DNA of 50,064 nt from Acidimicrobiales bacterium (GTDB taxonomy: Bacteria > Actinomycetota > Acidimicrobiia > Acidimicrobiales > SZUA-35). The translations under genes were made by a program, and so were the position numbers. Shown here in pieces: positions 1 through 50,064 of the stretch (positions are counted from its first letter, which is position 1; each line of letters begins with the position of its first letter). Under the pieces are notes generated by a model. It was given only the letters and a program-made list of their open reading frames with translations, searched no databases and was not told the origin of the DNA. The DNA lies in contig JAHDFH010000001.1 of the NCBI GenBank assembly GCA_020628305.1, positions 1 to 50,064 of the forward strand, in the 5' to 3' direction.

Positions 1-36
1 CCCCACGGTGGGGACGGTCCTATCCGACTCATTGCG

Positions 37-110
37 GTCATCCTAAAGGGGTCTTTGGTAGCCAAAGCTAGTTAGAGATCCTCCTACGGCATCAAGCCTC
101 GGAGAATGAC
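37..110. repeat. degenerate palindromic (REP-like) element
   Basis: GTCATCCT (37-44) pairs with AGAATGAC (103-110, 1 mismatch). Internal hairpin CTTTGG-tag-CCAAAG. A separate hairpin CCCCAC-g-GTGGGG lies at 1-13. Single copy in the window. Confidence 0.3.
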
Positions 111-155
111 GGCGTGGTGTGGGCCATGTTTTCAGACGATTGTGGGTGCCTGCAA

Positions 156-1064
156 TTACGGCGTTGGGCGGCGAGTTGCCGTTGAGACCCTGTGCCTCTG
201 AAATGTAGCTATAGCTGAATCTCTACGCCTTGTAGCAGCTGGTCGTGGGACGGAGCTTACCCGGTTGCTAGCTGGGGGTACTGTAGATGGTCCTTCATGC
301 GCTCGATGAGTAGGCCGAGGAGTATGCGCTCGATGATTTTGTGCCGTAACTGAACGGTTCGGAGTCACTGTGGCGTTGCGTGGGCGCACAGTTCCGTGAG
401 CAGCGGCTTGAGTAGTCGTAGCTGGTCTAGCTTGAGCGGCTGGAGTAACTTCTCCTGCTTGACGGCGTACTGGTTCAGCGTGCTGGTCGAGGAATCCGGC
501 GACGTCGTTGCGAGCGCCATGCGCGTCCTCCAACATCACTCGCTTGATCTCTTCAAAGCCTACATAGCCCAAGAAGTTACCTTGACTGTCTAGCTGCATA
601 GCGCCGTACTGTCCGGCCTTGTAGCGCTTAGCCGTCATGCCGAAGCCTTTCATGACTTGTGCATATTGTGTGCCGTCCGGAGCGTCGACCAGTCTTGGCG
701 TTTGTAGCGCCTTGGAGAGCTCGGTGTGTGCCTGGGTTATGCGCCCCGCTTCCATGCGGTCAATCCAGCCTTTGCTGATTGCTACATGTAGACAAGCTTC
801 GAGTGCTTTGGGGTGCATCAGCGGATGTGTTTTGCCCTCAGAGTCGATGATCTCAAACAATCCATTGGGGTTGATGGCCCCGTGAATTTCATGTGCCTGA
901 CCAGTGCTTGCATCAACGAATTGGATAGGTGCTACAAGGCCAGAAATGTTAGGGCCAGCTTCGAGTCGATCTAGGGGATCGACAAGTTCTTGGTTGAACG
1001 AGTTGGCTAGGCGCGCCAGCTCCCCTTGAGTATGGGATCTGTGTTGTGGAAGACTTGTTGTCAT
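156..1064 (-). CDS. hypothetical protein with Arg/Pro/Thr-rich disordered C-terminus
   Basis: 302-aa ORF; AGGCGG leader and TATAAT (-10, ~1097-1102) upstream; no recognisable domain. Confidence 0.65.
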   Translation of the reverse strand: MTTSLPQHRSHTQGELARLANSFNQELVDPLDRLEAGPNISGLVAPIQFVDASTGQAHEIHGAINPNGLFEIIDSEGKTHPLMHPKALEACLHVAISKGWIDRMEAGRITQAHTELSKALQTPRLVDAPDGTQYAQVMKGFGMTAKRYKAGQYGAMQLDSQGNFLGYVGFEEIKRVMLEDAHGARNDVAGFLDQHAEPVRRQAGEVTPAAQARPATTTQAAAHGTVRPRNATVTPNRSVTAQNHRAHTPRPTHRAHEGPSTVPPASNRVSSVPRPAATRRRDSAIATFQRHRVSTATRRPTP

Positions 1065-1232
1065 CTCACTCCGCCTAAGAATTTGCCGCTAGCTCAATTA
1101 TACCGCACCTACAGAGCATAAATCCAGTCCCAAATGGGTGAAATCTCGACCAAGTTTTCTTCTCAAATTGTGGTTCAAGTGGCCCATTTCCTGACTCCAG
1201 TCAGCACCGGCAACTTCGTCTAGACTAAAGAG

Positions 1233-1829
1233 GTGACTTATATTGCGTTTGAAGGTCCTGAAGGGTCGGGAAAGAGCACTCAAGCCGCTCGTTTAGCCAA
1301 GAAAACAGGCGCCTTGCTCACTCGAGAACCTGGCGCCACTCAGCTGGGAAAAAGCATCCGTGAAGCACTACTTTCTAACTCTGGTGCTGAAATATCAGCC
1401 GAATCTGAAGCCATTTTGATGGCAGCTGACCGAGCGCAAACAACAAGAGAGATAGTTGTTCCAGCAATGAAGCGAGGACAGCATGTGATTACCGACCGTA
1501 GCGTCTATTCGTCTTTCGCTTATCAGGGGTATGGGCGTGGTTTAGAACTGGAGTACTTGCGTGAGCTGAATAGGTTGGCTCTAGCTGATGTCTGGCCACA
1601 ATACGTTGTGTTGATCGACCTTCCTGCTGAGGCTGCTATGGGGCGCCTTAACAGAGAGTTGGATCGCTTCGAGCTTGCCGGTGAAGACTTTCACCAACGG
1701 GTAAATGCGGGTTACAAAGCTATGGCCCAGGCGAACCCGGACAGCTGGATAGTTGTGGACGGATCAGGTTCTGTTAAGCAGGTTGAAGAGCGTGTCTGGG
1801 GAAAGGTCCGCTTCATCTTTGAGGGCTAG
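1233..1829 (+). CDS. tmk: thymidylate (dTMP) kinase
   Basis: P-loop FEGPEGSGKST, TREPG, DRSVYSSFAYQG; next to holB. Confidence 0.96.
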   Translation: MTYIAFEGPEGSGKSTQAARLAKKTGALLTREPGATQLGKSIREALLSNSGAEISAESEAILMAADRAQTTREIVVPAMKRGQHVITDRSVYSSFAYQGYGRGLELEYLRELNRLALADVWPQYVVLIDLPAEAAMGRLNRELDRFELAGEDFHQRVNAGYKAMAQANPDSWIVVDGSGSVKQVEERVWGKVRFIFEG

Positions 1830-1863
1830 CCTCAGGACATTTGCCCCCGTCTCCATTGTCCCT

Positions 1864-1885
1864 TGTCGTAGCTTTGGGTTAGGAT
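1864..1885 (+). promoter_or_regulatory. PafBC/RecA-NDp-like DNA-damage promoter
   Basis: TGTCGT-N10-TAGGAT versus consensus TGTCGG-N10-TANNNT; ATG 6 nt downstream of the -10 (leaderless). Confidence 0.55.
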
Positions 1886-1891
1886 GCAGTC

Positions 1892-2263
1892 ATGAATTCG
1901 CAAAACACGCAAACACCTGCAGAAACAAAGTCAACTGAGAACGCTCCGTCTTTCCGTAAAACTAAGAGCGGCAAGTGGGCTGTAATGGGCCCAGTTGAGA
2001 CACTGCAGAAGGCCCTCGATGGTGACGGCAAGGTTGATGTATTGAAGAAGTCTGGTGACTGGAGTAGTTACACAGTTGTTTCTTTGGGCAAGCCTTTTGA
2101 TGTTGATGGCACCTCGATGTGTTACGGATATGACACTGTTGATGAACAGCCTTCTCAGCAAGGTGGCGGAGATATTGATCTGTCTAAAGCCCCAGTACAG
2201 GAAGATGGCGAACCTTTGCCGCAATTCCAAGGTTCTGAAGAAGACACCGAAGCACCTTTTTAA
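1892..2263 (+). CDS. small beta-rich protein with SSB-like acidic C-terminal tail
   Basis: 123 aa; basic/aromatic core (FRKTKSGKWAV...KKSG...GKPF...YGY), flexible Q/G linker, ends EEDTEAPF. Confidence 0.8.
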   Translation: MNSQNTQTPAETKSTENAPSFRKTKSGKWAVMGPVETLQKALDGDGKVDVLKKSGDWSSYTVVSLGKPFDVDGTSMCYGYDTVDEQPSQQGGGDIDLSKAPVQEDGEPLPQFQGSEEDTEAPF

Positions 2264-2271
2264 ACTAGTTG

Positions 2272-3345
2272 ATGGATTCCGAGCTCATAAATTTGATCTG
2301 GGATGGCTTTCCTGGTCAGGATAATGCAAAGGCACAACTTAATGCAGCTGCGCTTAATCAGGTGCATGCCTACATGTTTCTCGGCGAGTCCGGAACCGTA
2401 GATGCCGCTTTTAGATTTGCTGCTTTAGTTCAGGTTCAAGCCAATGACCTTGAAGGCTCTGAAGCTTCTAGAGTGATCGATCTTTGCCTACGGCAAAGCC
2501 ACGCAGATGTGATTTCTTTCGAGCCTGAAGGTTCGACACTGAGAGTGTCAGATGCAGAACAGATCATTGCAGCTTCGGCCACCACGCCTCTTGAGTCAGC
2601 TAAAAAAGTACTGATTGTTACCGGAGTTGATGAGATCGAACCAGCGGCTATTGGCAAGCTTCTCAAAGTTGTAGAAGAGCCACCACCTTCAACAGTTTTT
2701 GTGTTGCTCGCACAGAGCGTGTTGCCAGAAATCATCACCATTGCAAGCCGCTGCACACAGATTTTGTTTGCCCCTTTCGCAGAAGAAGCGTTAGTAAAGC
2801 ATCTGGTGGAAACCGGAGTTGATTCAGCAACTGCAGAGCTTGCAGCGCAAACCTCTGGCGGAAATATTGAACGTGCCAAACTGTTGGCAACTGACCCTAA
2901 CTTGGCGGCACGCAACAACTTTTGGAAAGCAATACCCTACAAACTGAATGGTAGAGGGGCAGTGGTTTCTCAGCTAGTCAACGAAGTGGAGGCCAAGATA
3001 GCTGAAGTGTTGGAGGTCTTGGAAGCAGAACAGGCAAACGAGTTGGCACGACTTGATGAAGCGATCAAGGAGCAGAAAGCCACCAATCAAGAACGCTCAA
3101 GAATGATAGCTAGTCACAAGCGGGCCGTTAGGAAGCTTCGCACTCAGGAGCTAAAATCAGGGCTATCGCTTATTGCAGGAACTTACAGAGATGCGATAAC
3201 CACAGCAGTTGGAACCCAAGCTGCTGATGAGCTTTTTGCAGCCAGCGATGCAATAGCGCTGGCCAATGAGTCACTCATCAGAAACCCCAACGAGGCTCTG
3301 CTGCTGCAAGATTTATTCTTCAAACTGCCTTCTTTGAACAGTTAG
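2272..3345 (+). CDS. holB: DNA polymerase III subunit delta'
   Basis: HAYMFLG, HADV, LLKVVEEPP, TIASRC motifs; tmk-holB-tRNA-Thr synteny. Confidence 0.9.
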   Translation: MDSELINLIWDGFPGQDNAKAQLNAAALNQVHAYMFLGESGTVDAAFRFAALVQVQANDLEGSEASRVIDLCLRQSHADVISFEPEGSTLRVSDAEQIIAASATTPLESAKKVLIVTGVDEIEPAAIGKLLKVVEEPPPSTVFVLLAQSVLPEIITIASRCTQILFAPFAEEALVKHLVETGVDSATAELAAQTSGGNIERAKLLATDPNLAARNNFWKAIPYKLNGRGAVVSQLVNEVEAKIAEVLEVLEAEQANELARLDEAIKEQKATNQERSRMIASHKRAVRKLRTQELKSGLSLIAGTYRDAITTAVGTQAADELFAASDAIALANESLIRNPNEALLLQDLFFKLPSLNS

Positions 3346-3404
3346 TGAATATTTGTAGCATCAGAGCCACAAAAGCCTAATCTCAAAGCTAAATTAGACT
3401 TATC

Positions 3405-3477
3405 GCCCGGATAGCTCAGTTGGTAGAGCAACTCATTCGTAATGAGTAGGTCGCGAGTTCAATTCTCGCTTCGGGCT
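3405..3477 (+). tRNA. tRNA-Thr(CGT)
   Basis: Cloverleaf: GCCCGGA/TTCGGGC acceptor, GCTC/GAGC D-arm, ACTCA-TTCGTAA-TGAGT anticodon arm, GCGAG-TTCAATT-CTCGC T-arm; no encoded CCA. Confidence 0.96.
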
Positions 3478-3509
3478 CTTGTCTGGTCCAGCACGTCAAT
3501 GGAGCGTTG

Positions 3510-3533
3510 GGGACGCGCCAAAACGCGACGCTA
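3510..3533 (+). repeat. 24-bp inverted repeat, left copy
   Basis: GGGACGCGCCAAAACGCGACGCTA; exact reverse complement at 5534-5557. Confidence 0.9.
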
Positions 3534-3748
3534 CCTGAGTCACCGAAGGTCTAGGCGGCCCTTCAATTTGGTCGTAGTTTCACAAGATGGGCTGTTGGCG
3601 CTTCTGCTGTTCGCCTATACTATAGACATTCTCGTGGAACTCCAGGTGAGTTGGGTGCCCTCTATAAGTAGCCCGAGTTTCCCAGTCAAATAAGCCTCTC
3701 CCAAGCCAGTTGATTTGGTTTGTTTCTTCCGGCTTCCTTTTCGAAAGC

Positions 3749-5536
3749 ATGCATGTTATGGACACGAATACTCAAAAACCTCATTCTGAAATATCTAAAC
3801 AAACCACTACCTTCGGCCTTATCAGGGACGCATCGAAGGGTTACCGACTCAGCATTGCTGGTTTCTTCGTGCTGTCGGCCTTTGGTACTGTGGCAGCAAC
3901 TGCCTGGGCTTTTATCGTTGCTGCCATCATTGATGCCATTGCCGATGGTCAAACAGAGCTCGACGGTCGAATCATTTGGCTGGCTGCTTCGTTCATAGTT
4001 TTGCAGTTTGTTAACGAGTGGGGTTGGCGGTTTGCTGAAATGTGCGCCCGTCACCATAAACCTCCGCTTATCGAGAAGGTTCGAAAGGCCCTGTTTGATT
4101 CGACGCTTGATAAGTCAAACGCTTACTTAACCGACAATTCAAGTGGCGAAATAGGTTACTGGATCAACGAAACAGCCAGCTCCCTACGAGCTCTGTTAGA
4201 CACAGTTTATTGGACGCTGTGGGGTTCCGCTGGTGGGTTAGTAGTGGCAGCTTTCTTCCTTCTGCAAAGCCACTGGATGCTTGCAGGCTTCTATGTGCTT
4301 TGGCTAGTGGCCCTGTTTGCTGTTACTTGGAAGCGGGGTGTGACATATAGCGATCTAGTTGGCAAAGCGACCAGCGAACGGTCAAAGGCATCAGGGCTTG
4401 TGATCGATAGTGTCAGCAACCATTCTGAGTTGCGAACCTTTGCAGCCAGAACTCGTGAGTCTGAAGCATTAGGGAGGCAACAAAGAACCCTGTTGGGTGC
4501 AATTAATACCGAGTGGACTCATAACCTTCGAACGAACATTGCTAAAGGTCACCTTTCAGTTTTTGGTCTTTCTATCGGGTTGATTCTGGCGCTGTGGCTC
4601 TATTTCGACGGTCAAATTACTGCTGGTGGATTTGTACTGTTCTTTACTTATTTTAACGCAGCGGCTTTTAGTCTTTGGGAAGTTGCTTGGGGTTTGACTG
4701 AGCTGTTCAAGCAGTCAGGAACGATCAAGAGTTGCTTGGTTGGTTTGCAGGGAAGTGATGAGCGTGTTGTGATCAAGGGTCCAGAGATTGATTCCTCCGG
4801 TGGTCTACCAATCAAGTTTGACAATGTTAGCTTTGCGTACCATGATCAGCCTGGGCAAGAAGTTTTGAGCGGCTTTAGCTTGGAGATAGCGCCGAATGAG
4901 TCCGTTGGAATCGTAGGCGAATCTGGTTCGGGTAAATCAACCATCACTGGTATTTTGCTGGCCATGTTTGATCCAACAGCTGGTGAAGTTATCTATGCAG
5001 GACATGCTCACAATACGTTAGACCCGGACGAGATTCGAAGGCACATTGCGTATGTACCCCAAGAGACCAATCTATTCAATAGAAGTTTGCGAGAGAACGT
5101 TGCTTATGCTCGCCCAGACTGTTCAGAAGTAGAAATAGTTGATGCTTTGAAAGCGGCTGAGGCATATCAGTTTGTCAGTGAGCTACCAGGTGGTCTAGAC
5201 ACTGTGGTTGGTGAGCGGGGAGTGAAGCTTTCGGGTGGTCAGAAGCAGAGAATTGCGATTGCGAGAGCTTTCTTGAAAGACGCTCCAGTGCTCGTGCTGG
5301 ATGAAGCAACCTCTGCTCTTGACTCTGTTTCTGAAAGAGCAATCCAGGTTGCCCTAGCAAGGTTGATGCAGAATCGCTCGACACTAGTGATAGCGCATAG
5401 ACTTTCAACTATTGCAGGTATGGACAAGATCATTGTGCTTGACAAAGGTGAGATTGTGCAACAAGGCACTCATTCTGAATTGCTTCAAGAAGAAGGGGCA
5501 TACTCACAGCTTTGGCAGATGCAGCAAGCGGGTTAG
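3749..5536 (+). CDS. ABC exporter, fused permease/ATP-binding (MdlB/MsbA-like)
   Basis: N-terminal TM domain; GESGSGKST, LSGGQKQR, LVLDEATSALD, IAHRLST. Start uncertain (3710/3749/3758). Confidence 0.93.
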   Translation: MHVMDTNTQKPHSEISKQTTTFGLIRDASKGYRLSIAGFFVLSAFGTVAATAWAFIVAAIIDAIADGQTELDGRIIWLAASFIVLQFVNEWGWRFAEMCARHHKPPLIEKVRKALFDSTLDKSNAYLTDNSSGEIGYWINETASSLRALLDTVYWTLWGSAGGLVVAAFFLLQSHWMLAGFYVLWLVALFAVTWKRGVTYSDLVGKATSERSKASGLVIDSVSNHSELRTFAARTRESEALGRQQRTLLGAINTEWTHNLRTNIAKGHLSVFGLSIGLILALWLYFDGQITAGGFVLFFTYFNAAAFSLWEVAWGLTELFKQSGTIKSCLVGLQGSDERVVIKGPEIDSSGGLPIKFDNVSFAYHDQPGQEVLSGFSLEIAPNESVGIVGESGSGKSTITGILLAMFDPTAGEVIYAGHAHNTLDPDEIRRHIAYVPQETNLFNRSLRENVAYARPDCSEVEIVDALKAAEAYQFVSELPGGLDTVVGERGVKLSGGQKQRIAIARAFLKDAPVLVLDEATSALDSVSERAIQVALARLMQNRSTLVIAHRLSTIAGMDKIIVLDKGEIVQQGTHSELLQEEGAYSQLWQMQQAG

Positions 5537-5557
5537 CGTCGCGTTTTGGCGCGTCCC
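5534..5557 (-). repeat. 24-bp inverted repeat, right copy
   Basis: TAGCGTCGCGTTTTGGCGCGTCCC; spans the whole gap between two convergent stop codons. Confidence 0.9.
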
Positions 5558-7542
5558 TAATGCGTACGGGCAGGCCCCGAAGCTAGCTGATGCTTGGCTC
5601 CAAGAACACAAGCAGCTATGAAAGGATCACGCGCAAGGTCTGCAGGGGGAGTTGATACGGTAGCTCGCCACGCAGGCGACAGACGCATAGTTCTGGCCGC
5701 TCCCCACAGTCTTGCGATGTCTTCATCTTTCTTTGATGGTTTCTCAGTTGCGCCTGATTCGATATATTGCTGCCATTCCTCTGCCAGCTGCAGGGCTTGT
5801 TGGTCTCCGAATAATGCTTGACGCTTTATAGCCAGTAGCTGGTTTTTCAATTCGGTTTCAAGCTTGACTTTGCCAGCGTCGACCAGTTCGAGGATTTGGT
5901 TGGTTGCTGTAACAGCAACCTCTACTTGCGAAATAGTCCCGTGATCGATGACGACATTGATAGTTTCGACAAGATTGTGGGCGTACATTATGTGCTTCCC
6001 CTTCAGAATCTTGCCTTTGAAAGGCTGCTGTGAAAGCCAGATAGCGGATATGTCCGCTTGGATCCAGGACGGAAGATTGGCATTTCGACACGCTGGCGTG
6101 TAAGAAAGACTCGGAGTGTTGCGTTCAAAGTTGCGTTTCAGGGCTTCGCCGGCTCTGTGTTCAAACTCAGGATCGTTTATAGCGTTCAGTGTTGCTTTCA
6201 CCTCTGATGTTCGATTGTCGGCATTTCCTGTTAAACTCCCGATTATCACTATTGCTCGGTCACAGAGTGCTGTATACAGGTCTGAGCTAGGAGAAATTAG
6301 AGAAACCAAGTCAGTTATACCCCAGGCCGATCTGATGCAAGGGATGAGAGAAGCTACGATTGGCTCCACTTCTTGGTCACCTAGCATGCCGTTTTGATGC
6401 AACACCTTCAAACCACGTAGAGCCGTTCTTGTAGAGAGCTTGGGGCTAGAGAGAAGTCTTTTGGCTTCGTCCGAGTTAGAGCCATTTAAGCAGGCTGTTG
6501 CAGCTTCGACTACAAAGTCCGATATTTCATCATCCCAAAATGCAAGGCGGTCAGCTTCAGCTGCAACCTCCAACGCTCGTGTTGGATCTTCTGAAATTAG
6601 ATATTGAGTGACGCTCCATTTCTTCTTCTTAATAAGTGGAAAAGCAAAAGTGGCTATCCAATCAAGGAATGCTGATTTTGCATGTCCATCTACATCTTGA
6701 TCGAATCCATGACGGGCCCATTCATCAAGTCGGCTGTAGTCATGATCGAACGCAGCCAAGTGATGAGGCATCATGATTTGGAAGATGAAAGAAGCTCGTT
6801 CAGGGTGGGCAGAGGCTGTGGCAAATATGAGGGCGAGCGTATCCAATGGGCGTTGCCAGTTACTGCTGCGGTCGAAGTTTGGTTTACCTGTCATGGTCCC
6901 AAGAATCTGGCCCAACTTCTGCTCAGCAGGGATATTTGGGTCTGTCACGTCTGGATGAGGAGGTTCGTCTAGAGAACGCATCTGTGATGGCACGTCGTAG
7001 CCCAAGACCCCTCCAAACAACAATCGAGCATCCCTTAGTTGTTGTTTTTGTTCGTCTGTGAAAGACCTAAGAGCTGAATGTGAAGATCCCAGTTTCAGAT
7101 AGCCAAGACTGATTTGGGTGAGAAACTGTTCGGTGAGCACTTCTTTGACCGTGTCATCACTGAGATCCTCTATTCCGCTCAGTGACCATGCTGCGCTTTG
7201 AAAATTGGTAGCGATTGCCCTAAGTCCGTGTTCTCCAAGATGGTCAATATAGATGTGACTTGGAGCGTTGATAGTGTCGTCTGCCGCAAACTCAGTCGCA
7301 AGGTCAGCTTGACTTATAAAGCCTGAGTCCAGCAAGGCAGTTACTGCTTGTTTAACGTCCTCAGTCTTGGAAACCCATACTTTTTCATCAAAAGGGTTGT
7401 AGAGGCAAGCCGCTAGCTGTCTTGATCGTTCTTCTGAATCGGGTGATCGCAACACAAGGCTCAGAACTGCCCATCTGTCTTTAACAATTGCCTTCTGTTG
7501 TTCGTCTGGTAGCGAGTAGTAGCAAGATTCGAGAATGTTCAT
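5557..7542 (-). CDS. hypothetical, probably all-helical protein
   Basis: 661-aa ORF with AAGGTGG leader; no recognisable domain. Confidence 0.75.
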   Translation of the reverse strand: MNILESCYYSLPDEQQKAIVKDRWAVLSLVLRSPDSEERSRQLAACLYNPFDEKVWVSKTEDVKQAVTALLDSGFISQADLATEFAADDTINAPSHIYIDHLGEHGLRAIATNFQSAAWSLSGIEDLSDDTVKEVLTEQFLTQISLGYLKLGSSHSALRSFTDEQKQQLRDARLLFGGVLGYDVPSQMRSLDEPPHPDVTDPNIPAEQKLGQILGTMTGKPNFDRSSNWQRPLDTLALIFATASAHPERASFIFQIMMPHHLAAFDHDYSRLDEWARHGFDQDVDGHAKSAFLDWIATFAFPLIKKKKWSVTQYLISEDPTRALEVAAEADRLAFWDDEISDFVVEAATACLNGSNSDEAKRLLSSPKLSTRTALRGLKVLHQNGMLGDQEVEPIVASLIPCIRSAWGITDLVSLISPSSDLYTALCDRAIVIIGSLTGNADNRTSEVKATLNAINDPEFEHRAGEALKRNFERNTPSLSYTPACRNANLPSWIQADISAIWLSQQPFKGKILKGKHIMYAHNLVETINVVIDHGTISQVEVAVTATNQILELVDAGKVKLETELKNQLLAIKRQALFGDQQALQLAEEWQQYIESGATEKPSKKDEDIARLWGAARTMRLSPAWRATVSTPPADLARDPFIAACVLGAKHQLASGPARTH

Positions 7543-7555
7543 GTATCCACCTTTT

Positions 7556-7613
7556 TTGACCGCTAGGTAAGACTATCCGCTTGAAGTGCGGTTTCGCTGC
7601 CTAGCCAGGTCAA
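7556..7613 (-). other. long imperfect stem-loop in the leader of the 661-aa gene
   Basis: TTGACC/GGTCAA, GCTAGG/CCTAGC and CCGC/GCGG nested pairings. Confidence 0.45.
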
Positions 7614-7639
7614 TCGTTACTACACCACCCCTAGATTGC

Positions 7640-7654
7640 TGTACAAATTGTACA
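7640..7654. promoter_or_regulatory. palindrome, possible operator overlapping a TACAAT -10
   Basis: TGTACAA-A-TTGTACA between divergent genes. Confidence 0.4.
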
Positions 7655-7670
7655 TATGGATGTCTAATCT

Positions 7671-7970
7671 GTGCATGAGGTAAGAAAGACATCTAAAAAA
7701 GCAGCTATAACAATACTTTTGGCTGAACTGCAGGGCGTTAATCGCCGTTGGACAATTATCACCGGAGTTTCCTGGACCTTGACCATCATCTTTTCGCTAA
7801 GGGCCTTTCAGCTCGGAGAGGTGCAAACAGTGGCTCCTTTGCAGGCGTTAGGCGTTGTCCTCAATGTTTTGGTGGCTTTTGTGCTTTTCAAAGAACGTGA
7901 GCATCGCTTACAAAAACTGACCGCAGGCGTTGCAGTCGTGGCTGGCGCTTATTTACTAACTGGGGTTTAG
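7671..7970 (+). pseudogene. EamA/DMT transporter C-terminal fragment
   Basis: AFQLGEVQTVAPL...FVLFKER...QKL matches the final helices of EamA; only 99 aa. Confidence 0.55.
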
Positions 7971-8000
7971 CAGATCACTCTTGCTAGAATTCGGGTCGAG

Positions 8001-9191
8001 GTGGGCAAAATGTCGGAAACGTCACAGCAGAAAACACTTACCGAGACGTTTGTAGATTCAGCGGCCCAGTCCGCCGTTCCAGAAATGACTGATGAGCGAT
8101 CCTCAACGATTAATCTGGTTCGCCCACTGGCAATACTCTTTATGACCTTGGTGCACGTCAACCCAGGGTTGGCTATCTACGAAGGAGTTGAGACCGTAGG
8201 GTTAGATTGGCTGCGGTACATCAAGGTGATCACGGCCGGGATTATAGGGAAAACTAGTGTGCCATTGCTGAGCATCGTTTCAGGCTATCTGGCTGTATCA
8301 GTACTAAAGAGAGCTTCATATCAAGGCTACGTGGTCTCTCGGTTTAAAACGCTCTATGTTCCAATGGCTGTTTGGAATGTAGTTGGGCTCGTAACCGCTG
8401 CTCTAGCAGCTTCTTATCTGGGTGTGGTTACTACCAGCTATGAAACAGTGCAAGATCAGTCATTGCTTCGAATGGTACTGTCATCGGTCTTTGCTTTGGA
8501 CAATGGAGGATACACAATCGCCCTAAACTTCCTTAGGGACCTCTTCTTGGTGTCTTTGTTCACACCTGTACTGATCAAAGTGTCAAGGTCCAAGATGGGT
8601 ACCGTAGTTGCGGTGGCGCTCATGGCACTCTCAGCTATGGATCTAACTGCTGCTCCTGTAATTTACAGGCTGACAATTGCAAGCTTCTTCTATCTCGGAA
8701 TCTATCTATCGATCAATCAGCAATTGATTCGTGTCGTGGAACAAAGGTGGAGGCCCCTAGCCGTTGTCACCTTGTTGACCGCATCTGTTGTTTTTGCTCA
8801 ACAGGTTGGCTGGTGGGAAACCGCTGGTAGCGCGTCTATTGAAGTAACTAGCGCTGAGCTGTTGCTTCGTCTCTTGATGGCGGCGAGCCTATGGAACTTA
8901 TGTTCTTGGCTGGTCCGAAAGGACATCAGGTTTTCGAGAACTACAGCTGATGCTACCTACCTGTTTTTTCTAAGTCATGTCTTCCTATTTGGCTTGCTTT
9001 GGGTTGGGTGGGAAAGGTTGGTTTCGGCTGACGCAACACAAGCGATTTACCTGGTGTTTTACTTCGTGGCACCCGTAGCTACTTTTGGCGGCATCGTGGT
9101 TGCTTCAAGAATGCTTAACTACTTTCCGGCGGCGGTCCAGATACTCCTGAGGGGCAAGAAGAAACCCCGGAAAGTACTAGACCTAAGGTAG
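8001..9191 (+). CDS. acyltransferase family 3 (ExoH-like) membrane protein
   Basis: LVRPLAILFMTLVH, SVPLLSIVSGYL, LNFLRDL, YLFFLSH; ~10 TM. Start may be 8010 or later. Confidence 0.85.
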   Translation: MGKMSETSQQKTLTETFVDSAAQSAVPEMTDERSSTINLVRPLAILFMTLVHVNPGLAIYEGVETVGLDWLRYIKVITAGIIGKTSVPLLSIVSGYLAVSVLKRASYQGYVVSRFKTLYVPMAVWNVVGLVTAALAASYLGVVTTSYETVQDQSLLRMVLSSVFALDNGGYTIALNFLRDLFLVSLFTPVLIKVSRSKMGTVVAVALMALSAMDLTAAPVIYRLTIASFFYLGIYLSINQQLIRVVEQRWRPLAVVTLLTASVVFAQQVGWWETAGSASIEVTSAELLLRLLMAASLWNLCSWLVRKDIRFSRTTADATYLFFLSHVFLFGLLWVGWERLVSADATQAIYLVFYFVAPVATFGGIVVASRMLNYFPAAVQILLRGKKKPRKVLDLR

Positions 9192-9278
9192 GGGTTTGGG
9201 GATGTGGTCGCAAAGCCAAAAGCGCTTGCTTGTGGTGAAGTGCCTCAGCTGAAGAAAATTTCTACCGAGAAGTAGTAA

Positions 9279-10004
9279 CTAGTTTGTAAGGCGCACAGAA
9301 GCTTCAGTTAGGCGAACCACTCTGTTGCTGTTGGTTAGGTCTACTGATGATTTGTTGCCTCTTGGCCGAGGTGGTTGCACATAATCCGGATTCCTCCAGT
9401 GAATGATTGTGCAGCAACTGTCAGTTTCTGGATCTTCGAAGAAGTCTTTCCGCACGGATTCAACACCAAAGCCATTCGCTAACTGAGCAGAAAGCGTTGG
9501 GTCTTGCAATTCGCCGGCAACCACTTTTCGCACGTACTCGGTTGGTCCAAACTCTTTCAGGAACTTTGAGTATCCAGGAATCACTCCAGCTGCGACAATA
9601 CCTTTCTTGGCCCTTGAGACAACAAGCGCTTTACGAAGGTCATATAGCGAGCGTCCAATGCCCAGTCCTCGGCATTTTTCATCAACAACAATATCCACGG
9701 CGTAGTAGTAGTCGCCCTCGTCGCGATGATTAGTTCGTCCATTGGTGCGGGTGAGGCTATCTTCACGACGCGGAAGCTCATCAAGATCAATGTCGACAAA
9801 AATACCAGTTGCCACGCCGACAACTTTGTCTCCATCGAGGGCGATAAACGTACCTTCAGGAAATATTTCCAACATCTCGTAGAAGTCTGGCTCTGTAAAG
9901 TTATCTTCATCTGGCATGTCCGGAAACGCTCCACGGATCATGTCAGCAGCAGGTTGGATGTATTTTTCTTCGAGAGTTACGAATCGGACTGCAGATTCGG
10001 CCAT
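9279..10004 (-). CDS. GNAT family N-acetyltransferase
   Basis: CRGLGIGRSLYDLRK acetyl-CoA motif; DPTLSAQLANGF. Confidence 0.88.
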   Translation of the reverse strand: MAESAVRFVTLEEKYIQPAADMIRGAFPDMPDEDNFTEPDFYEMLEIFPEGTFIALDGDKVVGVATGIFVDIDLDELPRREDSLTRTNGRTNHRDEGDYYYAVDIVVDEKCRGLGIGRSLYDLRKALVVSRAKKGIVAAGVIPGYSKFLKEFGPTEYVRKVVAGELQDPTLSAQLANGFGVESVRKDFFEDPETDSCCTIIHWRNPDYVQPPRPRGNKSSVDLTNSNRVVRLTEASVRLTN

Positions 10005-10178
10005 AGCGTGTGCCTTTCGCTGTGTTAAGCCTAGATTACAACATGCACTCTCATCAGTTAGATCGCCCCGTGGCTCTATTCGTGGGCTGCCATTTATTGC
10101 CAGAGCTCATCCCTGATCTTCTCGAGAGATTGTTGATTTGTTTGATGCCTGACCGATTGGGTTGAGAAGGAGAACCAG

Positions 10179-11048
10179 ATGATTTTTGTCGGCTACAGCC
10201 TCTTGCTAGTCTTTGTGGCCCTAACCGTTGTTAGTGAGTTGTCGAGGCGAAAAATTGCAGTTGACTCGTTCAACAAGGTTTCTGCTCTCAATGCCGTGAC
10301 TTACTTGGTTCAGATTCCAATTGGTTTATCAATTTTGCCTTTTATCGAAGGGGAGTCCCAGGTCTCTTGGCTTATTGTTGCGATCGTCACTCTTATTGGA
10401 ATAGCGCCACCCTTGCGAGAGTACTTCATGTTTAAGGCCAATAGAGATGTGGATGCAGGAACGTTAGCGATTCTTCTAAATCTTTCGGTGGTTGTAGTAG
10501 TCGTTCTAGCTGCAGTTTTATTGGACGACTACCTGAACGCTTTGGAGCTAGCTGCTGCGCTATTGATAACCGCTTCAGCCATGTATGTCGCAAGTCTTAG
10601 TTCTGGTGGGTTGAATGTCACCTCAAGCCTGCTGTGGGCACTTATCTTGCTGACTGCTTTAGGAGCTCTTGCGAATCTAGGGGAGGCATGGTTTTTCTCG
10701 AAGTTCTCTTTAGCCGTGTACTTACTTGTGGGTCTGATAGCGCAAACCTTCTGGGCATTCGTGATTGCGGTTCTGGCGGGATCAGATTTTCAAGGATTGC
10801 TGGACAAAGACGGTAGACGCTCAATCATTGCCTATGTTGCCAGTCGGGCAACCAAGGGTGTGATTTTTCTGTCCGCTCTGGCGATCTTAGAGAGTATCGC
10901 AACTGTTCGTTCCATTATTGCTGTCGCCCCAGTGGCCATAACTGTAGCTAGCTACTACCTCCTCGATGAGAAAGACGATTTCGCCCGGAAGACGCTTGCC
11001 GCCTTGGTTGCTTGCTTGGGGTTGGTTATGTTCGCTACCCAAGCGTGA
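10179..11048 (+). CDS. EamA/DMT family transporter
   Basis: 289 aa, ~10 TM in two repeats, ...LLDEK...RK C-terminal pattern; GGAG RBS. Confidence 0.8.
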   Translation: MIFVGYSLLLVFVALTVVSELSRRKIAVDSFNKVSALNAVTYLVQIPIGLSILPFIEGESQVSWLIVAIVTLIGIAPPLREYFMFKANRDVDAGTLAILLNLSVVVVVVLAAVLLDDYLNALELAAALLITASAMYVASLSSGGLNVTSSLLWALILLTALGALANLGEAWFFSKFSLAVYLLVGLIAQTFWAFVIAVLAGSDFQGLLDKDGRRSIIAYVASRATKGVIFLSALAILESIATVRSIIAVAPVAITVASYYLLDEKDDFARKTLAALVACLGLVMFATQA

Positions 11049-11071
11049 AAACCCAAATCTGAAAGCGTAGG

Positions 11072-13780
11072 CTAGTCCTTCTTCCCAAGAGCCAATAGCC
11101 CTGGGAGAACGGTGAACGCAGAAAGTAGTGCTAGTGCAATCATCAACGCTGTTAGGAACCCATAGGTTGAGAACAGCGGCATCGGAGCTAGAGCAAGTAT
11201 GCCGAAACCAACAATCGACGATGCAGCTGATGCTGCGAGTGCAACACCTGTACTTGCAGATGTGGCTTCTAGCGCTTCTTTAACTCCAAGCCCGTTGTCT
11301 CGTTCTTCAACGAATCTCGCAACATAGTGGATGGCAAAGTCGATACCAATACCAACCGATACAGCAGCAATAGTTGCTGTAACCAGGTTGATAGAGAAGT
11401 CGAGCAGGTACATAATGCCGTAGAGCCATGAAACAACCATGACGATTGGTGTCACGCTAATCAGGCCAAGCCTGATCGACCTGAGCACAAAAGAAGCAAT
11501 CAAGAAACAAACAATAATCGCAACCGGCAATGAAAGAAGCAGAGCATTGCTCGTAGCTTCAAGCGACGCAGACCTTTCGAATGGACCGCCTGTTGGTTGC
11601 ACATCGATATCAGTCGTTGATGCTTCAATTCGTTCAGCCAAAGCTTCTAGCTGATCTTGGGCTTCGTCAATAGAAGACTGCTCACGTGAGTTGATCAGGA
11701 ACATAGTGAAGATTGTTGCGTCTCCATCTTCTGCGAGATCAACCTGAGTGGCAATGTCGTTAGGAGTTAAAGCAAGATTCGTCTCAGAGAACGGAATCCC
11801 TCTGGTCTCTCCAAACTCAATAATGGTTTGTATCTGTTTGCTCGAGTCTGGAATTCCCGACCCTGAAGCGTCGACAATATCAACACCGGTAGTTGCTTGA
11901 ATAGCGCCGGCTGCTGCATCAGAGGAAAGAGCTTCTTCAAGTACTTGTAAGATTCCACCTTCGATTCGAAGCTCATCTCCGCTTTTAGCGAAATGTTCAG
12001 AGTCGGTGGCAGCGAACTCATCAAGCTCTGCCTTGATTGCTTCAAGGTTTTCTACCGAAGTGAGGTCACCTTCAATTAGAAGAACAGCTTGCTCGCCACC
12101 TCGATCTCCAACATGCTCATCGATCTGATTCAAGCTGATAACGAAGTCTGTGTCGGTTGAGAAAAAGTCTTCTACGTCAAACTTAACTGGAACTTGTATA
12201 GCTAGTAGGCCGAGTCCCACCGTAGCTACCACTGCACCGAGGGTAGTAATGACAGGCCTTCCAGCAATTACACCTGTAAGGCGTTTGAAGAAACGTCCCG
12301 CTGCTTCAAACGGTTCGTGAACGTTAGGGGCCTCTTCAGCTGGCTTTCTCGAAGCGATAAAGAATGGGAGAGCAACAGTAAGTAGGGCAGTGATGGCCAG
12401 CAGCACGATGCCGATTGTTGGTTCAATAAACACGAGGAATAGTACTGTTGCCATTGACATCATGCCCGCAAGTACTGCTCCAACGACAATACAGATCTTG
12501 CGTCTAGTTGAGCTGGCCGCTCTAGATGTGCGCTGCTCTAACTTAGCGATAACAACAGGGGCGACATAGCCAAGTAACAAGAAGGCGCTTGCAAGAGCAA
12601 TTGCAGCACCGATACCAAACTGGTTGATAGATTCGATCCCTGAAGTCAGGTTCGATAGGAAAGCTGTTGCGTCTGAAGCCAATGCCAAGGTTAGGGCACC
12701 GCTGACAGCCACTAGGCCAGTTGTAATTGCAGCGATGTTTGGCTTGCCTGCTTTAGCTGTTTCTCGATAGCGGCCGAAGGCATGGAAGATAAAGTCCACA
12801 CCAAACGAGACCATGGCGATGGGAACGATCAACGAGAGTACAAGATCGTCCTTAAACCCGATCAAGTTGGAGATGCCTTTTAGCCAAACAAGAAGAATCG
12901 AGAAGGCAACACCAGTGACAGCAACTGCCCAGTAGCTTCGGAATGTATATCCGACAATTAAGACCACGGCCAAGATAGTGAAGCCGATGAATGGTCCAGC
13001 AAGTTCACCTTGTTCTTGTGAGGTGAGGTTTACATCGATTGCTGTTCCGTAGATTGCAAGATCGTTGTCAGCCCGCATTATGTCTTGGATCTCTCTAGAG
13101 AACTCTTCAGGTTCGGTATCTGCGCCTAGTGTAACCGACTGTTTGAAGCCAAGCTCTTCGTTATCGAACAGTGTGAATGCAGTGATGGCTGGAACGACCC
13201 ACCTACCATCTTCATTAACTGTTTGAATAGAAAGGCCTAAATCTTGTGACTCCACACCGTATGTTTCGATCAGCGTCCCTAGTGCTGATTGAATGTCAGC
13301 GTCTGCCCACTGTTGTCTATCAATCTTGCCTTGATTTGTAAGCTCGATCTCTATAACCGTTGCTAGAGAGAAGACTCCGTTGATTTCTTGCCCAAAAGTT
13401 GTAGAGAAGTAGCTGAAGAGCTTGTCGCCATGATCTTCAGAAGTTTGCAACCTTTCTTGAGCGTCAAGTAGTGCATTGATTTCGTCTGCGTTTGCTATGT
13501 TTCCATCAGCTGATTCGATGGTGTAGAAGTTCTCAAAAATTGACGATACGAATCTGTCTGAAACAACATCTCTTGCTTCAATAACAGGGCCGTCAGGCTC
13601 AGCGGAAGCAGACTCTGTTGGCTGCATCGTGAGGAACGGGACAGTCAGGCCAGCTGTGATTGCAATCACTACTGCTAGAGCTAGAGCTGTTTTGTTAGTT
13701 ATGAAATTGACAAGTTTCTCTGTGGGTGAGCTTGCTTTGTCTTTTGCTTCAGTTCTTGATGTCATCTGCCGATTCTCCAT
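11072..13780 (-). CDS. MMPL/RND family transporter
   Basis: Two TM blocks with SFGVDFIFH and GIGIDFAIH motifs; start placed at ATG 13780, just downstream of the operator. Confidence 0.9.
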   Translation of the reverse strand: MENRQMTSRTEAKDKASSPTEKLVNFITNKTALALAVVIAITAGLTVPFLTMQPTESASAEPDGPVIEARDVVSDRFVSSIFENFYTIESADGNIANADEINALLDAQERLQTSEDHGDKLFSYFSTTFGQEINGVFSLATVIEIELTNQGKIDRQQWADADIQSALGTLIETYGVESQDLGLSIQTVNEDGRWVVPAITAFTLFDNEELGFKQSVTLGADTEPEEFSREIQDIMRADNDLAIYGTAIDVNLTSQEQGELAGPFIGFTILAVVLIVGYTFRSYWAVAVTGVAFSILLVWLKGISNLIGFKDDLVLSLIVPIAMVSFGVDFIFHAFGRYRETAKAGKPNIAAITTGLVAVSGALTLALASDATAFLSNLTSGIESINQFGIGAAIALASAFLLLGYVAPVVIAKLEQRTSRAASSTRRKICIVVGAVLAGMMSMATVLFLVFIEPTIGIVLLAITALLTVALPFFIASRKPAEEAPNVHEPFEAAGRFFKRLTGVIAGRPVITTLGAVVATVGLGLLAIQVPVKFDVEDFFSTDTDFVISLNQIDEHVGDRGGEQAVLLIEGDLTSVENLEAIKAELDEFAATDSEHFAKSGDELRIEGGILQVLEEALSSDAAAGAIQATTGVDIVDASGSGIPDSSKQIQTIIEFGETRGIPFSETNLALTPNDIATQVDLAEDGDATIFTMFLINSREQSSIDEAQDQLEALAERIEASTTDIDVQPTGGPFERSASLEATSNALLLSLPVAIIVCFLIASFVLRSIRLGLISVTPIVMVVSWLYGIMYLLDFSINLVTATIAAVSVGIGIDFAIHYVARFVEERDNGLGVKEALEATSASTGVALAASAASSIVGFGILALAPMPLFSTYGFLTALMIALALLSAFTVLPGLLALGKKD

Positions 13781-13783
13781 TAA

Positions 13784-13798
13784 CTTGACACTGTCAAG
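13784..13798. promoter_or_regulatory. probable TetR operator 1
   Basis: Perfect palindrome CTTGACA-C-TGTCAAG. Confidence 0.75.
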
Positions 13799-13816
13799 AA
13801 ACTGTATCGGCACAAC

Positions 13817-13829
13817 TTGACATTGTCAA
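13817..13829. promoter_or_regulatory. probable TetR operator 2
   Basis: TTGACA-T-TGTCAA, 32 bp from operator 1; AACTTGACAYTGTCAA shared. Confidence 0.75.
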
Positions 13830-13854
13830 CATGGATTCTGGTAAAATGATTCAT

Positions 13855-14439
13855 ATGGCTAAAACCTCCTATCACCACGGCAACCTTAAGGAAGATTTGG
13901 TGGCTTCCGCAGCCCAGGTTTTAGCAGAAGAAGGCCTCTCGGGCTTCTCTTTAAGGGAAGTGGCTAGACGGACAGGTGTTTCACACGCAGCGCCAGGCCA
14001 CCATTTCGGATCGGCCGAGGTACTGCTTAGCCATGTGGCGGCTCAAGGATTCAACGTGCTGGCAGATAACGTCGCCGAAGCCGCTGAGGGTGTAGAAGAT
14101 CCAGGCGAAAAGATGATCGCTGCCGGAAAGGCTTACATTAGAACAGCGCTCGATAACCCAGGCCATTTCTCGGTGATGATGGGTTCAGTTGATGGAATTG
14201 CTGAGACTCAAGAATGTGAAGAGGCTGGTCAGCGAGCGTTTGAGCAGATTGTAGAGCTTTCGGCCGAGCTGATTCAAGCTCGAGGGTCAGACATGAATCC
14301 ACTCGACCTTGCTTTTCTTTGCTGGTCGACCGTACATGGTTATGCCATGCTGCAAGACAAAGTCGAGAAAATTGCAGACATTAGAGAAGTCGTTCATAGT
14401 CTTGACGATTCTCTGCGGATCATCGTCGAAAGAATCTAA
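13855..14439 (+). CDS. TetR/AcrR family regulator (WHG-type C-terminus)
   Basis: YHHGNLK...SLREVARRTGVSHAAP HTH; WSTVHG. TGnTAAAAT -10 at 13839-13847 suggests a leaderless start at 13855. Confidence 0.92.
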   Translation: MAKTSYHHGNLKEDLVASAAQVLAEEGLSGFSLREVARRTGVSHAAPGHHFGSAEVLLSHVAAQGFNVLADNVAEAAEGVEDPGEKMIAAGKAYIRTALDNPGHFSVMMGSVDGIAETQECEEAGQRAFEQIVELSAELIQARGSDMNPLDLAFLCWSTVHGYAMLQDKVEKIADIREVVHSLDDSLRIIVERI

Positions 14440-15776
14440 TGCCGGACAACATTTGGTCGCCGATCGGCATGGGTGTGTGTGGTGTGTCGATCGACTGTTT
14501 TCTTTGTGAGGGCAGCTACGTGTTCTACTGCTACACCTGTGCGGGTGCCGCCCTCCACAACGTGGATGTGGGTACTTGATCCTGCCAAAAGTAGTTGCAG
14601 GGCCTTGGTTCCGTTCCGTAAGCTGTTGGGATTCTTGTCATCGGCCTTACCGCTTACCAGAACAGAATCAATTTCTGCCGAGCTGGACCGTTCAATAAAC
14701 TGCCCTACTGTCTCTAGATCTTCCTGGGTTACCAGGCCAAAAGGGCTTGGCTCTGTACCGTTTAATTGTGCTGCAGCTACTCTTACAGTTTTGCCAGAGC
14801 CAGCGGTTATAAGAACTAAGTCGGCACCACTGTTTTCAATGAAGTGGCGTGCCGCGTCAAACTCTGTCGCAGCTAGGCGAGGGTCTCTATCGAAGGTATA
14901 GTGCCCAACGGGGTATGATTCTCTTGCGGCAAGGTCTCCATCAGTGGTGCCAATTGCTATTTCGACGGAACGTCCACCCACATCCACAACTGCCACTCTT
15001 ACATTCGCTGTTTTGGCGCCTTCTAAGTGTTGTTTGTAACTGGTGATCGCTCCAGAAAATGAGTACTCAGCTTCTTCAATTGGGGAAAGTATTCGAAGTT
15101 TAAATACAGGGAAAGATTGATCAAATCTGCTTTTCCCCTCGGCGCCGTTCTCTAGTCGAAAGGGAGAGGTTCCAAAAGCGAAGACCTGCCGGGTACCGTG
15201 TTTTATCTCTGCTTTTAAAACCGTTCTTCGTATCCAATCCATCGAGAGGCGCATGCGTTGGAGATTCAGGCCTTTGTCAGCAAGCTGGGGTAGTGGTTTG
15301 CCAGTTCTTTTTCGATGGTCCTCAGCTTGACTGTACTTAACCACTGATGTGAAGCTTCCGTCAGTGTGTGGTTGAATGACCTCGGCTCGCGCCCCACTCG
15401 AGCCAATTTCGACAACTACGAAAGGGGCAAACTGTTTGGGCAGAGCAGGTGAAAAGAGTTTGGGTGCTACGAGGGCATCTGCTGCTTCTCTTGCTCGTCG
15501 GCGTTCGGTGGATTTGTCGTCTTGTCGGGTTTGTTCAATGCCGTCTAACTGCCGTTGGCGCTTTGTTCGAAGAAACCGGTCTACTTGTGGCTCGTTAGCT
15601 TCAGCAGTGCGGGCGATTGCATCGATCAACCGGAGTTTTTCATCACGTTGCTCTCGTATCTGTTGCAGTGGGTCAATTAGATCGCGTTTGGCTTTTCGGT
15701 GAGCAGCTTTGTATCGCGCATCAATTCCATCAGCTGTGAGGACAGTATCTAATAACCCGCCCGAGATTTCAGCCAT
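14436..15776 (-). CDS. divergent Ppx/GppA-like (ASKHA) phosphatase with N-terminal helical extension
   Basis: VVEIGSSGAR, GTSPFR, ILSPIEEAEYSFSG, VVDVGGRSVE. Confidence 0.75.
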   Translation of the reverse strand: MAEISGGLLDTVLTADGIDARYKAAHRKAKRDLIDPLQQIREQRDEKLRLIDAIARTAEANEPQVDRFLRTKRQRQLDGIEQTRQDDKSTERRRAREAADALVAPKLFSPALPKQFAPFVVVEIGSSGARAEVIQPHTDGSFTSVVKYSQAEDHRKRTGKPLPQLADKGLNLQRMRLSMDWIRRTVLKAEIKHGTRQVFAFGTSPFRLENGAEGKSRFDQSFPVFKLRILSPIEEAEYSFSGAITSYKQHLEGAKTANVRVAVVDVGGRSVEIAIGTTDGDLAARESYPVGHYTFDRDPRLAATEFDAARHFIENSGADLVLITAGSGKTVRVAAAQLNGTEPSPFGLVTQEDLETVGQFIERSSSAEIDSVLVSGKADDKNPNSLRNGTKALQLLLAGSSTHIHVVEGGTRTGVAVEHVAALTKKTVDRHTTHTHADRRPNVVRH

Positions 15777-15857
15777 TGTCTACCCCCAAGATGGCCCCAC
15801 CTGATTGTACAGGTCTAGTGCGAAGTTAAACCGAAGAGATTGTTACTCCTCAACTGC

Positions 15858-16288
15858 TTATCGGCCCAATGGACTCCACCGCCGAGGCCGGTTCATCCCC
15901 ACAGACGGCGGAATATCTATCTTGGCCGTCTCTTCGACGTTCAAACCCTTGAGTACTGCTTCATTACAGTCTTGAATGGCCTCTTTCTTTGCCTTGTCTC
16001 GCTCCGTCTCATTGTCGCTAAGCTGCTGAAGGAGCTGATCATCGGCGTTTTTTTCTGTTTCGCCTGTTGAAATGCACGCTGTAGGGCACTTCTTAAGTTG
16101 GCCTCTGGATCTACGGCTGAGTCAATCACGAATGTATCTGTATCTGAGGGTTGGAAACGTTTTGCATGGTCTTCGAACACAATTGCACGAGTAAGGCTGT
16201 CATAGTCTTGATCGATCTCTTGAAGGGCCTCACTCAGCCGTGCAAATGCTTCGGCTACTAGCTCTTGTTGAAGTTGGTCGTTTGACAT
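15858..16288 (-). pseudogene. helical hypothetical protein interrupted by a frameshift at an A7 run
   Basis: The ORF track stops at 15941. Adding one A at 16048-16054 gives ~143 aa continuing NADDQLLQQLSDNETERDKAKKEA...NRPRRWSPLGR* (TAA at 15858-15860). Confidence 0.6.
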
Positions 16289-16316
16289 AAACCCGCCTTT
16301 ATTGTTTGCATTCAGT

Positions 16317-16640
16317 TTACCGGTGTTGTGAAATTTGCCTATAAACCTCAGGAACCACAGCTTGCTGAGGAGGGGGTGGAGTAGACAGACCTTGCAGTTG
16401 TTGTGTCAGCTCTAGATCAACCTCAGCCAAAGCAGCGTTCTTCAAGGCTTCGATAGCTTGCAGTTGGTGTAGCCTCAGCCGGTCGTTGGCAGATTTTGCA
16501 CCCAAGTCTTCCAGAGCTGAGTTCAGGTTGCGATGTCTTTCCAGCTCTTTTTGAATTGCACGCTCTGCCTTAACGATGATCTCTGCCTTGTGAGCCTCTG
16601 CTTCGATCTTAAGTTCTGCGGCTGTGGATTGAGATTTCAC
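16317..16640 (-). CDS. small coiled-coil hypothetical protein
   Basis: 107 aa, E/K/A/L/Q-rich; AAGGCGG leader. Confidence 0.6.
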   Translation of the reverse strand: MKSQSTAAELKIEAEAHKAEIIVKAERAIQKELERHRNLNSALEDLGAKSANDRLRLHQLQAIEALKNAALAEVDLELTQQLQGLSTPPPPQQAVVPEVYRQISQHR

Positions 16641-16852
16641 AGCGCCCGCCTTTCAATGAATCGCCAGTATAGCTGTATAACCAATGATGTCGGTATAGAG
16701 TTTCTGGTATGAGCATTATCGCAGTTGTATGGCACTGGTGGTTAAGTTTAGGCCTCGCAGTCAGCTCAATTTTTCTTATTGGGGCAGTCATTTTTGGTTA
16801 CCTCTACCAAGTGCAGCGTCACAAATACCCACGTAAGAAGCGGTAGCGGTAG

Positions 16853-18043
16853 ATGGCTGAGGCGAAATCAAAAGTTGATTGGCAGTTTGCGCGCAATGTT
16901 GCTGAGTTTGTCGTTAACGACACCCCACCACCTCACTATGATGCTCAACAGGTTGCCGCCGACTTTGCATCAATGACGCCCCAAGCCGAAGAGCTTGTTG
17001 CAGCCGAAACTGGGCTCGAAGTCGAGTCTCAAGCTAAAGCAAAGGTGATTGAACGAATCGACTGGGTGGATGCCAACTTAGCGAGCTTTGGTCGCTTAAT
17101 GAGGCCACTATTCGAGAAACTTGATGCTCACGCTTTAGACAAAGAAGCGGAAAAGCTAGCGAATAAATCCGAGCCAAAACAGTTCTCAGAGACCGAGTTT
17201 GGCAAAATGCTTGGCCCCTGGGCTGAAAAGATCGATCCGGCTGTTAAATCGGCAACAAACGTGGCAGCCTCACTAGGCGAAGATATTGCGAACAGTGTCG
17301 GCCCGAAGTTTGCCGGAGCTGAGCTTGGCGGTCTACTTGGTTTCATGGCCGGCCGAGTGTTGGGCCAGTATGACTTGCTCGTCGCAGAAGATGACTCACC
17401 AGAAGATCAAGACTGGGTGTACTACGTTGGACCAAACATTCACGCCCTGGAAAATCGTTTTGGTTTCCCACCTAAAGAGTTTCGTTTGTGGATAGCAATT
17501 CATGAATGTACTCACAGAGCTCAATTTATGGGTGTGCCTTGGCTTCGTCCGTACTTTCTCTCGATGGTCGATGACCTAATCAACTCTGTTGATCCAGATC
17601 CGAAACAGCTTCTTGAGTCACTTAAGGAAGCTAGACAGCAATCAAGCTCTGATGATGCAATCGACGGCGGATTAATGATGAAGCTCGCTTCACCAGAACA
17701 GCGCAAGGTCATGAACCGGCTTACCGGGCTAATGAGTCTGCTCGAAGGTCACGGTGACGTTGTTATGGACTCTGCTGGCAAAGGGCTCATTCCGTCTCAG
17801 CAGAGATTCTCAAACATAATGTCGCAGCGCAGAAAGAACGCTACCGGTATCAGCAGAGTGATTCAGAAATTGACAGGTATGGATGCAAAACTCGCCCAGT
17901 ATGAAGCTGGTGAAGCCTTTATAGCAGCAGTTGAAGCTAAGGGCGGACGAAAACTATTTGACATGGTTTGGACTTCGCCGGAGGCGTTGCCAACTTTGGA
18001 AGAGGTCAATAACCCTGAGCTTTGGATTAAGCGTGTCGGCTAG
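16853..18043 (+). CDS. zincin-like metallopeptidase (DUF2342 / F420 biosynthesis-associated family)
   Basis: RVLGQYD, WIAIHECTHRAQF, MSLLEGHGDVVMD, KLAQYEAGEAF. Confidence 0.9.
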   Translation: MAEAKSKVDWQFARNVAEFVVNDTPPPHYDAQQVAADFASMTPQAEELVAAETGLEVESQAKAKVIERIDWVDANLASFGRLMRPLFEKLDAHALDKEAEKLANKSEPKQFSETEFGKMLGPWAEKIDPAVKSATNVAASLGEDIANSVGPKFAGAELGGLLGFMAGRVLGQYDLLVAEDDSPEDQDWVYYVGPNIHALENRFGFPPKEFRLWIAIHECTHRAQFMGVPWLRPYFLSMVDDLINSVDPDPKQLLESLKEARQQSSSDDAIDGGLMMKLASPEQRKVMNRLTGLMSLLEGHGDVVMDSAGKGLIPSQQRFSNIMSQRRKNATGISRVIQKLTGMDAKLAQYEAGEAFIAAVEAKGGRKLFDMVWTSPEALPTLEEVNNPELWIKRVG

Positions 18044-19088
18044 AAGAATCTGTGGGCTTGTAATTCTGCTAACCCTCGTAGCAGGTCTCTTCTTTTGGCT
18101 GGGATCGGAGTCAGACGAAGAGGCAACCGCCCTTGTCGACGATAACGACGAACTTGTTGGTTATGAGTTCCCAGCTGATTCTGAAGATGAATGCTTCGAG
18201 GGCGAGTACTTCGATGAGGAAAGCAGCGTGTGTGTCTTTGAGTGTGAAACCGAACAAGAGTGTGCTGAGCTAGAACAGGAGCTCGAGGACGAACTTGACG
18301 GCCTCTATGAGGACAATGATTTTTACCATGATGATCATGATCACCAAAGCAATGATCCGTCCGAGGATACCGAAGCTGTGTACGAGGTATCCAAGGGGGA
18401 AGTTCTCACCCTTGCTTCAGGCGAAGAGCGTCCGGAACATAAAGCTCTTTGGAGACTTGTTTCAGCAATCTCTCCTGATGAGCTCACCGACAACTACATA
18501 GATACCTTTGAAGTATCAAACAATAATGAAACAGATGCTGCCGGTTATGTGGTTGACGTAAACGAAGATGGTGTGTTTGCAATCGGGTTCAACTTGCCTG
18601 ATTCTGACCCAGCAGATGGAGCAGAGACCATGCTTTTAATCGTGCACGAGCTTGCCCATATTCTCACGTTGAACAACGATCAGATTCCACCAGAGTCTTC
18701 ATGTAACTATGATCAGCCTGAGCCATGTTTGGAAGCATCAGGTGACTCGGACGGGCTTTATGAGAATTTCGTGGAGCGGTTTTGGTCAAAAGAAGACATC
18801 GAAACCAGTGCAGACGCGGTGAATGCCTCTGAAGATGGCAGCCCAGTTGAATCAAGCCTCTATGTTGAGAATCCAGAATCCTATGTCTCCGAGTACGCTT
18901 CTTCTCAGCCTGGGGAGGATATTGCTGAATCCTTCGCTCACTATGTTGTGACCAATTCATACGGTGGGAATTCGATCGCGGATCAGAAGCAAGGTTTCTT
19001 TGATGATTTCGAAATAGCTGAAGACTATAAGCAGCAAATGCGTCAAGGTTTGAAGTCTCAGCTCGCCCTGAAACGCAGAGCCAGTTAG
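18033..19088 (+). CDS. membrane-anchored putative zinc metallopeptidase
   Basis: N-terminal TM, acidic Cys-containing segment, HELAHILTL, YVSEYA...EDIAESF; GTG start overlaps the upstream gene. Confidence 0.8.
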   Translation: MSARRICGLVILLTLVAGLFFWLGSESDEEATALVDDNDELVGYEFPADSEDECFEGEYFDEESSVCVFECETEQECAELEQELEDELDGLYEDNDFYHDDHDHQSNDPSEDTEAVYEVSKGEVLTLASGEERPEHKALWRLVSAISPDELTDNYIDTFEVSNNNETDAAGYVVDVNEDGVFAIGFNLPDSDPADGAETMLLIVHELAHILTLNNDQIPPESSCNYDQPEPCLEASGDSDGLYENFVERFWSKEDIETSADAVNASEDGSPVESSLYVENPESYVSEYASSQPGEDIAESFAHYVVTNSYGGNSIADQKQGFFDDFEIAEDYKQQMRQGLKSQLALKRRAS

Positions 19089-19090
19089 CT

Positions 19091-19975
19091 CTAGCCCCGC
19101 TCTACTCGTAGAACACCGTCAGTTCGGGCAATCCGACGGTTACCGCTGATTTCACACGCCAAAACTTCGTGGCGAGCGACTTGAAGCACCCGCTCCACTT
19201 CAGCCGAGCTTGGTGGATGCCCAAGTTCGTCCCGAAGCCACTCTCGAATCGAGGTTTGCTGAAGTAATTCATGATGTTGAGTTAGTGCCCTTGTATCGGT
19301 TGGGTCAACTCCGGATGCGAGTTCGGTTACAAATGCAGATGTTTGTGCACTCATTTCAGCTGTCCTGGCTAGCAGGGGCACGATATCTCTCGATGCGATG
19401 TCGGATCCGAGGGGAATTAGCTCTCGACGCACTCGGTTGCGAAGAAAGCGAGAATCTTGGTTGCTGGGATCTACAAAGTAATCAACGTCGAGTAGTTCAC
19501 AGAGCTTCTCAGTCTCACTTCTCCGTAGGCCTAAAATAGGATGCTTGGCTTTGTCGGTCATACCTGAAAGACCTGAAGGTCCGGCGCCACGCAGAAGGTT
19601 AATAAGAACAGTCTCAGCTTGGTCATCCATCGTGTGTCCTAGTAAAGCACCTGGCCCGAGCAGACGATGCCGTTCGATACGTGCACGTTGTTCAAGATCG
19701 CTCCCGTCGACCACTTCGGCCTTGTGGCTTACAAATCCACAACCAAACTTGTTCGCAACCTCAGCAACAAACTCAGCTTCGGATGCTTGCCTAATCCCAT
19801 GATCAACGTGCGCTGCCGTAGGGTTCAGCCCTGCTTGTTTGGCAAGCCACAGCAACGCTACAGAATCAGCTCCACCAGAAACGCCACAAACAACCTCACC
19901 CCTCGATTGTTCAAAAGTGCAGAGCGACAGCAAAGTATGAGTGAATTGTTCGAGTTCAGAAACTGAGCCAGGCAC
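19091..19975 (-). CDS. tilS: tRNA(Ile)-lysidine synthetase
   Basis: SGGADS PP-loop, HVDHGIR, GHTMDDQAET, DPSNQD...RNRVR. Confidence 0.95.
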   Translation of the reverse strand: MPGSVSELEQFTHTLLSLCTFEQSRGEVVCGVSGGADSVALLWLAKQAGLNPTAAHVDHGIRQASEAEFVAEVANKFGCGFVSHKAEVVDGSDLEQRARIERHRLLGPGALLGHTMDDQAETVLINLLRGAGPSGLSGMTDKAKHPILGLRRSETEKLCELLDVDYFVDPSNQDSRFLRNRVRRELIPLGSDIASRDIVPLLARTAEMSAQTSAFVTELASGVDPTDTRALTQHHELLQQTSIREWLRDELGHPPSSAEVERVLQVARHEVLACEISGNRRIARTDGVLRVERG

Positions 19976-20043
19976 GATGTTCAGCCTAGAGGCGAAGCTG
20001 TGTTAACGTCTCAACTAGTTATGTAACGATTGGGGTAACTCGG

Positions 20044-23000
20044 GTGTTTGACGTCAAAAAGCTAGCCATTGTTGGCAGTGCTGTGGTTTTCTTATCCGTC
20101 CTTAACGGAATTGGCGCCAACGCTATTCCGGTGGCGCAAGAGCCGGCTACTGAAGCTGTTATCGAAGTCATGGTTGACGGAGTTGAACCGTTCGATTCAA
20201 CAACTTTCGATCCTGGTTCTGGAGCGGAGTTTGGTAACGACGCTAACGATGCGAACGGTATTGTGCGCAACTTCGATGCGGTCCAGTATCGAGTGGAAGT
20301 ATCTCTGAACGATGCTGATGACACCAACCTTCACACCACACTCACGCTTTCGGATAATGCTTACTGGTCTGGTGTTCCTCTCGAATGTAAAACCGCTGAA
20401 GATCTGTTTTTCGGATCACCAACTTCAGAGCTGTTAGATCTGAACGCTGACGGGTTGGCCGAAACCCTTGTCTGCAATTTCGGGGATCATTCAGAAGGCA
20501 CCAAGCTTGCTATTGAACCAATAGCAATAGCCGCTGGAAATAACGGCGAAACAATGACCGCCTCTATCACTTCTACTAGCGATGCAAGCGTGTCTGATTG
20601 GAACAGTGACCCGGTTGACACGATCATCACGGCAGACTTTGGCATCGGTATCTCAAAAGCGGTTGCCGGTTTGCCAAGAGATCAGAAAGTGGACTACCAA
20701 GATCGCTACTATGCGGCTTCTGTATATGGTGCTGAGGGCAGAGTAGTTGAGTGGCATATTTCCCTGAACTACAACCCAGGTTCAGAGTACGTTGATGATG
20801 ATGGAACAGGCGTGCAGAGCTTCACCCTTACCGACACTTGGGTAGGAACTCACAGCAATGATCCTTCGGTCGAGGGAGATAACGCTAACGGCGTCTACAA
20901 CGACGGAATTGTCCTCTTTGGTGACATCGCTGGTGACCCGCTAGAGTCGTGTGCTCTGCTCACACCAGTTTCTGGTGCGACCGTAACTTGTACACAGCCC
21001 GGCCCTGGTGAACCAATCACGATTCAGATTGACGATGCCCCTGTCAACCAGGCGACGATGGCTACGGTCAGAATGCAGCTTTGGTTCCCATTCAGTTCGA
21101 TCTTCGTTCCAAACACGCTTGATAGGGCAGAAACTTACGATGTGAACAACACAGTTGAACTTACAGGTTGGGGCGGGGCAGGCACTCTCGTAACTTCACA
21201 AACCGGTAGCGTTGATCCGGGCCCAGAAATAGCTAGCGATGATTGGCTTATTTCAGCTTCGAACAGTGGTGGCTTCCTGGCTTATTACAAGACGTTCGAC
21301 AATCTGGGCGGCTTCAAAACTGGGCAACGCGCGGCAGGCATTGGTGATGAAGTAGAGACGTCTTTGGTTCTCCAGGATAATTCTCCTAGGGATCTCAACA
21401 TCGGTATTTGTGACACACTCGACACTACATCGTTAGAGTTTGCTGGAACTGACGGTCCTTTGCAGAAGGACGCAGTTATTAACGGGCAATCCAATAACAC
21501 TACATACAGTAGAACTGACAGAGACGTTGGTTGGGAGTCTTTGCATAACCGCTTCAATCCTGTGCTTAATGCAAGAATCACCGGAGTAACTGGCAATCAC
21601 TATGACGCAACCGACGTTGGGGTAACAGTCCAGTTCAGCGATGTTGACTATGCAGCCACGGGCGATGACCACTGGACGGCTACTTGTGAAGACGATCTAA
21701 CTGGCGACGGCAACAGCGACTGGGTCGATGATTACAACGATCTCCCTGGCGGAGAAAGTTCGGTAGTGCGAGTCCGAATGCTTTGGGACAAACAGAGCAG
21801 CGTGTTAGCGACGCTAGATAACATTTACGGCACTTACCAAGTTTTCTATTCTTTCAATGTTCGTATCAAGCCAACCGCAACGGTAAACAGCTACATCCCT
21901 AACACGGCAAGTATTTTGACCAACTCCGGTGTCTGGTTTGAAACGATTGGTGGCGGTCCTCTTTACAGAGATACTGAAACAGATCCAACCAACGCCCTTT
22001 ACTCTTTCGATGCTTTCAACGCAGACCGTATTTGGGTCCTCCCGGCGTCAATGACAATAGACAAAACTAACGAGCCACTTGGCGCACAGGGTCCTTACGG
22101 GGCAGGCGATATTGCCACTTTCCGTATCACACCGAGTATTTCGGGATCTGGCCCAGCAGACCAGACAGTAACTATCTATGACAATTTGCCCAATGAATTG
22201 GCCTATGTGTCAGATGATTGCGAAGCGGCAGCCTCAGCGCTGGGCTTAACCTGTACAACTACTCTCTTAGGTGATGATGCTACGTGGACAATTACTGGCT
22301 ACACAATTGGTGATCCACTCCCAAGTATCGTGCTTGAGGCAGAAGTCAAAGCTGGTACCCCAGCTGGCGCCTATACAAACGGAGTCTTTATAGAAACAAC
22401 TTGGCCTGACCTTGCCGATGACTCACATTGCGACACGGCTGTCAACAGCAATGGGACCGTAACTACCACGTCACAAAGAGAGTGTCGTAATGCGGTTGTT
22501 GCAGGTCACGTGAGCCGAGCGACAATCCTTGTGCCGTCCGAGGCTGGTGAGTCTGTTGTCAAGTCTGATGAGTTGGTAATCACAGAGCCAAACGCTGATT
22601 GGGTTACTGAGTTGACTTACACCAATCTGGGTGGCTCGGATTTTGGTCCCGGTCAATTGATTGATGTTGTGGCGTTTAATGGTGATGGTGTTGTCGGTTC
22701 GTCTACTGAGCGATTTAACCAGCCAACGGAGAACCCAGCTAACGCCAACACAGAGACCAATACTTCTGATCAAGATGGTCGGGTTGATTTTGTGTCTGTT
22801 ACGCCGTCGGCTGCTGGTGAGACATTTGAGTACACGACTACGGATGCTGCGTTGGTTGATATTAGGCCGTGTGCTCCGTCTAACTGGCCTGCTGGTGACA
22901 GCCTCGGTTCTGGTAATGCTTTGCTAGATCAGATTTGTGGCCTTGGTTTGGTAGATCCAGCTACAGACATCCCAACTGCTTCTCAGACTGGTACGGGGGC

Positions 23001-24837
23001 AACCGACTGGACGGCCGCTGCTAGCGCTGATGTGACGGCTATTCGTGCTTCGTTGCCAGCGTTTGCAGCTGGTGAAGCTGAGAGAACAATAGCGTTAACC
23101 ATGAACGTCGCCTTTGCTCATGAAGGTGACCTTCTGTGTAACAATTTTGGCTTGAACTCTGAGATTGTGACGCTTGACATCATCTCTAACGATGTGTGTG
23201 TTGAAGTGGTGTCTGGCTCGATCGGCGATTATGTGTGGGCTGATAGTAATGGTGATGGGGTTCAGGATGCTGATGAATCACCTATTTCTGGCGTGACGCT
23301 TAAGTTGTTGGATGGTGCTGGCAATCCTATTCTCGATGAGGACGGCAACCCAATGACAGCAGTGACGGACGCTGATGGTCTGTATTTGTTTGAGGAGCTT
23401 CCGTCTGGTGACTACACCGTGATGGTTGACACTGCGACTCTGCCTGCTGGTTTGACTCAGTCCTATGATTTTGATGGTGCTGGAGACGATATGTCTGTTA
23501 CTAGCCTTGTTGGTCCTGCAACTGATCCCACGTTGGTGGATGTTGAGGATGATCTAGATCAAGACTTTGGCTATTTGGCAGGGTCGATTGGCGATTATGT
23601 GTGGATTGACACTAATGGTGATGGTGTACAAGATTCGGATGAACTGCCTATTGAGGGGGTGACTGTTAAATTGCTGGACGCAGCAGGTGGCCCTGTGTTG
23701 GACATTAATGGAGATCCGGTTACGACTGTGACCGATTCTGCTGGTCTGTACTTGTTTGACAATGTTGCTTTCGGTACCTATACGGTGATGGTTGACGAGT
23801 CAACTTTGCCTGCTGGTTTGTCTCCAACTTATGACTTTGATGGTGGCCTAGACTCGATGTCTGTAGTCACAATCGATCTGACTAACCCGCATGACCGTGA
23901 TCAAGATTTCGGTTATCTATCTGGTTCTATAGGTGATTATGTTTGGTTCGATGCTGATGGTGACGGTGTTCAGGACACCGATGAGGACCCTATCGCTGGT
24001 GTGACGGTGAAGCTGTTGGATGGCGCTGGTGATCCGATCTTAGATAGTTCAGGCAATCCGGTTACGGCTGTGACCGATTCTGCTGGTCTGTACTTGTTTG
24101 ATGATCTTCCACTCGGTGACTACATAGTGATGATTGACGAGACCACTTTGCCTTTAGGCGTTGATCAATCTTATGACTTTGACGGTGGGCTCGATAACAT
24201 GTCTGCAACAACGTTGAGTGCTGCGGCGCCTGATGACCGTGACCAGGACTTTGGTTATGTTCCTCCGGTGTATGATGTTGCTTTGTTGGTTGATGTGGCC
24301 GCAGGTACTGGCTCGGAGCTCTCTGTGGGCGATGATGTCACATTCGTGATTGACGTTATGAATCAGGGTGACTTGGATGTTTGTAATGTCGGTGTTATTG
24401 CTTATATTCCCGAGGGTCTAATACTGAATGACCCTGCTTGGGAGCTTGATGCAGACGGCAACGCTGTGTTGGTTGATCCAATTGATGGCATTCCAGCAGG
24501 GATGATGGTCTCTGTGAATATTGTGTTTACAATCGCTGATGGTGCGTCTGGTGATTTGACGCTACTTTCTGAGATAACGGAGTTCTACGGTGCTGATTGT
24601 TTAGAAGCTGTTGATATCGACTCATTTGCAGATGGTGAGCTGGGCGATGTTGTGGTTGATGGGGTAGTGGACGGCACAGACGGAGACGAGGACGACTCAG
24701 ACATTGCTGTTATTACAGTTGTTGGCACAGATGCTATTGCCTTTACAGGCGCATCGACATCGCTCCTGGTTGGGGCCGGTTTGCTTGTACTAGCAGCTGG
24801 ACTGCTACTTCGCAGAAGACTGCAACTTAGCCATTAA
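20044..24837 (+). CDS. large cell-wall-anchored adhesin-like protein (SdrD B-like repeats, DUF11-like domains)
   Basis: Signal peptide; three GSIGDYVWxDxxGDGVQD repeats; C-terminal IAFTG + TM + RRR sortase signal. Confidence 0.88.
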   Translation: MFDVKKLAIVGSAVVFLSVLNGIGANAIPVAQEPATEAVIEVMVDGVEPFDSTTFDPGSGAEFGNDANDANGIVRNFDAVQYRVEVSLNDADDTNLHTTLTLSDNAYWSGVPLECKTAEDLFFGSPTSELLDLNADGLAETLVCNFGDHSEGTKLAIEPIAIAAGNNGETMTASITSTSDASVSDWNSDPVDTIITADFGIGISKAVAGLPRDQKVDYQDRYYAASVYGAEGRVVEWHISLNYNPGSEYVDDDGTGVQSFTLTDTWVGTHSNDPSVEGDNANGVYNDGIVLFGDIAGDPLESCALLTPVSGATVTCTQPGPGEPITIQIDDAPVNQATMATVRMQLWFPFSSIFVPNTLDRAETYDVNNTVELTGWGGAGTLVTSQTGSVDPGPEIASDDWLISASNSGGFLAYYKTFDNLGGFKTGQRAAGIGDEVETSLVLQDNSPRDLNIGICDTLDTTSLEFAGTDGPLQKDAVINGQSNNTTYSRTDRDVGWESLHNRFNPVLNARITGVTGNHYDATDVGVTVQFSDVDYAATGDDHWTATCEDDLTGDGNSDWVDDYNDLPGGESSVVRVRMLWDKQSSVLATLDNIYGTYQVFYSFNVRIKPTATVNSYIPNTASILTNSGVWFETIGGGPLYRDTETDPTNALYSFDAFNADRIWVLPASMTIDKTNEPLGAQGPYGAGDIATFRITPSISGSGPADQTVTIYDNLPNELAYVSDDCEAAASALGLTCTTTLLGDDATWTITGYTIGDPLPSIVLEAEVKAGTPAGAYTNGVFIETTWPDLADDSHCDTAVNSNGTVTTTSQRECRNAVVAGHVSRATILVPSEAGESVVKSDELVITEPNADWVTELTYTNLGGSDFGPGQLIDVVAFNGDGVVGSSTERFNQPTENPANANTETNTSDQDGRVDFVSVTPSAAGETFEYTTTDAALVDIRPCAPSNWPAGDSLGSGNALLDQICGLGLVDPATDIPTASQTGTGATDWTAAASADVTAIRASLPAFAAGEAERTIALTMNVAFAHEGDLLCNNFGLNSEIVTLDIISNDVCVEVVSGSIGDYVWADSNGDGVQDADESPISGVTLKLLDGAGNPILDEDGNPMTAVTDADGLYLFEELPSGDYTVMVDTATLPAGLTQSYDFDGAGDDMSVTSLVGPATDPTLVDVEDDLDQDFGYLAGSIGDYVWIDTNGDGVQDSDELPIEGVTVKLLDAAGGPVLDINGDPVTTVTDSAGLYLFDNVAFGTYTVMVDESTLPAGLSPTYDFDGGLDSMSVVTIDLTNPHDRDQDFGYLSGSIGDYVWFDADGDGVQDTDEDPIAGVTVKLLDGAGDPILDSSGNPVTAVTDSAGLYLFDDLPLGDYIVMIDETTLPLGVDQSYDFDGGLDNMSATTLSAAAPDDRDQDFGYVPPVYDVALLVDVAAGTGSELSVGDDVTFVIDVMNQGDLDVCNVGVIAYIPEGLILNDPAWELDADGNAVLVDPIDGIPAGMMVSVNIVFTIADGASGDLTLLSEITEFYGADCLEAVDIDSFADGELGDVVVDGVVDGTDGDEDDSDIAVITVVGTDAIAFTGASTSLLVGAGLLVLAAGLLLRRRLQLSH
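23212..24260 (+). repeat. three tandem SdrD-B domain repeats
   Basis: Units start at ~23212, ~23578 and ~23920; 46-bp near-identical stretch at 23714-23759 and 24056-24101. Confidence 0.85.
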
Positions 24838-26986
24838 TCAGGGGTGTACAAATAGTTGGTTCGGACTTTACATTATCCAGTAAGGTCTGAACTGAATATT
24901 CAATTGCACCCTCACGGGTCGTGTCGCTGAAACTCAACTGGTCTGTCTTTCCTCGCCACCATACAGTACCTGCGTCAACGCTTCTGGATACTACATATTC
25001 GGCACCAGGAGCAGCTTCTTGCCAGTTAACAGTAACATCTGCGCCAACTTGTGAAACGCTACAAGAATCAACTGGAGTAACTTCATTGTTATCCGGCACA
25101 TCGTTATTGCTGCAGGGCTGCTGGGGGCTTCGGGTTTCATCTTCACCTACTGCCACAACGAAATATTCAAGTGAGGCGTCACGGTAACTGTCTATGAAGC
25201 TGAGAGAGTCTGTAGAACCTCGCCAGTACGCTTGAGATCCATCTACAGTCCGATAGATCACGTACCGAACAGCTTGTTCTGAAGCTTCCCAGGTGACTTC
25301 GATCCCATCCCCAATGACTACAAACGTACAGGAATTGGGTGCTTCGATTGGAGTTGGGGGTGGAGCGTCAATGTCTTCAGTGCATTTGACTGGAGTTCCC
25401 GAAACATTTCCGTTGCGAGCTTCGACGAAGTACTCAAGCTCTGCATCACGATTGATATCAGTGAACGTAAAGGTTTGGCCATCTACAGCACCTCGCCAAT
25501 ATGGAGTTGAGCCATTGACAGTTCGTCGAATAATAAACCTCTCAGCCTCGTCTTGAGCGTCCCAGCTAACTTTCACTGTTGAGTTGTTGAACTGTACGCT
25601 GCATGCTTCAACTGACGGACCCGTCGCAGACTCCGGACTGAACCGAGCCAGTCCGTACAGCGCTCGGCTGCCACCTTGAGTGAACTGTCCGCCTACCCAA
25701 AGTCTTCCATTGGAGTCTTCTTTAAGTGCCCAGCCGCCTCCTTGGCCCCTAAGATCAAACTCGAGAGGCAGTAGCTTGCCAGTCGACTTGTTGAAGCCGT
25801 ACACGCCTTTGACTCGCTGTGGTTCCCCAACAGCACCAACCTGGAAGTCCGCCAGCATTGTTCGATACTGATCGATATTCATTCGTTCACCGAGAGGTGT
25901 ATAAACGCCTAGTGGAAGGCGAGTGACTGACCCCCAACAATGGCAACTAGCCCAAACATACTTGGAGCCAATCTCAATCGCCTGGTTGTCTCCTCCTTTA
26001 CCAACGTCAAACTCCGGAATCTGCTGACTGTAGTACCCCTCGATCGGCTCTAGATCATCAGCAAGCAATACAGCAGTTTGGTGTGTTTTTCCGCCTACAT
26101 AGACCCGGTTACCGTCGGTTTGAACATCCCATAGGCGGTTGGAGGATCGTTCATAGCTAGCAACGTTTACGGGGTAGCCCTGTGTTACTCCCTCTTTGAG
26201 TCGTGCAGTTTGCGGGTCTAGAGTGGCAAAGAAATCCGAACGGTTGTCTGTCAGTGCAGCATCAAGACCGCCTACATTGTCGACCGATCCAAATTTGCCA
26301 GCGATGTAAACTCGTTCCCGGTTAACATCAACAGCAATTCCGTGAACGCCATTGCCTTGGTAGTTGGGTCCTTCATATTTTTGTAGAGAAGGAATCCATG
26401 ATTCATCGATGCTTCCATCGACAGCGGAGAAACGTGCCAGGCTTGTTAGCGCAACTCCCTGAGCGTTGGCGAATGTTCCTCCGGCATAGAGCTGGTTGCC
26501 AACGAGTTCGATGTCGAACACTGCTGGCGTTCCCCAAGAGTTAGTGATGTTGGTATCAAAGCCGGGGAGTGTCGCACCGGTGGTTGGATCAATTGCGACT
26601 ATTCCTCCTGTCATCTCACCGCCAACGAGTAGGCGACCATCTGGGGTGCTGGTGATTGTGTAGACAGCGTTGTCGAGTTCTGGCCTGAAGCTCGAGATCC
26701 ATTCACCAGTGTCAAGGTCAAAAGCAGCTAAGAAAGACTGATCAAACTCTTGACCCTCCGGAGACAAAAGCCTTGTGAAAGTGCCGCCCGCATACATTTT
26801 GCCATCGAGCTCGTGCAGATCCCAAATTAAGGCCCTGATGGCCCCCGTGTGCATAACACGATCGGTCTTGTCCTTAACATCCCAAATTTCCTCCGGAGTT
26901 ACCGAGTAATCAGCGCTAGCCGGGCTGGATGTAAGCAATATGAAACCCAGCAGCGCTGGGGCAAGAAAATAGATAAATCTACGCAT
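24827..26986 (-). CDS. secreted beta-propeller protein with three C-terminal FN3-like repeats
   Basis: Signal peptide; repeated (L/V)Y(A/V)GG(T/Q)F blades; three SC..V.W..Y.I.R.V.G..(Y/W)WRG..F.D..R..EY.V repeats. Confidence 0.8.
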   Translation of the reverse strand: MRRFIYFLAPALLGFILLTSSPASADYSVTPEEIWDVKDKTDRVMHTGAIRALIWDLHELDGKMYAGGTFTRLLSPEGQEFDQSFLAAFDLDTGEWISSFRPELDNAVYTITSTPDGRLLVGGEMTGGIVAIDPTTGATLPGFDTNITNSWGTPAVFDIELVGNQLYAGGTFANAQGVALTSLARFSAVDGSIDESWIPSLQKYEGPNYQGNGVHGIAVDVNRERVYIAGKFGSVDNVGGLDAALTDNRSDFFATLDPQTARLKEGVTQGYPVNVASYERSSNRLWDVQTDGNRVYVGGKTHQTAVLLADDLEPIEGYYSQQIPEFDVGKGGDNQAIEIGSKYVWASCHCWGSVTRLPLGVYTPLGERMNIDQYRTMLADFQVGAVGEPQRVKGVYGFNKSTGKLLPLEFDLRGQGGGWALKEDSNGRLWVGGQFTQGGSRALYGLARFSPESATGPSVEACSVQFNNSTVKVSWDAQDEAERFIIRRTVNGSTPYWRGAVDGQTFTFTDINRDAELEYFVEARNGNVSGTPVKCTEDIDAPPPTPIEAPNSCTFVVIGDGIEVTWEASEQAVRYVIYRTVDGSQAYWRGSTDSLSFIDSYRDASLEYFVVAVGEDETRSPQQPCSNNDVPDNNEVTPVDSCSVSQVGADVTVNWQEAAPGAEYVVSRSVDAGTVWWRGKTDQLSFSDTTREGAIEYSVQTLLDNVKSEPTICTPLING

Positions 26987-27064
26987 CAATATGCAATCGA
27001 CCATTAACACCCAGAAATTGAGTGGGTACTTCCCCTAGTGCGGCTCCTGCAGTAGTTTGTTTAG

Positions 27065-27472
27065 ATGAAACTAATCGCTTATTTAGCAGTTTTGCTCTCT
27101 GTTTTTCTGTTGTCATGTTCTTCAACTGACGAAGAGCCTGAAGGGGTGGAAGCCCAAACCCCGTCTTCCCTCGGTGACGAAATCGAAGATGAAGGGTTGC
27201 TCACCTTTGAAGAAGCACCGGATGTTGAGTCTCAATCCGAAGAAGAGTGGGCACAGGCGTTAGCGGCAAGCTGGCTCGGCAGTAGCACCAATAACGGAAC
27301 GCAGGAGCTGGCTGAATGTATTGGTCAAGGGTTGGTTGACCAGATTGGTATTGCCCGTTTACTTGAGCTGGGCGTGAGGGTTGAGGATGTTGACGCTGGC
27401 ATGGTCAGCGCTGGTTTTACTGACGATGAAGCCGAGTTAATTGGGGAGATCTCAGCCGGATGTGAAGGTTAG
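27065..27472 (+). CDS. putative lipoprotein
   Basis: MKLIAYLAVLLSVFLLSC lipobox; acidic mature part. Confidence 0.7.
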   Translation: MKLIAYLAVLLSVFLLSCSSTDEEPEGVEAQTPSSLGDEIEDEGLLTFEEAPDVESQSEEEWAQALAASWLGSSTNNGTQELAECIGQGLVDQIGIARLLELGVRVEDVDAGMVSAGFTDDEAELIGEISAGCEG

Positions 27473-28203
27473 CCAAAGACCGTAAAAGCGGTTCTTATAA
27501 CCAGAGCAGCCACGACCAGAATTAGAAAGGTTCTGGCTACGATCTGTTGCTTTGTCATAGTCCCCTGTTTCACAAATCGTGTTTCTGATCCTGGACTGAG
27601 CGTGAGGTGATGCTCAATTAATTTTGCCAGATCATCTGCCTGTCTAACGTTAAGTATTAGGTCAATATCCTTTTCTGCGTCTTTGTGTTGGATGGTGTGA
27701 AATAGGCTCCGAGGGTTGGCTACTAAACCGCTCACAGGGTGAAATACAGCATCCATGACGACCGATGATGTGTACAACTCTGGAGCTTCTCGTCGAAGCT
27801 GAGAGCGGTACCACGAATGAAAACTCACTTCCAACCATCCGTGACTATCGGTGCGGGTCACTTTAGCGATCCCTGGCCATGGGGTGATAACGGTTGAGCG
27901 TCTCCCAGCTGATAGAGGACCTGTTATGTACTCCCACGAGAGACCCTCAGGGTCGACCTTTACCTGAAATGGAAGTGGGTTTGGCGAAATTGGATTAACA
28001 AGGATGAGAGCAGTGACAACACCGGCGGCACAGATAACACTGGCAATATAAGGATTGAGTTCCAGAGTTACGAGTAAAATTCCTAGAGGTAAACTCAGAA
28101 GAAAAATGAATAAAATTTTAAACACATCGTTTGCACTAGCGTGTTTCAAGAATTGGCGACTTTCGAAGACTTGAGCTTCGTTGTCTGGGGTCATGTTGCT
28201 CAC
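27469..28203 (-). CDS. hypothetical membrane protein
   Basis: Two N-terminal TM helices, a soluble domain and a C-terminal TM. Confidence 0.65.
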   Translation of the reverse strand: MSNMTPDNEAQVFESRQFLKHASANDVFKILFIFLLSLPLGILLVTLELNPYIASVICAAGVVTALILVNPISPNPLPFQVKVDPEGLSWEYITGPLSAGRRSTVITPWPGIAKVTRTDSHGWLEVSFHSWYRSQLRREAPELYTSSVVMDAVFHPVSGLVANPRSLFHTIQHKDAEKDIDLILNVRQADDLAKLIEHHLTLSPGSETRFVKQGTMTKQQIVARTFLILVVAALVIRTAFTVFG

Positions 28204-28247
28204 AGGTGTTTTATCGGAAGTCCTGGACTTTAGATTAGCCTTACATC

Positions 28248-29030
28248 ATGACCAAGGTGATGGGCATACTGAATGTCACCCCGGATTCTTTTTCTGACGG
28301 TGGGCAGTACGACAGCGTGGATGCTGCTGTTCAGCGGGGCATAGAGATGTTTGCCGCTGGCGCAGACGTTGTGGATGTGGGCGGTGAATCTACACGCCCA
28401 GGGGCGGCGCCTGTTTCAGAGGACCAGGAACTTGAGCGGGTGATCCCCGTTATAGAAGATCTCAGCTCTATGGGTCAGGTTTCAATCGACACACGTCATG
28501 TGACAGTCGCTAGTGAGGCTGTCACCGCTGGAGCGACGATTATTAACGACGTAAGCGCTTCACTCAGCACCGTAGCCGCTGAGGCGGGCGTTTCTTGGAT
28601 AGCGATGCATATGCAGGGCTTACCTGAAAACATGCAGCACGATCCTAGCTACAGCAACGTAGTCGGCGAAGTTAAAGACTATTTGGTGGAGAAAGCTTTA
28701 GAGGCGCAGCAAATCGGGGTGCCACAAACCTGGATTGATCCAGGGTTTGGCTTTGGCAAGACTCTTGCCCACAATTTGGCTCTGTTGGCGAATATTGACC
28801 AGTTCGTTGCTACTGGACTTCCAGTTGCGGTAGGAATTAGCCGAAAATCAATGCTGGGTGAGCTCTTAGCTATTTCCGATGGTGCGGCAGAACCCGTCCC
28901 AATCGAAGACAGACTCGAAGCTTCACTTTTTTCTGCCGCTTTTACGATGCTAAAGGGTGTTGACCTGGTTAGAGTTCACGATGTAACTTCTACGTTACGG
29001 GTGCGGGCATTGATTCACAGGAGTAGTTGA
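28248..29030 (+). CDS. folP: dihydropteroate synthase
   Basis: MGILNVTPDSFSDGG, GGESTRPG, DPGFGFGK, SRKS, RVHDV. Confidence 0.97.
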   Translation: MTKVMGILNVTPDSFSDGGQYDSVDAAVQRGIEMFAAGADVVDVGGESTRPGAAPVSEDQELERVIPVIEDLSSMGQVSIDTRHVTVASEAVTAGATIINDVSASLSTVAAEAGVSWIAMHMQGLPENMQHDPSYSNVVGEVKDYLVEKALEAQQIGVPQTWIDPGFGFGKTLAHNLALLANIDQFVATGLPVAVGISRKSMLGELLAISDGAAEPVPIEDRLEASLFSAAFTMLKGVDLVRVHDVTSTLRVRALIHRSS

Positions 29031-29572
29031 TGCCAAAGGGAAAATGGGCTCAAGGAATTAAGCCCCGTCATTTGCAATGGTTTATCCAAGATAAGTTGGC
29101 TATTTGCGAGCGCCCTGGAGGATATGGCCCTGATCATCGTCTAGTCAGACGACAAGAGGAAGTCATTTGGATTCGTGAAAGCGACTTCACGTACCTTATT
29201 TCACTTCTTCCAGACAACGAGAACCTAGAAACTTATGATGACTGTGGCATGCCTTGGAAGCATTGGCCATTCCCACAAGATGTAGACCTCGAAGTTTCGC
29301 TTCCTGTTATCTACCCAGAGCTTCATCAGAACCTCACCGACGGTAAGAAGCTTCTGATGCACGCAGAAGAGCTTAATGATCGCTTCGCTGGTTTCTTAGC
29401 TGGCTATCTGTGTTGGAGCAACATGGTGCCAGTCATTCACGAAGCCATCACTGTCACAGAAGCTATTTTGGGTCGGCCGCTTGCGCCAAACGCTCGAGCG
29501 ATAGTGCAAAAAGCCGCAGAACTGCGAGATTCAGCGCCTATGGCAGTCAAGCAAGAAGCCCTAATTGCCTAA
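29030..29572 (+). CDS. conserved-looking hypothetical protein, DSP/PTP-like fold lacking catalytic Cys
   Basis: TGATG coupling to folP; KLAICERPG, YLISLL, WKHWP, LLMHAEELNDR (H-A-x5-R). Confidence 0.7.
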   Translation: MPKGKWAQGIKPRHLQWFIQDKLAICERPGGYGPDHRLVRRQEEVIWIRESDFTYLISLLPDNENLETYDDCGMPWKHWPFPQDVDLEVSLPVIYPELHQNLTDGKKLLMHAEELNDRFAGFLAGYLCWSNMVPVIHEAITVTEAILGRPLAPNARAIVQKAAELRDSAPMAVKQEALIA

Positions 29573-30041
29573 CAAGGTCAGAGCCTTTCTAGGTCTTGGT
29601 TCCAATATTGGTGACAGCAGAAACTGGCTTCGGCAGGCTGTTGAAGAGCTTCCAGGGGTGATTGCTGTTTCACCGCTGTATCGTACGGAGCCAGTTGGTG
29701 GCCCTGACCAAGACGACTATTTGAACATTGTTGTTGCAATAGAAACCGAGTTGAGTTCTCGAGACTTATTACTTCAGTGTCAAAGAATCGAACTTGAAGC
29801 TGGGCGTGAACGCCTGGTCAAGAATGGGCCCAGGACACTTGATATAGACATCCTGTTGTATGACAATCGGCAAATTTCAGAGCCTGGCTTGGAAGTTCCC
29901 CATCCAAGGATGTTTCAGCGCAACTTTGTCATAAGCCCTTTGTTAGACATCGCTCCAGAGTTAGCCTTTGACGAAGCTTTCACATCTCGAATTAATCCTG
30001 ATGAATTGATCGGTGATGTTGAAGAAATTGGTGAGCTTTAG
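29565..30041 (+). CDS. folK: 2-amino-4-hydroxy-6-hydroxymethyldihydropteridine diphosphokinase
   Basis: LGLGSNIGD, GPRTLDIDILLY, PHPRMFQRNFV. Confidence 0.97.
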   Translation: MPNKVRAFLGLGSNIGDSRNWLRQAVEELPGVIAVSPLYRTEPVGGPDQDDYLNIVVAIETELSSRDLLLQCQRIELEAGRERLVKNGPRTLDIDILLYDNRQISEPGLEVPHPRMFQRNFVISPLLDIAPELAFDEAFTSRINPDELIGDVEEIGEL

Positions 30042-32215
30042 AGAATTCCTGTTGTATATCTAAACTCGAATCCTTCAGAGAAACCAGTCAGCATTTCACC
30101 TCTTGATAGACCAGCATCCAGCAGACCACTCCAGTAGTTGACTTCTGAGCTGCTAGGCGTTCTCTTCAAAACGTTTTGGTAGATCAACTTAGTAAAGTCT
30201 GGGTTGCTGAGGCTGCCATATCGACTTGCGAATTCTGGCGACGTTGTGAACTCGTTTGCTATTGATTGCAGGTCGCCAGTGGATACTAGGACGCTAACCC
30301 AATAGTCGAGAGCTTGATCGGTCGGTGTGCGCAAGAAGGTAGCTTTATAGATTCGCAGGATCTGTCCATCGATTTCAGAATTTGGCGCCACCGTCTCAGT
30401 CCTTGTTATGTACTCAGACGACTCTGCAAAGCCCAGCATCACAGAACCTCGACTGGTGCCACTGTTTAGCAGCCCAAGCCAATAGTTGTAGCCAGCATCA
30501 GGCTCTCGGCGCAGAACATTAGCGTAGACAAGGTCAACAAACTGGGCGTTGCTTAGGTTGCCGTAGCGTGAAGCAAACTCTTGGCTTGATGCGAAGAAGC
30601 TTGAGATGTTGTCAGGGCTGGTTCCGTTAACCCGCTCCGTCTTCCAGTAATTTAGGCCCGTTGAGTCCGGCTGACGGAGGAAGTAAGCACTGTATAGGCG
30701 TCCAATCTGGCCGTCGAGAGCGGTTTTGTTGACGTTGATGACAGAGCTTGATCCGCCACCGCTAGATCCTGAAGATCCGCTTGCAGAAGTAGTGAATGAG
30801 GTAACCCGTGTCGAGTCTGTTGCATCGCCGACGCTACGCAGCTCAAGTGAGTAGTTGGTGCTTGCAGATAGTCCGGTCACAGTAGCAGATTTAGCAGCTG
30901 GCGAAGTTGTGACTTGCTTGACAAGTACTCCGTCTTTCTTGACTTTGACCTGCATTGTGTTGGGCAGTGAACCAACCTGTGAGAGATCGAAGTTCCACTT
31001 TACTGTGACAGAGTTAGAGGTCTTAGTTAGGGAAGTGATATTGCCTTTTAGGTGTGTGGTTTGGAGACCCCAGCCTATTCCGTCCAAGATTCCAAGAATG
31101 GGAGCGTCGACACTACGATTGGCTACACCATAGTTGAATAGAGGTGTCATGAGAGTCCCAGGCGCCCCGCTTCCATAGACACTCTCGTCAAAGTGGGAAT
31201 AGCTGCTTCCGTTTTCCCAGTTTGTTGGATCGTAGAGTTTGTATATCTCGCCACCCCCGATGGTCACATCTAAAGCGTTGCTTTCTAGATACTGATTTGG
31301 GTTGGAAAGCGCTGTCAGATTCTGATTGTTATAGCGAACTAAATCATCGTAGATGCCAAGGGGGGAGCCAAGTTCCGGACCGGAGCCGTAGTCAGCTGCT
31401 GAGCCTGTAAACCCAAGTCCATGAATCGCCTCGTGAAGTACTACTGAGTAGAGATCAATTTTTGAGTTGGGTACCGAGGTATTAGAGGTTGATAAGTGCC
31501 AGCTGTTGGAGGTGTAGAGCTGTGAGTTAAGTGTAATCAGCAGTTCTGGGCGGGCGGCCCCGTTCTGATCAACGTTGAGAATGGTGTTAACCAAAGCCGC
31601 AGGATAGGTACGGTTGGTTGGTAGCGACGAACCTTGGTAGAGAGTTTCGGGCCCTCCGAATCCAAGAATGTTGTTTCCACCCAGGTTCTGCCACGAGAAC
31701 AAAACTTCAACAGGGCCACCTGTTTTGGTGGTGATGAGACCATCTATTTGATTGATCGCAGCGGTGGCGACGGCTTGGACATCAGCTGGAGCTGGGTTGG
31801 CCGAATCAAACGTAATGAATATTCCTCCACCAGAAGCTTGAGAGTTGGCAGATGACTCAGTTAGGTTGAACAGCGAATCGAGTCCGCTGCTTGTTTCCTC
31901 AGCTGTTTGGGCAATAGCGTGAGATATGAGAGTAAGCTCCTTGAGTTCAAGCAAATCGTCGTGAGTTGCCTGGTCAACTGCATCATTGTGGCTGTGCTCG
32001 CCTTCATGGCTGTGAGCGTGAATAGAGCCATCATGGTTGTGATAGTGCTCGGTTGTTTCAATGGCTAGTTCGGGTTCAATCGCCACAAGATCATCGATTT
32101 GAGCAGAAGCTGGGCCAACTCCTAAACAAACCGTGGCAGCCGCCGATAGACCAATGCCTACAAGAGCGCGTCGAGCACGCCTAGGAATCTTCTCATTTGC
32201 CTTAAACAGTGTCAT
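30038..32215 (-). CDS. secreted zinc metalloprotease with FN3 and DUF4214 domains
   Basis: Signal peptide, His-rich segment, HEAIHGLGF...GSSYSH, FN3, then RLY.AYF.R.PD..GL.YW DUF4214 repeats. Confidence 0.85.
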   Translation of the reverse strand: MTLFKANEKIPRRARRALVGIGLSAAATVCLGVGPASAQIDDLVAIEPELAIETTEHYHNHDGSIHAHSHEGEHSHNDAVDQATHDDLLELKELTLISHAIAQTAEETSSGLDSLFNLTESSANSQASGGGIFITFDSANPAPADVQAVATAAINQIDGLITTKTGGPVEVLFSWQNLGGNNILGFGGPETLYQGSSLPTNRTYPAALVNTILNVDQNGAARPELLITLNSQLYTSNSWHLSTSNTSVPNSKIDLYSVVLHEAIHGLGFTGSAADYGSGPELGSPLGIYDDLVRYNNQNLTALSNPNQYLESNALDVTIGGGEIYKLYDPTNWENGSSYSHFDESVYGSGAPGTLMTPLFNYGVANRSVDAPILGILDGIGWGLQTTHLKGNITSLTKTSNSVTVKWNFDLSQVGSLPNTMQVKVKKDGVLVKQVTTSPAAKSATVTGLSASTNYSLELRSVGDATDSTRVTSFTTSASGSSGSSGGGSSSVINVNKTALDGQIGRLYSAYFLRQPDSTGLNYWKTERVNGTSPDNISSFFASSQEFASRYGNLSNAQFVDLVYANVLRREPDAGYNYWLGLLNSGTSRGSVMLGFAESSEYITRTETVAPNSEIDGQILRIYKATFLRTPTDQALDYWVSVLVSTGDLQSIANEFTTSPEFASRYGSLSNPDFTKLIYQNVLKRTPSSSEVNYWSGLLDAGLSRGEMLTGFSEGFEFRYTTGIL

Positions 32216-32378
32216 TTTCCGCCCAGTGCTAGTGCCCGTAAAGGTTGTTTCGACTAGATATTCAAATTTCTGTAGCTAGAGTTCTGAACATAGTTCAACA
32301 GGCCCACACGACATAAAAAACCTTGCCCAGCCAGGTATTCTGGTAACTAGTTGCGGGAACTAGACGGCGGTTAGAAAA

Positions 32379-33980
32379 GTGTCACCCTCAGAAGAAATTG
32401 ATGGGCTTGTGAAGTCGAAAGATGACGGACTTTTCCAACGTATCTTTCCTCGCAGCGAGCGTGAACTATTTAGTCAGTTTGTTGATGCTGTCGTTGGTGA
32501 AGAAACGACTTTAACAGATGAACTAAGGGAAGAGTTACTCGACCTGTTTATTCAATGGAGAGAGCCTTATAGATCATCGGATGCTGGGCTTCCAAATTAT
32601 GACGTGTCAGAGGTTGACGAGAATGGGTTCGCTAAGCGCTTTACGCTCCAAGAAGCGCTTGAAGACCTTGATGAAAACAAAGCAACGGCTCTCATTAAGG
32701 TGGGAATCGAGGGGTTGAGCCGGCTGAACGCAAGATTCGGTCATTCGAACAGCGACGCTATTTTGGGAGTCTTCAAGCTTAAGATCCGCAATCGACTATT
32801 CACAAAGTTCTTTCCCAACGAACCACCAGAATCCATATCTCAGGAAGAGCGAGCAGAGTTCGATACAGCGCTGACTATGATGGCGGCAGGTCCAGCAGTG
32901 CTAGTGATGCTCAACCTGCCAGCGGAGATGGTGGCCTCGGACGGAGCACACTCATTTTGGGAAGAGCTGGCACTCGACTTCAGTGAAGACCTTGTCAGAG
33001 CATGTGATTTAGTTAAGCATGATTTGCAACGGACTAGTGAGTTGACAACCCAGCAGCTGGAAGTGCTAGACCAAGCCAAGGTTGAGCACGAGCTGATCGA
33101 TATCTCGAACTATGAGTCTATGCAGGCGCAGATTTCGGGTTTGGATGAGCTTGAAGCAGAACAAGTGATGCCTATCGGAGAAACTGCGAAACCTAAGCCT
33201 CTGTCAGGCTATGCAGCGGCACGTCGAGGGAGCCTTATCAGGCAAGCTTTGAAGTTCGGGGGCAGCGAAGTTGCAGTCACCGAGCTCTTTGACAGGATCG
33301 GAGCAATCCCTCGAGACCGTATCACAGGTGGTTTTGATCGAGGTATTGCAAGGCAGGCTTATCTAGAACATGCTCAGGCCAATGCTCCGGACGGTTACAA
33401 AGCTTTCTACGCTGAGATCGATATACGAAACCTTGGGGGCTTGAATAAAGCAATAGGTCGCAAAGCTGCTGATCAGATTTTTGGCGAAATTGCATCACTG
33501 ACCCGAATGAAGTTGGAGGCCAGTGGTTTTGAGGGCGAGATGGTTCGCTTTGGTGGAGATGAGATTTGCTTTGTCGGCTACGTCCAAGAGGGGAGCATCG
33601 ACCAGCTGCACGGTGCTGCAAACGACGTACCAAAAGCTATTCAGGATTATGTCGATGCTTTAGAACCCTTTGGAGATGTGGTTGTTGGGGAGATTGAGCA
33701 CCACCGAGATTCAAGTCGTCCTAGCGGAATTGGTGCTGTGATCGCAGGGCAAGTTGTGAACGCATCAGAAACGGTAGGTTCAGTATTGAAATGGGTAGAT
33801 AAAACGATTGAAGGGTTAAAGAAGTCTCAAGACTCTAAGGCGGCGTTCCGCTCACAGGGCCCTATTGCTTTCGGCCGATCTCTGCCTACGGGTTCTCTCG
33901 GAGTCAACGGCAAGGTTCACCGACCAGGTACATCGCCTGAGATCAAGCCCCGTGATCTAGGTCCTCGTTTTTTCTGTTAG
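32379..33980 (+). CDS. divergent tandem GGDEF-domain protein
   Basis: C-terminal DIRNLGGLNKAIGRKAAD...RFGGDEI; degenerate N-terminal copy (LSRLNARFGHSNSDAIL). Confidence 0.75.
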   Translation: MSPSEEIDGLVKSKDDGLFQRIFPRSERELFSQFVDAVVGEETTLTDELREELLDLFIQWREPYRSSDAGLPNYDVSEVDENGFAKRFTLQEALEDLDENKATALIKVGIEGLSRLNARFGHSNSDAILGVFKLKIRNRLFTKFFPNEPPESISQEERAEFDTALTMMAAGPAVLVMLNLPAEMVASDGAHSFWEELALDFSEDLVRACDLVKHDLQRTSELTTQQLEVLDQAKVEHELIDISNYESMQAQISGLDELEAEQVMPIGETAKPKPLSGYAAARRGSLIRQALKFGGSEVAVTELFDRIGAIPRDRITGGFDRGIARQAYLEHAQANAPDGYKAFYAEIDIRNLGGLNKAIGRKAADQIFGEIASLTRMKLEASGFEGEMVRFGGDEICFVGYVQEGSIDQLHGAANDVPKAIQDYVDALEPFGDVVVGEIEHHRDSSRPSGIGAVIAGQVVNASETVGSVLKWVDKTIEGLKKSQDSKAAFRSQGPIAFGRSLPTGSLGVNGKVHRPGTSPEIKPRDLGPRFFC

Positions 33981-35370
33981 CTCGTATTGCTGTGAGCCCT
34001 AGACCAGCTGCAATCAGAGCGTAAAGCAATCCAGGCCAGAACTCTAACCGAGAAGCGATCGTCTTACCATCCAGAAGCTCAACCGTTGCGATCAAGACTT
34101 TCTGCTCACTCACATCAGTTCTTTGTAATACTTCGCCATCGGGGCTAATTACAGCAGTTAGCCCGGTCGGTGCTGCTTGAAGTACATATTTGTTGTACGC
34201 CACTGCGCTTACCTGGTTGGCAGCAACTTGTTGGGTTTGTACTTGTGTTAGCCAATATGACGATCCGTTTGTGGGGTTGGTTAGAAGTTGCGCACCTTCA
34301 TTGATCGCTGACCGGGCACGGTTATCGAAATAACCTTCCCACGAGATTTGCGAGCCGACCAGACCGATGGGTGTTTTTAGCGTTGCCGGCCCTACACCAG
34401 GTCTGACATCTCGAGTCGGAACCTCTGAGCTGAAGATTTCAATCAGGGACCGAAACGGAACAAACTCACCAAACGGAACAGTCCTAACCTTGTCATATCT
34501 TGCGGTCTCTTCACCGCTTGGAGTGATGATCGATTGATAGTTAACCGTTTCTGTGTCACTTAGCGACAGAAACCAGCCAGCCGAGATTGGAGCTTGCAGC
34601 TCTGCAGCCACTTTAGAAACTTGACTAAAGTACTGAGTTTCTTGAGCATCAGTGCGTGGATTTACAACATTTTCTGGCCAAAGAATGAGATCAACCTGTT
34701 CGGTAATTGACTTCGTTGCATCAACATGACGCTGTAAAACTTCTTCAGCTCCACCTGCACTAGCTCTGGTGTTTTGTTCACCGCCACCTTGCACCAAAGC
34801 AATTGTTGCTTGATTGGTTACTTCGCCAGGGGAGTGAAGGTAGCCAAGTAGCGAGAGAACGGCGACGGCAATAAGAGTCATCACACTCCGTTTGTGATTG
34901 TCTCTGAGCCCAAGCAGTGCCACCCCAATAAAGCACACAGCCACCACTATTCCTAGAGGCCCAAACAGTCGTGCAACATATACAAGGGGTGACTCAACCT
35001 GGCTGAGAGCCAGATTAGCCAAAGGGACTCCACCAAATGGCCAGCTCCAACGCAACAGCTCTGCACCTGCAACAAGACCAGGGAGAATGAAGAACTGTCG
35101 CTCGGGGGTGGCCAGCGCTGCAGCAATCCCAAACATTGCAGACATAAGACCAACAGCTAGAAAGTAGCCGGGGGGAGCCATGTCAAACATCCATAACATT
35201 GCAGGAAAAAACCATGATGCTGCAAACAAAGCTCCACGCTTGAAACGAGTTGTCGCAGAATCCACTTTCAAACTTGAGGCCAACAAGGCAATGCCAACAA
35301 ACGCAAGCGGCCAGAAACCCCACGGCGGTACTGATGCAGCAATACACAAACCGGCGCCTATGGCTTTCAT
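33943..35370 (-). CDS. lnt: apolipoprotein N-acyltransferase (Ser in place of catalytic Cys)
   Basis: N-terminal TMs, WPFGGVP, LVQGG, WPEN, YDKVRTVPFGE, ISWE. Confidence 0.9.
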   Translation of the reverse strand: MKAIGAGLCIAASVPPWGFWPLAFVGIALLASSLKVDSATTRFKRGALFAASWFFPAMLWMFDMAPPGYFLAVGLMSAMFGIAAALATPERQFFILPGLVAGAELLRWSWPFGGVPLANLALSQVESPLVYVARLFGPLGIVVAVCFIGVALLGLRDNHKRSVMTLIAVAVLSLLGYLHSPGEVTNQATIALVQGGGEQNTRASAGGAEEVLQRHVDATKSITEQVDLILWPENVVNPRTDAQETQYFSQVSKVAAELQAPISAGWFLSLSDTETVNYQSIITPSGEETARYDKVRTVPFGEFVPFRSLIEIFSSEVPTRDVRPGVGPATLKTPIGLVGSQISWEGYFDNRARSAINEGAQLLTNPTNGSSYWLTQVQTQQVAANQVSAVAYNKYVLQAAPTGLTAVISPDGEVLQRTDVSEQKVLIATVELLDGKTIASRLEFWPGLLYALIAAGLGLTAIRANRKNEDLDHGA

Positions 35371-36017
35371 GAACTTCGGGCTCGCTCGTATAGCTCAACA
35401 GATTCTGCCAGGACCTTGGAGAACCTTCGCCGTTGCTCGTTAGTCACGGAGGCCTTGTTAGAAGTCTGATTCACCCACGAGATGCTACGGTTCTTCCACC
35501 CGAGCTTCTGCGCTAGGACCTCAAGGTCGGCTGAGTAATTCTCTATTGTTCCTACAAAATCGTATTCCTCAAGCGGAATCTCTCCGAAATAGTTATGAAC
35601 CTCCTCCACAACTTCCGGCCAAGTAGCGAATTCTTCAATTGTTGGCTGCTCTTCGAGGAACTTGTCATGTACGCCCATGCCTTGAGGCTCCAGCTGTTGC
35701 CAGAAGCTATACAGCGAGATCATGCGCTCGACAGGGTCCCTGAGCCAGGTGATAAGAAAAGGTTGGTCGAGCTGTTCTAACACCTTTCGTTTGGGATGAA
35801 AATGGCCATGAATCAGATCGATTCTTCTTGGCTCAATCTCGAGATTTGAGAGATTGCTATCGGCTAACGCTTGAGATGTGACGTGATCATAGATCCAGAC
35901 AGAGTTCTTTGGCTTGTAGTTGGTTTCCAGCAGTTGCCGAAACGAGGTTCCCCCAGATTTAGGAATGTGAGCCGAAACTAGAGTGTGAGTCTTCTTGCGT
36001 TTGCGGTTAAACATCAT
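35367..36017 (-). CDS. sulfotransferase family protein
   Basis: HIPKSGGTS (5'-PSB) and LRDPVERMISLY (3'-PB). Confidence 0.88.
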   Translation of the reverse strand: MMFNRKRKKTHTLVSAHIPKSGGTSFRQLLETNYKPKNSVWIYDHVTSQALADSNLSNLEIEPRRIDLIHGHFHPKRKVLEQLDQPFLITWLRDPVERMISLYSFWQQLEPQGMGVHDKFLEEQPTIEEFATWPEVVEEVHNYFGEIPLEEYDFVGTIENYSADLEVLAQKLGWKNRSISWVNQTSNKASVTNEQRRRFSKVLAESVELYERARSS

Positions 36018-36020
36018 TGG

Positions 36021-37265
36021 CTATTCTGTCACAGATTTGGCTGCCAAAATCCCACTTTGTAGACATGCAGGAATGCCAATTCCATCGTATGCCGCCCCCG
36101 CAAAGGCAATATTGATCGGTGCGAGCTGACGAATCCGACCGACTCGCGCAGAATGACCCACCTCATACAAAGGCAAAGCGTTACTCCAACGAACGACTCG
36201 AAGTGATTCAGGCTCACCGACCTTAACCACTTCCGAAAGCTCGCTGATAAGGGCTTCAGTTAAGGCAGTGTCACTAAGCTGGTCAGGTCCTACGATATGA
36301 CTGTCGGCACCGTTCTTTCCAGTAGTAAGGCGAATTACCACCTTGCCTGGCAGCTGGTACCGATTCCACTTGGCGCTTAGCCAACTGCAAGCGCTAATCA
36401 GTTTGCTTTCCTTGAGGGGAAACACGATGCCAGGAGAATTAAGGACTGGGTCGACGTCACTCTCGTCAAAGATTAGTGTGACCTGGCCAACATGGGTATA
36501 GCGAATCGCGCTTAGCTCTTGACCGATTTCAGAATTAGGATCAAATAGGCCAGCTGAAGCATGTGCGGGGGTCGCAAGTATCGTAAGGCGATCAGGATCA
36601 AGCTCGTTGATCGGCGAATCTAAGTGAAGCTTGGCAGGATTTAGTCGCTCCACGATTGCATCTACAAGTTCCATGGAAGTGCCTTTAAGCCCATAAAACA
36701 CCGGCAGTTGGCTTGATATGTTGACGGTCTTTGCTAGTCCAGCCCTGAGGGAACCATGATTTTCAATTGCTTCTGCGAACTTTGGTGCGGCACTTTGCAG
36801 TTCAAGATTATCGATTTCGGATGCATTGATTCCACCAAGCAAAGGTTCCACCAGATAGTCAGCTACATCTGCTGAAAACTCTTTTCGAATAGCTGCTCCA
36901 ATTGTTGTAGCTGGCTCGACATCGACGGGCTCATCGGAGCTCATGAGTGGAACGCCAAGGTATGTGCCTTTAGGCATTGGGAAGAGTTCGCCCTCTTTGT
37001 AGATCTGAACAGGGTCTTTGGCTTGAGGGAGTTCAATGCTGTCGCCCAGTCCAAGTTCTTGAATAAAGCGCTGTATTACGGGAGGGCGGGCCAGAAAGTT
37101 GTCGGCTCCAGCGTCCACTAATAGTCCACCTACCTGACTTGAGGCCACCTTGCCGCCAAAGGTCGGAGAGGCTTCAAAGAGTTCATAGTCGACTCCACTT
37201 TTCTCAAACTGGTAAGCAGCTGCTAAACCAGCCAACCCACCGCCAATGATTTGAATTGAACTCAT
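36021..37265 (-). CDS. hemG: coproporphyrinogen/protoporphyrinogen oxidase (HemY/HemG type)
   Basis: GGGLAGL FAD motif, GADNF, EPLLGGI, RWSNALPLYEVGH, GAAYDGIGIPAC. Confidence 0.9.
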   Translation of the reverse strand: MSSIQIIGGGLAGLAAAYQFEKSGVDYELFEASPTFGGKVASSQVGGLLVDAGADNFLARPPVIQRFIQELGLGDSIELPQAKDPVQIYKEGELFPMPKGTYLGVPLMSSDEPVDVEPATTIGAAIRKEFSADVADYLVEPLLGGINASEIDNLELQSAAPKFAEAIENHGSLRAGLAKTVNISSQLPVFYGLKGTSMELVDAIVERLNPAKLHLDSPINELDPDRLTILATPAHASAGLFDPNSEIGQELSAIRYTHVGQVTLIFDESDVDPVLNSPGIVFPLKESKLISACSWLSAKWNRYQLPGKVVIRLTTGKNGADSHIVGPDQLSDTALTEALISELSEVVKVGEPESLRVVRWSNALPLYEVGHSARVGRIRQLAPINIAFAGAAYDGIGIPACLQSGILAAKSVTE

Positions 37266-38308
37266 GAGTTATCAAGTAGGGTTTGCCCGTATTCGTGAAC
37301 AAAGTCAGCCACCCGGGCAAGTATGTCAGGGTTAGTCTCTGGTAGAACTCCATGCCCAAGGTTGAAGATAAAGCGTGGATTACCTGCGTTTTCATCCAAG
37401 ATGCGCCGAACTTCTTTCTCGACTACGGGCCACGGAGCAGTACAGATTGATGGATCAAGATTACCTTGCAACGTGTAGTCGTTACCCAGAATGGTGCGAG
37501 CATGTCGCAGCGATGTTTTCCAATCGACACCAACAACGTCGGCTCCGGCAGCAGCAAACTGATCTAACAGCATGGAAGTGCCGGTACCGAAATGAAACAG
37601 TGGAATTCCTGTTGTCTGAACCGTTTCCAGGATTCGCTTGCTGTGGGGGAAAACAAACTCCTGGTAGTGAACAGGGTGCAATATTCCGGCCCAAGAGTCA
37701 AAAAGCTGGACTGCTTCAACACCGGCATCAATTTGTGCCTTTAACGAAGCAATCACAACGTCGGAAATTTTCTCACACAAGGTATGCCACAGTTCTGGGT
37801 TGCTAAACATCAGACGCTTGGTATTGGTGTGATTCTTGGAAGGCTTTCCCTCGATGAGGTATGTGGCAAGCGTGAAAGGAGCTCCGCAGAAGCCTATGAG
37901 CGGAATGTCAAGCTCCTTGGTAATGAGCTTGATTGCTTCTGTTTGGAAATCCAGATCAGATTCGGGATCTACGGGCCGAAATCGATCTAAGTCGGATTCA
38001 TCGCGAATTGGGTTTTCAGTAACGGGCCCAACGCCTGGTTTGATGTCGATTCCAATTCCCGTTGCCCAAAGAGGGGTGACAATGTCGGAGAACAGGATTG
38101 CAGCATCAAGATCGTAACGTCGAGTTGGCTGGAGTGTTATCTCAGCCGCTCGCTCAGGTTCTTTGATGGCGTCGAGGATTGAGCCATCTCCCCTCACCGG
38201 GAAGTATTCAGGTAACGAGCGTCCAGCTTGGCGCATAAACCACAGAGGTACACGAGACGGGGTTTGCCCGGTAGCGGCTTGAAGTAGCGGTTTTGTGGAG
38301 TTATTCAC
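37262..38308 (-). CDS. hemE: uroporphyrinogen decarboxylase
   Basis: WFMRQAGRSLPEY, AAILFSDI, GAPFTLATY, QGNLDP, FNLGHG. Confidence 0.97.
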   Translation of the reverse strand: MNNSTKPLLQAATGQTPSRVPLWFMRQAGRSLPEYFPVRGDGSILDAIKEPERAAEITLQPTRRYDLDAAILFSDIVTPLWATGIGIDIKPGVGPVTENPIRDESDLDRFRPVDPESDLDFQTEAIKLITKELDIPLIGFCGAPFTLATYLIEGKPSKNHTNTKRLMFSNPELWHTLCEKISDVVIASLKAQIDAGVEAVQLFDSWAGILHPVHYQEFVFPHSKRILETVQTTGIPLFHFGTGTSMLLDQFAAAGADVVGVDWKTSLRHARTILGNDYTLQGNLDPSICTAPWPVVEKEVRRILDENAGNPRFIFNLGHGVLPETNPDILARVADFVHEYGQTLLDNS

Positions 38309-38372
38309 GTCCCCAAGACTAATGGCAAAGAATTATACTCGCTCACCAGATATGCTTAAGTTTCCCCTTTTT

Positions 38373-40460
38373 ATGGCCAATGATCATCCAGAACTAGAAG
38401 CTGAACAGGCGCACATCGACACAGTATTTGATGCGCTCGAGAAAACCCGTGAAGATGCGTTGGGACTCAAGAAGATGGTTGAAGTCGGTGCTGGTGGAAC
38501 TAATCAAGCCCGTTGGGAACGAGAAGTCTTTTACGAGAACATTCTCAACCGCCTGAAGGATCTTGACCAGGGCGAGCGATCTTTAGTTTTCGGACGAATC
38601 GATCAGGATGAAGAGAACGGTGGAGAAAGCTACCACATAGGGCGATTGGGTGTATCGGACTCAGAACAAAACGTGCTCGTGGTTGATTGGCGAGCGCCAA
38701 TAGCGGAAGCCTTTTATAGAGCTACCGGTCGTCAAACCCTTGGTTTGGCTCGGCGTCGACACTTCACGTCCCGTGGTCGAGAACTTCTAGGTATCGAGGA
38801 TGAGTTTTTCGGCGATGCTGCCGGCCAGGCAACTGTATTAGTTAACGGCAGGGAACTGCAAGGTGAGGGCGCCTTGATTGCAGCCTTAGAAGAGAACCGT
38901 TCGGGTCAGCTAGGCGACATTATCGGAACTATTCAGGCCGAGCAGGATGAGATTATTCGGTCCGGAATGAAAGGCATTCTGGTTGTTCAGGGAGGCCCCG
39001 GTACGGGTAAGACTGTCGTTGCATTGCACCGTGCTGCTTACTTGCTTTACGAGCATCGCTTTCCGCTTGATTCTCAGGGCGTTCTTGTTGTTGGTCCAAA
39101 CCGATTGTTCCTGGGCTACATCGAACAGGTACTGCCATCGCTAGGCGAAGCGGGCGTTGAACTTTCGGTATTGGCCGATCTAGTCTCAGGCGTTCGAGTC
39201 AAGGGGCGAGATGAACCTTTGGCAGCTAAAGTTAAGGGCGATTTACGCATGGTAGATCTGCTTGCTAGAGCTGTGAGAGACCGACAGCGAGTGTTGCAGG
39301 CTGACGCTGTCATCGACATGGGCGCTCGCCGTCTGCGACTCGCAGCCGGTGTTACCGAACGAATTGTCAAACAAGCAAGAAGCCGTTATCGAGACCACAA
39401 CGCTGCGAGAAAGTTTGTCGAGCAGGAGATTTATCAAGAGCTCAGTTTGATCCATCCAGATCGCAAACACGTTGACACCATTCGAGAACAACTGGAATCT
39501 ACCGAGCAGATGAAAGAGCTTTTCGGCTCTATGTGGCCAATCCTTTCCCCGGCTCAGCTGTTGCATGATTTATATGGCTCTAAAGCTTTGCTGCGGTCCG
39601 CTGCGAAAGGAAGCCTCGGTGAGGAAGAGCTTGAGAGTCTCTATCGCCCATGGCAAGAAGATAAAGATGCTTCAAGGGTTCTATGGCGTGTAGAGGATGT
39701 GCCAGTACTTGACGAAGCTTGGGAGCTGCTTGGCCCAATTCCAAAGAACAAAGATACCGACTACATCCGAACTTATGGCCACATCGTCGTCGACGAGGCG
39801 CAGGACTTATCGCCGTTACAGCTGCGCATGCTCACACGGCGATCATTAAACGGCTCTATGACAATCGTTGGTGATATAGGTCAGTCAACTGGAGTCTGGG
39901 CTCACAACGATTGGCAAGAAATTCTTGAACATCTTCCTGACAAGCAGAACAGTTTCAGAGAGTTGACAATTGGTTACCGTATTCCACAATCGTTAATGGC
40001 AGTTGCAGGCAATGTGCTTGCACATGCAGCGCCTCAGGTTACTGCGCCGACTTCGGTGAGATCTGGCGGAGCCGAACCTGAGGTTATTGCGGTGGCTGAA
40101 CCAGAACTTGTAGGCGCAATTGTGGACCGGGCGAGGACAGCAGAACAAGACGGAACTAGTGGCAACATCGCTGTAATAACTCCAAGTAGTTTGTATGAAG
40201 CCATTCTGAATGAGTTCGATTTGCAAGGCGTACAAGTCGGGCGTGGCCTCAAAGACGGACTCGAGTCGTCCATAACGGTCGTGCCGGTGCATCTTGTGAA
40301 GGGTTTAGAGGTGGACGTGTCTATTGTTGTTGAGCCCCAAGCCATGGTTGACGAAGAGTTTCAGGGATCAAGATCTCTTTATGTAGCGCTAACCCGATCC
40401 ACTAAACAGCTCACAATCGTCCACGCACAGGACCTGCCCGCTTTCATGGGGCTCAGTTAA
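38373..40460 (+). CDS. HelD-like SF1 helicase/ATPase (RNA polymerase recycling family)
   Basis: VFGRID, HIGR, DWRAP, TIQAEQD, GGPGTGKT, VVDEAQD, KGLE, LYVALTR; start placed at ATG 38373. Confidence 0.9.
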   Translation: MANDHPELEAEQAHIDTVFDALEKTREDALGLKKMVEVGAGGTNQARWEREVFYENILNRLKDLDQGERSLVFGRIDQDEENGGESYHIGRLGVSDSEQNVLVVDWRAPIAEAFYRATGRQTLGLARRRHFTSRGRELLGIEDEFFGDAAGQATVLVNGRELQGEGALIAALEENRSGQLGDIIGTIQAEQDEIIRSGMKGILVVQGGPGTGKTVVALHRAAYLLYEHRFPLDSQGVLVVGPNRLFLGYIEQVLPSLGEAGVELSVLADLVSGVRVKGRDEPLAAKVKGDLRMVDLLARAVRDRQRVLQADAVIDMGARRLRLAAGVTERIVKQARSRYRDHNAARKFVEQEIYQELSLIHPDRKHVDTIREQLESTEQMKELFGSMWPILSPAQLLHDLYGSKALLRSAAKGSLGEEELESLYRPWQEDKDASRVLWRVEDVPVLDEAWELLGPIPKNKDTDYIRTYGHIVVDEAQDLSPLQLRMLTRRSLNGSMTIVGDIGQSTGVWAHNDWQEILEHLPDKQNSFRELTIGYRIPQSLMAVAGNVLAHAAPQVTAPTSVRSGGAEPEVIAVAEPELVGAIVDRARTAEQDGTSGNIAVITPSSLYEAILNEFDLQGVQVGRGLKDGLESSITVVPVHLVKGLEVDVSIVVEPQAMVDEEFQGSRSLYVALTRSTKQLTIVHAQDLPAFMGLS

Positions 40461-40820
40461 GAACTCCGGAAGCGGTTCGCAGGCAACACCATCGCCGTCA
40501 CGGTCTAGTTTGGTTGAGTATCCAGCATCTTTGCCCCTGACTAACGGAGCAATGCCCCGCTCCCGAGCATCGGTGCAGTTCTTGACTGGCAAGGCACTCG
40601 TAATTGGCGCTGGCGTGGCTGTAGCAGCTGACGTTGTGATAGCTGACGTTGCAGTCGTTGCTGGTTCCGGCTCTGGGTCCGGTGTCGGCAACGTCGTGGC
40701 AAGATGGGTGGTTGAAGACTGAGAGGTCACAATTCCGCTTGTTGTAACGATTGTTTGATCTGCACAGGCGCCAGTTAAGGCCGTTCCGAGGATAATAGTA
40801 AGGGCTATTCGATATATCAC
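40389..40820 (-). CDS. Excalibur calcium-binding domain lipoprotein
   Basis: LTGAC lipobox, T/P/A linker, NCTDAR..G.AP...G...Y...LDRDGDGVACE. Confidence 0.85.
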   Translation of the reverse strand: MIYRIALTIILGTALTGACADQTIVTTSGIVTSQSSTTHLATTLPTPDPEPEPATTATSAITTSAATATPAPITSALPVKNCTDARERGIAPLVRGKDAGYSTKLDRDGDGVACEPLPEFLTEPHESGQVLCVDDCELFSGSG

Positions 40821-40871
40821 ATGCTGCTTAAGCGCAATGGAGCAGTGTTAGGTCACACTACAATAGCAGTT

Positions 40872-41507
40872 ATGCTTCCTGGCTATTTTGTCGTCATTAC
40901 AGTAGCGATCAGTTTCTTTGCTGGTTTGGGCTATTTGCGCTCAACCATAAAGGGGGAGACTCAGCCGAATCGGGTGACTTGGGGACTTTTGACTGCGATT
41001 ATGCTTGTGATTTTTGCAGCGCAGCTGGACGCTGGGGTTAGCTGGCCGATTGCCAGCGTCTCTATCGCCTTGTTCAATTCGGGTTCTATCTTCATTGCTT
41101 CGTTTGCAAGTAAGGGGGCCTATTGGAAGTCGCAACCGAAGGACTATGTGTTCGGCGCATTCTCGATTGTGGGCCTTGTTCTTTGGCAGATCTCAGATTC
41201 ACCCGAAATAGCAATAGCGTTCAACATCTTGGCTGACTTCATGGCCTGGTATCCGACAATAGTGAAGGCTTACAAGTCGCCAAACTCTGAGAATCAGCGC
41301 GCTTGGTTGCTTTGGGGATTTGCACATTCAATATCAGTTCTAGTGGTTAAGGATTGGGAGTTCGCCGAATATAGCTTCCCACTTTATTTGACGGTAGGAA
41401 ACTTACTAGTTGCAGGTTTAATCACACTAGGTAAGCGCCACGGAAATGGCTCTAAACAAGAAGAAGCAGGGCCATCAGAGCCATCAGAACAGCTTCAAAA
41501 AGACTGA
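40872..41507 (+). CDS. hypothetical multi-pass membrane protein (PQ-loop-like)
   Basis: GETQPNRVTW, YPTIVKAYKSPNSEN; TACAAT -10 7 nt upstream of ATG 40872. Confidence 0.75.
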   Translation: MLPGYFVVITVAISFFAGLGYLRSTIKGETQPNRVTWGLLTAIMLVIFAAQLDAGVSWPIASVSIALFNSGSIFIASFASKGAYWKSQPKDYVFGAFSIVGLVLWQISDSPEIAIAFNILADFMAWYPTIVKAYKSPNSENQRAWLLWGFAHSISVLVVKDWEFAEYSFPLYLTVGNLLVAGLITLGKRHGNGSKQEEAGPSEPSEQLQKD

Positions 41508-41955
41508 TTACCGATAGCGGCAGGTCGATGATGCCGCCCAGGCACGCACAAGTTGCTTTCTTGCCGCTCGAGAGAAACAGGCCGATACTCACAGCGGTGG
41601 TAGCCATCAGCCCTAGAACAAGGGTTAGCGCAAGCGGGGTGAGGAAATCGCTAAGCAGTAGGATGCCAAGCATCAGCTCAATGAATGGAAATGCTTTCGT
41701 GTAGAGTTTTGATCTTCCACCAAGCAGGTCATAAGTTGGAAATCCAGATACGAAAGCGTTGTAGCCAACAAGCTTAAAGCCGGCGAAGGCAATCAAGAAC
41801 CAGCCCATAAACTGCTGCATCCACTCAACTGAATCAACCAAGATGTGGGTTACATAGGCAGCTAAGGTGATGGACAAGATCAACGCAACAAACTTGGCAT
41901 ATTCCAACTTCGTGTTAGTTGGGGCTTCTGGAACTGCACAGCAAGATTCGCTCAT
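41452..41955 (-). CDS. MauE/DoxX family membrane protein
   Basis: FAGFKL, YDLLG, PFIEL, CACLG; N-terminal CC. Confidence 0.82.
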   Translation of the reverse strand: MSESCCAVPEAPTNTKLEYAKFVALILSITLAAYVTHILVDSVEWMQQFMGWFLIAFAGFKLVGYNAFVSGFPTYDLLGGRSKLYTKAFPFIELMLGILLLSDFLTPLALTLVLGLMATTAVSIGLFLSSGKKATCACLGGIIDLPLSVISLFEAVLMALMALLLLV

Positions 41956-41985
41956 GTTTATATTGTAGTGCGGTAAGGTTACATC

Positions 41986-42855
41986 GTGGAACTCAAAGAC
42001 AGCAAACGCTCATTTATCGGCTTAGTTATCTTCTTGTTTATTGCAGCTTTAGTGATACGGGAGTACTTCTTTGATACACCCCTAGGGCAAGGCATCTTTT
42101 TTCATGGGCTACCAGCTTTGTTAGCAGTTGGTCTCGTATTTGTTAGTTCTCCAAGATCTGTCACAGATAGGATGTTTTTTGGCACCGCCGTCGTTCTGCT
42201 ATTGTGCTCAATTCTTTTAGGTGAGCTTGCAATCTGTGTGCTAATTGCGTCACCTTTGATTTTCTTGGTAGTTGCGCTGACTGCGGCTGTTACCAAGCTC
42301 ATTGATAAGAACAGATTTAGCCTCTTTCTCCCACTGCTAGTTCTGATATCGTTTGTTTCATCGATCACCTCCAGCGGTCAATCTAACGTTGTCTATTCAG
42401 CTGAGACTGTTCTTGCCCCAACGCAGATCGAGGATCGGCTCGCGGAAGAACGTGATATCCCTCCGATTGAATCAGGAATGCTTGGCGGTCTCCCAGGCGT
42501 AAGATTCCCTCAGCCTGTTAGCACTGTTGGTGAGGGTGTTGAAGTTGGGGATACCAGGGTTATCTCTTTTGACGATGGTGGACAGCTGAAATTAGTGGTT
42601 ACCCAGTCAGCTGCAACAAGTGTGACATTCAGCGCTTTGTCAGATACTTCGATGGTTTCTCAATGGGCTAGTTGGGATAGAGTCCAATTCAAATGGAACA
42701 AGAGAAATGCCGAAGCCACACCAGTCGAAATTACGATTGAGTACACGGTCCAAGTAGCGCCCACATGGTACTTTGGGTACTTCGTCAGGATTGGGATGGA
42801 TCAGGCTTCAGCTCACCTTCTTGAAAGTTTGATCCCAGTTCAGAATGCAAAATGA
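41986..42855 (+). CDS. membrane protein with C-terminal SRPBCC-like domain
   Basis: N-terminal TMs (GELAICVLIASP), FPQP, G.EVGD.R.I.F, APTWYFG. Confidence 0.65.
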   Translation: MELKDSKRSFIGLVIFLFIAALVIREYFFDTPLGQGIFFHGLPALLAVGLVFVSSPRSVTDRMFFGTAVVLLLCSILLGELAICVLIASPLIFLVVALTAAVTKLIDKNRFSLFLPLLVLISFVSSITSSGQSNVVYSAETVLAPTQIEDRLAEERDIPPIESGMLGGLPGVRFPQPVSTVGEGVEVGDTRVISFDDGGQLKLVVTQSAATSVTFSALSDTSMVSQWASWDRVQFKWNKRNAEATPVEITIEYTVQVAPTWYFGYFVRIGMDQASAHLLESLIPVQNAK

Positions 42856-44195
42856 ATCCGTTTATAGATTCTGAGATATCGGAAGATCTATTTGAGGGCA
42901 TTTTTTCAGTTTCTGCTTTAGCTGTACTTTCATTAGTTGGTTTTGGCTTGATCTCAAAGGCAGATCCTGGAAGGAGATTCGCTGTTTCCGTTCCTGCAAT
43001 GATATGGGTAGCTTCGGGCATTGTGATAGTAGATTGGCTCGCTGCAGATCGAGGCTGGTGGCTGTATGAGTTGCAGAGTGAGTTCTTTTTCTTCAGTCCT
43101 CCGTTGCTGTTTATTCCATGGGTATTGATATGGTCTCTTTCACCGCTTGCTTTAGGCCATAGCCCGCGACCTTTACTAACAGCGCTCAGCTTTCTGTTAG
43201 TAGATATCTTGATCATGCCGTTGATGGACCCATGGGTAAAGCTTGGTGACCGATGGTGGATTGGCGAACTCTTGCTCATCGTGCTTGTTGCCATTCCCTC
43301 AGTCATACTTTCTTCGCTCATTTACTCAAGAAAGCGTTTAAAGACCAGGGTAGCTCTGATGGTCTTTGTGTTCTCCTGGCTGGTTTTATTTGCCATACCC
43401 ATGACCTCTTCTCAACTTACAGGGGTTGAGATCGGAGAAATTGAACTCCAGGCAATTGTGATATGGAGCCAGCCTTTGTTTCTTCTATCTGTTCCAGGAA
43501 TCGCTGCGGTTTATGAGTTACTTGAGCGAGCAAATGGCACACCTTACCCTTGGGATCCTCCTGAGAAAGTAGTTACCTCGGGGCCGTATGCATACATGTC
43601 CAACCCGATGCAGTTGAGTGGTTTCCTCGTTCTGTTGCTAGTTGCTGCGGTTCTGGCCCACTGGCCAACTTTGGTGGCAGGGTTAACGGCGTTATTCTTC
43701 TCAGTTGGCATAGCGCACGCTCAAGAGCAGTCTGTTTTAAGTAAGAGATGGGGTTCAGAGTGGGAGAATTATAAATCTGAGCATCGAAACTGGATACCCC
43801 GGTTCAAGCCCAAGTTCTCAAATAGCTACCGAGCGACTCTATATGTCGATGGCGGCTGTGGAGACTGCCGTCAGGTTGGTGAGTGGTTTGCCTCCAGAGC
43901 CCACAACAGCTTAGGCGTTAGGGATGCGCGGTTTGTCAAAGGTACTCCGCTTCGTCGAGTGACTTACAGCTGGACCGATCATGGTTCAGTCAGTGTTTCG
44001 GGTATCAAGGCTATTTCAGCTGCCCTTGATCATACTCATTTGGGCTGGGCTTTCATTGGATGGGCCTTGCGTATTTGGCCCGTCAGTGTAATAGCTCAAC
44101 TGGTTTCTGATGTCTTATTAACTAGGCCACATGAGGCCATTGCAGGCCCTGAGGACCGAGAGTGGTACCCGTCTGAGGCGAACCGATTAAACTAG
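42852..44195 (+). CDS. ICMT/PEMT-like methyltransferase membrane protein fused to a DCC1-like (DUF393) domain
   Basis: GTPYPWDPP..VVTSGPYAYMSNPM; C-terminal LYVDGGCGDC; ATGA overlap with the upstream gene. Confidence 0.78.
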   Translation: MNPFIDSEISEDLFEGIFSVSALAVLSLVGFGLISKADPGRRFAVSVPAMIWVASGIVIVDWLAADRGWWLYELQSEFFFFSPPLLFIPWVLIWSLSPLALGHSPRPLLTALSFLLVDILIMPLMDPWVKLGDRWWIGELLLIVLVAIPSVILSSLIYSRKRLKTRVALMVFVFSWLVLFAIPMTSSQLTGVEIGEIELQAIVIWSQPLFLLSVPGIAAVYELLERANGTPYPWDPPEKVVTSGPYAYMSNPMQLSGFLVLLLVAAVLAHWPTLVAGLTALFFSVGIAHAQEQSVLSKRWGSEWENYKSEHRNWIPRFKPKFSNSYRATLYVDGGCGDCRQVGEWFASRAHNSLGVRDARFVKGTPLRRVTYSWTDHGSVSVSGIKAISAALDHTHLGWAFIGWALRIWPVSVIAQLVSDVLLTRPHEAIAGPEDREWYPSEANRLN

Positions 44196-44200
44196 ACTCA

Positions 44201-44606
44201 ATGCAAAAGACTTCAACCTTCTTAATGTTCACAGGCGAGCAGAGCGGAAACGCTGAAGCTGCGATTACCTTCTACATGTCATTGTTCAAGAACTCTGAGA
44301 TTACAGACATGCGCAAGTGGAAAGCTGATGAACCTGGAGGGCAGGAAGGCTGGGTAAAGCATGCCGTGTTTACACTTGACGGCATCCAGTACATGGCTAG
44401 TGAGAATGATATGGCGCATGAGTTTGGTTTTACTCCAGCAGTATCGCTCTATATAACCTGCGACACTCAACAAGAGTTATCTGAATACTTCGAGAAGCTC
44501 TCAGAAGATGGCCAGGTCATGATGCCACGACTACGGTTTTTGTCAACAGTTCGCATGGGTAGAAGACAAGTTTGGCTGGTCATGGCAACTGAGTGTTGAT
44601 GCTTAA
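44201..44606 (+). pseudogene. VOC/PhnB family protein, frameshifted
   Basis: TFLMF..AEAAITFY, FTPAVS. After MMP the conserved DYGF.Q.FAWVEDKFG.SWQL continues in another frame (shift at ~44528), stop at 44604-44606. Confidence 0.85.
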
Positions 44607-44608
44607 CT

Positions 44609-45895
44609 CTATGCACTGTCGGCGATGATTGAGTCTGTTACGTAGTAGAGGTCTGCTTGTTCTGCGGTGCCGGCTAGGTGTTGTAGGCGTTTTTGGCGGT
44701 GTTGTTTGATTTCGTCTCTTAGTAGGTCTCCTCGGGTGCGGTTCCGCGGGGCCGTTTTTGGGAATTGGATTATGTTGCTGGGGTCTCGGAATTTCCAGCC
44801 TTTCTCGATTCGTTTGATTGTCCAGCCGCCTTCGTGGACGCTGTGGTGGTGGAAGTGGCAGAGTGTTACTAGGTTTTCTAGGTTTGTGTCGCCTCCTTGG
44901 CTCCAGTGTTTAATGTGGTGGGCGTGTAATCGTTTGGTTGTGGAGCAGCCGGGGAAGCGGCACATGTTGGCATCTCTGTGGTTGATGGCTCGTCGGAGGG
45001 TGTTGTTGATGAGTCGGGTTTTACGACCGACTCGGAGTGGATCGTTGTTCGAGTTGACAAGCAATGGTTGAATGGCGGCGTCGCATGAGAATCGTCTCGC
45101 GGATTCTGGGTTGATGTTGTGTCCGTTGATGCTGCTTTGACCGGTTGTAGCTGCGGCGAGGGTTTCTGCGTCAACGCTTAACAACACTTCGGTATGTTTG
45201 GCGTGTGTTTCATTTCCAGTGCCTGTGAGTAGGGTCAATGCGGCAGCAGATCTTATTTCACCTATTCCTCCAAGCTCTGCGATTGTTTCTAGGCGGGAGG
45301 TTTCAGGCGTTGTGTTGTCTTCTATGATTTGGGTAACTCTTGTGTCGATGTTGGCTTCTGCTTCGGCGAGGTCGTCTATAGGAACAGTGATGAGAATTGT
45401 GCCGGTCCCATCGAGGTTGTTCCTAAAGGTAGTGTCTGCTGGTTTTGAGTTAGGTTCATCTGAAACGGACCCTGCAGTGTGCATCAGTTGACAGATGCGG
45501 TCTAGTTGGGCTGCTGTTGCATATCGTGCAGCGTCGACAAGATTCATTTCGTTTGCAGGGGTGATGACTCGGCACAAAGCCCGAGCCTTTGAATAGGAGA
45601 GCTCGCCAGCAAGAAATGCTTGCCTAACTTCTGTGAACTCTACGATTTTGTGGGCTACAGCAACGTGCTGTCTGGCGGTTCTGGGGGAGAGCCCACAATG
45701 CCAACTTAACCAAGCAGCACAGGATTTCATTTCCCACGATCGCCAGCCTTCCCGTCGATCATAGGCAGCCACCCACAGCAGCCATTGTGCTGTAGCAGAA
45801 GCTATCTGTGATGCAAAGTCCTTAATCTGAGTCTCAAGCCTTTCTAAAGGTATGTCATCGATCTCGTCATCAATTACCGCCAAAACTGGATTCAT
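44609..45895 (-). CDS. DUF222 (13E12-like) HNH endonuclease
   Basis: SCAAWLSWHCG, GELSYSKARAL, ARRFSCDA, RDANMCRFPGC...HAHHIKHWSQGGDTNLENLVTLCHFHHHSVH; ATG at 45895. Confidence 0.93.
   Translation of the reverse strand: MNPVLAVIDDEIDDIPLERLETQIKDFASQIASATAQWLLWVAAYDRREGWRSWEMKSCAAWLSWHCGLSPRTARQHVAVAHKIVEFTEVRQAFLAGELSYSKARALCRVITPANEMNLVDAARYATAAQLDRICQLMHTAGSVSDEPNSKPADTTFRNNLDGTGTILITVPIDDLAEAEANIDTRVTQIIEDNTTPETSRLETIAELGGIGEIRSAAALTLLTGTGNETHAKHTEVLLSVDAETLAAATTGQSSINGHNINPESARRFSCDAAIQPLLVNSNNDPLRVGRKTRLINNTLRRAINHRDANMCRFPGCSTTKRLHAHHIKHWSQGGDTNLENLVTLCHFHHHSVHEGGWTIKRIEKGWKFRDPSNIIQFPKTAPRNRTRGDLLRDEIKQHRQKRLQHLAGTAEQADLYYVTDSIIADSA
44739..44754 (+). repeat. 16-bp direct repeat copy 1 (inside the HNH gene 3' end)
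   Basis: CGGTTCCGCGGGGCCG, identical to 45965-45980. Confidence 0.85.
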
Positions 45896-45923
45896 AATTC
45901 TCTTTCCCCTAACCCGCACCAAC

Positions 45924-45945
45924 ATCATAAAACAAGGGTCTGACA
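45924..45945 (-). promoter_or_regulatory. PafBC/RecA-NDp-like DNA-damage promoter of the HNH gene
   Basis: TGTCAG-acccttgttt(N10)-TATGAT on the minus strand. Confidence 0.7.
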
Positions 45946-45964
45946 ATTAAGAAAGGAGAGAAAA

Positions 45965-45980
45965 CGGTTCCGCGGGGCCG
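45965..45980 (+). repeat. 16-bp direct repeat copy 2 (upstream of the HNH gene)
   Basis: CGGTTCCGCGGGGCCG. Confidence 0.85.
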
Positions 45981-45999
45981 CTATACTTGACGTGGCGCT

Positions 46000-46887
46000 A
46001 TGGAAGAGACCCCCGAGAAAAACACTTTTGGTCGTAGAGATGTCTTAACTGGTCTCTTGGGACTTGTAGTTGTGGGAGTTGCTGGCACGGCAGTGCCGAA
46101 TGAAGTGGCAAGACCGATTCTCGAAGGCTTAGCCTATGGCGAAAGGTCTCTTAATTTAACTAGGTACGGAGGCAAAGTTTGGTACGACCCTGAACGTGTG
46201 CCTAGAGATTTAGTAGCAAGTATCTTTTGGAGGATCCACGAATCTGCATATCCGATTGATGAACGAGATGAAGTTCAATCGATTGAGATTCATGGTCCAC
46301 TTAGAGAGTTCGGGGGAGACGCAACCTCGTCTATTCGCAGATGTCGGCTTTTTGTTCACGAGGGATCAGATGCAGCCGGTCTCATGAATATCCTTGCTCA
46401 TGAGATAGGTCATCTCCTAGAGGCGGAACTTCGGCGACGATTGGGTCTAGATCCGTCCCAGAACGAGACGAGTCCAGAGATCCAGCAAATTGCTCAATGG
46501 TTTGGAATAGGCGAGTTTTCAGATCCAGCAGTATTTGGATGGCAGTCCGACCGTGATGATCCATTCGCATCTTTTTTTGCTGAAATCGCTGGGCGAGTAT
46601 TTCTCAGCGATCAAGGGATTGATGATTTTTACGGCCTTGGTTTACCCAGCCTTGAAAAGCAGATTATATTTCTGGAATGGTTAGCAGTAATGCTTGATCT
46701 ACCAAGAGAACAGGTTGATGCATTGGTTGGGACTAATCCTCCGCTCCAACTTCCTGATGAGCTTCCTTCGATTGACAGATTGGTCTACAACGATAGGTTG
46801 CAGGACACTTGGCGAAATCGAGGGTACGAAGTCGTAGGGGAACCCTCAGATCTGCAACGGTTTGGACTCCCCCGATTAGGGCGCTAA
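46000..46887 (+). CDS. putative Tat-signal HExxH metallopeptidase-like orphan
   Basis: GRRDVL + hydrophobic stretch; LAHEIGHLLE; downstream FAEIAG; paralog at 49138. Confidence 0.7.
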   Translation: MEETPEKNTFGRRDVLTGLLGLVVVGVAGTAVPNEVARPILEGLAYGERSLNLTRYGGKVWYDPERVPRDLVASIFWRIHESAYPIDERDEVQSIEIHGPLREFGGDATSSIRRCRLFVHEGSDAAGLMNILAHEIGHLLEAELRRRLGLDPSQNETSPEIQQIAQWFGIGEFSDPAVFGWQSDRDDPFASFFAEIAGRVFLSDQGIDDFYGLGLPSLEKQIIFLEWLAVMLDLPREQVDALVGTNPPLQLPDELPSIDRLVYNDRLQDTWRNRGYEVVGEPSDLQRFGLPRLGR

Positions 46888-49050
46888 CAGGCTTCTGCGC
46901 CCGTCAAATACTAGTCGTGGCGGAGTTGGGAAGTCGACTAGAAGCGCCGCTTTGATGGCATCAGGATCGCCCTGAAGCAAGGGGGTGAGGCGTTCGAGTT
47001 CCGCTTGCGTCGCATCATGAGCGATGTGTATCTCAAGATGGCTACGAGTGATCCTGACCCTGGTCTTGTCTGCAAGTGGGTAGACGATCGTATTTCTATC
47101 GCTATCAAACTTCCAAGGAATTCTGTAGTTGAACTGTTCCAGTTCGGTCAGGTAGAAGTGATCGATAAAATAGACCAAAGGAGCATCTATGAAATAGAAG
47201 ATGCTGTCGAGTATCCCATACTCAGTCAACGCGATAGTCCAAGCATTAAGTTCTTTGACCTCTTCTCTTATCGTAGAAGAATTAATGCCTGTGTCGTCAA
47301 ATCGATATGACAGCTCGGGGACGGCGTCCAGAACCATGGTCCGTGCTTCAATCAGCCCCTGAAAGTAGGCCCTGTTAGCCAAGAGAACGTCAATCGCTAT
47401 GTCATCTGCTGTGCTCTGGGTGTTTAGTTCACAGGAAGGTGCTGGGAGCCAATCAGTGTTTTGTGCTTTCTGATCCGCTAACGAGAAGGCACGATTGATA
47501 CCTGCTTGTATTCTATCGATCAGCTGATCGAGGGTAGTGAATTCATTGAATCCGACATGTATTGTAAAGCGGTTTCCTGAGAAGTCAGCAAAATCAAGAT
47601 TATCCGACAACTTAACTTCAACTTGGGTGGCACTTCCAAAAGCTCGATTGTCGTTGTCAGTTTGACCAATGAAGTAACAACCGGAAACAAACGGAACGAC
47701 AGTAGGCTCTTGAATAATGTCTAACGAGTTGCCATTTCTGAGTTCACTCTGAGCCTCAACCAACTTTCGAGCGAGGGCTGTTCGATTGTCTTCGTCCCAA
47801 GCAAGCACATCGTAGTGTCGCAAGTTGTATTGAGTAACTGGAGGGTCTCTACGCAACATGGTTGTGATATCATCTCGATTCTTAGCAGGAATGTCCAACT
47901 CGTTGAAAATTGATTCGAGCCGACTGTCGATGAGTTTGAACTGTTGTCCAGCAACGTCCAGATATCTCAGGTGTCTGAAAGTTGAAAGGTCAGGAAAGGC
48001 TTCGAAGATGGCTTGCATCACGTTGTAGTCGCCATCCGTCATTCTTATAGTTACAAGATTGTCTCGCAGCTCGATTTCATTGGTTTCTGCGTTGGGATAT
48101 ATCCGAACCCTCAAGCCATCAAGCCATGATGTAACTTGGAGTACAAAGGAGTTAGCGGACAAAGCTGCTAGATGCCCATTTCTACCGGTCACATAACCGA
48201 CATCTCTAAGCGCAATGCCAGGATGTAAGCCAGCTTCTAATGCTGCTGAAACTATTCGTTCAGCGGCGCGGATACCTTGGATATCCCTGTTGTCAAGATT
48301 TTCAGCTGGGGAAGCTAGTAGTTCCCCAAGTTTTTCGCTTAGGCGGGGTAGCTCTCTTGATTGATGAGGTTCGAGCCCAAGAATCTCGTGCATATCTCGC
48401 AGCCTTTGAGCTATTTCAAAGTTGTAGCGATCGACGTTCAAAGTAGCCGGACAGTCTATTGCTATGCCTTCAGGCTCAGCCCTGATTAGCTCCGATAGTA
48501 AGATCTTGATGTCTTCAGCTTGTTCTTCTAGAGTTCCTTCAGGAATCTGAATTGTGAGATAGGTAGCTCTCTGTTGGATGATGGTTGCTGATTCATCAGT
48601 AGAGGAATGCTCAGAAAAGTCGAAATACAGTGGGTTAGCGAACCCAAAACTGCCATAGCCGTACATGGCGCAAGTGTCTGCAAGCGGCTCGAGTCGTTTA
48701 ATACCACCTGCGTGTGAAGCCAGGGCGAGAGCAATCTCATCTTCGAGAGAGTCACTTAAGTATCTGTCAATGTCAGGTAGCTTCTCTTGTCTGTACTGGC
48801 GATCTGGCAAAGGCAGTTCGAAGTTGGCTTGATCTGGCATCGGAGTGGCCTCAGCCCTGAATGTCGAGAACGCTTTGGCTGAGTCTAAGGCAGCAAGCAG
48901 GTCAGCGGAGATTTCCAAGGGATCCCTCGTCTGATTCGAAATACGATCATCAGAGGTAGTTGAGGTGTATTGAGCAGTGGTAGTTTGAGCCGGGAGTTGC
49001 GCTGTTACCAACGCCAGTGCTACGGAAGCTATCCCAGTTCTGCTCAACAT
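46876..49050 (-). CDS. large secreted hypothetical protein
   Basis: ~724 aa, signal-peptide-like N-terminus, AAGGCGG leader before ATG 49050. Confidence 0.75.
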   Translation of the reverse strand: MLSRTGIASVALALVTAQLPAQTTTAQYTSTTSDDRISNQTRDPLEISADLLAALDSAKAFSTFRAEATPMPDQANFELPLPDRQYRQEKLPDIDRYLSDSLEDEIALALASHAGGIKRLEPLADTCAMYGYGSFGFANPLYFDFSEHSSTDESATIIQQRATYLTIQIPEGTLEEQAEDIKILLSELIRAEPEGIAIDCPATLNVDRYNFEIAQRLRDMHEILGLEPHQSRELPRLSEKLGELLASPAENLDNRDIQGIRAAERIVSAALEAGLHPGIALRDVGYVTGRNGHLAALSANSFVLQVTSWLDGLRVRIYPNAETNEIELRDNLVTIRMTDGDYNVMQAIFEAFPDLSTFRHLRYLDVAGQQFKLIDSRLESIFNELDIPAKNRDDITTMLRRDPPVTQYNLRHYDVLAWDEDNRTALARKLVEAQSELRNGNSLDIIQEPTVVPFVSGCYFIGQTDNDNRAFGSATQVEVKLSDNLDFADFSGNRFTIHVGFNEFTTLDQLIDRIQAGINRAFSLADQKAQNTDWLPAPSCELNTQSTADDIAIDVLLANRAYFQGLIEARTMVLDAVPELSYRFDDTGINSSTIREEVKELNAWTIALTEYGILDSIFYFIDAPLVYFIDHFYLTELEQFNYRIPWKFDSDRNTIVYPLADKTRVRITRSHLEIHIAHDATQAELERLTPLLQGDPDAIKAALLVDFPTPPRLVFDGRRSLLAP

Positions 49051-49137
49051 TTGCACCGCCTTGATTTACCCCAAATATTGTACCCCGATTTCCTCAACTG
49101 GCGATGCGATCGCTCGGTACACTTGAGGAGAGGCGTT

Positions 49138-50009
49138 ATGAGTGAACCAAACCCTAAACTACCAACGTTGTCGCGTCGGCGATTTCTTTACGCAAGTGCT
49201 GGTGCATTTGCGCTCGGAGTATCTGGTGGGAGAGTCTCAAAGCCTGCTACCCAGGCCGGATCATTAGATAGCTCATTGCTCAACTGGGCAGGGAAGCTTT
49301 GGTTTGAGAGAGGGGTTTCCGAAGATCTTGTTCGGAGTACCTGGAACTTCATTAGGGAAAGCGCATATCCACTGAACGAAGGCAAGAGGTGTTAGAACTG
49401 GTCATAAGAAAACCCAATTCTGCCGTGTCCGGCACTGCGGAGATTACCGAACGGCGTGCCAACTATTTTGTGCAGCCAGACACAACACCGGAACAGATTA
49501 TGGATGTTCTGGCGCATGAAGTTGGCCACTTATTTGAAGCAGCTTTGAGACGATCATTTGGTCTGGATCCCTTCATCAATGAAACGCACGAGGAGCTTGA
49601 CCGGGTGGCAGAGCTGTTTGGAATCCCCGAATTCTCAGATCTTAGACTCTCCGGCTGGATAGGCGGAAGCGACGATCCTTTAACAAGACTGTTCGCTGAG
49701 ATTTCTGGAAAGTTGTTTTGGAAACATGCCAAAGTTGACGACAGCTTAGTGCTTGGTCTCCCTTCAGATCTCGATCAGCAGCGGTTTCTTGAGTGGCTGG
49801 CGTTTGTATTAGGTTTACCAAGATATCACGCTGACTGTCTGGCAGATACCAGGCCTTTACTCGAACTGGGGCCACTCTTCGATAAGGACACGCAGCGCAG
49901 GTTCTATCATCAGCAGGTGCGTCCGTGGATGGAGCATAAGGGATACAAAGTCGTTGGCCCTGCTGTTTCGTTACCAGTTCAACCGGGGCTTGGGCTTACC
50001 CCAAACTAG
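49138..50009 (+). pseudogene. paralog of 46000-46887, split by a 1-bp frameshift at ~49380
   Basis: SRRRFL signal and GKLWFE...ESAYP in one frame; LAHEVGHLFE...GLDP..NET...FAEISG...FLEWLA in the next. Adding one A (GAA AGG CAA GAG GTG) restores colinearity. Confidence 0.8.
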
Positions 50010-50015
50010 TTTTTG

Positions 50016-50064
50016 TACGCCTGGAGGGACTTGAACCCCCAACCAACTGGTTCGAAGCCAGCTA
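50016..50064 (-). tRNA. tRNA-Arg(TCG), 5' part outside the window
   Basis: GCTGG-CTTCGAA-CCAGT anticodon arm, GGGGG-TTCAAGT-CCCTC T-arm, CAGGCGT-A acceptor 3' strand. Confidence 0.88.

Follow-up and report, generated by a model that had tools for sequence, protein, structure and literature searches.

A putative SSB-tip carrier encoded behind a PafBC-type promoter in an uncultured member of the Acidimicrobiales

Many of the enzymes that maintain bacterial genomes dock at a shared signal, the C-terminal tip of SSB. In the 50,064-nt stretch of Acidimicrobiales DNA analyzed here (the window), a 123-aa protein with an acidic, Phe-terminated end is encoded between tmk and holB, and the question raised by this locus is what a protein with such an end, and with such a promoter in front of it, might do. 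A preliminary description had proposed a damage-induced ssDNA-binding protein or a competitor for the partners of SSB; the coordinates and letters that it gave for the open reading frame, the promoter, and the tail were all correct when compared with the sequence and the ORF translation. The features of the locus are collected in Table 1.

Table 1. Features of the 123-aa gene and its neighborhood (positions in the window; residues are those of the 123-aa protein).
Feature	Position	Strand	Basis and remarks
tmk, 5′ neighbor	1233-1829	+	PF02223, E 6e-41; spacer from its stop to the ATG of the 123-aa gene, 62 nt
TGTCGT, -26 element of PafBC-type promoter	1864-1869	+	Consensus match; 4-mer enrichment
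TAGGAT, -10 hexamer	1880-1885	+	10 nt after TGTCGT; 6 nt before the ATG at 1892
123-aa ORF (P0001), CDS	1892-2263, stop included	+	ATG start; protein end EEDTEAPF; single ORF
Core domain, residues 19-82	1946-2137	+	beta-beta-alpha-beta4; AF2 core-only model, invariant columns, hhalign
Variable low-complexity linker, residues 83-100	2138-2191	+	Gapped, unconserved A1 columns; pLDDT about 51-52
Conserved acidic tail, residues 101-123	2192-2260	+	Reads AP.QEDGEPLPQFQGSEEDTEAPF; family consensus PPRD.SEPLPEYQGGPEDEW...F
holB (DNA polymerase III delta'), 3′ neighbor	2269/2272-3345	+	PF13177, E 4e-24; start 5-8 nt past the stop of the 123-aa gene
tRNA-Thr(CGT)	3405-3478		Downstream of holB

A word-indexed protein search returned 265 candidates, 259 of which are homologues at E <= 0.001, and an alignment of 40 sequences (A1) contains 25 invariant columns, so that the gene can be regarded as real and conserved, as had been supposed. 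Few of the database entries are named; those that are come from Acidimicrobiales and Actinomycetota, with a single one from a "Deltaproteobacteria" MAG. The 70 loci recovered from species-representative genomes are all titled as Acidimicrobiales, Acidimicrobiia, Acidimicrobiaceae, Actinomycetota, or actinobacterium MAGs. Of 24 other genomes in the GTDB family to which the window belongs, 18 gave a match to the A1 profile, and with the window genome (G000) counted the carriers span 11 genera of this family. No copy turned up among the genomes searched from the order's other families (0/16), from the class as a whole (0/200), or from the phylum (0/400), where each set is a sample of genomes and scoring was applied to the best candidates of a first look. 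As far as the sampled genomes show, the protein appears to be restricted to one family of uncultured Acidimicrobiales, and its absence from six of the 24 family members indicates that it is dispensable. Pfam, NCBIfam, PHROGs, and PADLOC hold no family for it (Pfam gives none even at E <= 1), and tblastn with P0001 or with its distant relative P0138 produced no match in deposited phage genomes (50,697 records) or plasmids.

Both A1 and the AlphaFold2 (AF2) models reveal a three-part layout, in which a core of ~65 aa is followed by a disordered linker and an acidic tail. The full-length model has a mean pLDDT of 70.7, with values of 82-88 in the core, 51-52 in the linker, and 63-68 in the tail. 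The linker is rich in Gly, Ser, Pro, and Ala, and its length varies by tens of residues across the homologues.

The tail was examined in 71 distinct sequences, derived from 87 locus rows after the loci L030 and L105, in which the anchor pattern missed the core, had been dropped. The family consensus is EP[LMI]Px[FY][QR]G..[ED]DEW..F; the pattern EP[LMI]P.[FY][QRE]G is present in 68 of the 71 tails and an acidic-Trp ending ([DE].W-x(1-3)-end) in 66, and 65 terminate in Phe, which is preceded by [ED]DE. The proteins of the window and of a genome of the same genus (G201) are divergent, since they lack the Trp and end in EEDTEAPF and AEDEQPF, respectively. Two exceptional tails appear to be truncated or frameshifted.

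The canonical SSB of the window genome, a 146-aa protein encoded between rpsF- and rpsR-like ORFs, ends in ATYNPNEEPF. The SSBs of five relatives end in PAYNPDEEPF (twice), PAHNPNEEPF, PNYDPNEEPF, and PAYQPDEEPF, and all 29 further SSBs taken from other families of the order have a PF end after an acidic run, most with a Tyr 5-8 residues from the end. When six tails of the 123-aa family were aligned by MAFFT with the SSB tips from those six genomes, they came together at P.[YF][QN]..[acidic x3]..F, sharing the Pro, the aromatic residue, the Gln/Asn, the acidic triplet, and the terminal Phe; the tails differ in two extra residues (GG or GS) and in having W-x-x at the position of the Pro of SSB. 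The acidic, Phe-terminated tail is thus a conserved property of nearly all homologues, as the preliminary description had anticipated, and on this alignment it resembles the tip of the order's own SSB (P.Y[NQ]P[DN]EEPF). Of the 6220 stop-to-stop ORFs in the genome that reach 80 aa, only SSB and the 123-aa ORF matched a regular expression for the tip, which is weak evidence of specificity because the pattern was written post hoc, when both sequences had already been seen. The resemblance does not extend to the conserved Glu-Pro segment of the tail. A pattern extended to include it matches 11 of 35 SSBs, and it was dropped as a feature common to tail and SSB; none of the six SSBs from the window's own family is among the matches, which indicates that this part of the tail is not SSB-like, and it may serve another contact.

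The core, by comparison, is not recognizable as that of an SSB. It holds 20 of the 25 invariant columns of A1 (FRKTK, W29, A30, G46, V50, K52, G55, S64, G66, F69, V71, G73, M76, and Y78-G79-Y80), its conserved motifs are FRKTK.GKW, VLKKSGDW, SLG.PFDVDG, and MCYGY, and its net charge, counted from the sequence, is about +1. Structure prediction followed by Foldseek, the check put forward in the preliminary description, was successful in one half: a confident model of the core was obtained (pLDDT 92.6 and pTM 0.77 for the core alone, from a 108-row alignment), and a clear solved fold was not (Foldseek E 0.2; VIA-align Z 3.5). Against the PDB, Foldseek gave best E values of 0.2 and 0.24 for two models, with no SSB or OB chain prominent, such weak matches not excluding a fold. 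VIA-align, run against 48,161 chains, reached Z scores of at most 3.5 and 3.3, again with no SSB or OB chain prominent, and here too a missing match excludes no fold. Nothing in the fold searches reached E <= 0.001 or Z >= 5. In BFVD the two best rows (E 0.013 and 0.02) are uncharacterized phage proteins, and the ESM Atlas offered weak leads only (0.84 and 0.81), to viral hypothetical clusters.

At the level of sequence profiles, the PF00436 (SSB) profile misses the 123-aa protein, yet finds the canonical SSB of this genome (contig C5) at E 2.6e-35, in keeping with the suggestion that the core lacks canonical SSB motifs. Taken with the lack of a clear structural match, this leaves the core without a recognizable OB or SSB domain. 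A second profile (A2) gave no match for the core among PDB sequences. The only stretches that it reached were Zn ribbons of bL32 (E about 0.1), matched by the tails of distant relatives.

These distant relatives belong to a wider core family. An exhaustive phmmer search of 1.84 billion cluster representatives gave 189 matches at E <= 0.001, nine of them at E <= 1e-10; most are 90-160 aa long and have in common a core reading [FY]RKTK.GEW..GP ... V.V.KKDG ... G.PF.VDG...YGY, followed by divergent tails, often with Cys-x2-Cys pairs that resemble zinc ribbons. The core of the 123-aa protein is homologous to this family (alignment A4), since hhalign of A1 against A4 gives 99.7% probability and E 7.7e-27 over 70 columns. 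In one relative (P0172) the core is located at the N-terminus of a UvrD-like helicase, and in another (P0161; 1374 aa) an N-terminal core is combined with LRV repeats, a treble-clef finger, DUF7146, and a Toprim-like domain. To judge by their sequences, the helicase and Toprim fusions, together with the Zn-ribbon tails, point to DNA-related work. FG-GAP, ankyrin, and Tc-like repeat proteins (P0134, P0135, P0219) also appeared among the matches, and were considered spurious, as the matches are stretches of 36-45 residues within repeats. The wider core is rare, being present in one of 400 representative genomes of the phylum sample, which has two copies.

Relatives of the core were also found on six IMG/VR viral contigs, and BLASTP to a viral-contig member gave E 2e-12 at 35% identity. 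On two of these contigs the core sits amid small ORFs without a known family; an integrase is encoded close to it on one contig, and a repressor together with an endolysin on the second. The statement in the preliminary description that the core resembles small actinophage proteins is in this way borne out in part: viral-contig homologues exist, but deposited phages, plasmids, and PHROGs contain no match. For the core of the distant relatives, PHROGs (19 proteins) and Pfam (18 proteins) gave no match either, and a cluster look-up of ten of them yielded no informative names.

The published in vivo motif of PafBC is tGTCgg(N10)tA(N3)T, in which the GTC is strictly conserved and a -35 element is absent (PMC8635444; PMC6789036). 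The TGTCGT-N10-TAGGAT in front of the 123-aa gene fits the consensus given there at all well conserved positions (PMC8635444). A scan of the + strand for the sigma-70 consensus found no -35/-10 pair for this gene, and the absence of a -35 fits a PafBC promoter, since PafBC promoters do without one (PMC8635444). Because the ATG lies so close behind the -10 hexamer, we propose that the mRNA is probably leaderless. The hexamer TAGGAT also contains AGGA, 7 nt before the ATG, which could alternatively act as a weak Shine-Dalgarno sequence on a transcript reading through from tmk. No terminator-like site was found on the + strand between the 123-aa gene and holB in a scan of the sequence, and the two genes are probably co-transcribed in this genome.

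The motif as such is not over-represented: TGTCG-N11-TANNNT occurs at 51 sites genome-wide, where about 72 are expected from base frequencies. The window contains a second TGTCG site (24387-24408), which falls within a 1597-aa gene and was taken as chance. It is the position relative to genes that is telling. The looser TGTC-N12-TANNNT has 183 sites, 28 of which have, 5-9 nt further on, a start codon that opens an ORF of 100 aa or more. When every 4-mer located 16 nt before TANNNT was counted under the same requirement for a start codon at 5-9 nt and an ORF of at least 100 aa, TGTC came top of all 256, with 28 occurrences against a mean of 5.9 (sd 3.0) and 16 for the runner-up. Twenty-six of the 28 downstream genes were scanned (one 107-aa ORF and one ORF nested in another were left out), and 14 are concerned with DNA repair or replication. 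The six TGTCG sites precede LigD-PrimPol, RmuC, dUTPase, LigA, UvrA, and the 123-aa gene, and the 20 scanned TGTC[ACT] sites include those of a 5′-3′ exonuclease, Lhr, Tag, a DnaX-like ATPase, DinB, UvrB, an HNH endonuclease, and RuvC, as well as a C-terminal fragment of DnaE, where the start is probably internal. The other 11 are ArgRS, HisRS, an ABC transporter, MsrA, an Rv2466c-like protein, a hydrolase, an SH3_3 protein, an antiporter fragment, and three unknowns. The recA gene has TGTCAG-N10-TAGCTT about 50 nt before its ATG, that is, with a leader.

The regulator itself appears to be encoded as well. On contig C118 a gene of the Pup-ligase family has two WYL ORFs (349 and 317 aa) immediately downstream of it, which by domains and gene order is a pafA-pafB-pafC arrangement; a second gene of the Pup-ligase family occurs on the same contig at 2 kb, and lexA and recA are also present in the genome. 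The proposals that pafBC would be found here, and that the upstream motif is of the PafBC type, were both sound: two WYL ORFs adjoin pafA, and the repair genes of this organism share the promoter class (TGTC, 28 versus 5.9). With the same architecture as uvrA, rmuC, and dut, including the 6-nt distance from the -10 to the start, there is good evidence in the genome sequence that the 123-aa gene belongs to a PafBC-type regulon in this organism, from which we infer that it is induced by DNA damage.

This promoter is not a property of the family. A -10-like hexamer, very often cCATACT, is found 5-9 nt before the start in 52 of 71 distinct orthologue upstream regions, and its closeness to the start suggests leaderless mRNAs in the orthologues too; the remaining 19 regions have no such hexamer, and 15 of these have Shine-Dalgarno-like leaders. 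Only three of the 52 promoters, where about 0.8 would be expected by chance, have GTC at the exact -26 position, namely the window, L041 (TGTCAG-N10-AATACT), and L019 (aGTCcg-N10-CATACT), and in two more, L057 (TGTCGG-N9) and L025, it is one base off. The expectation that homologues would retain the PafBC box was consequently disappointed, with three exact and two near cases among 52. As most orthologue promoters lack the box, damage induction may be particular to a few genomes; the test is a blunt one, since even at uvrA and ruvC the strict motif is seen in just one of five relatives each.

Nor is the location between tmk and holB a conserved one. Neither gene lies within 1.5 kb of the orthologue in any of 18 relatives (0/18), and the placement is an insertion in this genome: in four of five relatives the end of tmk meets or overlaps the start of holB, and neither a spacer nor a promoter separates the two, so that the gene and its promoter have been inserted into a tmk-holB operon. 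In the fifth relative (G202) no tmk was seen beside holB, and in G201 the gene follows holB at a distance of about 2.7 kb, on the same strand. A mobile cassette was considered and set aside, as repeats of note are absent from the flanks of the 123-aa gene. Thirty-one neighboring ORFs at 12 loci belong to unrelated families, and because the neighborhood is not conserved no partner can be read from it.

Our best reading, offered tentatively and with somewhat less than even confidence, is that the 123-aa protein is a damage-induced carrier of an SSB-like tip, which acts as an adaptor or a competitor. A small alpha/beta core, with relatives on temperate-phage-like contigs, and a disordered linker would carry at the C-terminus a peptide mimicking the host SSB tip with its aromatic residue, acidic triplet, and terminal Phe. 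The gene, with its own promoter, has been inserted between tmk and holB in this genome, where it would be transcribed without a leader from the PafBC-type promoter, probably together with holB. Once PafBC senses ssDNA the protein would rise with the damage regulon, an expectation that follows from the type of promoter, and the tail would dock into the sites at which genome-maintenance enzymes otherwise accept the SSB tip. As an adaptor it would bring these enzymes to the ligand of the core; as a competitor it would titrate them off SSB. Both the partners of the tail and a ligand of the core are presumed in this reading. A more ambitious proposal, which we think rather unlikely, makes the protein a regulator of the SSB interactome, in which a phage-derived, non-OB module that binds nucleic acid or lesions has been joined to a copied host SSB tip and placed under a damage switch, its clients being redirected to a second platform or withheld from SSB. 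Such clients might include repair helicases, nucleases, polymerases, and perhaps the clamp loader, which is probably co-transcribed here. This reading, if correct, would provide the first example of a damage-inducible SSB-tip mimic that is chromosomal and built on a new fold.

Several other explanations need to be weighed against that of an adaptor or competitor. The protein could be a true alternative SSB, in which the core, perhaps as an oligomer, binds ssDNA and the tail recruits partners, thereby furnishing a damage-induced, non-OB second platform. A core, a disordered linker, and an acidic Phe-ended tip do constitute the layout of SSB; both beta1 (FRKTK.GKW) and the beta3-beta4 hairpin (KKSGDW) have conserved basic and aromatic residues; and distant relatives are fused to helicase or Toprim domains or possess Zn-ribbons. 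Yet the Pfam SSB match is absent, the matches to solved folds are weak (Foldseek E 0.2; VIA Z 3.5) so that they speak neither for nor against an OB fold, the core carries almost no net charge, and the genome already encodes a canonical SSB in rpsF-ssb-rpsR context, for which reasons we consider a second SSB unlikely. The acidic tip might instead be mainly auto-inhibitory, folding onto the basic face of the core, where a conserved basic patch lies, and gating the binding of nucleic acid, with protein recruitment secondary or absent. Gating by an acidic tip has been described for SSB, and in the full-length model the tail (pLDDT 63-68) is better defined than the linker (51-52). Acidic tips are likewise reported to autoregulate Hfq (PMC5606850, PMC6561178). 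A precise 23-residue pattern with its Pro, Gly, and terminal Phe nevertheless exceeds what charge mimicry would need, and auto-inhibition is to us the least probable of the explanations discussed here.

The tail might also be directed at a partner that is not a client of SSB, either as a damage-induced division inhibitor that copies the C-terminal peptide of FtsZ and so prevents its anchoring, or as a ligand of the Pup-proteasome. Damage regulons often contain a small division inhibitor (SulA, YneA, DidA), the invariant EP[LMI]P.[FY] is missing from six SSB tips of the family, and there is a loose likeness, via [LV]P.F, to the end of FtsZ in this genome (DDDFDVPSFLK). That likeness spans 3-4 residues only, however, and FtsZ here ends in FLK, whereas a nearly invariant acidic-...-Phe-COOH is a trait of the SSB tip; we therefore judge such a partner improbable, if a little less so than auto-inhibition. 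Somewhat more credible than a partner of this kind, though still quite doubtful, is that the PafBC box is incidental and that the gene encodes a small, lineage-specific protein that stems from phage, is made constitutively from a leaderless mRNA, and has a role outside the response to DNA damage. This would agree with the orthologues, most of which are without the box and share.ATACT (often cCATACT) 6-9 nt before the ATG, with the variable genomic context, and with the proximity of core relatives to integrase, repressor, and endolysin genes on viral contigs. It is opposed by the exact spacing in the window genome with the same 6-nt start distance as at uvrA, rmuC, and dut, by the strong association of this promoter class with repair genes, and by three orthologues from other genera with TGTCAG-N10, TGTCGG-N9, or aGTCcg-N10.

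Comparison with known systems helps to place the protein. Like bacterial SSB (PF00436) it combines a folded core, a Gly/Ser/Pro linker, and an acidic Phe-COOH tip that aligns with those of SSBs from the same genomes; unlike SSB, it has a core of 65 aa rather than about 110, with no SSB profile or structure match, and its tail adds the conserved EP[LMI]P, GG, and Trp. It can accordingly be described, at the level of sequence comparison, as a presumptive SSB-tip carrier without an SSB core. A parallel is found in the same assembly, where contig C23 encodes a phage SSB (phrog_743) that ends in DFDDDIPF and so is likewise a non-PF00436 protein with an SSB-tip-like end, which presumably engages the SSB clients of the host. 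The core family of the 123-aa protein resembles such phage SSBs in having relatives on viral contigs. The protein itself differs from them in lacking a PHROG match, in being chromosomal in at least 11 genera of one bacterial family, and in having a tip of the EEPF-like type of the host order and not DDIPF.

With the PafBC (WYL) regulon of Actinobacteria this genome shares tGTCgg-N10-tAnnnT without a -35 (PMC8635444), and it has pafA-pafB-pafC. Here the same promoter class precedes recA, uvrA, uvrB, ruvC, ligA, and dinB, but the box is missing from most orthologues of the 123-aa gene. We know of no member of the described PafBC regulon that resembles the 123-aa protein. DinI is a small damage-induced modulator which acts on RecA filaments via an acidic helix, and not via a Phe-terminated SSB-like peptide; what the two have in common is small size, a damage regulon, and an acidic C-terminal part that may imitate another macromolecule and thereby modulate repair proteins. 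A literature search returned no pertinent SSB-tip mimic, a result that any small acidic protein in the supplementary regulon tables of the PafBC studies could modify. Family libraries, solved structures, and the literature retrieved, which dealt with PafBC, SSB tips, and unrelated topics, gave no name for the 123-aa family.

The significance of these findings is framed by a predicted function and by a distribution limited to one family of uncultured bacteria. They provide a first computational outline of a PafBC-type, leaderless damage regulon in uncultured Acidimicrobiales, which includes dnaX and, through insertion, holB, and they add a small domain family with phage relatives and with helicase and primase fusions. 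If our preferred reading of an adaptor or competitor is true, a conserved tip that a different, unrecognized fold carries within the damage regulon would show access to the SSB interactome to be open to regulation.

A genome-wide view of G000, the genome from which the window derives, reveals a leaderless promoter class of the PafBC type (TGTC-N12-TANNNT, with the start codon 5-9 nt downstream) upstream of about 14 repair and replication genes, including that of a DnaX-like clamp-loader ATPase. The same class precedes the genes for ArgRS, HisRS, MsrA, and an Rv2466c-like protein, and its most frequent box is TGTCAGAG/TG. A second TGTCGG-N10-TATATT match within the window lies inside the gene for a repeat-rich surface protein, and is regarded as a chance site.

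The promoters of orthologues of the 123-aa protein were compared over the 45 nt preceding the start codons (loci L017-L104). Among the orthologues of high-GC genera, many carry the same atypical −10-like element, cCATACT, located 6-7 nt before the ATG. In one subclade (L017, L043, and L045), this element is immediately preceded on its 5′ side by a near-palindrome, GTCGAACG-N5-CGTTCGAC. Since the spacing of the near-palindrome is unlike that of the actinobacterial LexA box, a different regulator may use it as an operator.

The wider core domain is found in only one of 400 genomes sampled across the phylum (G403), where two copies are present. In two metagenomic proteins the core domain stands as a module at the N-terminus: a UvrD-like helicase (P0172; 644 aa) and a large protein with LRV, zinc-finger, DUF7146, and Toprim domains (P0161; 1374 aa).

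Three further proteins of the window genome carry ends resembling an SSB tip. One of these, L162, has no Pfam match and matches the phage single-strand DNA-binding protein family phrog_743; it terminates in DFDDDIPF, the E. coli-type tip, whereas the host SSB ends in NEEPF. Its contig, C23, may derive from a prophage or may be a phage contig that was binned with the genome.

Features of the window, of other contigs of its genome (G000), and of G403
Feature	Location	Strand	Remarks
302-aa ORF	window 156-1064	−	C-terminal third Arg/Thr/Pro-rich, low complexity
Surface-protein gene, 1597 aa	window 20044-24837		encloses TGTCGG-N10-TATATT match
TGTCGG-N10-TATATT match	window 24387-24408	+
L161, 167 aa	G000 C10:7178-7732	+	end SDSGDDIPF; no family
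L162, 224 aa	G000 C23:4965-5666	−	outside window; phrog_743, E 4e-30
L163, DUF5655 protein	G000 C71:24620-25117	+	end PDDIDDPF
L111, L112, wider-core copies	G403 C88:4861-5031 and C132:7515-7676		in 80-aa open frames

The 302-aa ORF of the window lacks a Pfam match, and its C-terminal third may be over-extended.

Comparison of window positions 1830-2271 with loci L156-L159 reveals that tmk and holB adjoin or overlap in four of five relatives. No flanking repeats of note surround this interval. The 123-aa gene together with its promoter is an insertion of approximately 440 bp at the tmk-holB junction of the window genome.
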